A stretch of DNA of 63,798 nt, filler included, from Folioceros fuciformis (taxonomy: Eukaryota): assembly GCA_049999805.1 (NCBI GenBank). It is 4 parts of 4 records of this genome, joined end to end, with 100 filler letters (N's around TTAATTAATTAA, not from the genome) between each part and the next. Parts side by side here need not be neighbours in the genome. Positions count along the whole stretch, not along the records: positions 1 to 9,762 come from JBNGIO010003074.1; 3 more parts are not named here. One strand, given 5' to 3'. This document shows, in pieces, positions 1 through 63,798 of this stretch (the first letter of the stretch is position 1; each line of letters starts with the position of its first letter). The notes under the pieces are model-generated. The model worked only from the letters and a program-made list of their open reading frames with translations, did no database searches and had not been told where the DNA came from. The position numbers and the translations under genes were made by a program.

Positions 1-3000
1 GCTTGGGCAAAGCAGGACAAGAGAGCACGCTGCCTCATCATGTCTGCCCTGGACAGAAACATGATTCAACACACTCAAGGGCAGACAACCTCTGCTGCAG
101 TCTGGACGATGTTTAAGGACATGTTTGCAGCTAAGGATGGAATGTCACTTATAAATGCAACCAGACTACTCTATGGTCTTTGTATGAAAGACACTGACAG
201 CGTTGAGCATCATTTGCACAGGTTCCATACCTTTCATGCCAAGCTTTCCTCCTGTGGTGAGGATTTGACAGAGAAGCAAGCAGTGGTTATGCTCCTTACT
301 TCACTGCCCCAAAGCTACAGAGCTTTTGTTACTACCCAGACTTCCTTCACCAAGCAAGCCGGAGCAAATGTGACATTATCACAAGTGGTGAGTGCACTTC
401 TCGAAGAAGAATCCAGTAGAATTGCAACTGGACGGGGTCAACAACATACCTCACAAGTCCTCTATACTTAGCTTGGACGAGGTAGAGGGCATGGCCGTGG
501 ATGGGGGAGACCCTATATAGTCCCATCATCTTTTTACACTGGTCTACAGAAGAAGGGTACGTGTCACTGGTGCCGTATTCCTGGACATTTCGAAAATGAA
601 TGTCGTAAGAAGCGGGCTGGTGAGCCCCAACGTGAAGCACCACCTGGTGCTGAGACACATATAGTGACTCGAGGACAGACCAACGCAACACAAACTGCCA
701 ACTAGCCACCCACCATCCTTGCAGTATGCTTATCTCTCACACGAGCTGACCCTAATATGTGGTTCCTGGATTCAGGAGCCACACATCACATCTTTCAATC
801 AAAGGACAAATTCGTCACTTACAAGCAAGCACCCACCAGTCAATTTGTCTTGCTTGGCGATGATAGTGGTCTGGCTATTGCTGGCTATGGGGATGTGTCT
901 TTCCAACTCAATGGCAGAGCAAAGATTCGACTGTCGGGAGTTCTCCATGTACCTAGCATGACGAAGAACCTATTATCAGTGAGGAAGCTTGTAACAGACC
1001 ACGATCTACATGTTTTTTTTTCACCAACTGGCTGCCTGGTAACATCAGCAAAGGATCATTCTGTTATCTTAGGAGAGGGAATCATTTACAATGATTTGTA
1101 CCAATTTGATACAATAGCGGCACATCCTCGTGGACTAGTGATTGATGGAAAACCAGATGTCAATGCCAGAACTATATAAAGACCCACTTGCCTTTAAAGT
1201 TCAGGATCACTTGTTTTGTGAAGACTGCCAAGTGGGTAAAATGGCACAGAAGCCATACAATGATCCAGAGCCCACAAAAGCTATTGGGTTGTTAGATGTT
1301 GTGCTATCTGACATCAGTGGCCCGATGTCGACAGCTTCCTTTTGTGGTGCCACATATTTCTTATTGTTCCTCAATGAATGGAGTCATTATTGTTGTTTGT
1401 ATTTCCTGCATCATCGCCATCAAACTTATAAGAAATTCCTGGAGTACGTGCAAATGGCAAAAAACAGAAGGGTATACTCCACCAGCTGACTGTTCCCTAT
1501 CATCCTGTGCAGAACTCATATGCAGAAAGATACAATCGAACATTGCAAGAACGTTGTCGAGCTACTCTCTCGTCAGCTGGGCTTACTCGAGGGTATTGGG
1601 CTAAGGTTGTAGCAGTTGTCAATTATGTACAGAATAGACTTCCTGTCAAGCCATTTTTCAGTTATACACCATTTGAGCGTTGGTGTGGCCATAAACCCAG
1701 AATAGGGCATCTTCGAATTTTTGGTGCAGCTGCATACGCATACATTCCTGCGGACAAGCGTGGTAAGATGGACAGTAGGGCTACTAAGCATGTATTTGTT
1801 GGTTATTCTGAGCAATTGAAAGGCTATAAGTTATATAATCCACACACAAGACAACTGACCTTGGCTCGAAGTGTTAGTTTCAACGAAAACTTTATCATCT
1901 CCTCTCATCTACATAATGTCACAAGCCACACGCCTTTATCAGAACCCTCTATATATGGGCATACACCACAGCTACCATTTACAGATGATGAGATTGACAC
2001 TGACATTTCTGATTTTCCTTCTGATTTCTTTGGTTCGCCACCACAACTTCAAGTACCTGTCCAGCAAGCTTCAATGAATGCACCAATTGTACTTGACCCT
2101 GTACAGTTAGATGATGCTCCTCCAATTGCAGAGTTAGATCTTCCTGTTCCAGATCCAACTGAATTCGATGTGGATCGAGACCCTCCAGCTGTACAACAGA
2201 ACCTTATTTTGCCACGTAGATCAGCACGCATTCACCATCCTAGATCTGAATGGTTAGAAAAACCCTATGGACCTGGTGACACCTTAGTTTAACACCAATC
2301 TTACCAGCTGACCCATTACCTCGATCCGCTCTAGCAGCTCTTGCCCATACATCAGCCTCCACCATTCTTGATCCACCTGATACACCACTTACATATAAGG
2401 AAGCTTTCTCTGGTCCCTATAAAGCAGAATGGCATAAGGCCATTGATTCTGAGTATAACAGCCTCATTGAAAACAAAACATGGGAGCTAGTAACTTTACC
2501 TCCAGACAAATGAGCTATTACATCCAAATGGGTATTTAAATTAAAGTTGCATCCAGATGGTTTTGTTGCCCGATTCAAAGCCCGCATGGTTGCAAGGGGT
2601 TATACTCAAGTGCATGGTTTGGATTACAACAAGACATTTAGTCCCGATGTGAAGCCAACTTCCATGAGAATTTTGCTGTGTTATGCTGTGAAGCATCAAC
2701 TCCTTGTCCATCAAATGGACATCAAGACCGCTTTCTTGAACGGTCCTCTCGATAAGGTTATCTTTATGCATCAGCCCGAGGGCTATGTCCGTGACCTTTC
2801 AAAGGTATGCAAGATGTTAAAATCTATTTATGGACTAAAACAATCTGCTAGAATCTGGAATACTAGGGCTACAACCAAATTGCGGAAGCTGGGATTCACA
2901 TCGTTTACAGCAAATTGCAGTGTTTGTCAAAATTTAACCTCACCGACTTGCATCCTCTCACAACTCCCATAGCCTCTGCTGACAAGTTGTCAATAGAAGA

Positions 3001-3760
3001 CTGTCCTACAACACCAACAGAGACGACAGAAATGGCACAAGTTCCTTATCGAGAAGCTGTCGGGAGGTTGTTGTACCTTGCTAGCTGGACACGTCCTGAC
3101 ATTTCTTAGGCTGTAGTGGTTGTATCACGTTTCCTTGCAAATCCTGGTAAGAAGCATTGGACGGCAGTCAAACGAATTCTATGATACTTGAAGGGAACCC
3201 AAGATTATTTCATACAGTACACAGCAGCAGGCACTGCTACCCTTACCTCTTATTCAGATGGTGATTGGGCAGGCGACATTGACTCCCGTAAATCCATTGC
3301 TGCATATTGTTTGCTACTGTGTGGCTCTGCTATCAGCTGGCAGTCGAAGAAACTGACCACATTGAGTCTCTCGTCTACCGAGGCCGAGTATGGTGCATTA
3401 TCCCTAGCTGCATGCAAGATTATCTGGGTTAGACAATTCCTTGAGGGCATACACTGGCAGCAACCCTCAGCAACATTTCTGAGATGTGACAACCAGTCTG
3501 CGATTGCCTTAATAGCGAATCCTATCCTGCATGCTCGATCTAAACATATCAAGATATAGTTTCATTTTATTTGTCAAGCAGTGGAGACAGGGGTTATACA
3601 GCTGCAATATGTGCATACATCAGATAACGTGGCCGACATGCTTACCAAAGGTCTCCCTAAGACAACACACGAGCAACACAGATTTTCCTTAGGACTAACA
3701 GGTTCAGCTACTTATCTCAAACAACAACCACACACATGCCCAGCTGAGAAGGAGTGTGGG
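1..3760 (+). mobile_element. Decayed Ty1/copia LTR retrotransposon internal region (gag-PR-INT-RT-RNase H), 5' end outside window
   Basis: Domains occur in copia order: gag-like ORF 40-471, CHWCRIPGHFENEC zinc knuckle (~562-603), protease WFLDSGATHH (757-), integrase GLLDVVLSDISGPM/AERYNRTL (1142-2292), RT ARFKARMVARG/HQMDIKTAFLNG/KSIYGLKQSAR (2547-), RNase H YSDGDWAGD/SSTEAEY/CDNQSAI/NVADMLTK (3188-3763). Many in-frame stops and frameshifts. Confidence 0.97.
3746..3760 (+). other. Polypurine tract and start of the copia 3' LTR
   Basis: GAGAAGGAG immediately followed by TGTGGG at 3755, just after RNase H. The matching LTR end was not found. Confidence 0.65.
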
Positions 3761-3931
3761 TGAGCTGCAACTGTAGCTATGTATTCGCAGTTGCGTTAAG
3801 AGTGTCTCAAAGCTCAATTCCTGCGTGTCATGCACAAGGCGATATCTTAAGCCTGACCAGCACCCTATACAAGCTGTTAGTCCTGGATAAAGCATCAAGG
3901 TAACCTAAATAGGACCAATAGACTTCATGCA

Positions 3932-4062
3932 TCAGATAACCAATATCAACCATAGATACCAACCGGATAAGGTTGCGATTGGTTATCCGATAACCAACCG
4001 AGATAACCAACCGAGATAACCAACCATTGCGCCTCAGGCTGATTCTAACCGGATAAGGTTCC
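3932..4062. repeat. Cluster of GATAACCAACC(GA) short repeats with an internal palindrome
   Basis: GATAACCAACCGA repeated with 13-bp period around 3989-4025. Perfect inverted repeat TTGGTTATC-C-GATAACCAA at 3979-3997. AACCGGATAAGGTT occurs at ~3961 and ~4047. Confidence 0.8.
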
Positions 4063-4955
4063 GAGTTAGGTCTGAGGGGGCGTATTGGAATAGTATTTAA
4101 ATGGCAGACACTAACTCGTTATTACCAAACGGTAAAAAGGGTTAGAATAACCATTCGTTAGTATAATTATATACGTTAGGTTAAAACGGTTACAAAATAC
4201 ACTTTTAATGTTTTTTGTTTCTTTTTGATACACTCTTTAAGTCGTTACCCTCTTGGCGAGTCTCTCCGGTGCTCGTGCGCTCATGGTGCTTGCTACAATC
4301 TAATCTACATGATGCAGTAGATCACTCCAATACATTAATGGGCTTGACCTGCACTAGAACATTATACACTTGTTCCTTCCAGAACGGGAAGTTAGTACCA
4401 TCTAACTTCTCAATATTGAACATGACGTTTTCTGAGGACATCATGATTCAGATTCGATGCAAATCAAACTAAAGGCCAGTTAGAAACGGTCGGAATGTAA
4501 TGTAGATTTTGATAGTTACCCTCTCACCTCGTTCCAAATCGGTCTCTTCGTTCTTCATCACTAGGTAGCCAGACCGTTCGCTCCTCCACGCATGTATGTC
4601 CTAATCTCTTCCTCAATCATTTCCTTCAGCTCCACCTATAAATGATATGCCCTAGGTCTCATTCGAAGAAACCATTGATAACAACCAGTGGCTGTTAGGA
4701 TGTGCAGCCAATAATTCCTGCCCCTTCCTGTCCCAACCACCATATACATATTTAAAGTGAGCACCCGCTCACCATGCAAGTAGAAGCCAGGGACATGAGC
4801 ATCTTCATCTCTATGCCACAGCACAATATGCCCTTCTGCTAAAGAGGTCCTTACCCTCTCCCCCCGTTGATAGTCCTGGGCTAACTGCCTCTTGAATTCC
4901 AAGGGGGTTGCACCTCCCTTTGCTGCACTTCTGCTAGTGGCTGGCTCCACCACTT

Positions 4956-5239
4956 TGTAGGGTTATTAAAGCCTAATGTGCTTAGACTATTGTGTTTAGT
5001 CTAATATTAGTGTCTAATTAAGTATAATTTGTTTATATTAGCTTAAGCTAATATGTAGGAAGCTTCTTGCATAGCTTCCTATGCGCTTCTTGTGAAGCTT
5101 CCTTGGGAGCTCTTCTAGAGCGTATAAATACCCCTTTGAGCTCCCTTGCAATTGAGACATTGAGAGTGTGAGACCTCTCTTTCTCCTCTCCTCTTCCACC
5201 ATGTGGCTCCTCTAGCGATCCTTCAACTAGTATTAGAGC
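4956..5239 (+). mobile_element. 5' LTR (~270 bp) plus degenerate tRNA-iMet primer-binding site of a second LTR element
   Basis: TGTAGG...CCTTCA termini (4956-5225), internal TATAAATA at ~5123, then AC-TAGTATTAGAGC (5228-5239), which is TGGTATCAGAGC with two transitions. No intact gag follows. Confidence 0.65.
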
Positions 5240-5749
5240 GTGGATTGGAAGTAAGATGGTGATGTCCATGGGTGCTGCGGACAAGGTGCGCAAGGCCATG
5301 AGGAGGGCACAGGAGTGAGTGAAGGCAGCATCTCGGGGGCCGTCTAACACCACTCTGCTGCCCGGGGTGGAGGAGGCTCCAACCCCGCTGTGCCGCGGCA
5401 GCACGGAGTGGGTGCCGGAGTGGGAGCCAGGCATCGGGAGATGCCGCCACGCCACCCCACAGCGCAAGGTGCTACCCCAGCCGAGAGCGCCAGGCCCTGC
5501 CCCTAATTGGGGTGCAGGGGGCGCCAGGAAGTGGGCGCCGGGCTGCGGGCGCCAATCACTGAGGTCTGGCACCGCCAAGCCGACGAGCGCCAAGGTGGCT
5601 AGGCCGTCGAGCCACGGGGCGCCTGACTCCGGGCGCTAGGGTGCGGCGAGGCCGCAGGGTGCCACTGGACGCGGACGCCGCGAGCGCCTAAGCGTTAATC
5701 TAACCCGCAACAGTCCCTCTTAACCTACCTAAGGTCTTAACGAATCGCA

Positions 5750-8150
5750 CGTACCACACATGCTACTATAATTTCGGAAACACCTAATAAGCTTCATGCC
5801 TTTAGCTCAAAGACCATAAGGACATCTTAGCACATGCCTCATCAATGCCAAAAGCGCCCAACACAACTCGTTCCATCAATTTAGAAACAAAAGCTCATGC
5901 TAGAGCATGCCAACATAACGTCTAAGGAGCACCACGAACCTCGTGCTGACGATCTACGTTCTACAACGCAGATGGAGACAGTCGTCCTCAAGCTCTTAAA
6001 CCTGCTTATCACCGGCCTCGCTGCAACAATGCTTTTGATCTCAATCGCTTTCGAGGAGAGAATGAAACACACACAACCAACCCTCAGACTCTCCAGTGTC
6101 ATGACTTTGAAAGTCTACTGGAATGCTATGTCTGTGTGAACTTTCTGTGCAAATCGATATCGTGCAAGCTATTAAGTTAAGAAGAGCATGCGAGCAGTAA
6201 AGAAGAGGTCGATGCGTTTTGACTACAGAATTAGCTAGTAAATGAAAAGTTATTGCAAGAGAACAGTTGACGACCTCAAGTTATTTTGGTGGTTAACTTT
6301 GTGGGCAATTTGTGTCATTTCAAGGGACTTATTCAAGCAGTTAGTGACCAAATTTTGATAGTATATAGGTGCTGGGGAAGAATGAGTGAGCATTCTTTTG
6401 ATAGTTTTCTTAAAAAGCTTAGAGTGTAAGCAATGAACGATGTGCTCGTTACGATGTGGCTTGTAGCGAACTGAACAATTGAATCAAAGCTTTTGTGTTG
6501 CGAATTCACGTTTACATGTTTTATTACACAAGAACGTTGTAATGGCCTAACTTAGAGCATGGTCGGATTGACATCTTAAAACTTGTCACTATCAAAAGAA
6601 TCACTGGAATTTCACACTTAGCTAGCATTCACAAGGGGAAGATAGTGTCAAGTTCGTGGGCCATAAGTGTTAAGCTGGGAGATGGCGTTCGGTTTTAGGA
6701 GTTAAGGAGGTGCCATGAGAATAGTGCAGAGTGTTTGGGTGACAATTTTGGAGTGTTACTAAAGACATCTTTTTCAAAGCTCAAGGCAAATGGGTGGTGA
6801 TTTCTTGTGAATAACTTGTGGGTAGACTTTAGTAGCCTTGTTATTTTTCCTTCAATGTGTGGGTTGGGAGATGCAAGAGCTTGGGAAAGAGTTTGTTGAT
6901 GTTTTGTTGTTTGTTTTAAAAGTTTCCGTACAATGGAACAATGGTGGGCACGCTTAGGATGAGAAGTTGTCAAGTACTACATAGAGTGTCAAAATAAGGT
7001 GAGCATAGAGAGAGTAGGACCTAGGGGTTTGAGTACTGTAGTGGCTTGAAGTTTTGGTGAAAGTTGTAAGAGTCATGAGTGGGACAATAGTGGAATTTTA
7101 AGTTGAGAGAAGAGTGTGAATTAAGAGGAGAGAGATGGGAAGGATATGTGTATCAAAGAGGGAATTTAAGGCAGCGGGTTAGGAGAAGGCATGGATAGAA
7201 TTGAAGAGAAGTTTGAGGGGCGAGCGTTGTGGGAGCAAGAACAGTCATGGCGGGCAAGTAGAAGGAGCATGCAAGCAGGTCTGGGGCTGCTAGGGCGCAC
7301 ACAAAGAAGATTGCCAAAGATGGCTTTAAGAACTCGTCGGCGCGCAAGATTACGAAAGGGCAACTTCTGCTGCAGCTTCAAGAGCAAGCGGCTGAGTTGG
7401 AGAGATTGCGGGGAGGAGGATTGAGCCTTGGTTTGGAAAGGCTGAAGAAGGCGATCGTCAGTGTCTGCAGGCCTCCCGTGTTGCCTCCTCCTCTAGGTCT
7501 TCCACTTGTGCGCGATGGAGGAGTGGAGGAAAGGTCGGACCAAGAAAGGGTGGGAGGTAAGGACTTGACAGAAGATGACGAAGGGAGATGAGGCAAAGTG
7601 GTACAAGGGTTGTCTATAGGGAGCACTCCAGCAGCGTCTGACACGAGCGGGAAGAAGGACATAATTGAGGAAGTGGTAGGTGGAGCCGCATCGAGCTCGA
7701 CTAGTGCTGGAGAACAGCTGGGTTTGCCGCTCGTGTGTCAGCAGCATGCAGGGCAGGGATTCAGGCTACATGTTCGCCAGCAAAGAATGGTGCACAAGGA
7801 GATAGTGCTAGAGTGCTCTCGGCCCAGGTGGAAGAGCCAAAAGCGGTGATATGTGAAACAAAGAATCAGCAAATAGCGGAGGCGGCCGGTGTTGCAAGAG
7901 GAAGTGTGCCTGCAGAATTGGTGGCGATAGAGGGAGAGTGTGAATGTTGGGCTTGTGGGAGAAAAGAAGGATGGGCCCAACGAGCCTGTGGAGGAGAGAG
8001 AGGCAGTGGTGAGCGTCGATGCCGGAGCAAAAACGGGAGTTGAGTCGCGCACGGGGAAGGGTGAAGGAGGATGTGGAGTAAAATGTTGTGTCCGAGGACA
8101 CCGCGAGGCACACACAAACCCTCTATGTCGTTGTAGCCATGGGATTCGAT
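5750..8150 (-). mobile_element. Heavily decayed transposon-like coding remnant, possibly a Penelope-like retroelement
   Basis: Strong strand asymmetry (minus strand C-rich) and broken overlapping minus-strand ORFs. Hand translation gives weak ordered fragments YSHG(H)LL, ISQLNTYGPRT (~6650-6685) and FPSTYILSKF (~6350-6380), reminiscent of the N-terminal part of PLE RTs. No YxDD seen. Confidence 0.3.
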
Positions 8151-8866
8151 CCCAAGGGAATGATTTGTGCCAAGTAACACAAGTTTCTTCTAATACTGAC
8201 TCTTGCCTAGGCCAGGCCTTATCTACGACCAGTTCTACTATCGACTACGCCAACCACTACCCCTCAATTAGCCTAACTACCATGTGTCCTACTTTACGAC
8301 ACAGGTCTCTACACAATGCCAGTGATCGTGGTCTCCACGACCACTATTAGCTTCCATGACCGTGGTGGGTCCCACCCCAAAAACTTTAACTTCCCGGCGC
8401 ATGCGCCGCCGCGGGTTCCCACTGCAGGTTTCTGCTCCGGGCTTCCAGACTCACAAGGTTGGTTTTGTTGGGTGTTTCGCACACCTATGGGCACCACTCC
8501 CTAGGGAAGCAGGGCACCGTGGTCGGCTCTCTTCCCCATGCGCCTGGGCACCCCCACTCACACGCACTCACACGCACTCACACGCACACACCTTCTAGTG
8601 GCGCTGCAGATCTTCCGCGAACCTTACCCCAATCCTTTACAATCCTTTACCAGCTTCAGTCAGGCTCAACCATCGTTCACATACACACTTCAGGATTTCT
8701 CAGAAATCCTCTAGGAATCTCATCCAGGCTCCCACACACTTTCTCAAGCACCTCACCGTTACTCAGCGATTTTGTTCCTCCCATGCCCAGCAACCCGTGC
8801 CACAACCCCAGCAGTCACCCAGGACCCCGCGCCCTCTCAACTCACTCCCCCGCAATTAGTGGTTCA

Positions 8867-9323
8867 GGGAATAAGGGAGGAAGAGTTTCTCCCTCCACTC
8901 CGCGCATCGGGCGGATTCGTCCCCCTCTCCTCAGCTTGTGGCCAGCCAACCTCCCTCGTACGCATTCACTCCTTTTCTTCTTACCCACTCACTCACTCAA
9001 TCTCCGTCCCCACACTCTCGTCACTCCGTCACTTCACACAAGCTTCTCACCAGCAGATTTGAAACGCAGCCAAAAGAACAGGGTATAAGGGAAGGGGGTG
9101 ATCCTCTTCCACTCCGCACACTGGCAGATTTGTCCCCCTCACCTTAGCTACAATCCACAAACAGTCGTTTAAGGAATAAGGGAAGGAGAGTCCCTCCTTC
9201 CACTCCTCGCGACTGGGTGATTCGTCCCCCTCACTTCCCACTCTGGAGCACAATGAACGGTTCGGGGAATGAGGGAAGGTGACCTTCCACTCAGCAGAGG
9301 ATCTGCTGATTCGTCCCCCTCAC
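8867..9323. repeat. Four dispersed copies of a ~60-nt structured (three-way junction) motif
   Basis: Copies at ~8867-8928, 9081-9141, 9172-9234 and 9264-9323. Consensus GGGA-ATAAG-[GGARG..hairpin..CYTCC]-AC-[TC..hairpin..GA]-TTCG-TCCCCCTCAC. Confidence 0.85.
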
Positions 9324-9762
9324 CACCCGTTGCAAAGCAAAGAACTCTCGACTTCTCCTTAGGAGCGTCGCGCATACACTGCCACCCAGACCTCTTCTAT
9401 CCATTCGTGGACAATGCGGGGACCTTGCCTGGAACGAGTCACAGATTTTTTGCTGCTTAGTGAGGCGCCAACAAGCCTCTTTGTACACATGATGGGCGGG
9501 ATCGCAGCCGCCATTAAGTTCAGTCTTTAGGCAGTGAGGCGCTCTTAATTATGAGCAGCATTAGGTCCAAGAAAGCATCTTCACCAGATCTTACTAAATG
9601 TTATTCTAAGATGCAATGAATTCTAGCCTATCCTATTGCCGTGCTCGCCTCCTATCCGGCCTAATGGGTGAATGGGTGTTTTATCATTACTTAAGTTCTA
9701 GTTATTATCAAGCAGCATATATAGTATGAAGTGGGTTGTAGGTTATAAACATTCACTTACCT

Positions 9763-9862
9763 NNNNNNNNNNNNNNNNNNNNNNNNNNNNNNNNNNNNNN
9801 NNNNNNTTAATTAATTAANNNNNNNNNNNNNNNNNNNNNNNNNNNNNNNNNNNNNNNNNNNN
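9763..9862. other. Artificial contig-joining linker
   Basis: 44 N + TTAATTAATTAA (stops in all six frames) + 44 N; identical to the other two gaps. Confidence 0.98.
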
Positions 9863-10128
9863 TATGCACCTTTCATACATGAATCAAATAGATTGATCGA
9901 TATGTGTACTTGAGTTGGCTCCTAGGGCGAAGAAGTGCTTTTCAACTCGTTCCTAGTACATCCTTGCATATGTTTATAGGCTAGACCCTAGAATTGCACT
10001 TTTTTCTTTACAGCTTGGCTCATGAACTTTGAGGAAAGTTTTTGAGGAAACCTAATCCCTAAAAACTATTTGTTGAGGTATGCCTCTCCTCTATTCGCTT
10101 AGCCTTTATATGTCTACATTATTTTTCA

Positions 10129-10294
10129 CAAACCAAAAGATATGCTTGTAAACTCATAATCTAGAAAAAACAACCTTTTAAGTTAATATAACAGACTAAA
10201 CTTCCTAAGTCAAACTAAAAGATATGCTTGTAAACCCATAATCTAGAAAAAACAACCTTTTAAGTTAATATAACAGACTAAACTTCCTAAGTCA
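10129..10294. repeat. 82-bp tandem duplication in AT-rich DNA
   Basis: AAAAGATATGCTTGTAAAC...AAACTTCCTAAGTCA occurs twice, nearly identical, with period 82. Confidence 0.9.
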
Positions 10295-11594
10295 GACCAA
10301 CTATTCTGCTTCATAATCCTTTTGGGTTAGCTATATCAAGCAGAGTAGACAATATTCATAAATCGGTTAATAGCCCTCATAGATCTTTAGAACATAAAAA
10401 CATTAGTTCAACAACTTCATACCTAATCAACCAATTTTAGCACAAAAATTCACTTCCATAAGGTATCCATTGACTAATTTGGCTCATATATCAGATCTTC
10501 AATGTGCTGCTCTTCATTCAAAATACTTGCAACACATAGTTTGCTTATAGATCTACTACCAAGTGCACATTGTCATACTGTAGATATACTATAGTAGACT
10601 GCACTATGTTCAGGGCTGTTATTAGAGTTAGGGTTGGTGCCAAAGATTTGGTTTTCCAATTACAAGGAGCATGGGGCTTGAACTAGTCTTGTTTAATTAT
10701 ATATTCTTTTTTTTTTAAAATCTAGTTTTAAGGAATAGTTGTCTTTAGGTTAGCATGCTAGGAGCAAGCAAGTTTTTGGAGCTAGTAGGTTTCAAAGCGA
10801 GCCATGGGATCTTATGTCTTACAACTTTTTGGTACTCTTTGCTTTAGGCATGGGTCTCATTTCTTCAGCTTCCAACAAGGACACCTTTTGTTTTGTGTGT
10901 GGAAAATAGTTCATATCTTGAGGTGTCATAAATCATATGTGTTTAACGTATAAGGACTTAAACTAAACTACACAGGAGGCCCAACTTCAACAAGCTTTTC
11001 TTTTTGGGTGGCCCCCATGATCGTAGGAACCAATGACCTGCATTCCCCTTCTTTGGAGTCCTAGCAATGGTTAACAACTCCATTTTGGTCATCTCCTAAC
11101 ATTTATTGGAGGTGTGTTTCCCAAAATTATACTTATTCTAACACCTCCCACAACGCCTTCACGACAACATTCACCTAGCTTATTGGCTTCCATAAGAGCA
11201 TCTAGTGCTTGATCCCCAAGATGAGGCTATTTGGACATCGTTCCTTTATCTTCTGACTGGGAAGGAAAAAAAAAACAATGCCTAACAAGGTCCACTTCTT
11301 AGGTTTCTTCCCACTGGGAAGAAAAAGGTTCTAATGAATCCATGAAGCAGCATGTTGTCCTTAACTCCTTGGGTTGGACAGTAGAGGGGAGTGCATTGGC
11401 CAAGATTCATAAGAACTCCCTTCTACAACCCTACACACACCCATAAGAACTCCCTTCTACAAGCTACACACACGTTTATCCCCCTTGCCATTATGATACA
11501 TGAGGCAATTAGTAAGGCGATTTCTCAGTTTTTGAAACCTTCGCAAAGATAGTTCACAACAAGAAAAATGAGCTTGGTCTTCCTCTTTCGTGCA

Positions 11595-11698
11595 TTGTAG
11601 TGTTCTTTTAGCCGAGGGTTTTGTAGTGTTCTTTTAGCCAAGGGTTTTGTAGTGTTCCTCTAGCCGAGGGTTTTGTAGTGTTCCTCTAGTCGAGGGTT
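11595..11698. repeat. 26-bp minisatellite, 4 copies
   Basis: TTGTAGTGTTCYTYTAGYCRAGGGTT x4 head-to-tail with no spacers. A separate ~34-bp duplication lies at ~11408-11473. Confidence 0.9.
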
Positions 11699-13092
11699 TC
11701 CATTGTACTACAGTAGATGATGACTAATGCCGTATAGAAGACGACAACAATGGTAGACGATAGCAACTCTAATGGTAGATAGACCCTCCTCCTTGGACCA
11801 TGATATCCTACATGTTGTTTGCAGTTTTTAGGTTCAGCGGTTTCAATCACTAGTCCTCGATGCCTTCATTAAGAGTAAATAAATTTCCCATCCTGTTTAT
11901 GTATGGAATGTCCATAGGTTCTATATTAAGTTTAACCTTTTTACAAATGCTCCTCTACTTTTATCCTACAGGCTCAAGAAAATATTAAGATTTGAAACAC
12001 GATGTAGGTGTGAGGACGTGCTGTTTCGTACATTTTTATGTTCCCATCGACATCTAGTTAGATACGAGAGGATCAAGGATATGCGAGATTCCCTTAGCAG
12101 GAAGGGGTGCAAACTCCCCAGAACGGTCTCCGGTCTCCCGAATGCCAGGTAACTCAGAGTATCACATGGTCTACACCGGCAGCGGCAGCGGGAGGAGGAG
12201 GCTATGGCTGGAAAACCCTTAAACACGTCGAGTCAAGCCGTTCTAAGGAAGCCGGACAGTAGCTTTTCAGATCAGAGTAGAGGAAAACTCCGTCGAGTTT
12301 CCACAGTACCTGTGTAAGAGTACTAGACATGCCCGTTTTCTCCTCGGATCACAACGTACCACGAAAGCCGGGTGGAGACGCGTAGGGTGTGGTAGACCGC
12401 CTTCCTGAGCCATCTGCAACTTAATGCGTGTACAGACATTGATTTCATGGCAGCTGATCATGGCCAACAAGATCATGAACCAGTCGGTGCCACAAGCCCT
12501 CCTGCAAGTTAGGTGGGAGGCAACTGCAGGTGGCTTGTGATGTAGCAGCCGCTGCCTGCTACCTACTAATTACGTACGGAATCAAACCAACCCTGGCTTC
12601 GGACTGCAAGCACGGTCGAAGAGTGCAGGCAAACCTTGATTTCGATGCCGAGCTGCTGAACTCCATCCATGAAGTTGCAAGGTCTGCAAAGCCTGTTTAG
12701 CTGCTACTACAACCAACTTTGACATGGGAACCGACTTGCCGTGCGTCTATATTGAAGCTAATTAGGTGGGTGTACGGGCGGGGCATGACGTGCCACGCTG
12801 AAGTCAGGGCGGGTGAAGGGGCTGCATGAGTACCAACCCCTTCAGGTTGCTTGTCTGGAGAGCCTGGTGCTGCATCGCGCACATTGTAGGTCGAGACGTG
12901 TTTCTATATCGTTTTTTTTAGGAAGCGCCTGCAGATGGCTATTATAGAGAGGGAGGACAGCGAGCTCATTGGTCCGAAGTGATACGGGTGTGATACTGCA
13001 GGGCCCGTCCGCTGTCGGGCTCTGCCGGGTGTCGTATCAAGCGGGGAAGACCGTGATTGTCCAGGCGGAGCGGAAACATTGCTGCTGCGGCC

Positions 13093-16046
13093 ATGGCCAC
13101 GTTTTCTAGTCTGCCAGTGGAGGTACTGCTTCTCCGAGATGGATTTTCTGCATCCGCCGTGCTTCAGTGGGGATGATGATGGATGTTTTTCTTGCCAGGT
13201 TTTGTCGCGAGTGGTCGAGTTCCTTCCTCCGCAAGAATGGGCTCGGGTGGCGCAAGCTTGCAAGATCTTGCGTGCAGCTTGCAACAGGTTAAGCCAGTCG
13301 AGCTCAAGTCTGCACTTGTTTAATTCGGCGTCAGGCTGATTGTTTCTCCTGTCCATACCTTCCTCATACTTTTGTCTACAGTGCGTATGGGACGCTCCAG
13401 TACTTGGACCTCAAAAATGCCGGTGCTGCATTGGACGATTCTTGCTTTTTTGGTGTGTGCTCCAGGCTGGGAACGACCCTGAAGCGGATTGAGCTGGTTA
13501 GTCTCATGTCTTCGCGCTTCTCGATCTTCATTTGGATGAATACCTGTGGTGGACCCTGAATTGGTGGCTGCAGCCATGGGCCACCTGTTGTCGATTAATT
13601 TTCTAAGACTTCACATCTTGATAATGCATCAGGACTGTTGGCATCTTTCAGACCCAATGCTGCAATATCTTCCAAAAGGCATTGAAGAAATTGCTTTGTG
13701 TGGTTGTGACCATCACAGCGACACCATCCTTGATCACGTTGCGAACTTTGAGAACTTGCGCTTCTTTGCATGGTCCGGTTTTGGTGGGGCGGTGTCAACC
13801 GCTGGATTCGAGAACCTCGCAAGCAGATGCAGGTGTGGTTGGCTAAGAATTCCTCTGTGCCCATGTCGTCCGGTTTAAATTTATTGTTCATTGTCTTCGT
13901 TCGTCTCACAGCTCTGCATCTCGTCTTGCTTGCAGGAAGCTGGCTACATTCATGATTGATAGTGGTTGTGCAATAGATGTGAACCGAGTTGTTCAGGCCT
14001 TTGCCAAGAACTGCCCTGCTCTGACACAGCTAAGCGCATACGATCTTACCATGGTATGTTCTTTAGCAAGTTAGCTGTGCTTTGCAATCCACGGAATAAC
14101 TTTTGAAAGACTCTTCTTTGACGTGGTCATCTGGTGTTGTAAGGATACCCTGAACGTTATGCAAGAATGCGGGATATCTTTGAGAAGGTTTTATCATAAA
14201 AGGAGGCACCAGAGTGGCCTGCCTGTTTCTGACATGTCACTCCTCATGATAGTCGGGATGTGTCCACTTCTAGAGGAGTTGCACTTGGTCGACAAAACCA
14301 GCAGGGGTGCTTCCGGGGTAAGTGTTATTTCTCTATTTTGGTCTACCAGGATGTGCTGTCCACTTGCGTTCAGATAGAAGAGGTGAACACAGAATTTCGG
14401 TGCAATTTCGTTTCAGGATGTCACGGACTTTGGCCTCTTGGCGTTGGCTGTGAGATCGACTACGCTACGTACACTAAAATTGCAGCTGGCCTCCCCAAGT
14501 TTAGAGCGGTGTTCAGGAGTGGCTGTGATGGAATGTATGTGCGGTTGATCAATCCATTGCTTTCAGAACATTGCTTTCTGTATTTCGCAACTTCTTTTTG
14601 TGCTTGCAATTCCCTAGCTCCTGTTTGTGTAAGTGCCATTGACACCAGTCTGAACCCTAGAACTATAGGATGTAACAATACGGACTCAACTTTTTGAATC
14701 TTGCAGTGGCATCAGTTTGCAACAACCTTACCCACTTAGAGCTCAGTAGTTTCAAGCGATTGACGGATCCACCAGTTTATGAGCTTATCCAGGTATTGTA
14801 GTTGTCTTAGAATCTGTTAATGTGAGATCAGCGTCATTATCAAAGTAGTTTGTTTCTGAAGCTTCTGTTTATGCGCAGAGATGCGTCAACCTGGTTGATG
14901 TAGCTCTAGATGGCGCTCCCATCAGCGATGCCTCCTTGGACTTTCTTGCACTTAACTGCAAGTTCCTTATTTCAATTTCCATCAAGGGCTGCAGAAAGGT
15001 GTGGGCAAAGTTTTTGGTCATTGATGTTACCTTTTGCAGGAATGAGGAGTGGGTATACAAGTCAAGCATGTTCCTTATGTTGCCCTTGTAGTTGACTGAA
15101 GCAGGACTTAAGGCTTTAGGGCTATGTGGTTCGCTCGAAGCTATCAATGCGGGCCAAACCAGTGGAGTGACAGACGCAGCTGTTGCCGTCATCTGCAGGG
15201 GAAATCCACGTTTGAAAACTTTGGTACTTTCTGCCTCCGAATCACAAGCTGTCGCTCTGTGTGAAAAATGCACCTTACTCAGTTGAAGAAACTTGCCTCT
15301 CACTCTCCTCTCGGGTGCATTCCACCAAGCAGATGTAGTAGCAAGCCTTAATTTGTAGTGGATGAAGTCATGCTCCAATGTTGTTGTTCACGGCCGCAGG
15401 TGTTAAGCTACGGGTTGTTGTCGGATAAAGCAGTATCTGCCGTCGCTCTTTGCCCTGATCTGCAGGAACTTGGATTGCATGGCTGTTCCCGGATCTCAAA
15501 CACCGGTTTGCTTGCCATCTCCAAAGGGTGCGCAACTACTCTCCTTGACGACCTGTTTTCCATTTTCTTATCTGTCAAGCTCCATAACTTACGTTTACTC
15601 CTGCTTCCGCAGATGCCGTAGGCTTCGTCACCTATCTGTCAGCTACTGCGACGCGATAACGGACTCGGGAGTAGTTTCTTTGGCATATGGATGTCCCGGA
15701 CTGGTGAAAGTGAGGCTGGATGGCTGCCGCTATCTATCCAACCCGAGTGTTCGAGTGCTGTGCCAGATGTGTCATCGCCTGCGGTACCTGAGCATGCATC
15801 ACAGTGTGAAGCTGTCAGACGATGTGTTTCACCATCTGCTGAAAGCTTCGTCTCTTAGATCCGTGGACTTGGGCAGGTACGCATGTGATGAATCATTTCC
15901 TCGTAGGTCGGGATTTTTTGGCGGAAACTCAAGGGTCATAATACTGAGCGTGCTCCTGTGTTGGCAGGTCCCGATTTACCACCAAAGGCATTGAGTCCTT
16001 CAAACAGCAGAGGCCCCATGTAGACCTCCTCATTGAAATGCAGTGA
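13093..16046 (+). CDS. F-box/LRR-repeat protein (FBXL/AMN1-type cysteine-containing LRRs), multi-exon
   Basis: Spliced N-terminus MATFSSLPVE|VLSRVVEFLPPQEWARVAQACKILRAAC is an F-box. LRR exons include LQELGLHGCSRISNTGL, LRHLSVSYCDAITDSGV and LVKVRLDGCRYLSNPSV. Last exon ends ...HVDLLIEMQ-TGA at 16046. Confidence 0.88.
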
Positions 16047-16443
16047 GGTGGGCTCCGTAAACGGGCCTGTCGACCTTTCCTCACGCTTCACTCCACTTGG
16101 TACACCGGGACTCGCCCGTCACATATGTACGTATGTACGTCAGCGAGTGTAGGTCCTTTACAAGAGTAGGTCGGAGCAGCTGATGAAAGAACGCTGTAAG
16201 TGCATGTACATAGGTTCTCGATCGTACACGATAATTTACTTTTCTTATATGCTTGGTTATATATATCTAATGTGGACACCAGTGTCGGAGGGTACCAAAT
16301 GGCAAATATAATACATAAGTGATCAAGTTGTGGAGGTGATTCCATCGGTGTCGTCCGCAACTAATCCGTTGTCCAGATTGTATCCAAACAAAACAGAGCT
16401 TCGCCTTCCTCCTTCGCCAGATTGTCGAGCTGGTCGTGGAACG

Positions 16444-19400
16444 ATGATTCGCGGGGGCGGTAGTCTCGTTGATTATCGTCCCGTCTTCTCGGTGGATGGC
16501 AAGCTCGTGCTTGTCTGCACGGGCTGCACCGTGTCCGTCTTCAGTGTTGCCACAGGGCTGCTGGTGCGTGTTTCGTAAGGGCATTGTGCCTCATTTTCGA
16601 TTCGTTCAGCCGCCAAGGAAAATACTGCTTAGCTTCGTCCGTCTGACGCTCCGATCGCTCGCAGGCGACGCAGGTGTGCGGCCACGAAGACCGGGTCACC
16701 AGCGTTGTTGTTGTCCAGGATTTGGGCCCGACCAAATCAGTGGTGCATCATGCCTGGACGTCGTCCCTGGATGGGAAATTGCGGCTTTGGGATTTTGGCG
16801 TTGGTGTCCTCATCAAGACCGTGGACATCGGACAACCGGTTTGGTCCCTGGTATGTGTTGTCTTGTGGTTTTTTTTTTTTTTTGGTGGCTGCTGATGCGC
16901 GGTAGCGGGGGTGCTCACAGGGTGTTGGAATTAGGGTCGGCAAATGCTGATTTCTGGGAGTGCCTTGCGCCGTAGGTCATACCGATGTGGTTTTATCCAG
17001 CTGAGAAGGCGAAGCCATTGACAGCATTTCTGTCCGTCGGTTACAAAAAGGGCGGAGCGAAGCCTGAGGATGGGAAAGTGCAGGGCCGAGTTCTTGTGTA
17101 CAATTTGACCAGTTCGAGTCCCTTTCCAGGCTACTTGGCAAAGGTATGCAGGGAAGAAGCTTCTTCTTTTTGGACCACCGATATGTGTATAGTTGTGTGG
17201 ATGCTGTAGCTCACTTAGATTCTTGGGCTTTGCAGACCGAGTCTCCCAGGCTGTTGGAAGCAAGTCAGTCTGGCGGCCTGGTTGGAATGATTGACAAGAA
17301 CAAGGTTTGGGTGTGGCGAGTACCAAGCGTTAAATTTAAATTGAAGGACGTGGATGTCCTTTTGTTGCACCATGTAAGGGAACTTCGGGTTCTTGCATTT
17401 GATCCAACAGACACTGTACTGGCTGCTGGCGATAAGACTGGCAGAATTCTGCTATGGCAAAACATAGGGGAAGTCAAGTTTGGTGGAGTTTCCGATTCTG
17501 GGGACACGAAAAGGGGTTTGAAACGAAAACTCGAAAATGGTATTGCTGGACACCAGGAGGAGTCCCGGCAGAATGATGATGCGCAAGCTGTGTCTACTTA
17601 TCACTGGCATTCCCATGAAGTCAAGCTTCTCACATTTTCTGCGGATGGAGTCTATTTGCTGTCCGGTAACACTGAAGCTATTTATTCAGTACTGCAGTAC
17701 GGCGTCTTTGGCTGTTTCATGGATTTGACACGTCTCCCTTGTGCTTGCTCAGGTGGATTGGAAGCTGTCCTAGTAATCTGGCATGTGGAGACAGGGAACA
17801 AGGATTTTGTTCCTCGATTAGGAGGGCCTCTTCTGTTTATTTCGAAGTCTCCTGATCCTGTTATCTTTTCGGTGAGTGGCATTGGCTTGCTGTCGTCAAC
17901 CCTTGCTATGTCTTAAAATCCATCAGATGAATGCTGGAAGCTGAGATCGTAGAGTGTGTCCTGAAACTATGTCTAGCTGTTTCACGCCTTTCACCAGAAA
18001 ATTGCAGTTTTTGGGAGAGTAAAAAGCTTTACAAGTGATGTCAACTTGTAGGTATCATGTGCAGACAACTCAATTGTGTTTTTCAACTTTGGTACCAGAA
18101 GTGTGCAGAGAGGCATTCATGGGATCAAGGTACATATTTCTCTAGCCAGCCGTGGCCATTGGTATGTACGAGAGGGTCAGGATGCAGGGTTTGTCAAGAA
18201 ATCTTGTAATTTGCTCTGCTGCTGTTTTACCAGCCACTAGCCATCCTGCCAAACAACGATGGACTTGTGAAGAACTCAGGAGTTGTCCTAGAGCCTGTGG
18301 AAGGAATCATGGCGCTCACAACGGAAAACGTTTCAGTTCAATTTTATGACATCTTCCAGGACCGGCATGTGGCCGAGGTAGTTCTCGACTTACATGGGCT
18401 GATTTCTTTCACTTTCCATAAGTTTGCTTTCTAGATGGGGCCAAAAAGCAACAATTCTTGTAGTGTGACATGCCTTACTAGAGTTTTCTTGCAGATTCAA
18501 GTGTATCCCAGAAACTACCTTCCAACTCCTGACAAGGCAGGAGGGCCCTCACCGCCCTCGGTAATGTTTAGTGTGCAATTAGGAAGGACTTTCTCGAGTT
18601 TTCTAGTGATTGGATCTATGTGATACAAGTGAGAAGAAACCTGTGCATGATGACTGAACTATTGTGCTGAAACAGAGCTTGGTGACCCATGTTGCGTTCT
18701 CAGCGGATGGCATGGTGATGGTCACGGTGCATTCAAGGCTGTCTGAAAAAGAATTAGGAGGCTCGTCACACCTTAAGTTTTGGGACCGGGAAGTGGGTGT
18801 CTTGCGGTTTACGGAGAACACAGTAGCCCAGGAGAGCAGGTGCGCTCCTGTTTTTCTGTTTGTGTTTCTGGGATGGTTGCAACTGTTGCTGGCTGTAAGT
18901 TGTGTATTCTCATTGTGAAAAATTTGTGTCTGAACAGTGCTGAGATTTCAGCGCTTGCTTGCCATCCAAGCAAGCACATGGTTGTCAGCTGCATTCCATT
19001 GGCTGCTGAATTCAAGGTGAGACCACATGGCCTCAGATTTGGAGGTGGTTTACACATCTTACCTCCATACCCGAGTTCCTGACTGCATGAATATTTCGCT
19101 TACCAGGTGTGGGTTCAAGATAAAAGAGCAGGGCTCGAAGACGAAGACAAGTTTTTTCGATGGTCCTGCCGATCTGTCGGGTCCTACAGGTGACGTGTTC
19201 AATGGTGGCTTAGTTTATTCCTGGTCCTGTGCGTTGCTGCTGTGAAGGCGAATGCCAAGCTGAACCGTCAAATTGCAGGCGGAAGCGCATTTTAAGTGCA
19301 TCCTTTTCTACGGATGGTTCTCTGCTGGCAGTCGCTGCTGAGGAGGTTGTTACCTTGTGGAATCCTGTTACCAATGGGATAGTTACTGTACTCTCGTCTG

Positions 19401-20382
19401 CTCCTCCTCAGGTGTGTAGAGTTTTAAGTTGTGTATTGGATTTGTCATGTAATGGCTCTCCTAGGCATGTAGGCTTGGACATCAAGAGACAACAAACCTC
19501 TGACTACATACCTTTGTTGTGGTTTCCCTATAGCCAATCTTCGCATTGTCCTTCATTCCCAAGTCTCGACACGTGGTTGCCCTTACAGGAGGAGCGAAGG
19601 GGGAGATATTTGTGTGGAACTTAGAAACAGTCGGGTTACAGCTGAGAATTGGGCTCAGAGCAGAAGGTGAATCCTGGGCTTGCTTGCCAACCTTGGGTTT
19701 GCTCAGTGCCTGAGATGGCATAAGCTAACGCCTTTTCCTTTTTTTGGCAGCTCTGGCTGTGGACCCAAGCAACCCACAGTTCGCGGTGATTCTTTCACCT
19801 CCGAGCAGTAGTGGTGGAGTGGATTCATCCAGCTTCAGTGTCGTAGCTGTCTTCAATGTGGAACAAACCTCGCCAGTAGCTGTGTGGAACATCCGCAATG
19901 TGAGAATCTCGTCCTTTAATGCTGATGCCCTGTCGATCGTCTCGGCCGACGCCGCGGCGGAATGATGCTGATGGTAACTTTCTTTCCTGCAGGCTCACGG
20001 AGGAAGTTTAGCGTTTCTGCCACGCCATCTATTGCCAGCGGCAGATAGCCAGGAAAGCGGGGAGGCGGGACTGGGAAGCAAACTTCTGGTCTCCACTGCA
20101 ACCAGAGAGTTTGTAGTCTTGGACCCTCTCAGGCCAGATAGCATCGAAGTAGAGGGCACGCCCATACAGGAGAAGCTGCCGGAAGACGAAGATATTTCTG
20201 CCTTAACAGCCATGTATGGTAAATCAGTGAAGCCAAGGGCTCGAATAGCGGCGCCAGAAGTGTCGAGGATCGGAGGCAACAGGCCATGGGGCGACCTGTT
20301 CAATTGTCCGTCCCATGTGCTTCCCCCTCTGTCTAGAATCGGGCTTCCTTTCATCAATTCATTTCTGAGTAAAGTAAAGTAA
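16444..20382 (+). CDS. WDR75: WD40-repeat protein 75 / UTP17-NAN1 (SSU processome t-UTP subunit), multi-exon
   Basis: MIRGGGSLVDYRPVFSVDGKLVLVCTGCTVSVFSVATGL start typical of plant WDR75; TYHWHSHEV, LLSGGLEAVLVIW, DFVPRLG, LKFWD; C-terminal PSHVLPPLS motif. Confidence 0.92.
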
Positions 20383-20982
20383 ATTGAGAGTAACGCTACT
20401 GGAGTTCTGTTAGGTGTGTAAGTTCAATGTGCGTATGAATAGAGAAGGCCAGAGTCCCGAAGGTGGTGAGGAATAGTGATGCATCTTGACAAGAATTCAC
20501 GGTGAGGAGCAGTGATAGAGATCGGTGACGGAAGAGAGAGAGAGAGAGGGTAGGACTCGCAGGAGAGAGAAGCAGAACCGTGTTTGGGTGAGTGCTACGG
20601 AGCCTACAGGAATCGTCACCCCGCCTATAAGAACCGACGGAAGTCGTCACCCAGAGGCCTGCGCGGCGTGCGCCCATACGACGCTTAGCAGTGAAGAGTA
20701 CTGTACATGCTGTACATATGAATTGTCAGAGAGAGCGTGTGCCTAGTTCCAAGCAGCTCTCGGATCGGTCTCGCCACTTACTTCCTTCCTCCAAACTGGA
20801 AGACGTACCGAGCAAGTGCGTGGAACGTGCGTGAAGGAAGTGTCGATCCGGCCTTGAGAGCCGAAGAGTCGAGGTGAAGAAGCAGTCCAAGCCAGAGCTC
20901 GCGGCCTGGCAGGCTCCTCTCCAGTTTAGTGCCTCGGTTTCGTGTCGGCTGCTGGTGCGGTGCCGCAAGCGAGGTAGAGGCG

Positions 20983-21105
20983 ATGGAGTCGCAATCGGGC
21001 TCGGCCGGGAAGGAGGCGGCCGGCGCCTGCAGCTCCGTCCTCTGCTGTTGCCTGGACATTCTGATCATCATCCAGCAGGTCATGGCCTGCTGCTGCACCG
21101 GCTAG
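20983..21105 (+). CDS. 40-aa cysteine-rich hydrophobic peptide (CYSTM-like); small gene or uORF
   Basis: Single-exon ORF MESQSGSAGKEAAGACSSVLCCCLDILIIIQQVMACCCTG* with a strong start context (GCGATGG) and GC3-rich codons. Below the ORF-track size cutoff. Confidence 0.6.
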   Translation: MESQSGSAGKEAAGACSSVLCCCLDILIIIQQVMACCCTG

Positions 21106-21324
21106 CTCTCCGTCGCCCGCGCTCCGTCAAGCCAATCCTGCTATTCCGAAGCCAATCCCGCCATCTCCGCTGCCACCACGTCTCTCCCCCTGCCCGGCTG
21201 GGCGCCAATTCCCTCCCGCGCGGCATCCTGGAGCCCGGGAGCGAGCAGCTCGGGCGCGCGTTCACGGAATTCAGCCGGGCCCCCCGTCACGTTGCCAGGG
21301 CGGGGGGGCACCGGAACCGGAGCG

Positions 21325-23857
21325 ATGGAGCAGGAGCCCAAGGGACTCCTTGTCATCAGCGTCCCGGCCGCGCAGGGCCAGGGGGCTGGCAAGAAGCAAT
21401 GGGAGTTCCTGGCGAGCAGCGGGGATTGCACGCTGCTGCCTCCGGAGTACGGCACGCACATTGACATTCCGGCACCCGGGATGCACTTGCAGCAGCCTGG
21501 CCCGCAGCTGTCGGCTCGCCAATTCTGGGCTCGGGGTGCCGGGGGTGGAGCTGGTGCTTCCGCTGCTTGGCGCAGGAGCAGGAGGGTGCTCTGCGTGTCC
21601 CTCCTCCTTACGCTGCTGGTCGTCTCCTGGCTCCGGGCCCCTGCATTATGGGGGAACGATTTCGAGAGCGAGGAGGACGATGAGGACGAGGGTGTGGTGT
21701 ATCCGCTGGTGTGGTCCCGGGCCTATGGCAGTCCTGGGGAAGGGACTACCCGACCGGAGGAGCGCTCTACCTCGGAGGCGTTGCTGGATATGGATGCCAA
21801 GCGGAACGCAGCCAGGGCCTTCGTCCTGGGCCGCCCTGAGGGCAACTCTTCCAGGCCTGGCCGCTCCCTGTTGAGTGCGCTGGCCAACCAGCGGACGGAG
21901 ATCGGCTACCAGATGGGCCTCATGCCTTGCAACGGGTGAGTGAGAGAGCTCATTCCCTTCCTGGTATTTGCTGCTCGCCCTGCGTGCCAGCAGTAGCTAG
22001 TCTCCTATTGCTGCTTTCTCACTGCGCTTAGTCTTGCTTCTGTCAGGATGTACTACATTGCCATGAGAATTGGGCGCGCGGCAAACGTTTATCATCTCGG
22101 TGTTGACACAGGGGGGCATCTGAGCTGGCTGTTGTGTGACGCTAACTGCAGTGGGTGTCCAGTGGTAAGTGAACAGGATGGCATGCTGTTAGGGCAGGGA
22201 AGGGGAGAGAGGGAAGGAGGAATGCCATGCTGTGTGACGTCTCACCTCATCCTCATCACATTCAACCTGCCTCTGTTGCACAGGGTCCTCATGAGTGGTA
22301 CAAACCAGAGAGCGCCAGGAGGGTGGCTAGGGTGGATCCGCGTTGCGCCCAAGTTGGTGTTGATGGAGCAAGGATCGGACAGAAGGGGCACTCAATTTGT
22401 AAGTACACGGTGGGCTATTACGACAATAGCACAACGCAGGGCTTCCTGGTGGAAGATGTTCTCAGCCACAATGGGAAAACCGCCCTCAACGCACGGGTGA
22501 CGTTTGGGTGATGCACTGCCTTCCATGTCAAGCCCCTTGTTGAGCTCTTAGATGATAGAATGCTCCTGTGCTGCTTGCTTGTACGTTGTCACTGTATCCA
22601 TTCCTTATAAGATGGAATCTCTGGATTTGGGCAGCTGTTCTGTTCAGCAAGGCGGACTTCTGGCCAGATCTCCAGCTCTCCAAGATGGTCTTCTGGCCCT
22701 CAGCAAGTCCCCTATGGCTATGTCAAGCCAGCTGACGCCTTTCTTGACCCGCTCCGTCTTCGGAACCTGTATGTCCACTAGTGGAGGAGGGTACTTATAC
22801 TTCGGTGGTATAGCACCCAAGGTCTTGGCGTGGACTCCCTACAACATTGATGCAGGACCGTCCAGGTCTCCACCACTCCTTCATACATTGCTTGGGCTGT
22901 TACTTCTGAACGTTGGCATGCCAGAGTTTTGCAATTCTGAAACCTTCTCTTCGTTTGGGGTCACGCAGGTCATATTATGTGGTGGACCTTGCCAGCAGCT
23001 ACTACGGGGACTTCCCACTTTTCTCAAGCTTTCCTGTGTACATAGACAGTGGGACGGCTCTCAATTACCTCGCAACTGAGCAGTACAAGCTTCTCCTTTC
23101 ACTTGTAAGACTACCTCACTGCACCATGCCTTTCCCATCCTTCGATCACGACCATCCGCCTGCTAAACCCTTGCTGTCCACCTCCACAGCTGAGGGACCA
23201 CGTCCCTCTTGAACGAACTCCCGAAAAATCTGAGCCTTTTCCAGTGTGCTGGCGGGGTCCAACCGCCTTCAGGTAAAGCTTGCCTCGAGCTTCATTGTGT
23301 CAGCTCACGGGTAGCGTGACCCCATTAAGTCCAATTTTCTTGGATTGGGCAGGACCATGGCGGATGCAAGCAAGTACTTCAAGACGTTGAAGTTCGGTTT
23401 CAAGCAAAATTGGGCAGATCCTAGCCCCTTCTCGCCATACATGGAACTCGGCCCTGAAGGATATCTCAAGATAACCGTAAGGACCTTGCCAGGTCCTGAT
23501 TGATTCGTTGTGTGTGCGTGTTAAGAACTCAGCCTGCCTGATGCTCGCTTTTGTTTCTGTGTGGCAGAGATCCGGGAGTGTTTGTCTGGCATTTTTGGAA
23601 GATTCCTCTCCAGCCACAATGATCATTGGCTGTAAGAACCTTTCCTCCTCATTGAGTTGATGGTCGCTTTGCGCTGCAAGTCTCGCAACTCAATCTCCTT
23701 GTTCCTCTTTCCTCGTGTGGCAGCCTTGGGCATGCGAGGATACTATATAGTATATGACAACCAGCGTAACCGATTAGGCTGGGCGCGGGACAGCTGCAGG
23801 ATACCAGATGCAAAGCCGCAAGCGAAATCTATCCAATCCCAGGGAGTAGGAACATGA
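21325..23857 (+). CDS. Membrane-anchored pepsin-like (A1) aspartic protease, nucellin/APCB1-like, multi-exon
   Basis: N-terminal MEQEPKGLLVISVP, TM segment VLCVSLLLTLLVVSWL, catalytic VDTGGHLSWLLCDANCSGC and IDSGTALNYL, CKYTVGYYDNSTTQGFLVED, QDGLLAL, C-terminal MRGYYIVYDNQRNRLGWARDSC. Confidence 0.92.
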
Positions 23858-24017
23858 ATTTCATCGAATCACGAAAAGACTCTTACTCACGGACCTTGTA
23901 GTTTGCTAGAGAACATCGATTGGTGCAATTCGAACTGTGTACCTGATCTCGCACAAAGTGTATGAGCTGTGCGTTGGTAGGGAAGTGACCGAAGAAAAGA
24001 CTGGATTTTTTGTTAGT

Positions 24018-24026
24018 AAACCCTAA
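24018..24026 (+). promoter_or_regulatory. Telo-box (AAACCCTAA) just upstream of the SSB start codon
   Basis: Exact AAACCCTAA ending ~25 bp before the ATG at 24051. This motif is known from plant replication and translation gene promoters. Confidence 0.5.
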
Positions 24027-24050
24027 GTTCCAGATTGGCCATCTGGAAGA

Positions 24051-24919
24051 ATGACAATTCTGCGGTGTCTGACGGGACGGTCTGGTACCTCGGTGTCGGG
24101 AATTGCAGCAAACACACGATCGTTGGGGCATAGGCGGGAGTGGTGTAGCCAGCAGAAGAGCGTCTTCCAACACGATGCCGCTCCTGCGCCTGCTGAGGAA
24201 GTCAGCCCCGACAAGCAAGTCCTCGAGGCGAGAGGGACAGCTGGAGCGGCCGTCCCTCGTGGTGTCTTCAAAGTGTAGACTCAACCGTGAATTGCTGCAA
24301 TCATGCTTTTTCTTGGAAGAATTGGCCTCCACCTTGTTGTGGTTGCTTTTCAGGCTACATTGCTTGGACAAGTCGCCACAACGCCGAAGCAAAAGGTGTT
24401 GAAGAGTGGCAGGACAGTCACCACCTTCTTCGTGGGAACCGGTGGAATGTTCGACAGCGTCCAAAGAACAACCACGCAGTGGCACAGAGTAACTGTATAT
24501 GACCAGCCGTTGGGTAATTTGACCATGAAGTTGTTGAAGGCCGGGTAGGTTAGCCTCGTCTTCTCTTTCGTCTCCCGAAATATATTCACCATTTACTCGC
24601 TCGCGACTTACTTGCTTACTCCTGTCTTCCCCCGGTGCTTCTAGTAACCAGGTTTTCGTGGAGGGCAACTTAGAATGCCGTGTGTTCACTAGAGCTGAAA
24701 GCGGTCGGACGATATGGTTGCGTGAGATTGCTGTTCGGCAGCCAGGTTCCCCTCTCTCGCGTACTCTCAGCTTCATCACGTTGCTAGTCTCATATGAGGT
24801 GGATTTCACGTTGGTGGTGGGTTGAGAGGGTGCCTTGTATGTCAGGTGGAGTTCTCTTCATGGGTAAAGATGATGAAGCCAACAGCGCTGCTGCATCTCA
24901 GGCAGGCAGCGGCCCCTGA
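24051..24919 (+). CDS. SSB: Organellar (probably mitochondrial) single-stranded DNA-binding protein, 4 exons
   Basis: Arg/Ser-rich presequence-like N-terminus; RGVFK|ATLLGQVATTPKQKVLKSGRTVTTFFVGTGGMFD...TQWHRVTVY...G|NQVFVEGNLECRVF...REIAVR matches the plant mtSSB OB fold; stop TGA at 24917-24919. Confidence 0.88.
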
Positions 24920-25312
24920 AGGAGCTACCTTCCTCATCCGGCAGATATTTTCGTCGAAACGCGGCTTGACAGCTTCTCTCTTACGTAGGTGGCATTCCGT
25001 GAGCTGAGTCTACGCGGTTTTGCCATTCCTAGCTGACATTGACAGCTTTTCTGAACTCGGTGTCTGGATTATGGAACATTTGAGGTACGGAGAGTCCAAC
25101 CGTGTCCCTATAAGGGCAGATTCGATGAACTCAGCAACCAGAGACTGTGCGAATTTAGCTTTGGCCGTTTGTGAGCTCAAGATGAGGCACCCATGGGGTA
25201 AACAAAAGAAAATATAAAATAATTGGCTGCTATTACTCTACAGCTGATATGGTACAGCCAGCTCTGAAGATCTGGCGTCCCCCAAACTGGAAGTGAAGCG
25301 AGTCCAGTTGCT

Positions 25313-27288
25313 TCAGAAGTGCACGTGTTTCCACAAGCTGGAGTACCAGTGGTGCTTGTGTCGCGGGTGATGTAGGGCGTTCGCATGTGCATGTCCATGC
25401 CCGTGACCGTGGTGTCCATGGTGAGCTTTGTGGGCGTGGTGCTGGGAGTGATTACCATGCACAGCCGAGCTCGGAAGCATGTGGGCGTTGTGCGCGAGCT
25501 GGTTCTCTGTGCTGGGATCCGTCACCCTGCCCATGAAGAGGATAGCGTCTGTGGTGTCATCTTTGATGACGAAAAGGAAGGGATGATCCGCCACGAAGTC
25601 CACCTGCGGCTGGTGATGGCGATGGTGGTGATGCGGGTGGATGTGCATGAGGCCCAAGAGAGTGTGCGCCGCTGCCGACGTCCTCGTCTCCCCCTCGTAC
25701 ACCTCGATGAAGGCCTGGTGCAACACAGTGGAGATATGGAGCTTGAGGTCCGATCCATCTACCACGTCCGAGAAATCTGCCGCCCCCGGTAAGAAGGGCA
25801 GCACCAGACCCATGCTCTGCAGCACCTCCCGCACGTCCAGAGCCGGCAGGGAGATCTTGAAGCGCGGAAGCTTGAATTGGCCCACCTCAGTCTGGTTCAC
25901 GCACTTCATCATCTGCTGCAGCATCGTGCCGTTCAGCTTGCTCTCCAGCTTGAGCAGCCCGTACCGGGCCTCCGGCAGGATGATGTACATGGCCAGATGG
26001 CGGTCGTCCGCGTCGTCGTGGTACGGCAGCTTCAGCACCTTGCACTGGTCGAACGTCCCGATGAGCCGCTTCTTCTCGCTGGTCATCATGGGAACCTTGA
26101 CGGTGTGGCCGTTGAGCAGGTGGAAGCCATCGGGCTTGGTGTTCCACTCGTGGAACGGCTCCTTCCACCGCCCCCTGAAGTAGAGCGCGTTGGTGAGGAT
26201 GATCCCCTGGCTCTTGCTGCTGGACGGGGACCCGATACCGTGCAGCCGACTGCCTGGATGCCAGCTCGTATCCTCCCCCTGTCGATCGAGATCCACCGCA
26301 GTTCAGTCCAAAAACAACACCACCAACACTTCCAAGCTCAGTGCAGCAAGAAAGGAAAGAACACAAATCATCTCTAGGTCGTCCAATCTGCGTGCGTGCA
26401 TGATCCAGGAAAGTCCAGAGCATTAAGAAATCGCGCATCTACCTTGTCCCGGAAGTCCATGACGTGCACTTCCGTGAGGTACTTGTCCTTGAGAAGCCTG
26501 GCGAACGAGGGCTTGACAGGCACGTCTCTGTCCAGCCATAGCCCGTTGGAGAAGGCCTGGAGGGGGCCGTGAGGATGATTGTTGTGCAGGTGGTGGCCGT
26601 TATGATTGTCGTGGCCGTGATGTCCATGTCCGCTGTGGTGCGATGAGTGACGACGTTGCCCGGAGTGGCTATGGCTGTTGCTGCTCAGATGACCCGAGCT
26701 GTGGTTGCTGTAATACCCGTCCGGGTTCAGCGTAAGCTTCACCGGGCCCGGGCTGTGATGTGGCTGTACCTGTAACTGCTGATCACCGTGGCCAGGGCTC
26801 TGATCCGGCAGACCGCGTATATGCCCGGAGCTGTGGTTGCTGTGGTACACGTCCTTGCCATCCCTCTCAGGAAGGCCTTGCAGGTGCCCCGAGCTGTGGT
26901 TGCTGCTGCTGTTGCTGCGGGGCTGGTGATGATGATGATGGTGGTGGTGGTGGTGATTGTCGTGGGAAGTATCGTGGTGGAAGAATCCGTGCTGGTTTCC
27001 ATGCCAGTGCTCCACAAACACCGCGGCCAGCATCTCCTCCGCGAATTCATGCATGTAATCACTCGGCGGCAGGCCCAAGCTCTTTGAAAACTGCTCCCTG
27101 GTCTCTCCTCTTGCCCCGGCTGCCACCATGGCCAGCATCAGCGCAATGCTGAGCGGAGACGCGCACACGTTCTCCTCGAAGGTGTCATCGAACAGCCGCC
27201 TGTAGCAGGTTACGGTGAAGTCCGCCTGCTTGTCCACCTCCTCCCAGAACTCCGAGTCGGTATCCGATTCCGACCCAGCAGAGGACAT
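25313..27288 (-). CDS. Serpin with large histidine-rich insertions, 2 exons (intron ~26280-26442)
   Basis: ENVCASPLSIALMLAMVAAGARGET, FSNGLWLD, VMDFRDK|gt, IILTNALYFRGRWKEPF, FHLLNGHTVKVPMM, KVLKLPY, FKLPRFKIS, VLHQAFIEV and DFVADHPFLFVIK...ILFMGRVTDP (serpin signature). Confidence 0.93.
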
Positions 27289-27846
27289 GGCTTCCAGCAG
27301 AAGCAAAGGAAGCAGCAACGTTGCTGCTTAATGCTCTCTGAACCAAACCTGGAATTGCACACAGTCGGAGAAGCCTGCAGCCGTCCGCGCTCAGTCTCGG
27401 TGAAAAAGGTTGAATCCACTTGCCACCGTTCGTGCGCAAGGCTCGCTGGCAGAAAGGCTGCGGCCTCGCTTTAGCTTGCCGACATGTGCAAGCCTTCAGC
27501 GTTCGTCGGGTCCCTCGTGACTCGTCTCCACCCGCTTGCTTTATTAAGCATCGTTAACCTCCCCGCAGCCTCCCTGCACATTGTTCGTGTCCTGTTGTTG
27601 CCGTGGAAGTTGGTTTGGTGTCAAATCACCGAAACCCAGGGCGTGGATTGGAGCAAGCGGGTCCCTAAATTTGTCTCTGAGGCGTCTACTTCAGATAAGA
27701 TGGAGGCAATTTGAGGAGGCTTGCGGCGACAGTCGAAGATCGCGAATCCTCTCCACTTGTCAGGTGACAGAGGGATTGACGACTGGCATTGATGCATTGC
27801 TGAAAATAATGGTGTCACAGACCAACTGATGACCTGACACCTAATC

Positions 27847-30800
27847 CTAAAACGCTGAGAACTCCGAGCTCGTAGGCCTTGACTCTTCACTTGGGCCGCC
27901 GGCCAGCAAGTGGGAAGCGTTCTGGTTGGTTTCCTTCAGTTGCATCTGGTACAGGTAACCCGGGACGCAGGTTCTGCCATAGTTGGACACAAGTGCTTCC
28001 CTCACTATAGTGGCAGCTCCGGTCTCGAAGAGGTCGAACACCCGGATGGGAGTTTCCTTTGGTCCTGTAGCTTCAGCGTCCTCCTCATCATCCTTCGAAT
28101 TCTGTGAACTTTCAGGAGACGCAGACACCTCTGCACAGACAGCACACGCCTCCATGCATGAGTTCAGACGGTCTGGATTCATGCAAGCTTGCTTGGCAGG
28201 ACAGCAGAAGGTGAAAAGTGGCGTTAACGTTGTTGGACCTTCTGCCTGCTTCTTGTTGCTTCTTGGATATGCTTGACTGCAGGCATCTAAGAACTCTTGG
28301 ACTGTGATGGCGGTTTGCTCACTGAACTCGGATATCCGGTTGTCAGTGCTCGCCAGGCTCTCTGTGCAGGTTTCTAGGTGGGACAGGAACTCGCGGATGG
28401 CGAAGTTGGTGTGGTCGCTGAATTCACTGATGTCTGACGCCCTGCTGTGGATCTCGAAGGGCTTGAGTAAGTCAGATTCGTCTCGCACGTACTTCACCTC
28501 CGCTGGTGGTGTCTGGGCACTGATTTCTGAACCCCGAACCGCCTCCCTGCTGCCTCCGCAGTCACCTTCTGCTGCACGAACCGGCACAACCAGGCCTTTT
28601 TCGTGGCGGATATCGGCAAGCAGTTCCTGCCAACGTTAAGGTTGCCCACATGCGTTAAGGTTGCCCACATAGACCGACATTCGACGTGCAGTGATCGACA
28701 TGAAACTAAGAACCCTGAGCTACTTACAATCAGCTCCTCTTGGCTCCAAGTTGCACAACCCGCTGCTGCTGCTGCCTCCACTCCATACGGGTAAAGTGCT
28801 TCCAAAAGCATCTCTGCTGTTATGTCTGGAGGTTCAGATGCAACTCTGCCATTGGGCAAGGCAAAGGCACTGTCAGCGTCAGTGAGTTTTTGCTCAACAC
28901 ATGGATGTTGACCAACACTATCATCAGATAGTGCAGACTGAGAAAGTCGCGAGGAAAATGTCAGATGGTGTGCATGCGGAGAGGCATACTCTTGGCTTGA
29001 GAGCACTGAGAAAGCCTTCAGCAGAGCTATCCGTCTGTCGACATCTCTGCACAGGAACAGTAACAACCTCTGCCAAGGAACACCTGGTTTCCCACCGTCA
29101 AGCATCGTGTGTACCACCTTTTTCAAGTGGGCGCCAATTCTTTCACTTCCTCCTTTCTCCTCTGCAAACAACTGATTCTTGTTAGGTGCCAACGAGGAGG
29201 TCTCCCGTCTGCGAAACCAACTAATCGTATGCCGTGGTTCTCCGTACCCAAGTCCAGCCACAACCGCATCTTTTGGAAGCCTTGAGAGCTAAGGCAGAAC
29301 TTGATCTTTCGCCCTCCTTCAATAACTGTGTACAGTTTCAATGTCAGGGCATGAAACACAATAGGATCACTGGCCGGGAGGAAGTGGTCTAATTTCAGCT
29401 GATTACCACCATTGCAGCTGTCAGGCCTTACAGAATGGACCAGATCCCGTTCAAAATGGGAGACTAACCTTTACGTGCTCGAGCGATGTCTTCGAGCGTA
29501 GCTCCGGAGATGCACTTATTGTAACGAGTGTCAGCCAACGTAATCAAAAGTGCTCGCCAGTCGACACGAGTGTGTTCGCCTGCCTCGGGATCGTATATTG
29601 ATTCCTGAAAGCCAAGCCGCACTACGTTCACCACCTACACCAGCGTGATTCTTGCATACCCACTTTGGCGGCACAGCAAACCTGACCTTCATAGTTGCCT
29701 CGAAGTTGTCTATCCAGACTTGGAAGGGTCCAGCAGGCCTTCGTTTTGTGCCTGGTAAGCGAGGGATAACAGTCTGCTTCAAGTCGTCTTTGACTGAGTT
29801 GTGTACAACCTCAACGCAATTCGACAGAATAGAGCGGGCTTGGCAGACAGGGAGAACGCCTGCAACAAGAACGCCGGCACGGATTAGCAGAGCCGTGTGT
29901 ATCCTTGGACAACTGCGCACCAACGTACCGGTGCAATACACAGAATGTGACCGATATCCCAAGGATGATGCATGCGAACAAAAGGCAGCCACACCCATGG
30001 GAGCTAATGTGCGGAAATCTTCCACAGCTTGTTCAAGTATTTCCATATGCCAAACAACCAAGTCTGGGGCGGGATCCAAGCCAAGGGGTGCAGGAGGAAC
30101 CTGAAATTACATGGTTACCGTAGTCAAGCAACTTCATTCTCACTGTACAAGACAAGCAAAGAGGAGGAGAAGGCTTCGTTTCCAGGTGTTGTAAAGGATC
30201 ATACCAGTATGAGATGATTCTCATCCACAGTAAACGTTTCTCCATCAAGCTTAAGTCGGTACCAGAGTGGAATGCCTTCCGCAACAGCTCGCTCTGCCAG
30301 TTCCACCACCTCTGCCACAGCTTGGCATTCCGCCTGCACAAACGATGAGAGAAACTCGTTGAGCTTTGGGTGAGTAGCAGCTTGACGGCGCACCGTGTGA
30401 TCACAGACCCCACTCACGTTATATCTGTCCATCATCCATGTTTCCATTAGTTTGGAAGTGCTCTCGATCATTGGCTGCAATTCTCCAATGTAGACACATG
30501 CTTTTCGAACTGCACAACATGCCACACCGAGGGAATGTCAGAGCATCCTTCATGTCTGGCCAAGCCTGAAGAGCTTTTCACATTAGGGAACAGAAGGTGA
30601 AGATACAAACAAACGTACCAATGAGCTCAACACGACCTCGGAAGATCTCATTTTCTCGCAGCACAGTATCTGATATTTCATCTGGCTGGTCATTCACCTT
30701 GGGGGGCTCCCTCGCATTTCCTCCCTTGATTTTCTGTTCCAGGGCCTTCAGCTCATCCTTCTTACCCTTCTTATCAGGAGCAGGGGTAGATTTGTCTTTA

Positions 30801-33800
30801 GGGCCCTTGGCATTAGAAGCGGCGGAATAGAATTGCGTTGCGGCCTTCATGATGTTCTCCCCGCTTGATACGGCTCTGTTCACAACCTGAAGACAAGCCA
30901 CGAGGCGCATGAGTGCGACCTGGGCTTGACAGAAGCTTTGAACATGCAAACATTAGACAGCTTCCTCACCGGGAAAAGATCTGGAACCGTGTACCAAAGT
31001 GCTTCTAGCCATCCAGGCAGGGGCTGCGTGGTAGATGGTAGTGGTCTAGGCGTCGCCACTTTCTCCTCTTGTTTGCCTTTTCCAGGCTGAGGCTTCTTTT
31101 GGGGAGATGCTGCCGCACCTTTCTTCGCAGGCACTTTGTCAGGCGCCGTGGTGAGATCAGCTCGAAACGCCTCCAAGTTCGTACTCCCCAGCTGCCTTGC
31201 TTGAAACTCCTGAAGGTGGCTGCAGGTTTCCAAGTACTTATCGAACTGCATTGAGCACAACAAGATGCATTTCTGTCAGCGTGTGCGGTAATACACTCCC
31301 ATTCCATGGTGCGGGTTTATGCATGTGCAGAATTCAGTGCACTTGCCTACACTTGCCTCGGCCTGTAAAAAGAAAGTGAAGAGTGATACGATTGCAGCAG
31401 TACGCTTGTCCAACCAGTCCGCAAAGCTGGAACTCCGCCAGTTTTGAGCTTCCTGACACAATTCAGGAACAGCTAAGCTGTAATTGACAGGATGCCACTC
31501 CCCATAAAAGCCGATGGTGAGACTTATGAGCAGCTAGGAGTCTGACTTGAAGGTGCGTATCGCAGATGGACTGCAATTTGGTCTTGAGCTTGTCCGACTC
31601 TATCTGCAGCTTGGGAACTATTTTTTTGTCGCTCCTTTGCTTGAAATCGATTCTGTTGTACCTCCCCTGCGGAAAGGGGAGAGTTCTGTTCATGCTCCGG
31701 TCAGCCCGGCCCCAAATTCTCCTTCTCCTACAGTGCAATTCTAATTCACGAAGCCAGAGGACTCGAGCTTGGACCTGCCTGATATTCCTCCAGAACTGTT
31801 TGCTTGTCGTCAGGTCGCTTAAGGTACTCGACAAAAGCCAACTTCACCTCCTTCATCTTGTAGCGAGTGATCGGACGCCCTCTGCGCAATTTGCTGAACA
31901 CGTCCTTGAGGGTCTGGAGATACCGCATCTCGATCGACACCCATTGGGCGTGGAACAGCTCTGCACAACTCTCAGGAGATGAGGAGTGTCCAAATCCCGC
32001 GTGAGCTTGAATTTGAACGATCCACCACTGACAACATACCTGCCAGCTGTTTCTCCATGAACGGAGGCTCCGGAGGAACAGCTTCAACTTCAGGTGGTGG
32101 CTCGGGCGCAGCTGGGCCAGGCTGACCCTGCACTACGCACGATCTATGTCATGAGAACTCCCTACGACATTATCAACGAATGCGCTTCCATGGTACGTGG
32201 CATGGGTAGCATGACACCTTCGCTTTCTTCTCCGTGACACCGTCTTTGGCCTTTCCTTTCGCAGCAGCCTTTTCCTTCTTAGCATCCTTAGGGGGAGTGG
32301 CCGTCTTGCCCTCCTTCTTGTCAGGAGCGGCGGCTTCTGCCTTTTTGGTTGCCACTTCCTTCTTGGACGTGGCCGAGGTCGCTGGTGGCGGGGTCTCGCT
32401 TTCTGCGTCCCCGTCTGGGTTCTCCAGTCTCTCAATATCCTGCTTCACCTTGTCAATTGCGGCTACAGCAGCTTCCAATGCCAGCTTTGCCTTCTGGCCG
32501 GACTGGGCAGCCTTGGTGGCTGCTTGTGATGCCGCCTCGGCGGCTGCTTCTGCGTCTGCCTTGGCCTTCAGGGCTGCTCCAGCGAGCGAAGCACCCTCAT
32601 GAGCCGCCTCCGCTGCCTTGAGGGCCTGCTCAGCAGCCTTCTGCGCCACCTGGGCTGCGGATTCGGTCTCCTGCAGGGCCTTGCTTGCCTCGGTCAGCTT
32701 CTTTCCCACCACCTGACTCGCTTCTGCTTTCACTATTTTCTGGGCGGTAGCATCCGGACCTGATTTCTCGATCAAGGCAGCAGCTTTCACCTCAGCTACT
32801 TTCACAAACAGAAGCTGTTGGGCGAGGTTCGTGGTGGTCTCTGTCGCCTTCTCCGTCTCGATCAAGGCCCGAGCCGCTGCCTCGTCTGCAGCTTTAGCCG
32901 CCTCCGCGGCAGCAGTAGCCAGTTTAGATTGAATTCGGGCATCCAGCAACGACTGCACCAAAGTGCTCGGATCTTTAGCCTCCACAACAGCGGCGACAGC
33001 TTCCTTGGGAACAGATAAGCCTGCGCATTCTCCCTTGTATTCACAATTCCCAGCTTCCCGTGCCTGGAGAGCCTGCTTTTGCTCTTCGGCACTAGTATCA
33101 GGATTCTCCACAGGGTTGGGAAGTGCTGCTGCAGGAGGAGCAGCAGGAGCAGGAGCAGGAGCAGGCTCGGCAGCCGGTGCAGCAGCCGTAGCTTTCCCCG
33201 GTTTTCCATCCGATTTATCTCCAGCTCCAGACTTGGGTCCGGCCTTGGGTGAGTCAGGCTTCTGACTTCCAGTCTTGGCATCAAGTTTGGGTGCTTTTGC
33301 AGGTGCTCCGCCCTTTCCTTGGGCTGCGCCCTTCGGGTCCTTCCCACTCTGTTTCTCTGCGATGTCTCTTACAACTACAGTGAACGGCTCGTACTTGAGC
33401 AAGAATGCATTAGCAAACCTGTGAATGAAGGCCGACAGGGGCTTCCAGACCTTCTCCCCTTCTGTTATCCTCGTTTGCACCACTGGTGCTTGTTCCACAT
33501 TTTGCAGCCGAGAAGTAATACCTCTGAGCATGGAAAGGACCCCAGTTCATTGTCACATCCATGCCCAAGCGTAGCCAAGCATCCACCGTATGCTGGAACT
33601 GGAAATGAGGTGTAGAGGTACCACTGGAATGGACAGGAGGACCTCACGTTTTATCGTCTTTAGGCGGGGGATCAAACAGGAGGTGATACTGACGGCCTGT
33701 CTTTGGGTCCACGCATTTTCCCAGTGCACGTTTGATGCCATCTTCTGGACTGATGTAAGGTAGACAAAGCAACCCATCCAACCCAGATACCACCTTCTCC

Positions 33801-36800
33801 ACAGGCTGTGGAAAGCAAACCGCGTTAGTTTGCTCCTACCCTTGAAAGCACCCAAGTACGAAGAAGCAAAAGCAGAAGCAGGAGTCTGAGGCCACATCAG
33901 CAGGAGGAGTGACTTACAACAGGAGGTGGGGGAGCAATGATGGATGCGTTTGCTGCATGCTGGGAAATGAACGAGAGATCCAACCCTGTAAGATGCTTCT
34001 CCAGTAGGTCTGCTTGAGCACAAGTCGCCGGAAAACCGTCCAGAATGAATCCCTTCTCTGCTTCCGAGTCACCTGGACCTCTCTTTTGTCCCTTTTTAGC
34101 TGACTGGGCCGTTGTTGGCTTAGATCCAGGAGGAGTTCCCCCCTTTCCTCCCTTCGCTGGCTTTGGTGGAGGTTTGGCACCACCCCCTCCTCCTTTGCCT
34201 TTCTGTTTAGGAGCGTCACCTGAACCTTTGGCGGCCTGCTTCTGGGAGAGCATTGCTGACCCCTTGACTGTTACAACAGATGTACCTCCAGTCAAACTTT
34301 TGCTCATAACAATGCCCCCCACATCGAACAAACCAAGCAGAGCATTACGGCAGTCTGTTACCGTAATGGTCCAGAGATGTGAATGTGAGAACCAGCATCT
34401 TAACCACAACCTCGTCGGGTATCTGAGCACTTCCACATCATTCATTCAGCATTCCACACTTAGGATGCGTTTTCTACGAAGCTTAGAAAAACAGGAACAT
34501 TTCAAATGCTTCATACCTGCCTTCCACTATCCAATGCATTTTGGGCAGCTAGACCCAATCTCGCCATCGGAGATAACATACGTTCCAATCGAGATACAGT
34601 GGGAGAGATTTCAGGTGCTGGATCTTCAATATTGTTCCGTTCGGAGGGCATGGGATCTCGTACCTTATTCCTTTCCATATCTTCGGCCGTGTTGTCATCG
34701 ATTTCAGCTTCCAGCGTACTTTTCTCTGATGAACTAATTCCACTAAATTACTAGTTCAAATATGGATATAGTATCATACATATTCATATCACAAACTACT
34801 AAACATGTCTGACTATTAACATAATGCTGTAATTACCATTCACTCCCATGTCGATTGCCATGGCAATCACTTTCTCGATTTCAATGATTATGAGACCAAA
34901 CTCAGTTGCTAACTTTTGGGTCAATGTTGTTTTCCCTAAACAACACAATCCTTTGTCCAATAAGATAAACTGGATAAATTTTTTGAGCAACAAGTACTTA
35001 TGAACAAACATTATCATCATAAGAACTGATATAACAACAACCTGCATAGGGATTCCCTAAGATCGCAAGTTTTACTTTAAATTCAGAAAGATTGGGCAGC
35101 TCAGATGGCGGTGGTACACAAGGAACATGTGCAATATCATGAATACAACCCAGTATTCGTCCTAGATGTGTATTTTTTCCGATGTTCAATCCCTCCCATT
35201 CTTCCTTCTCATTAATGTACTCCAAGACAAACTGCAACTCAATCATCTGAAATCAAAAATGTTTCTACTCACCTTAAACATGTTAGCTAAGTTGCATTCA
35301 CATTACATACCTCATCAGCAATCACCTCCACTTCAAGCGTGGCTTCCTCTGTAGATGTGAGAGTCAGATATTGTAGCGGACTAGGTACAACAGCACCTTT
35401 CAAGAATAAAATTTTCCAGTCATTCCACTCTGTAGTTGGCACATCACATTGAGTGCTTTCCTTGTAGGTCACAGCATTTTCAGCTAAACTTAGGATCTAC
35501 AAATCAAAACAGTATTCACTAAATTTGTACATGGTTGTGTTTGCATGTTTGCTTAAAGAGGTCTTGCAGTACAAACAGATCATCAAACGAAAAGGAAGAT
35601 GTTGATACTTGCAACAGAAGCTCAAAACAAAATCTTCTTCCATCAGCACGCTCTTGCTTCTTTTTTAACTTTTTTTCTTCCTGAGAGCAATGAATGATTT
35701 GGCGATGTAGCTCAATGTCCAAAAGAACAAGTCACCCACAAACATCGCTATCTAAATGCATGTTGAGCTTAGAGTGGATATTGAAACAAAGTAACCACAC
35801 CAATATTTTTCAAAGTAAAAAAAAAAAAACCTCTCTTAATTGACACTCTTTTTGAGTTTCTTGCCAATAATCCTCTCGCAACATCATCAGCATTTCATGA
35901 TCTCTAGCTAACACTAAATCCCATTCTTTATCGCGTTGTTCTACTATCATTTGTGTTAATAAGATCCTATGTGCAATCCACGAAAGCTCTTCTTCCTTTT
36001 CCATCCTTTTTGTCTCCTGTCTTCTAAGAGCTTCATCACTGAAGTTCCGCTCAAAATCGTCTTTCTGAGCTTCTTTTTGAGCTATTTCCTCCTCTATCGC
36101 TAATTGTTGTTGTAGTACTCGTTTCTGTAATGATCTATCGCAAACGTCTGTTAGCTACATACCATTACCGTAAACAAAATCGATGAGTAGTCAGTGAGGT
36201 AAAATCATTCTTAATTTTAACTTAACCACACAAGTGGTTTACCTTTCTCTTCATAATATCTTCTTGAAATCTTTGAGCCTCTTCTTCGGCTTTCCTCCTC
36301 TTAATGTCATCCATGTAAGCCTTTCCATCCTTTATCCAGAAGCCACCTTTCAATACATAGCTATAATCAGATGAACTACAAACAACATACATCCATTCTT
36401 TTTATCCCTATGCAAGTCAATTACAATCTATTTTCTCATTAGTTCATGCTGTTCTTTCTTTCCTTCTTTGCATACTTTGCCAACATTAAGTAACAAGTTA
36501 GCTCACTTGCACATTGCTAACAACAAGTAATAGGTAAGCTCACTTGTGCAAGACGAACTGGGTCTAGTGGTGGGCTCTCATCTTCCTGCCCTTTCTTCAG
36601 TTTCGGATCCGTCTTTTTCCCTACTTCTTTTCCCTTCTTCTCTGGTGTTGAAGCTTTCTCCTTTTTACCAGATAACTTAGTGTCCCTTTTCTTCCCATCA
36701 GGAGGGGTATCAACCCCCAACTCATAACCTTTGTTTTCAAACTCAGCAAAGTCTTTGATTGCTTGGCGTATAAGCTCTTCTTGTTGTCTCATTTGTTGCA

Positions 36801-37520
36801 TAGTATTCTGCTTTGATGCAACACAAGTCCATGAGAAAAGGTAAGTTTCCATGGTGTACTTTTCAATCCTGTCTCATCTAAAGAGCTTAGAATGTTTTGA
36901 ACAATGGACCTTGTGGGTGATGGAAACCTCCATGGAATAATCCAATTGTTGCATCTCGTGCCAATTACCCTACAGCAAATCCAGTCAAAGATTAAGATAC
37001 AAATGTTCAAAAAAAAATCTTCAAAAAAACCTCAAACATAAACCTCATTAACAGGATTAAGACCATCATCAAAAATTGTGAACCATTCTTATAGGAAATA
37101 TTTTTTGAGAATTACCCTAAGGCAATTATGAATTGCAATTGCATATTGTTCTTCCAGCCTACTTTGAAGATACCTTTCTTGAAAGGCCTGCAGAAAATAT
37201 TTGAAACAAAATTAATATCATTAATTATTTGCATGACTTTCCATCTCTATTAATCATCTTACCTCATAAATAATTCGTCTATGCTCTTGCCGTAAACGCA
37301 AGTCTTCCAATTGCTTCCTTCTATTCTCTTTCTCTGTTCGTAGTTCCTGATTTTTTTATATGGTATTATTAAATGATAAAATAAAAAGAAATAAATACTT
37401 GCTACTCCACAAGTTTTAGATTAGCAAACAAAAAAAATCAATACAAAAACAAATCAGACAAAAGGTGAAAACAAAGTGTTAAACCTGTCTTCTATGTTCA
37501 TTTTCAAATCTCTTTAAAAG
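27847..37520 (-). CDS. SPEF2: SPEF2/KPL2/CPC1-like axonemal central-pair protein, many exons, 5' end truncated by the gap
   Basis: Coiled-coil exons (35800-37500); adenylate-kinase-like KLAILGNPYAG|KTTLTQKLATEFG and KGFILDGFPATCAQADLLEKHLTG; EYLKRPDDKQ...LQSICD...WLD...FLQAE; RENEIFRGRVELI...LMETWMMDRY; DFRTLAPMG; RLLLFLC...LLKAFSVL, in SPEF2 order. The exact 3' end is uncertain. Confidence 0.8.
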
Positions 37521-37620
37521 NNNNNNNNNNNNNNNNNNNNNNNNNNNNNNNNNNNNNNNNNNNNTTAATTAATTAANNNNNNNNNNNNNNNNNNNNNNNN
37601 NNNNNNNNNNNNNNNNNNNN
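37521..37620. other. Artificial contig-joining linker
   Basis: N-run with central TTAATTAATTAA; the genes on both sides are truncated. Confidence 0.98.
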
Positions 37621-37848
<228 letters not shown>

Positions 37849-38149
37849 AGAATTTAGCGCTTGTAATCTCTCACACTCGTTCTCTTCTTTGGAGGCGCCG
37901 GTGTATTACTGCGTTTAGTTAACTCATTCTTCTGTCAATTCATCTTTAGAGGTGTCTGATCGAGGTAGCAGCCTCGTCAAGGACGCAGCCTTGACGCAGT
38001 TTAATTTTTTCCTGGATAGACCTAATATCCGCTTCCGGGATAAGTAATATCTGGAACTGATGTCAGAGACAAGGGGAAGTATGTACTAGAAGTGGATTTG
38101 TGCTTGAAGAAGGGTTGAGTAATGATGTGGTTGTTTACATCAATGTATT

Positions 38150-41100
38150 AGGGCTCGTAGATAATTTCATTCTTGAACTGAGCTTATGAGTCCAAATATA
38201 CTTGCCTAATGAAAGGCGTTTCAAAATCTTCGATGAGGAATACAAGCTCAGCTCTTTGCCCAACTGCGCAAAGTGCCGATGAGCGGACGGAAATTGTGTT
38301 GAGCGGATTAGGTCATGGGCCAAAAAAAAATAAAAAATCCTAATGGGTTGGTTTGTTAGCTCGCATCCATGTTAGTTGCGCCGTTTCCAGCTTTCCCAGC
38401 TGCAAATGCCCTAGACGATGACCTGCATGCTTAGAGAACTAGTCCGTTTGTAAACTCCAAATAATGAAATAATCAAAGATGAAATTGGCTCTTTAGAAAG
38501 CTGCTTTTGAATGGTCTACCATCGAAGGTGCAGGAGGGTTCATGTCCCACACGTGTGCTTGCTCAGTTTTTGCACCTCTAATTCATAATGAAGCAAGTTA
38601 GACACCACAAAAAGGTTTGGCAGCCTTGCAATTCGGTTGGATTCCATATCTACTTCCATAACCAATTCAATTTCAATTTGGTTTCGCTTGGACAGGATTG
38701 TCATGAAGGTGGAGTCCCCAATCCCCAAGCATTGGTATCTAGGTTTGTTTCTTCTCAAGGGAAAGTAACATGATTGATATAGCATGCCAAGGTAGCCACT
38801 TTTTCTCTCCAACTATAATACTCATTTCTCATGGGGAATCTAGCATCAAATCTGCCCCCAAATCTTGGATTCTTGATGTCCACTTTGGGAAAGCAACCAA
38901 AGCCAACATTGCACCAAATGGGGCACACCAAGTACAGAGACAATGGCACTTTTCAGTGAAAGCAGTGTAGCCCAAGGGCCTTGTAGTTTTCCAACACATT
39001 ACTTCTTCACTACATTTCAAACTCATACGAACGTTGATGCTTGTGCCAATGCGATTTCGTATCTTTTCATAATTATTCAGTGTTGTCGCGTCATGGGACA
39101 TGGAGAGGCTTTATGCTTCCTAAAATTGGCCACGGGAGTAGCCCTTATCCCTGCCGACTTGAGCATGTCCCATAAACAATGAATTGTGGTCGATATACAG
39201 CAAACAACTCGTTTTGGGTTGCACGCTTGCACGCTTGGCGCTCGCCGGACTGAATACCGTAAACATGGTGAAGGGGCAATAGCAATAGTAGGAGGGTGAT
39301 TGTGATCCAGAGAAGGTGTATGGTTCCGTGCCCATGGTCTATGCTTATATGCGGTGGGCGTAGAGTGAAGGCCTATGGGTTGGTTCGATTCTGGTGGTCT
39401 AGTATAGTGGAGTTCATGGTATAAAGCACAAATAAAATATATAAGAAATGGTGTAGAGTGTGTGAGTGTTGTGTTCACTTTCCATGTTTGTGCGCATCCA
39501 TTTAATCACCCTACTAGCAAGCATGTTTTTCTCTATATGCCAAATGTCTCCTTTGGACCTCATCCCAAAGTGAACATATGCAGTGTGTTGTTTTTAGCAA
39601 ACCTAAAGAGAGGGTCCATCTACTTTGGCATGCCATAGATTGAGCCAATACCAGGTCAAAGCATTGCGACTCGCTCTTGCATCGCCTCTCCTTACTACCA
39701 AGCTTTTGCCAAATGATAGCTACTCGATAACTTGCTTATCATGGATGGCTATGATCAAAGAGCTTAGAGGATTTGAATATCAAACTTGCTAATGTACATA
39801 CTCTATAGAATGAAACCCACGTCCTCCACTTTTAGCACCCGTTGGCCCAATCCTTGTCATAGTGAAAAGCTTAGGATGCGTCTTCTAGTTTTCTTCATAT
39901 TTTGCATTCATGTCTAATAGGCTTGTACCCACCAATACGCCCTCTTTCCATTTTCTGTCAATGTGGCAGGAAAAACAAATTATTACCTTGCTTAGTAAGG
40001 CAAGTATGGCATGCAAAAGCAAACATACCGTCTCTATCTGGGATTGACAAAAGTGTTCTCATAGAGAAGAGGATGAATTAAACCCTTCTTGCCAAAGAAG
40101 ACATTAGGGAAAAACTGTATACATACTTGCTTGCAATGTTATTGAATGGATGTGCATAGACATTGAAAGCAAACAAGGACACTCTACACACTCGCACACT
40201 CCATCACTTTTGCCTTCGCCATTTCTTATGCATTTTAGTTGTGCTTTGCATCATGAACTTCATTTTATCAGAACATCGGCATTGCATCAACCCATCTCCC
40301 AGCGCTTGCCCTCTCGCTACTGCCCCTTCAACGTTTAGGGGGTAATTTGCATGGCATGCACCTCAAGTGCCGAAAAGGGTTGTTTGCTGCCCACCGACAA
40401 CATTGTAGTGTTTAAGGGACATGTTGCAGTCAGCAACTTGGCTACCTAAGTCCAAACCAAGGCTACATGGTGCACCCACGGCCAGTCTTAGGCCTTATTT
40501 GGGATGCTGCAATCAATCGCGAGCCTACCTACAACTCAAAACGGGCTGCATATGGCTACATGGCCGATTGTAGCATCTCCCCTACCATGCCAAAAACTAT
40601 CTTGTAGGCACCTGCAGCCCGTTTCAGGTGGTTGGCGCACGAGAGGTAGTGCTTTTGCCCACTTTGCTCATCTTGGACTCAGCCTCCGAACCATGGCTGG
40701 AGGTTGCAAATGCGGCTAACGTTGACCCTTATAAGAATTGCTGCAATTGGCTGTGCAGCCAATTGCAACTTGAAACAAAGCTGCACATAGCTGTGTAGCG
40801 ATGATCAAGAGTAAGATAGTTTCTAGTGACAACATAAATCAAAGAACAGGCTAATAGTGGACTTTATGGAAGTGCAAAACCTCTCCAGGACAACGTAGAA
40901 CATTCAAAACTGTGATATTCTGTGTGCTTGTTTGCCCTATTTGTGTTTGCTTCAATACAATGTCACGTTTGGTTGGTTTTCAAAAGTGGACATAAAGAAT
41001 CCATGAATTGGGGACAAATATCGTGGTAGATGCTCCAAAAGAAATGACTATAATAATTGGAGAGAGAGTGGCTTGGTTTGGCTGGCCATAGGCAAGTAAA

Positions 41101-41600
41101 AGGAACAAGTTTTTATGTTGTTGCATAGCATGTTTAAGCCGTTGCATAGCATCTTAAAGCCGTTGCTATGTATACATAAGTATCCTAGCATCCCTTGTTA
41201 CCACACTTTTTGTTTCATGCTATCCAGAACATGACGTGCAATCTTGGTGTTCACTACATTTTGCATCCATTTTCCTAGGTAGATGCCCACTAATATGTAC
41301 GGCATGCCAAAGCAGACAATCTCTCTCCATATTATATTCTGTTCTTGTGGGTATCTACCAACATATCCCTCTATGATTCTGGGAATCATAGTGTCTAGTT
41401 CGGGCGTCCAAAATGGTCAGACATTGCACCCAAGATGACACAAAAAAACGCAAAGAAGCATCCAATTAAATAAGATATTGCAGCAAAGGAACACAAAAAG
41501 TGCAGACAACCTTAGCGAAAACGCACTAGAACTTAGGGTTTCAGTAGAGGAGAGGAAGCCCTAAAGTTTTGCATTACATGCGATGACGCAAACGCTTAGC
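38150..41600. mobile_element. Decayed AT-richer transposon-like region containing an old inverted duplication
   Basis: No credible ORF, lower GC than the flanking genes, and diverged inverted arms at ~39120-39507 and ~40140-40460. Family not identified. Confidence 0.4.
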
Positions 41601-42963
41601 GACATTGTTGGCAATGCGATTTTGGGTGCCGTCTGCACTATTCATCGGTGTCCCCAATAGGTTTTCCGCTCCACAAACCCCCAATCAACTTACTCCTTCT
41701 TGGTGCACCGCTAACACATGCCAGCCATCTATGATTGCTTGAACTCGGCCGTGGGTTACCATGTACTCACTTACGTGCATCAGGCTAACCTGCGGGTGGC
41801 CCCGCGATCGGCCAATGCGTATGCCACATTCCAGAGTGCTTGCCCGCATGACTAAAAACGTATGGAATTCAGACCCCACGCGGAAGTCATCTCGAACATA
41901 AAGCCTTTCTAGGTCAAAGATGGACAAAAGCGCAGTTCAAGTGTAGCACACACAGATTAATTACACAATTACCAATGCTATTGCAATGTAAAGAAAAGTA
42001 ACTTATCTAGTGGCTGCTTTGTTGAACATGCAGGTATCGCATGCCTTGTGGAGAGTAAGCTTGTCAGCTAGTTGTTGGGTGGTAGATCGTCAGTGCCTGT
42101 TGCTTCCTTACATCGCCAGCAGCTGTTGCTTGGTTATAGGCTGCGTTGTAGGGTTGCTACTTATATACATGTTTGCATCCATATTTCGGTGTTTTATTGT
42201 CTCACAACCAGCTGAGTGGCGTTGCTGTGGGGACATTACGCGTGAGCCATCTTGCTCTGTCCAGTTAAGGCCAGCATAGGTGGTCCATAGTTTGTAGCAC
42301 TTTCAGCGTCTGAAAGCTGTATATCCCCAAGTTCTTTAGCTCAATGCCAGTCCCTACTTCTCTTAGATACACAGAACAACCTCTGAGTGAGACCATCCGT
42401 GAGGCCATCCCAACCTCACTGCTCTCCGGCTGCTTGCCCTGTCGAACAATCGTTTCTCAGGGCCTGTTCCGGACTGGATAACCACACTACTGCAAGCCCT
42501 GTCCCTTTCCAGCAAATCTGGTCTCAGGGGAAAACCTGTGACATATTGCAGCTGTCCAGGGATTTCAGAGACAGAGCAGTGCTGCTAACTTGAGCAGAAG
42601 TTTTCTACCCGGAGAAACGGATCTGACAACAACCTGTATTCCACAGGACATAGTCTTGGTGGGTCTTCGGTACCTCAATCTGTTAAGCAACGATCTTGAG
42701 AACAGATCGCTCGCAGCCTAAGAAACCTGAGCGTTCCGGAGACTTTCGGATTTTTCAAACACTGGTACAGGGGTCGGGTACAAGCTCTCTGTCTTCAAGA
42801 GGTCGAACAGAAACCTAACCAGGCCCGTCTCCAGCAGGAACCAGTTTCCAAGGATCCTTTCGCGCAGGGCCTTCTGCAGTAGTCGTAGCCTGAGGTGGCC
42901 TGCCTCTTCCCCCTTACTGCGTGCAACAGGGTCAGGACGGAGGAAGAGCAGACGCAGGTGGAG

Positions 42964-44323
42964 ATGGCCAAGAGCAAGTATGCTTATGTGAAGAACTTCG
43001 AGGACCAGAGCCCACTGCTACCTCATACGTGGGTCGTCATTCGAATCGACGGGCATGCTTTCACAAGGTGCGACCCGTCGCAGTGATCTATGAGCAACCT
43101 GTGTAGTGCCATCTCTGAAGGTCTTTCTCTTCTGCAGGTTCAGCGATGCGCACGGATTTCAGAAGCCTAACGACGAACCTGCTTTGCAGCTCATGAACGA
43201 GTGCGCAAAGAGTGTGCTTCAAGAGATGCCTGACCTCGTGTTTGCATACGGACAAAGCGATGAATACAGGTCTCTATCCCTACCCCAAAGCTTGATCTTT
43301 CTGCATCCTCCACCCAGCTGAGCATGAAAAGTTTCCGGTGTGGCAGTTTCGTGTTGAAGAAAACCAGCACACTGTACAAACGGCGCAGCAGGTAGCGGAG
43401 ATATCTCGACCTGTTGCAAGTCTGGTGAAAACTCATGTCTAACGCTTCTGATTTCGTACAGCAAACTGGTGTCCCTTGTCGTGTCGCTGTTTACGGCCAA
43501 TTACGTGATGATGTGGCCCGAGTTCTTTCCGGAGAAGACGTTGCAATACGCTCCGTCCTTCGACGGAAGGGCCGTCTGCTACCCTTCGGACAAGATTCTT
43601 CGAGATTACGTGTGTTGGCGTCAGGTTGATTGTAAGCCGTCTGTCATTCTTCTTCATTCGTCATTGATTGGAAGCTCGTCTTGCTAATCGGGCTGGAGCT
43701 TGGGGACACCTAAGGGCTGTTGTTACTGCTTTAGGTCATATTAACAACCAATACAACACCTGCTTCTGGCTGTTGGTCCAATCGGGGAGGTCCAGAGCTG
43801 AGGCACAGGAGACGATCAAGGTGGCTTGTCATACTTTAAACCTGAACAGCAGTGCTGTTGGGGCATCTTGCCGCTCTGACCTCCTTGCTTTGGCAGGAGA
43901 CGACAGCGAGCTTCAAAAATGAGCTCCTGTTCAACGAGTTCGGAGTGAATTACAACAACTTACCACTCATTTTCCGCAAGGGTTCCATGGTGCACAGGAA
44001 GGTGATAAGCTGCTCTGCCTTGCATGTCCTTTCTCTTCAGCCTCGGCATAATGCGGGAGCCTGATGTGCTTGCGTGACAGGTAGTGGACGTGATCACACC
44101 GCACGACGGGGAAGCGCACAAGACCACACTGGTGGTCGAGCATAATGATCTTATCCAAGACAAGTTTTGGAATGAGAACCCTCACATTTTGGGAACCACA
44201 AAGAAATCGTGGACAGTCGCAGTGGATTGCGATTCTTCCGACCCGACTCCTGAGTTAAAATGTGCAGAGAAGACGACAAAGAGTTTCGTGGCATCACGAG
44301 CTGGAGGCGAGCGGGATCCCTGA
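42964..44323 (+). CDS. THG1: tRNA(His) guanylyltransferase, single Thg1 domain, multi-exon
   Basis: [94 protein letters not shown]...FRKGS. Confidence 0.96.
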
Positions 44324-44898
44324 ATGCGACAGAGCTGCGTTCCATCACAGGCTGCAGGTGAACGGAATCTCTAGTCGGATCAAGACAAGTAACAGGGAAA
44401 AGAATCGCGAACAAGATGCCAGAGCTGCCAAGTGTACTCGACGCTGGTCTTCGAAAGTGACAGAAGGGCGGAAACCCACAGTCTTCACTAACTTTTCAAC
44501 CTTTTGACACAAGTTCTTGAGTGATTGATTTGCAACAAAATTTAGACTAGCACCTAATTGTGCTGACGGGATATCCGAGCTTGGTCTCGTCCCGCGATCC
44601 CATGGGCAATGCCCCAACTTAGCTTTGCAGAGGGCCAAATGGTATGAAATTTTGGGCTTATTATACAAAATCGTGCCACCCAGCGCTGCGAGAGTGAGTG
44701 TGAGAGATTCTCAGAACGACCCTCCGATTCCCTGCTGTTGGATTATGGAACCTCCAACTTTACCAGTACAGGCAAGAGTCGGTAAAGTCCTTCGCTCTTT
44801 CGCCGCCCACTCCTGAAAGACTGGTGTGACGCTTCCCAGCGGAGTGCTTTGATTCTCCCTTCGATCACAGCGATTTTCCCATTCGCAGCTGCTCGATA

Positions 44899-46314
44899 AT
44901 GGCGCCTCCGGCTCAGCAGTGCGAGCACCGATTTGTGCACCTGGCGAACGGCACCAACATCCACGTAGCCGAACAGGGCTCTGGTGAGCTCCCATTCTTT
45001 CAAGGAGCAAGCGTGACGTCAATGCCGTCCTTTTGTTATGGCCAAATAGCGAACTTGTGGGAACTGAGAGGTTGCATTCAGGCCCGGTGGTGCTGGTGCT
45101 TCATGGTTTCCCGGAAATCTGGTATTCTTGGAGACATCAACTCCCAGCCCTGGCCCAGGCAGGCTTCCACGCAGTTGCACCGGATCTCCGTGGCTTCGGC
45201 CTCACCGGGAACGTTCACGGGAGTGACAAGCTCTCCGTCATCGAGGTTGTCGGTGACCTGGTCGGCCTTATACAGGCTCTCGGGCAGCCACAGGTGCAAC
45301 GTTCTTTTCTCCCTCACACTTCACTCAATGCAGCTCTCACATTTCCAGATTCGTGAAGCTGAGCTGGCCGAGGCTTAATATGCCGATTGCCATTCCAGGT
45401 TTTTCTGGCCGCTCACGACATCGGAGCCATGGTAGGATTCACTCTTTGCTTGATCAGACCGGATTTGGTGAAAGGGTATGTTTCTCTCGGAGTCCCGTTT
45501 TTCCACCGGGAGCTCATCCCGACGGCGGCCTCTTCTAAGTCTGCCTTACCGGCGGGCTTCTATGTCATGCGCTTTGCGGTACCCCTTCTTCTTCTCGTTC
45601 TTCTCCTTCCCGGTGCAGGCCATTGCGATCTGACACCTCGCAACCAATTTTTACCCCTCTGCAGATGGCCGTCGTGAGTAACTGTAACCAGTTCCTTGAT
45701 CCTCCCGTGCTGCGCAGCAAGAGGGGAGGGCGGAGGCTGACTTCGCACGCTTCGACGTGCGGACGGTGTTCACCAACATCTACAAGCTCTTCTGCAGATC
45801 TGAGTTGCAGGTAGCGTTGGAAGGGGAGGAGATCATGGACATCGTGAAGCCTTCCGACAAGATCCCATCCTTCCTGTCCAGCGAGGACATCAATGTTTAC
45901 GTGGAGCATTTCGAGAAGTCCGGATTCTCCGATCCTGTCCGCTTCACTTACATCAACCTTTTCAGGTCTGACACGACAAGACAAGGCTACAGCAAGCTCA
46001 CACTTTCCTCCCTACTTTGTCCTTCCTCCGCTACCGACTCCGCTGACAGTGATCGCCATGGCAGAAACCAGGAGCTTCAGGCGGCATTGCACGGCAAAGT
46101 AATCACAACCCCAGCCCTGTACGTCATGGGAGAGAGGGACTACGCTCTGAGAATGTTCCCGCCTGGATCAGACTCCAACTTGGAACTGCTGCGGAAGGAC
46201 GTCCCCAGCCTCGAAGCCGTCGTCTCCGTCCCAGCCGGCCATTTCATGCAAGAAGAGGCGCCCGAGCAAGTGAACCAGCTTCTTGTGGAGTTTTTCCAGA
46301 AGCTGCTGTCGTAA
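44899..46314 (+). CDS. Soluble epoxide hydrolase (alpha/beta-hydrolase), multi-exon
   Basis: HGFPEIWYSWRHQ, APDLRGFG, nucleophile motif AHDIGA, lid Tyr in GFYVMRF, acid in GERD, catalytic His in AGHFMQEE. Confidence 0.93.
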
Positions 46315-47561
46315 ATCCATCAGGTTTGTGCGACACGTCTCTAGTAGAACTAACGAATGCTGCAGATCCTATATCCTAAGCTACAGAGTGCGATACGGAT
46401 AACGGCACGTCAAAATGGTTTTTTCTTCAACCATACATCTTTTAAGGCTCCACGATACTTCAAGTTCGTTTGTAATTTATCATTTTTTGTTTCTTCAAAT
46501 ACCATGAACGTTATCGTGGACATATATTGTGAGCTTGCTCCTCGAGCATCCTGTGCTGAAAATTCCACAACTCTTATGACTTCCTTCCCACCGGGACCAC
46601 GACTTGCACCGGCCCGTGGTAGTCTCCTGGACTGGCTCGCAAGCCGGGAAGCATCGCGGACGGGAAGGCGCAACGGGCCCTCACCCGCCTATTGCCGTTC
46701 TCCATATACATGCAGCACAGCACAGGACACCGTCCCTGGACGGAAGTGGGCAGAATGATTGGCGGGGCCCACGCGGCGCCAAAACTGTGGCAGACCGGAC
46801 CTGGGTCAGCCGATTTTTGTGAGCATGAGCCAATCCCGGCCCGGCGTCGTGCTGACTTGGCCCGCCCGCCACGCTGTCGCTCCACGTCGGCCCCGTCTTC
46901 CTCTCGGTGCACATGGTGCCGGCGAGGGTGTCGTCCTCTTGCCGCTGCTCCGCCTAGCGCGTTCCGCCGGACTGCTCCACATGGCTTCCCTGATCCGTAG
47001 CTAACCATCCTTGCCTTGCTCTGTCCGGCCCTGCTCGCTGCGCCGCGCGCACTCCATCGCTGCCTCTGCCTCCTCCATTGTTCTGCCCTGGTAGGCCACC
47101 AACCAAGAAGCAGCGTCGCCGCCGGAGACGCACTCCCGCTTGCGCACCTGCTGCTTCTGGCTTAGCACCAGCCTCCAGCCGGGTCTACCTCCCTCCTTCT
47201 CCGCGCCCCCCGCCCGCGACCTACTCAATTTCGTGCGGGCCGAGTCCCCTTCGCTTCCCACTGCGTGCCTCTGGCGCTCGCGGCGTGCTCGGATCCGTTG
47301 ACACTTTCGTGCTGCCTGCGGAGTCGCAGGAAGGCAGGCAGCTCGGCGTGCTGCGCCGCGGATGGTGCCCTGCCGGGGATATGCTTCTCGCCTCCCCTCG
47401 GGCCTCGTTTAGTCGACCTCGGACTTCGGCTAACTACTGGCTGTTTGCGATTCGTTTCGGCTTAATATGCGCTTAATTCCACTGCATTTCCCTCCTCGTG
47501 TACCGATTCCCCTGCTTGGGGTTACTGGAGCTCTGTTCTGCGCGCCTGGAAGCGGCGATCC

Positions 47562-50500
47562 ATGGACCTGTCGTTGGTCTTCAAGGCTAGGATAGGTGAG
47601 ATCGTGAGCCAGGGTTCTGCGATGCGTTGAGCACCCCCGGTTTCGGTTGTGCTGGAGTGGACTTTGTCTTGCTGGGTCAATTTGTGGTGTTGTGTTGCCT
47701 GCTTGCCTCATCTTGCGTGTTTCCTGGGATCGCAGCCATCCAGGCAGCAGCTGCCAAGGCGGAGCGTGTGCTGACGGAGATCAAGGCGGATTTAAAAGCG
47801 GAGCTATCTCGGCCTCTGAGCCCTTTGAGCCCCAACTATCCCACGCTCTTCCGAGGTAACTTAGCGCATGGGCCTTGCCATGGCTGCAGAACGATGATGT
47901 GACTGGTTCACTGTAGGGTAGGCCATAATTTGCAGCAGGAATGTCGGGGCAGCTGATCTGAGCCACCCAAGGCTCTTTGTCTGTGAGGTGACTCGAGTTC
48001 CCAAAGGAAGGCGTGAAATTTGGTCTTGCGCGCCTGTTCGTGACCTACGTGCTGTGGCTTGTGGCCGCTTTGCGCGTTCTGCAGGGTCGGATCCTGTCGG
48101 TGACTTGCCCTGGGTCGGTAAAAATGAGCATGAGAAGCAGCATGAGGCTGAGCTGCGTGTTCGAATACTGGAAATTGCCGAGGTTAGAGCAGCCGTCGAC
48201 CCGCTCCTCCTGTTCATGGACGTGACGACAGGGCATGTGTTGAGCTCTTTGTTACCGCTCCCTGTTTTGCTTGCTCCATTTGTGGTCCTGAACGGGCGTG
48301 CAGCGGCCGGAAGAGTATCTGCTCAAGGACTATGGCGAAGTTGTGGACGTGCGTGCAGACATGCAATCTGCTGGAGCCATTCTCGAGGTGATCTCTGGCC
48401 CCGCTGAGCGCCATACTGTATAACTGGAAGAACTATGTGGTGGTCGTAGGTTGGCCCTTTTTCGAGCTTCTTCCACGTTTGTACTGACTCCCTTGTCACA
48501 ACTTGTGTTGTGCTGTGCTGTGCTGTGCTGTGCTGCCAGTATGATGAAAACTTACGTAATTTGAGGTTCCAATATGTACCCAAGAAGATGAAAGAGCAAG
48601 AGTTCTGGAGACGTTACTTTATTGCTGTGAAGCACATTAAGCAGGAAGTCTACGACATGGATTGCGAGACGGGTCCAGATGCCACCGTCTCAAATGTCGA
48701 CCAGAGAACTGGTCAAGAGCCTTCTGATGCGGAACCAGACGTGAGTGTGGTGACGTAGTTTTACCTGATGGCTGGCTCGCGCATGATGTCTGTTCCCCAT
48801 TCTGGTGGTTGCAAGGGGCTCTATGACTTACTGTGGAGACTTTTATACCTGCCGGTTTCAGAGCCCTAAGAAGGATCCTGCAGAAGAAGAAGCTTATAAG
48901 AAGGCGTTCTCTGTGACAGCTATCCCTCCTTCTATGATTGTTCGGAGGCTGGCATCAGCTATTGAGTGCGTACATTTTCTTGTAGTTCTGAATTTTTCAG
49001 CTCTAGTATTCGACCGTAGGGAGGAGTGTCAACTCGCATGTGTTTTTATTAGTTATCTTCCATTACGTTTCTGCACATGCAGGACTGGAAAGACGGTCAA
49101 GAGCATGCAAGAACTGGCGACGCTGGGAAGGACAGGAAAGGACGCTTCTCAAAGTGGAGACTGGTCAAGTTTGATGGCCGGCTTTAGAAAACCCAAAACC
49201 AAGCTGGGAGTTGCCGGCGAGTATAACTCTCTGCTCTGGTCTCTATGTGAAGCAGGTTGGCTCAGTCGTTCTGGTTTTTCTTTTTCTTGTATGTTCCCTG
49301 CCCATGTTTAACAAAGGTAGCTCAGATGGGGTGAACTTGGGAGAATGATTCTATTCCTACAGATACGCAGTACGAGGAAAAGGTCGTGACTCGTGATTCA
49401 AGACCAAGACTTGCAGAGGAAATCCATGGGGCTCCTCCAGAAAGTTTTGTTGCTCAGCTTGCAGAAATTATGGCTGGAATCAAAACTGAGCAGAAAATGG
49501 CAGAGTTCTGGCTAGAAGTGGTCAAGGAGGTCCGTGCCACACCTTTTAGGGTTGTATGTTATGGCTACCAGGCAGCGTCCTGAGATTGAAGTACTCAAAG
49601 TGATGTGCAGCTAAGGCGACGCTGGGAAGAAGGATTGCCAATTTCACGCATGCCTGTGGACAGAGATCCAAATCTGCACTACTGTCTGCTCCATCAACAA
49701 CTTCAACTTATTAACTGCTGTATTGCAAGGCGCCAGCGGAGGGCTGAGACTCTGGACGCCTTGCGGTCACTTCGTGACTCCCAATTCGGCATGGAATTAC
49801 GTCTGGCGGATCAGGATCCATCTCTAGAAACAGAGTCTGTTGCGAGGGATCACACAAACGTCTCTCCCCCTCCAGTGCCGGCACTCTATGCAAGGCTCAA
49901 AACTGGCGAACTTGTCCTGAGGCTTGGTATTGATAAACCAGCTGGTGATCTTAGAATGCTTGAAACAAAGGAGCTTGTGTATTCTCCCATCACTCAGGTA
50001 AAGAATCATAGCGCAATAGAGCCGAGTTCACGCCCTATTTTATGTTTCCCCTGTGGTTTGCTTTGATTAACTTATTTGGTGGGTAATTCGTCCAATTTTG
50101 TAGGAAGCTGCTGTACTCACAGAGGACTTGCTTAGAGAGACAGAGGAACTTGTTTTGAGAACAAGAAGGTTTGTCCGGCAGTGACCCAAATCTAGTTAGC
50201 ATGGAGGTCGTGTAGCGCTGCATCCCTATAGACCCGGCACAACTCTGCTCTAATCATCACCGATTTGCAAATGTGCGCAGTGTTGGTGCAGGTTGTTCTC
50301 AGCTTTTCTCAGACATGCAAGCATTTCAGGTATGGGGGCATCTGTCACTTTGACTTTGTTTATCAGTACAATGTTGCAGTCATGACGCCGTGTTGGAAAT
50401 ATCAGTCATGCTTTGACTTTTTGAGTTCATTTGATTTTATAGGCAGCCAATCCCGGTTGCATTTTGGAGGATTTTGTGCGTTGGTATTCTCCTCTGGATT

Positions 50501-51530
50501 GGCGAGAGGAGCCTGGGTCTGGTATTGCCCATGGTTGTGAAGGTGGAGATAAGTTTGCAGTGCGAGGCTACCTTAGTGCGAGGATGCAATGTCAAGGTAG
50601 AGATACTCGTCTGGAAAGCGGTTGGCTTCACGTGGATATGTTCAATTAACCAGACGTAATCCCCCTTGCATGCTATGTTCAGGGAATTTGTGGCAGGAGT
50701 TGTGGGCGTCGGCAAGGCCGATCCCTGCTGTCGAGCAAGCACCTCTCTTTGATGAAGAACTTGAAGGGTATTATATTGTTGTTGGGTAGGGTTTTTTGAT
50801 AGCTTAGTCTCTCCAATTGTATCTTCCCCGTTGGTCAGGAAAGAGCTGACAGAGACACTGGCCTTGCAGAGAAGGTGCCTTGGATTTCCTGGCCGATGTT
50901 GCCCCATCAGATCTTTTCGAACAACTTTTCACTGCAGCGGTATGGTGTCTTGCCTCTCCGTTGATCGGGTTTTATCCAAAACGTTCTTTGATTGTGGGAG
51001 CTGACACTTAATGCTGGGTTTTGCGTCAGTTGAGTGCTGGTTTTGCAATTGCCGAGGCTTCACCGAGTGCGAAGCGGGAGCCTCTGTCCAGGTGCTTAAG
51101 GCAGTGCACGGAGTACATCATGTCGACCTGTGGCAGAGGAATGAGTGCCCAAAAGTTGGAGCATCTGTGTGAGGTAAGGGGGTTCACACCGGTGACCAGA
51201 ATGTTTTTTGCTCAGAATGATAGATCATTTACCTGGGTTTTCTGGCAGGCGTATGAGGTGATGCAAACTGCCATGCAATTGCCACCAGAAGATCTGGTGG
51301 ATTGGAAAGAATCTGAGCGAAGCGACGGTTCGGGTGACTGCAGCCCAGAATATGCCAACGATAGCCCGAAAGCCATTTTGAGGCGTCAGATGTTCAAAGG
51401 TGATTCTGGAAACATATTCACCAGGCTCTTCGAGGGCAGGACTACGCTGTTCGACAAGATTCCGAGCCGAAGGCCATTTCCTGAGGAAAAACGGCCTTCC
51501 CCGCCAGAAGGAGACTGGACCATGGTATGA
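47562..51530 (+). CDS. RAB3GAP1: Rab3 GTPase-activating protein catalytic subunit (plant type) with an inserted BSD domain, multi-exon
   Basis: MDLSLVFKARI|AIQAAAAKAERVLTEIKAD, EIHGAPPESFV, PNLHYCLLHQQLQLINCCI, YSPITQ|E, QLFSDMQAF|AANPGCILEDFVRWYSPLDW, GNLWQELW, C-terminal EGDWTMV*. Confidence 0.9.
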
Positions 51531-52809
51531 GATACGGTAGCCTTTACCGCCTTGCTAACCAACTGTACATATAGCCCCAGTTCACTGGATGGAGTATTTG
51601 AAGATAAGTCTCTGCTGGAGCGTTCCGACAACGGGATGCTCTTGAGCCTCATGGTACTCATCTCCCTTTGTCTGTGACATCCGGGGAGCCGTGCATAGCA
51701 TGGGGCATTACTTGAACAAGAAGTCAATTTGTTGGAGAGGGGTCGGGTATGTGACATCCGACTCCTTTAAGCGACAAGATCAGGCCGCATCCAACAGGTG
51801 CAACTTGGAGGAACAATCTCTGCGAACTTGTGACACCGCGCGTGCCCTTGTTTGCAAAGTCTTTCTTCCTTTGTAACTCTTTGTGATGTCGGTGAATCGC
51901 TGGATTCTAGTGAAATTATCTAGTGGATTCCTTAGCGTGTGAAAGGGGTCTCCAATGTATTTGCTATGGCGTCTGCGGACACTGTAAGCTACAAATAACC
52001 ATCTAGACAAAGTGGCTTAGCACTTTGGAGAGTCTATAATTCCTAGCGTATCCTCCTTTGCCATTGCGTTCAGAAACAGCCGCGTGGCAGGCCTTCCAGC
52101 CCTTCTCTCTCCCCTTCAACTTACTCTCTCTCATTTCCTGCATCCAAGCAGGATCCTATTTCGGAGCTTGTGCCTGCTTCCAACTTGAGCTGGGTTGAGG
52201 CTGTTGAGGCACCAAAAATTGAGTCACGTGCTTGACAATTCGTAGTCGTGTTGCCGAGTCTGCTGCTCGCGTCCATGCTGCGATAAGATTGTTGGTTGGT
52301 GTAAATTTGTTGAAGAGCCCAGCCCTCAGTTCTGCTAAGATCTGCCTCTTGCCTGCAGCGCCGAAGCCCAAAGACAAGCCCGCAGGCGGACAGGTAGAGC
52401 GTGCTCAGTCGAAGCTGAAGGAAACTCTTTGGCAGAATTGTGGGGGCGACAAGAAACACAAGTTTCCAGCCGCTGGGCGTGTGGAGTATGTGCTGGTTGT
52501 GTATCCTGGTGGAGGCACTGTTCTAGGTTATTTTGAGCAACCGAGGAATCCAACCATTTGAAGGTCCGGTCTCCCGGCCCATGTATTAATATTTCGGTGA
52601 ACTTGGAAGAGGAAGGAAGGATGACGCACCCACGCCTGCCTGCTTACATTGTTGTATGCTGTCACATGTAGATGAACCTGTTGGGGCGGATCAAGTCTCA
52701 CTGCTGGGTGGGCAGCGAGAACAATCCATGCGCTGCGCTTGTGCACAGACGCGTGGTCGCCGGCAAGACCCTGTGTTCCACCCAGGCATTCGAGAATCAT
52801 AGAAAGAGC

Positions 52810-53987
52810 ATGGTGCCTGTGCAGCAGCTGTATGAAGTTTGCAAGGCCACATTCCCTCTTTCCACCGCCCCCTCCTCCTCTCTGCCCTCGTTGCAGCAAG
52901 TACGACGGGTTCTAGGTGAGGTAGCGTCTTCCTTTCCCCTTCTGCTCGTCTGTGGCGAGTCAGTTGATTGTGGTGGGAATGCTGACGCTGCGTCGGGGTG
53001 TTCTTCTGCAGAGGGTGTAACTCCCACGGATGTTGGCCTGGACGCAGAGAATGCCGGGGAACAGGATCGTGGGTTCGGTTTCTTTGGGCTCAACGGTCGA
53101 CGGGCCCGGCACTCGGCGGCATCTCCTCGATGGGCACCTCCCATCTCGTACCTTCATCTGTATGAAAACGAGGACTTCTCGGTAAGCTTTTCGTCCAGCC
53201 TGACGTCGCCATGCCATCCTGAGGCAGGGGAGTGAGTAACCTGGGGATGGATGATGGCTGTGCAGATGGGCATCTTCTGCCTACCCACATCAGCAGTTAT
53301 CCCTCTGCACAATCATCCGGGGATGACTGTGCTGAGCAAACTTCTGTACGGCTCCCTGCACATTCGTGCGTATGACTGGGCAAACCTCGATGACGAGAAG
53401 CTCAATGCCGACTCATCACAACGTAAGCTCTGCTGTTTCCAGTCCCGGGCCTGAGCAAAACCCATCACTGCTGCCTGCTGGCTGCTTTATATCCTGAGCT
53501 GCCTCTCTCTTGATCATGGTGCAGGAAGATTAGCAAACCTGGCCGTGGACAAGGTGCTGTCGGCCCCTTGCGACGTCGCGGTACTGTTCCCCAACAGCGG
53601 CAACATTCATGCCTTCACAGCCATCACTCCCTGTGCTGTCCTAGACGTTCTAGCGCCTCCCTATTCCATAGAAAAAGGACGGCATTGCACATACTACAGG
53701 GAAACTCCAAACACACCCGGAACTCGGTCTGGTAAGCCTTCCATCGTGCTCTGCCTCTGCCCTCCACCCCCACCACCACAACACCGAACTCTCTCGAAAC
53801 TCATCCGTCGTATGATTGGGCAGCCTTCTCAGGAAGAAGAGGAGCAGGGTCTCCGTCTCGAGGGCTAGATGAAGGGGATATTGACATGGACACGACCCGC
53901 GCATGGCTACGAGAGTACCAACCTCCGGACGACTTCGTGGTCCAAAGAGGCACTTACAGGGGGCCCAGAGTGGTACCTCATCCGTGA
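52810..53987 (+). CDS. PCO: Plant cysteine oxidase / ADO-type thiol dioxygenase, multi-exon
   Basis: [86 protein letters not shown]...GRHCTYY; last exon [28 protein letters not shown]. Confidence 0.95.
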
Positions 53988-54152
53988 CTCGCACCTGAGT
54001 CTCGGTCACATGATTGATACCAAGGAGTAGACGTGACTCGCACCACAGTCTTAGCTGGGTCAGAGTCGCTCACATGGTAACAAGAAGTAGACATGACTCC
54101 CACCACAGCCTCGGCTTGGTCAGAGTCACTCACATGGTTCCGAGGAGTAGAT
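53984..54152. repeat. Three diverged tandem units (49, 60, 60 bp) starting at the PCO stop codon
   Basis: Units at 53984, 54033 and 54093: RTGACTCSCACC...GAGTC...TCACATG...AGTAGAY. Confidence 0.8.
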
Positions 54153-55388
54153 CATGTAGAGCAGGACGGCAGCAATGACGAGGCTCCGGTGATTAGGGTA
54201 GGGATTTCCCTCCTCCCTCTCAAAGCATTCATACATCCTGCCAAGCTAGTGCGTGCCGTCAATCCCTGTCGATGTCGATCGTGTAGAAGTCGGTAGGCAG
54301 GAAAAAGGAAAGGGCTGCCGGGAGCGTGCTGAGGCGGAAGACAGTGGACAAACGGTCACAGGAGGGCGGGAGGACGTGGCCCCGCCCAGCGCCACTTCAT
54401 TCCAAGTTCAAATGGTGGCTTGCGAGGCTCGGCAAAGTACTCCCTCCCCAAACAGCAGCATTCGCGAATGGCCCACAAAGCTAAAGTTGCACTTGTCACT
54501 GGCTCGGGAGTGCGAGCTGCTTGCTGATTCGAGCTCCAAGTGAATTCTCGCGATTTTAGCGCAACACCATCTCGATCCCGCTCCTTCCCATCTCACCGGG
54601 ACCAGCGGACCCATCAACTGTCCATCCGCCAGGGCCCCACATATCTGCTCTGCAAGGCGCGGGACTGGGCTCGGTAATATAATCTTTCCTTGCCCGCCAC
54701 GCCCAAAATGCTATTGCTTTCCTCGGGCCTGAGCCTGGCGTTTGTGTAGCATTCCAGCCCAGGGCTGCCGAGTCTTACATCCATATGTTGTCTTGCATGG
54801 GCTACACAGCAGGAGCGTGAGCCTGAGCCTGAGCAGGTTGGAGCCGCTTGATTCACCGGTCTTGGCTTGCATCCGCCACTGTGCGGTGGGTTTGGTGAGT
54901 GGCTTGGTGCGCTACTTCCTTGCTCCGAGCCGGGCAATGTCTGGGCCTCCTCCTGTGTGACGTGAGTCGAGGCACTGCTCAGGATGCCTGGAGCTACGCC
55001 GCGTTAGGGCTGCCTGCCCTTCTCTCCTCCGCTCTGCTGCGTCTCTGCTTGCGGATTCCCGGCCTGCAGCTGTTCAATTCCGAGCCCACGTGTGAAGGGG
55101 TGTTGAATCTGGTGGGACTGGGCGGAATGGGTGGCATGGAATTTTGAATTGGGTCGTGTGGTGGTCGTGTGCTCCTGGTGGGATCTCAATTTTGCCGCAG
55201 CTAGCTGGTTGCGCTCCCCGAGGGTTCAAGCTGCCGTATGCTGAGGGTCCTGTCCGTGGGCTTCCCTTTGCAGGGATTGAGTGTGGAAGTAGCGTAGCAG
55301 GAGGAGGAGTAGGAGCAGGGGACCGTGTGGCAGCCGGTGCCTCGTGCAGGTTGAATCTTGGGGTGGTGTGTGGCAAGTTCCTACCGCC

Positions 55389-58300
55389 ATGGCGAGCGTT
55401 CCTGTAGTGTCGACTCCTCCACCCACGGCGCCGGGGTCCCCAGCGGCAGTACCTCCTCCTTCACCCAGCCCTGCCTCCACCACATTCTTGGGCCAGTCCG
55501 TCATTCCCCTCGTCAACAAGCTCCAAGATATATTTGCCCAGCTAGGGAGTGCGTCTACCATCGACCTCCCCCAAGTTGCTGTGGTTGGAAGCCAGAGTTG
55601 TGGCAAGTCGAGCGTGCTGGAGGCACTGGTTGGGCGGGATTTTCTTCCTAGGGGTCAGGATATTTGCACCCGTCGGCCTCTCGTGCTGCAGCTTGTTCAG
55701 ACCGTCCGAAGGTCTGAGGACCGTGGCGAGGTGGTGGAATGGGGAGAATTCTTGCATATTCCCGGCAGGAGGTTTACTGACTTCAGCCTGATCCGCAAGG
55801 AAATTCAGGTGCGTTGTGTATTGTGTGGTCGTACTCCTGTCGCCATAATTATGGTCCTCTTCCCTTTTCTACGTGACGGACGCACCTCTCACGCTTTGTT
55901 GTTCGCTTCTATAGGCTGAGACAGAGCGGGAGCTTGGGTCAAATAAGGGGATTTCAGAGAAACAGATCCGTCTCAAGATATTTTCGCCCAGTGTTTTGAA
56001 TATCACCCTAGTTGACTTGCCAGGGATAACTAAGGTTCCTGTCGGGGATCAGCCCAATGATATTGAAGCTCGAGTAAGGACCATGATTCTCAATTACATC
56101 AAGCACGAGACATGTATTATCCTTGCAGTCTCGCCTGCAAATGCTGACCTTGCTAACTCGGATGCACTTCAAATGGCAAGAATGGCTGATCCTGACGGTA
56201 TTTTTCCGAGCTTATTGCCCTTCCCAGTTCTAGTTGCTCTTGGTCTTCATCCACTCTTGCACCTGGAATGTATGTAGATTTGGATTGATTCCGTATTGAC
56301 AACGTTGCCTTCTTACCTGTTTATCTGCTTCTGACAGGATCACGTACTATTGGTGTCATTACTAAGGTATCTCCCAATCCGTGTGTCACTTCCTCCTCCC
56401 TGGTCCCTGGCCGTACTTTCTTTGGATGGTGTGTACCAAGTCCTCCATGGTTCTGATCAGTTTTCGGTTTCCGCTGGGCAGTTAGATATTATGGATAGGG
56501 GAACAGACGCTCGCAACTTCCTATTAGGGAATGTTGTCCCTCTCAAGCTTGGGTACGTTGGCGTTGTTAACCGCAGTCAGGAAGTAAGTGTGGACCTGGA
56601 GACCCTTCTTACTTGTTCCAATTGCAGTCGATTATTATGTGTAAGCATTTCCCAACTATTCTTATGAGTTTGAAATCGCTCTCAGGACATTACAGCCAAC
56701 AAAAGCATCAGGGACGCTCTCAATTATGAAGAAACCTTCTTTCGAACACGTCCAGTGCGTCTTCGATGGCACATGTTTAGTTGGGTGCTGAGGATTTTAA
56801 TAGCTGTCTAGGGCCTCGTTTAAGTGTCTTCAACAAGGATGGTTGATTGTTTCAGGTGTATCACAACTTGTCAGACAGATGTGGGATTCCTCAATTGGCA
56901 AAGAAGTTGAACACGGTTGGTGCTAGACTTTCCCAACTCAGTTTTGGTGTCTTGTGCTTAGCATTTTTTTTTCCTTATGTCCCTGAAGACCATCATATGT
57001 CTGAGGCTGCCTCTTCCTCTTCCCTGCCTCCCAGATTTTGGTACAGCACATTCGTGCAATCTTACCAGACTTAAAGGCCCGAATAAGCACACAGATGGTC
57101 ACTCTGCAAAAAGAACTTGCCAGCTATGGGGAGCTAACGGAATCTAAGGTACGAAATCATCTTTTGCTCTAAAACAGTGTTAGGTTCTCCTAGGTGTTGG
57201 GGATTTATGGCTTCTCCTCTTTGCATCTTTGCAGTCAGGGCAAGGAGCACTATTGTTAAACATTCTCACAAAGTACTCTCAAGGTAGTTCTGGTCACCTG
57301 TTTACATCATGCTGCCTTGGCTGCTTGTCACCGTGATCATGCTGAAGCGTGTCTTTCAGGGTTTGCATCAATCGTCGATGGCAAGAACGAGGAGATGTCA
57401 ACATCAGAATTGTCGGGGGGTGCCCGTATTCACTACATATTCCAAGCTATTTTTGTTAAAAGTCTCGAGGTAATCCTCATGTAGCAGCAATTTGAGAGAC
57501 TCTTTCCTGTGGTGACGCGTGTCAGCACTCTGCATTTGCCGTTCCTCTGGGTGGCTGCCTGACATTTCTTGTTTAAGCAGGAGGTGGATCCTTGTGATGA
57601 TTTGACTGATGAGGACATACGAACAGCAATTCAAAATGCAACTGGCCCAAAAAATGTCCTTTTTGTCCCAGAGGTCAGAGTGGGTAGCATATGTGAAGTG
57701 CAGTCATCCTAAGGAAGTTTCTGAGATCTTTAAGGCTATTCACACCAGTTGCTTCTTTCTGTGTGACGCAGGTTCCATTTGAAGTGTTGGTGCGTAGGCA
57801 GATTGCTCGCTTGCTAGAGCCAAGCCTACAGTGTGCACGTTTCATTTATGATGAGCTTGTGAAGGTATGTCCTAACATAGCTATCCGCATTTCAGTGCTC
57901 CTGCATCATATTTCATCTCTGGTGTCTTAGTGTTTTGTATTGGAAGTCCCTCTGTAGATTTCACACCGCTCTGAGACCTACGAATTACAAAGGTTTCCTG
58001 TGTTGCGCCGGCGCATTGAAGAAGTGGTTGCCAACTTTTTACGAGAAGGCCTGGCTCCTGCGGAGACCATGATAGGGCATCTGATTGAGATGGAGGTAAA
58101 TGATCAAGGCTGATAAGAATGGAATGGTCGAATTGGATTTTTGATGTGCGGTTAAAGATTGAGCAGCTTTTCAGTGACACAAGGTATCGTTGACTTGGTT
58201 TACAGATGGATTACATCAACACGTCACATCCTGGATTTGTTGGAGGTAGTAAAGCTGTGGAGGTTGCGCTGCAGCAACAACGTGGTGCTAAGGTCTCACC

Positions 58301-59792
58301 TCCTAACATAAAATCTAAGGTTGGCACCCCCCCTCGGCAATTCAGACCTGCAATTGGGGGGTGTGCTTTTAGATTGTTGTCATATTTGCAGGGCTCTGCA
58401 AGTAGTAGCCACTGTAGTGTGGGCGTGATTGTTTTGCCACGTGGTTTTATTCTTGCCCTCCCTTTTTACAATGGCATGTTCGATTGACATGGGAGGGCTG
58501 GAAAGAACGTGCACACATTCTATATCTTGTGGATCATCCGTGTTGTGGCTCTTGCAGGACGCTGCTGATTGGAAGGAGTCGGGAGCTGATAGACTAACGG
58601 TTCCAGAAAAGACTACCAAGGCACGAGCAATTTTGGCAAGGACTAATGTGTCAGGAGTTGTTGCTGAGCATGTATGTCTTTTAAGGATCTAGAAGCTAAG
58701 GCAGACTAAAGGCAGCCTGAGACATTTAGTTCAAGAACTGCTATTGCTTCATTCTCAGTTGTTGAGTTACGATTGGGGTAGGTTGGACATTTGTGTGCAG
58801 CATCGTACTGTTTCTAACTCCCATCTTCATTTATTTCGCAGACTGCAAGGCCAGGTCCAAGTCAAGCAGAGAAAGAGAAGCCTAGTGTGTCAGGTGAGGA
58901 CATGGATTTCCTGGTGTCCTTAACATGTTTCATCCATGTTAGTTATGATACACCCCTGAACGCTCCTGGATTGGGCTCCTTGTCCTGGTAAGCCCTAAAT
59001 TCGTGTAGATGTGAAAATAGTCATCCAACAGCCTCCTGTTTACTGGTTTCACTATACAGGAAATTCATCTTGGGGTATATCGTCAATTTTTGGAGGCAAT
59101 GAATTGAGGGCAACCAATGGCAAAGAACAGGTTGTCAGTAGGGGATTCCCGGATCCGATTCAAGGGATGGATGCAAGTTTTGCAAGCATCTGCTTGAGAG
59201 AGGTCAGTTGTGTTTCTGCATGCATTTCTTCAATACCAGGTTAACTCCCTTGTTCTCAGTCATCAGTCCTGGCCCTTGTTGTGAGACCTGATTCTTATGC
59301 ACTTGATTGTCCCCAGCCACCATCTGTGTTGAGAGCAACTGATGCGCAAACAGAGCAGGAGACGGTGGAGATTGCTGTGACCCGATTGTTATTAAAGTCA
59401 TATTATGACATTGTTAGGAAGAACATTCAAGACTCCGTACCGAAGGCTATCATGCATTTTCTGGTATGAGCATGCTTTGACCTTTCTTCCACCGTTCTTG
59501 GCCTGTCCCTTCTGTGCTTTAGGTGGATAGTTCTTGAGAGCCTTGACTGACGCCTCAATTTGACTGATTTCCACCTCAGGTCAACCACGTAAAGCGTGAA
59601 CTGCACAGTGTCTTCATCAGAAAGCTTTACAGGTGCAGTCCTCTACCTCATCTGGCATTCTCAGGCCCTGGTTCGTGGTTCACGAGTCATCCCGGGGTCC
59701 AACTGAAGGGAGTGAGTGCAAATTGTTTCTGTAGGGAAAATCTGTTCGAGGAAATGTTGCAAGAAAAGGAGGAGATTGCAGTGAAGAGAAAG
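55389..59792 (+). CDS. DRP3: Dynamin-related protein 3 (mitochondrial/peroxisomal fission, Dnm1/Drp1 class), 3' end truncated by the gap
   Basis: [22 protein letters not shown]1 [10 protein letters not shown]2 DICTRRPL, G3 DLPG, G4 [24 protein letters not shown] region [41 protein letters not shown]. Confidence 0.96.
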
Positions 59793-59892
59793 NNNNNNNN
59801 NNNNNNNNNNNNNNNNNNNNNNNNNNNNNNNNNNNNTTAATTAATTAANNNNNNNNNNNNNNNNNNNNNNNNNNNNNNNNNNNNNNNNNNNN
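59793..59892. other. Artificial contig-joining linker
   Basis: N-run with central TTAATTAATTAA; DRP3 is cut mid-exon. Confidence 0.98.
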
Positions 59893-60081
59893 CCGATGAA
59901 GTAAGCCGGTTTTACGGAAGCAGTCGTCTCCGTGCATTGTTTGAAATGCGTCAGTGCGCTTTACGATACGTTTACTCCAGGTGGAAGCTCGAGTAGACCA
60001 GTGAAGATTCCGTGAACGGATTCCGGACAGCCTGGTGGACGGAGAGAATCTGCGCAATCCCGGTTGTCTGTAAGCCTTCTC

Positions 60082-62506
<2,425 letters not shown>

Positions 62507-63252
62507 GTTTGTGGTCAACAGGGATAACAGTGGGCTGATGTTATTCCTTAATACTGGCGTATGCGTTCCTCTGAAGTGAATCAGATTTAACGTGAGGAGG
62601 AAGAAGTGGCGAATGAAATGAAGTTCGTAGTTTGAGCAGATCGTAGGGATGTATTCTGTTGGTTTTCTGGGATGTGTGGAGGAGACTGAGGTTTTCTAGT
62701 TGCTTTGGAGGTGTTTGCCTAGGGCCAGGAGGTCGGGAGGGTCTACGAGGACATTTTAGTTTGTGTGCTTTGGCTGGTGAAATATCTGTAATGCCAGTTT
62801 ATCCAGAGAAGCGAAGTGATTGTCCGGTGTGCTCGTCTCCTTTCAGTGAGCTAGCGGTTTGGTTAAATTAGTGATGTGGGTTATTGTGTATAGCTGTTTT
62901 GCCAATTGTACTATAGGAATCAAGCCTTATCATAAACGTCGATTAAGCTGCTGGGCGAGGTAGTTTTGCTCGCTCTCAAGATATCTGTAGGCAGTGGCAC
63001 TTAATAGTGGCACATGCATAAATATGTTTGCTCCTGGACAGGCCTTGTGAGGCCCTCGGGTCATGGGTAGGATCAGGAGGGTGTTTGTTTCCATCCTCTA
63101 TTTTGTGCAGCTTGCTAAAGTCTTCATGACTCTGACGTCATCAAAATAATCTCGGTTTTATTGTCGGCATGCGCATTCCAGATCGGTCATTTCGAGTCAG
63201 GTTTCTGTTCTGGAAGCTACGGGCGGCAAGCTAGCTTGTTGGAAACTAACTG

Positions 63253-63680
63253 TTAGGTGCTATGCTTGCAGTACTCTAGTATCTGTTGGCAAGCTCCTTC
63301 TGCCGGGGTTTGGCAACTTGCCGAGAGGCACAGATCGTAACTATCTCTCATAACAGGATCGTCCGCTGCTTTGTCACCTTCCAACAGCACCATGAACGGA
63401 GACATGATCCTGATCGGAGACTCTGCCTCAGACTTTTCTCTTTGTGATGCCCAAGAGTCATCATGGCGGTTGCCGTCGGTGTCTGCCGTCCAAGTTCCGA
63501 AGCCATATAACCCTGTGATTGCGCACCTCATCTCTCCTGCAACCTGCAACAAGCAGGCAGCACGAAGTTGTTTCTGCACACAAAGGCCAACGAAACAGCG
63601 TCACCGTGCAGACTTGCATTTCCAGTTGTGATGGACATTACTGTACGCATGGAATGACTGGTCGCCTTAACTTCCTGAAG
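63253..63680 (-). CDS. Last two exons of an unidentified protein-coding gene continuing beyond the window
   Basis: GT-AG-bounded exons splice in frame to EVKATSHSMRTVMSITTGNASLH|GEMRCAITGLYGFGTWTADTDG...QILEYCKHST*, convergent with GSK3. Family not recognised. Confidence 0.5.
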
Positions 63681-63798
63681 AGTTTAAGATAAAAAGACAA
63701 CACTGTTTCAATGAATTCAATAATGAAAAATTGGCGATATCGCCAAGCTCTCGTCCCACTTCGCACTAATTCAGCACGTTTACAGCCCTAGTCAGAGA

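Follow-up and report, generated by a model that had tools for sequence, protein, structure and literature searches.

A tandemly repeated candidate three-way-junction unit in a dispersed, probably mobile, repeat family of Folioceros fuciformis

Toward the end of one contig of Folioceros fuciformis, a core of about 60 nt, composed of two short inverted repeats within a GGGA/TCCC frame, recurs four times. The locus raises the question of what this unit is and in what form it might act: as a folded single strand, as a motif read on DNA, as a ribozyme, as a signal of the degenerate retroelement upstream, or not at all. We addressed it over the whole stretch of DNA analyzed, 63,798 bases long and called the window here, and in contigs of public sequencing runs. 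The window consists of four contigs joined by N44-TTAATTAATTAA-N44 linkers at 9763-9862, 37521-37620, and 59793-59892; because these linkers are artificial, neighborhood across them is meaningless. The first contig (1-9762) contains the array, which stands 440 nt before the contig end.

Four copies of a tandem unit

A sequence-only reading had described four copies of an element with conserved junction letters, a GGGA/TCCC frame, two hairpins, and a CCTCAC tail. This observation is right and goes beyond chance: both the sequence and alignments place the four copies where they had been reported, with the features listed below, and the tail is present in all of them, reading CCTCTC in copy 1.

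8867-8932, copy 1, core and tail: hairpin A of 9 pairs including one A.C; hairpin B of 5 pairs; R1 score 87.2 bits
9081-9145, copy 2: frame eroded to GGGT; hairpin A with two G.U; hairpin B with one C.A; R1 score 81.0 bits
9172-9238, copy 3: frame eroded to AGGA; hairpin A of 8 pairs plus one A.C; hairpin B with one C.U and one U.G; R1 score 83.6 bits
9264-9327, copy 4: hairpin A of only 6 pairs with a 3-nt loop; hairpin B of 8 perfect pairs; R1 score 70.2 bits (9265-9326)

R1 is a covariance model built from the four copies themselves and run with filters off over all 63,798 bases, so that their high scores (70.2-87.2 bits) arise by construction. A fifth copy was sought in the window with the same model and none was found, the next scores being 13.6-17.4 bits and belonging to the palindromic hairpin A on the opposite strand. 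Similarly, self-BLAST of 5600-9762 against the window returned copy-to-copy matches only. The 12-letter end motif TTYGTCCCCCTC, with at most one mismatch allowed, occurs four times in the window, each time inside a copy, where 0.61 occurrences are expected; 1 of 100 shuffles reaches four.

The spacers between the cores had been called unrelated, which proved incorrect. The 30 nt ahead of each core share a pairwise identity of 0.411 (74/180) against 0.277 ± 0.052 in shuffles, a value that exceeds the maximum of 200 shuffles (0.38), and one pair of units aligns across 83 nt at 77%. The start-to-start distances of the copies are 214, 91, and 93 nt, copy 1 standing isolated from the others, 214 nt ahead of copy 2. 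Based on the likeness of the spacers and on these distances, the whole unit of about 91-93 nt is an old, decayed tandem repeat with a well-kept core. The core alignment of the four copies has 70 columns, of which 35 are invariant, and its mean column identity of 81% is far above the identity of the same units' spacers (0.41) and hairpin tips (0.27).

Other identities were sought for the unit. The repeat period is not divisible by three, no Pfam match was obtained for ORFs in the array region, and the 90-aa minus-strand frame of the array yielded a single word-sharing candidate in a protein collection and none at E ≤ 0.01. A tRNA-like reading was rejected: the minus-strand stretches CGAATCC and GGAGTGG, which we take to resemble a B box and an A box by their consensuses, stand in the wrong order within the unit, and ARAGORN, searched for a tRNA or a tRNA-derived SINE, finds 0 genes in the window. 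A pattern scan of metagenomes gave one locus, which is bacterial-looking, lacks the hairpins, and scores 14.2 bits with R1, and is hence attributed to chance; 13 loci from a scan of prokaryote genomes are likewise at chance level, given a best R1 score of 13.7 bits against 70-87 for the copies. A scan of viral contigs for the unit returned 0 loci. Our literature search found no printed description of such an element; the motif may already sit in a catalogued repeat consensus (Repbase, Dfam).

A dispersed family in contigs of sequencing runs

We compared contigs of four public runs (X1 to X4) with positions 8300-9762 at 80% likeness. X1 and X2 derive from one sample, possibly the window's own source, and their matches number 297 and 334 contigs, of which 233 and 263, respectively, are less than 95% alike. 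Summed contig depth, which is no measure of copy number, peaks at copy 1 (8888-8936) at 794.5 and 1020.6 and amounts to 192-738 across bins 9133-9328, compared with 12.7-29.1 in the flank 8447-8838. In the source sample, other contigs that have the core number in the hundreds. Furthermore, some joints in these contigs omit and others duplicate stretches of 78-91 nt and about 227-238 nt, from which it follows that arrays elsewhere have other numbers of units.

Three further segments around the array are found with the family elsewhere.

9035-9080, leader ahead of copy 2: a similar stretch stands before the first unit on other family contigs; depth 58-103
9324-9426, trailer behind the last unit: common to some other family members; depth 40-94
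9427-9662, second repeat segment of high depth: other contigs show it joined to the array; depth 166-965

The leader is seen as a loose-end consensus before 8860 in X1, X2, and X4, with an agreement of 0.64-0.70 over 6-7 contigs, and the trailer in a similar X4 loose end behind 9250 and in joints that include 9324->9416. The array is joined to the 9427-9662 segment at 8926->9538, 9144->9450, 9297->9457, 9340->9565, and 9341->9527. Behind 9662, other copies continue with a common sequence that is absent at this locus, their loose ends agreeing at 0.86-0.87. Taken together, the joints, the common leader and trailer, and the second segment show that the array belongs to a larger element, dispersed and probably mobile, of which this locus has a truncated or interrupted copy.

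At several positions the majority letter of the contigs repairs what is defective in the window. At 9084 it is A (T>A; 63.1 of 68.5 depth), which restores the frame of copy 2, and at 9193 it is T (C>T; 610 of 694.2 depth), which restores the ninth hairpin A pair of copy 3; the changes 9207 T>G and 9217 G>C likewise mend private defects. X4 stems from another study with the same species label and holds a 1054-nt contig of uncertain kind with several units about 87 nt apart. One of these units is identical to 9173-9254. In another, hairpin B reads U-A, U.G, U-A, G-C, U.G, which adds a third Watson-Crick type, U-A, at a hairpin B position where copy 1 has C-G and copy 4 has A-U. That X4 is RNA is only a guess, and the blanks in its cover (8300-8838, 8937-9132, and 9280-9762) support no inference. 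Each of the divergent units is found again elsewhere alongside its own spacer; divergence of the units must therefore predate the spread of the family, with their cores held alike throughout.

Two observations concern the comparison itself. Paired 1-nt gaps at 8902/8903 and 8909/8912 fall within a GCGC run, where gap placement is arbitrary, and carry no weight. Run X3, from the same sample, shows hardly any difference to the window other than G>A (95 places) and C>T (34); it looks like bisulfite-treated DNA, from which the methylation of the array might be read.

Pairing of the core and what it may reflect

It had been proposed that the two hairpins are kept by selection on structure. The four copies do share a common Y-shaped pairing scheme with conserved letters at the junction and varying tips; the covariation is thin. 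Pairwise identity is 0.87 (60/69) at the junction, 0.755 (163/216) in the stems, 0.73 in the tail, and 0.27 (18/66) in the hairpin tips, which vary in both sequence and length and are alike only at the random level. Of 69 cells, 63 (91.3%) are paired, as opposed to 46.5-67.6% when the partners are slid by 1-3 columns, and RNAalifold predicts the identical Y on both strands. Pairing is kept although hairpin A shrinks from 9 pairs in copies 1-3 to 6 in copy 4 and hairpin B grows from 5 pairs to 8 between the same copies. Such changes in hairpin length leave a folded junction intact, but on duplex DNA they alter the distances among the conserved blocks, by as much as 6 bp.

Covariation, with four sequences only, is not significant by shuffle controls or by RNAalifold. 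Four of 18 pairs have changed on both sides (14-28, 17-25, 36-50, and 37-49) against 1.9 ± 1.1 in shuffles; of 500 shuffles, 39 reach four double-changed pairs, 25 the covariation score, and 28 the percentage paired. The covariation term of RNAalifold is about zero (+0.12 kcal/mol on the plus strand and -0.12 on the minus strand). The closing stem is without any covarying pair, and its register is ambiguous because of a run of five Cs. When the stem changes of each copy were randomly re-placed, in a test that assumes a star tree and a consensus drawn from the four sequences, at least three double changes were kept in 49 of 20,000 runs (P about 0.002), and at least 63 cells stayed paired in about 1 of 10,000 (P about 1e-4). 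Folding energies of single copies on the plus strand (z = -0.23, -0.02, -0.20, and -2.67 for copies 1-4) are clear for copy 4 only, and those on the minus strand (z = -1.25 to -1.61) are mildly better than shuffles. In folding energy, an array of three units does better than its shuffles on the plus and the minus strand alike (z = -2.50 and -2.81), and the Y is then the minimum-energy form for one unit only (copy 4, minus strand). Four sequences are insufficient to settle the fold. Pseudoknots between the loop of hairpin B and the spacer were also considered and dropped, a single 6-nt match having been noted by eye in copy 3 and not in common with the other copies.

Tentatively, and with somewhat less than even confidence, we favor the hypothesis that the unit is a folded, single-stranded, cis-acting module and most likely a repeated protein docking site in RNA. 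The four monomers, with a period of about 91-93 nt, form a short old tandem array in a dispersed, probably mobile, plant repeat family. Under this hypothesis, folding of the single-stranded core would bring the conserved letters to one three-way junction and leave the tips free to change, and the unit would serve a mobile element in this form, most likely within the element's RNA transcript, as a putative docking site for packaging, export, or stability and not as a self-cleaving RNA. It is the pattern of conservation, together with hairpins that tolerate changes in length, that favors a module acting folded and single-stranded. The copies, their tandem unit, the family with its variable arrays, the retained pairing, and the lack of a match to known RNA families are established; we infer the formation of the fold, its occurrence in RNA, the strand concerned, and the binding of a protein. 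Provided that the fold exists and works at the RNA level, the unit would represent an uncatalogued structured RNA family with about 100 or more genomic copies, linked to a mobile element of plants. Such elements have very few defined cis-acting RNA structures, and this one would offer a handle on the packaging, export, or protection of its element. As it stands, the unit is a well-delimited candidate.

Rather doubtful in our view is the alternative that the unit is a cis element at the level of DNA. Its dyad-symmetric boxes with a purine/pyrimidine tract would then be read on duplex or cruciform DNA by a putative transcription factor, transposase, or integrase, and its pairing would be renewed by template switching instead of arising from selection on RNA. 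Replication template switching can, according to the available part of PMC8794818, create perfect stems and multi-base "compensatory" changes without RNA selection, and hairpin B of copy 4, a perfect 8-bp inverted repeat with clustered changes, looks like a footprint of the kind described there. RNA read from one strand should show a bias of wobble over mismatch, and the non-Watson-Crick cells on the plus strand, 3 G.U versus 4 A.C, favor neither strand, which counts against RNA. In addition, the stems are conserved in sequence (0.755) and not merely in pairing, and the tips (0.27) are less alike than the spacers (0.41), which would fit tips that are hot spots of mutation. Plant mobile elements are known to carry motifs of this general type: Sireviruses, as described in the available text of PMC2829016, have palindromic boxes peculiar to the element, in 8-32 copies distributed over LTR and linker, along with about four copies of the polypurine tract in the 0.5 kb nearest the 3' LTR. 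The units contain on the minus strand the octamer AGGGGGAC, one letter from the Sirevirus octamer AGGGGGAG given in that text; it is present in all four copies and nowhere else in the window (4 versus 1.66 expected, with 9 of 100 shuffles reaching 4). However, the exact Sirevirus octamer occurs 0 times in 1-9762, all six of its matches in the window lying in other contigs, and a CGG-CCG core in the form printed in PMC2829016 was not recognized in the four units. Moreover, a distance between conserved blocks that varies by up to 6 bp is a poor fit to a rigid dimer bound to duplex DNA, and template switching would explain the stems but not the conserved, unpaired junction letters (0.87). Should the unit nevertheless act on DNA, it would add a composite two-palindrome unit to the known repeated dyad motifs of plant retroelements and provide a clean case for separating the upkeep of hairpins by template switching from selection on RNA.

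We consider it improbable that the unit is a functionless, neutrally decaying tandem repeat whose ancestral monomer had two palindromes by chance, so that the pairing is simply inherited. Most stem cells are indeed unchanged from the consensus, and the shuffle counts for percentage paired (28/500) and for double changes (39/500) mean that shuffles are not clearly exceeded. Hairpin A has eight changes, every one of them a transition, which is the pattern of methylated repeat DNA. Tat/Ogre LTR retrotransposons of plants also commonly have, in their 3' untranslated regions, short tandem arrays with variable monomers and numbers of units (PMC7004042, in its available part, citing Macas 2009). Neutral decay nevertheless leaves several features unaccounted for: the contrast between cores at 81% mean column identity and spacers or tips at 0.41 and 0.27, the rarity with which randomly placed changes keep 63 of 69 cells paired, and the retention of pairing by two hairpins that both change in length.

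The upstream copia, ribozymes, and known plant repeats

The elements upstream of the array in the first contig are as follows.

1 to about 4470, plus strand: degenerate copia with gag 1-471, Pol_BBD 706-1179, integrase/SH3 1432-2292, and RVT_2 2514-2972, frame-shifted over several frames
About 4950-5239, plus strand: stretch resembling an LTR, which has a TATA box near 5121 and a terminal CA at 5223-5224

Behind the LTR-like end come ACTAG and TATTAGAGC; a PBS-like site spans 5222-5239, in likeness to the Sirevirus junction, and no gag lies beyond it. TATTAGAGC is one transition from the Sirevirus tRNA-Met primer site, which has an unusual 5-nt gap (PMC2829016, available text). The array had been suggested to carry a signal of the adjacent element, and a packaging or reverse-transcriptase recognition signal of this same-strand copia is a very improbable reading. 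It draws on the degenerate copia on the plus strand upstream, on purine-rich tracts in the units that resemble polypurine tracts, and on the long linkers with repeated motifs of Sirevirus-type copia (PMC2829016, available text). Against it, gag-pol ends about 4.4 kb upstream, and in the non-coding stretch between, 0 of 10 ORFs have a Pfam match better than E 0.05. The intervening LTR end with its PBS-like site starts another unit, no LTR-like repeat links both sides, and the 400-nt flank ahead of the array (8447-8838) has the low summed depth of 12.7-29.1 already mentioned against 200-1000 in the cores. We also rejected the array as the linker of an element whose 5' LTR ends at 5224, because 9427-9662 matches nothing at 4500-5224. 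Neither an LTR pair nor a coding domain was found flanking the array within this contig, which ends at 9762. A packaging or protein-recognition role in some other mobile element is possible and lies close to the docking-site reading that we prefer.

Several other features of the window were recorded. A purine-rich block at 6001-8000 (GC skew +0.346) precedes a pyrimidine-rich block at 8400-9350 that contains the array, and the two have no mutual similarity on either strand. Other tandem repeats are CACTCACACG repeated 3.7 times at 8555-8591, an 82-nt unit repeated 2.1 times (95%) at 10129-10300, and a 26-nt unit repeated 4-5 times at 11569-11698. Another contig has two ordinary host genes: a serpin gene in two ORF pieces at 25313-27318 on the minus strand, whose best solved relative is Arabidopsis Serpin-ZX (3le2; E 3.9e-42), and a WD40/WDR75-like piece at 17146-17916 on the plus strand.

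The hammerhead-like connectivity that had been noted is present, the minus-strand order of helices being that of a hammerhead, and the likeness extends to helix order only. In the hammerhead consensus, CUGANGA lies between helices I and II, a GAAA linker is followed by an A-U pair, and the cleavage-site letter is not G. The minus-strand linkers around the junction of the unit are CGAA, GU, and CUUAU, with CAAA in copy 2 and CUUAU or CUCAU where CUGANGA would be expected; as had been remarked, CUGANGA is in none of the four copies. A search for hammerhead boxes by regular expression over 8800-9400 gave 0 matches on the plus strand and one on the minus strand, at 8934, which lies in none of the cores. 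Twister, twister-sister, pistol, hatchet, HDV-like, and hairpin ribozymes are families in Rfam. No match in the whole window reaches the gathering score of Rfam 15, and the unit thus belongs to no known family; at E ≤ 10, Rfam 15 gives eight weak, unrelated matches over 8300-9500, none of them to any of these or to another ribozyme.

The proposal of a new or variant ribozyme accordingly finds neither a hammerhead core in any copy nor a ribozyme model at this threshold, and a self-cleaving three-way-junction ribozyme with a hammerhead-like helix order and a different core, encoded on the minus strand in tandem in a plant mobile element, is highly unlikely. Three helices are predicted to meet at one junction with conserved letters, the long, middle, and short linkers follow the cyclic order of the hammerhead on the minus strand, one of them being CGAA, and the units are tandem and have many genomic copies. 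Compared with the consensus, however, the A-U pair beside GAA is reversed and reads U-A, a G occupies the would-be cleavage site, and the catalytic Gs are missing; moreover, the 1054-nt X4 contig, though of uncertain kind, spans several units uncut. Retrozymes and Penelope-like elements carry true tandem hammerheads that are detected by Rfam models. The unit resembles these in being a small three-way-junction module in repeated copies and differs from them in matching no Rfam model.

Among plant retroelement repeats, two systems come closest. The arrays are like the sub-repeats of Tat/Ogre elements in that short, element-specific monomers vary in number between copies and are dispersed with the element. 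The Tat/Ogre arrays belong to a known element, in which their place is downstream of gag-pol, and are not described as folded in the available text of PMC7004042, where "hairpin" and "palindrom" occur 0 times. Unlike them, the present unit has a monomer core that is much better kept than its spacer.

The second system is that of the Sireviruses. The array as the multiple-polypurine-tract linker of a minus-strand Sirevirus, with a 3' LTR at or before 8842, is unsupported, since the octamer is inexact, the flank is of low depth, and neither a Sirevirus AT/TG junction nor an LTR was found next to the array. Sirevirus RM boxes, as given in the main text of PMC2829016, are single palindromes of 10-20 bp with a CGG-CCG core, whereas the units consist of two palindromes and a frame in 60 nt. 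Hairpin B of copy 1 is a CCGC...GCGG palindrome, from which copies 3 and 4 differ, and four units are in view compared with at least eight Sirevirus boxes. The units and the Sirevirus motifs nonetheless have in common, as far as the available text of PMC2829016 describes the latter, that repeated dyad motifs and G-rich octamers occur about four times within 0.5 kb of non-coding sequence.
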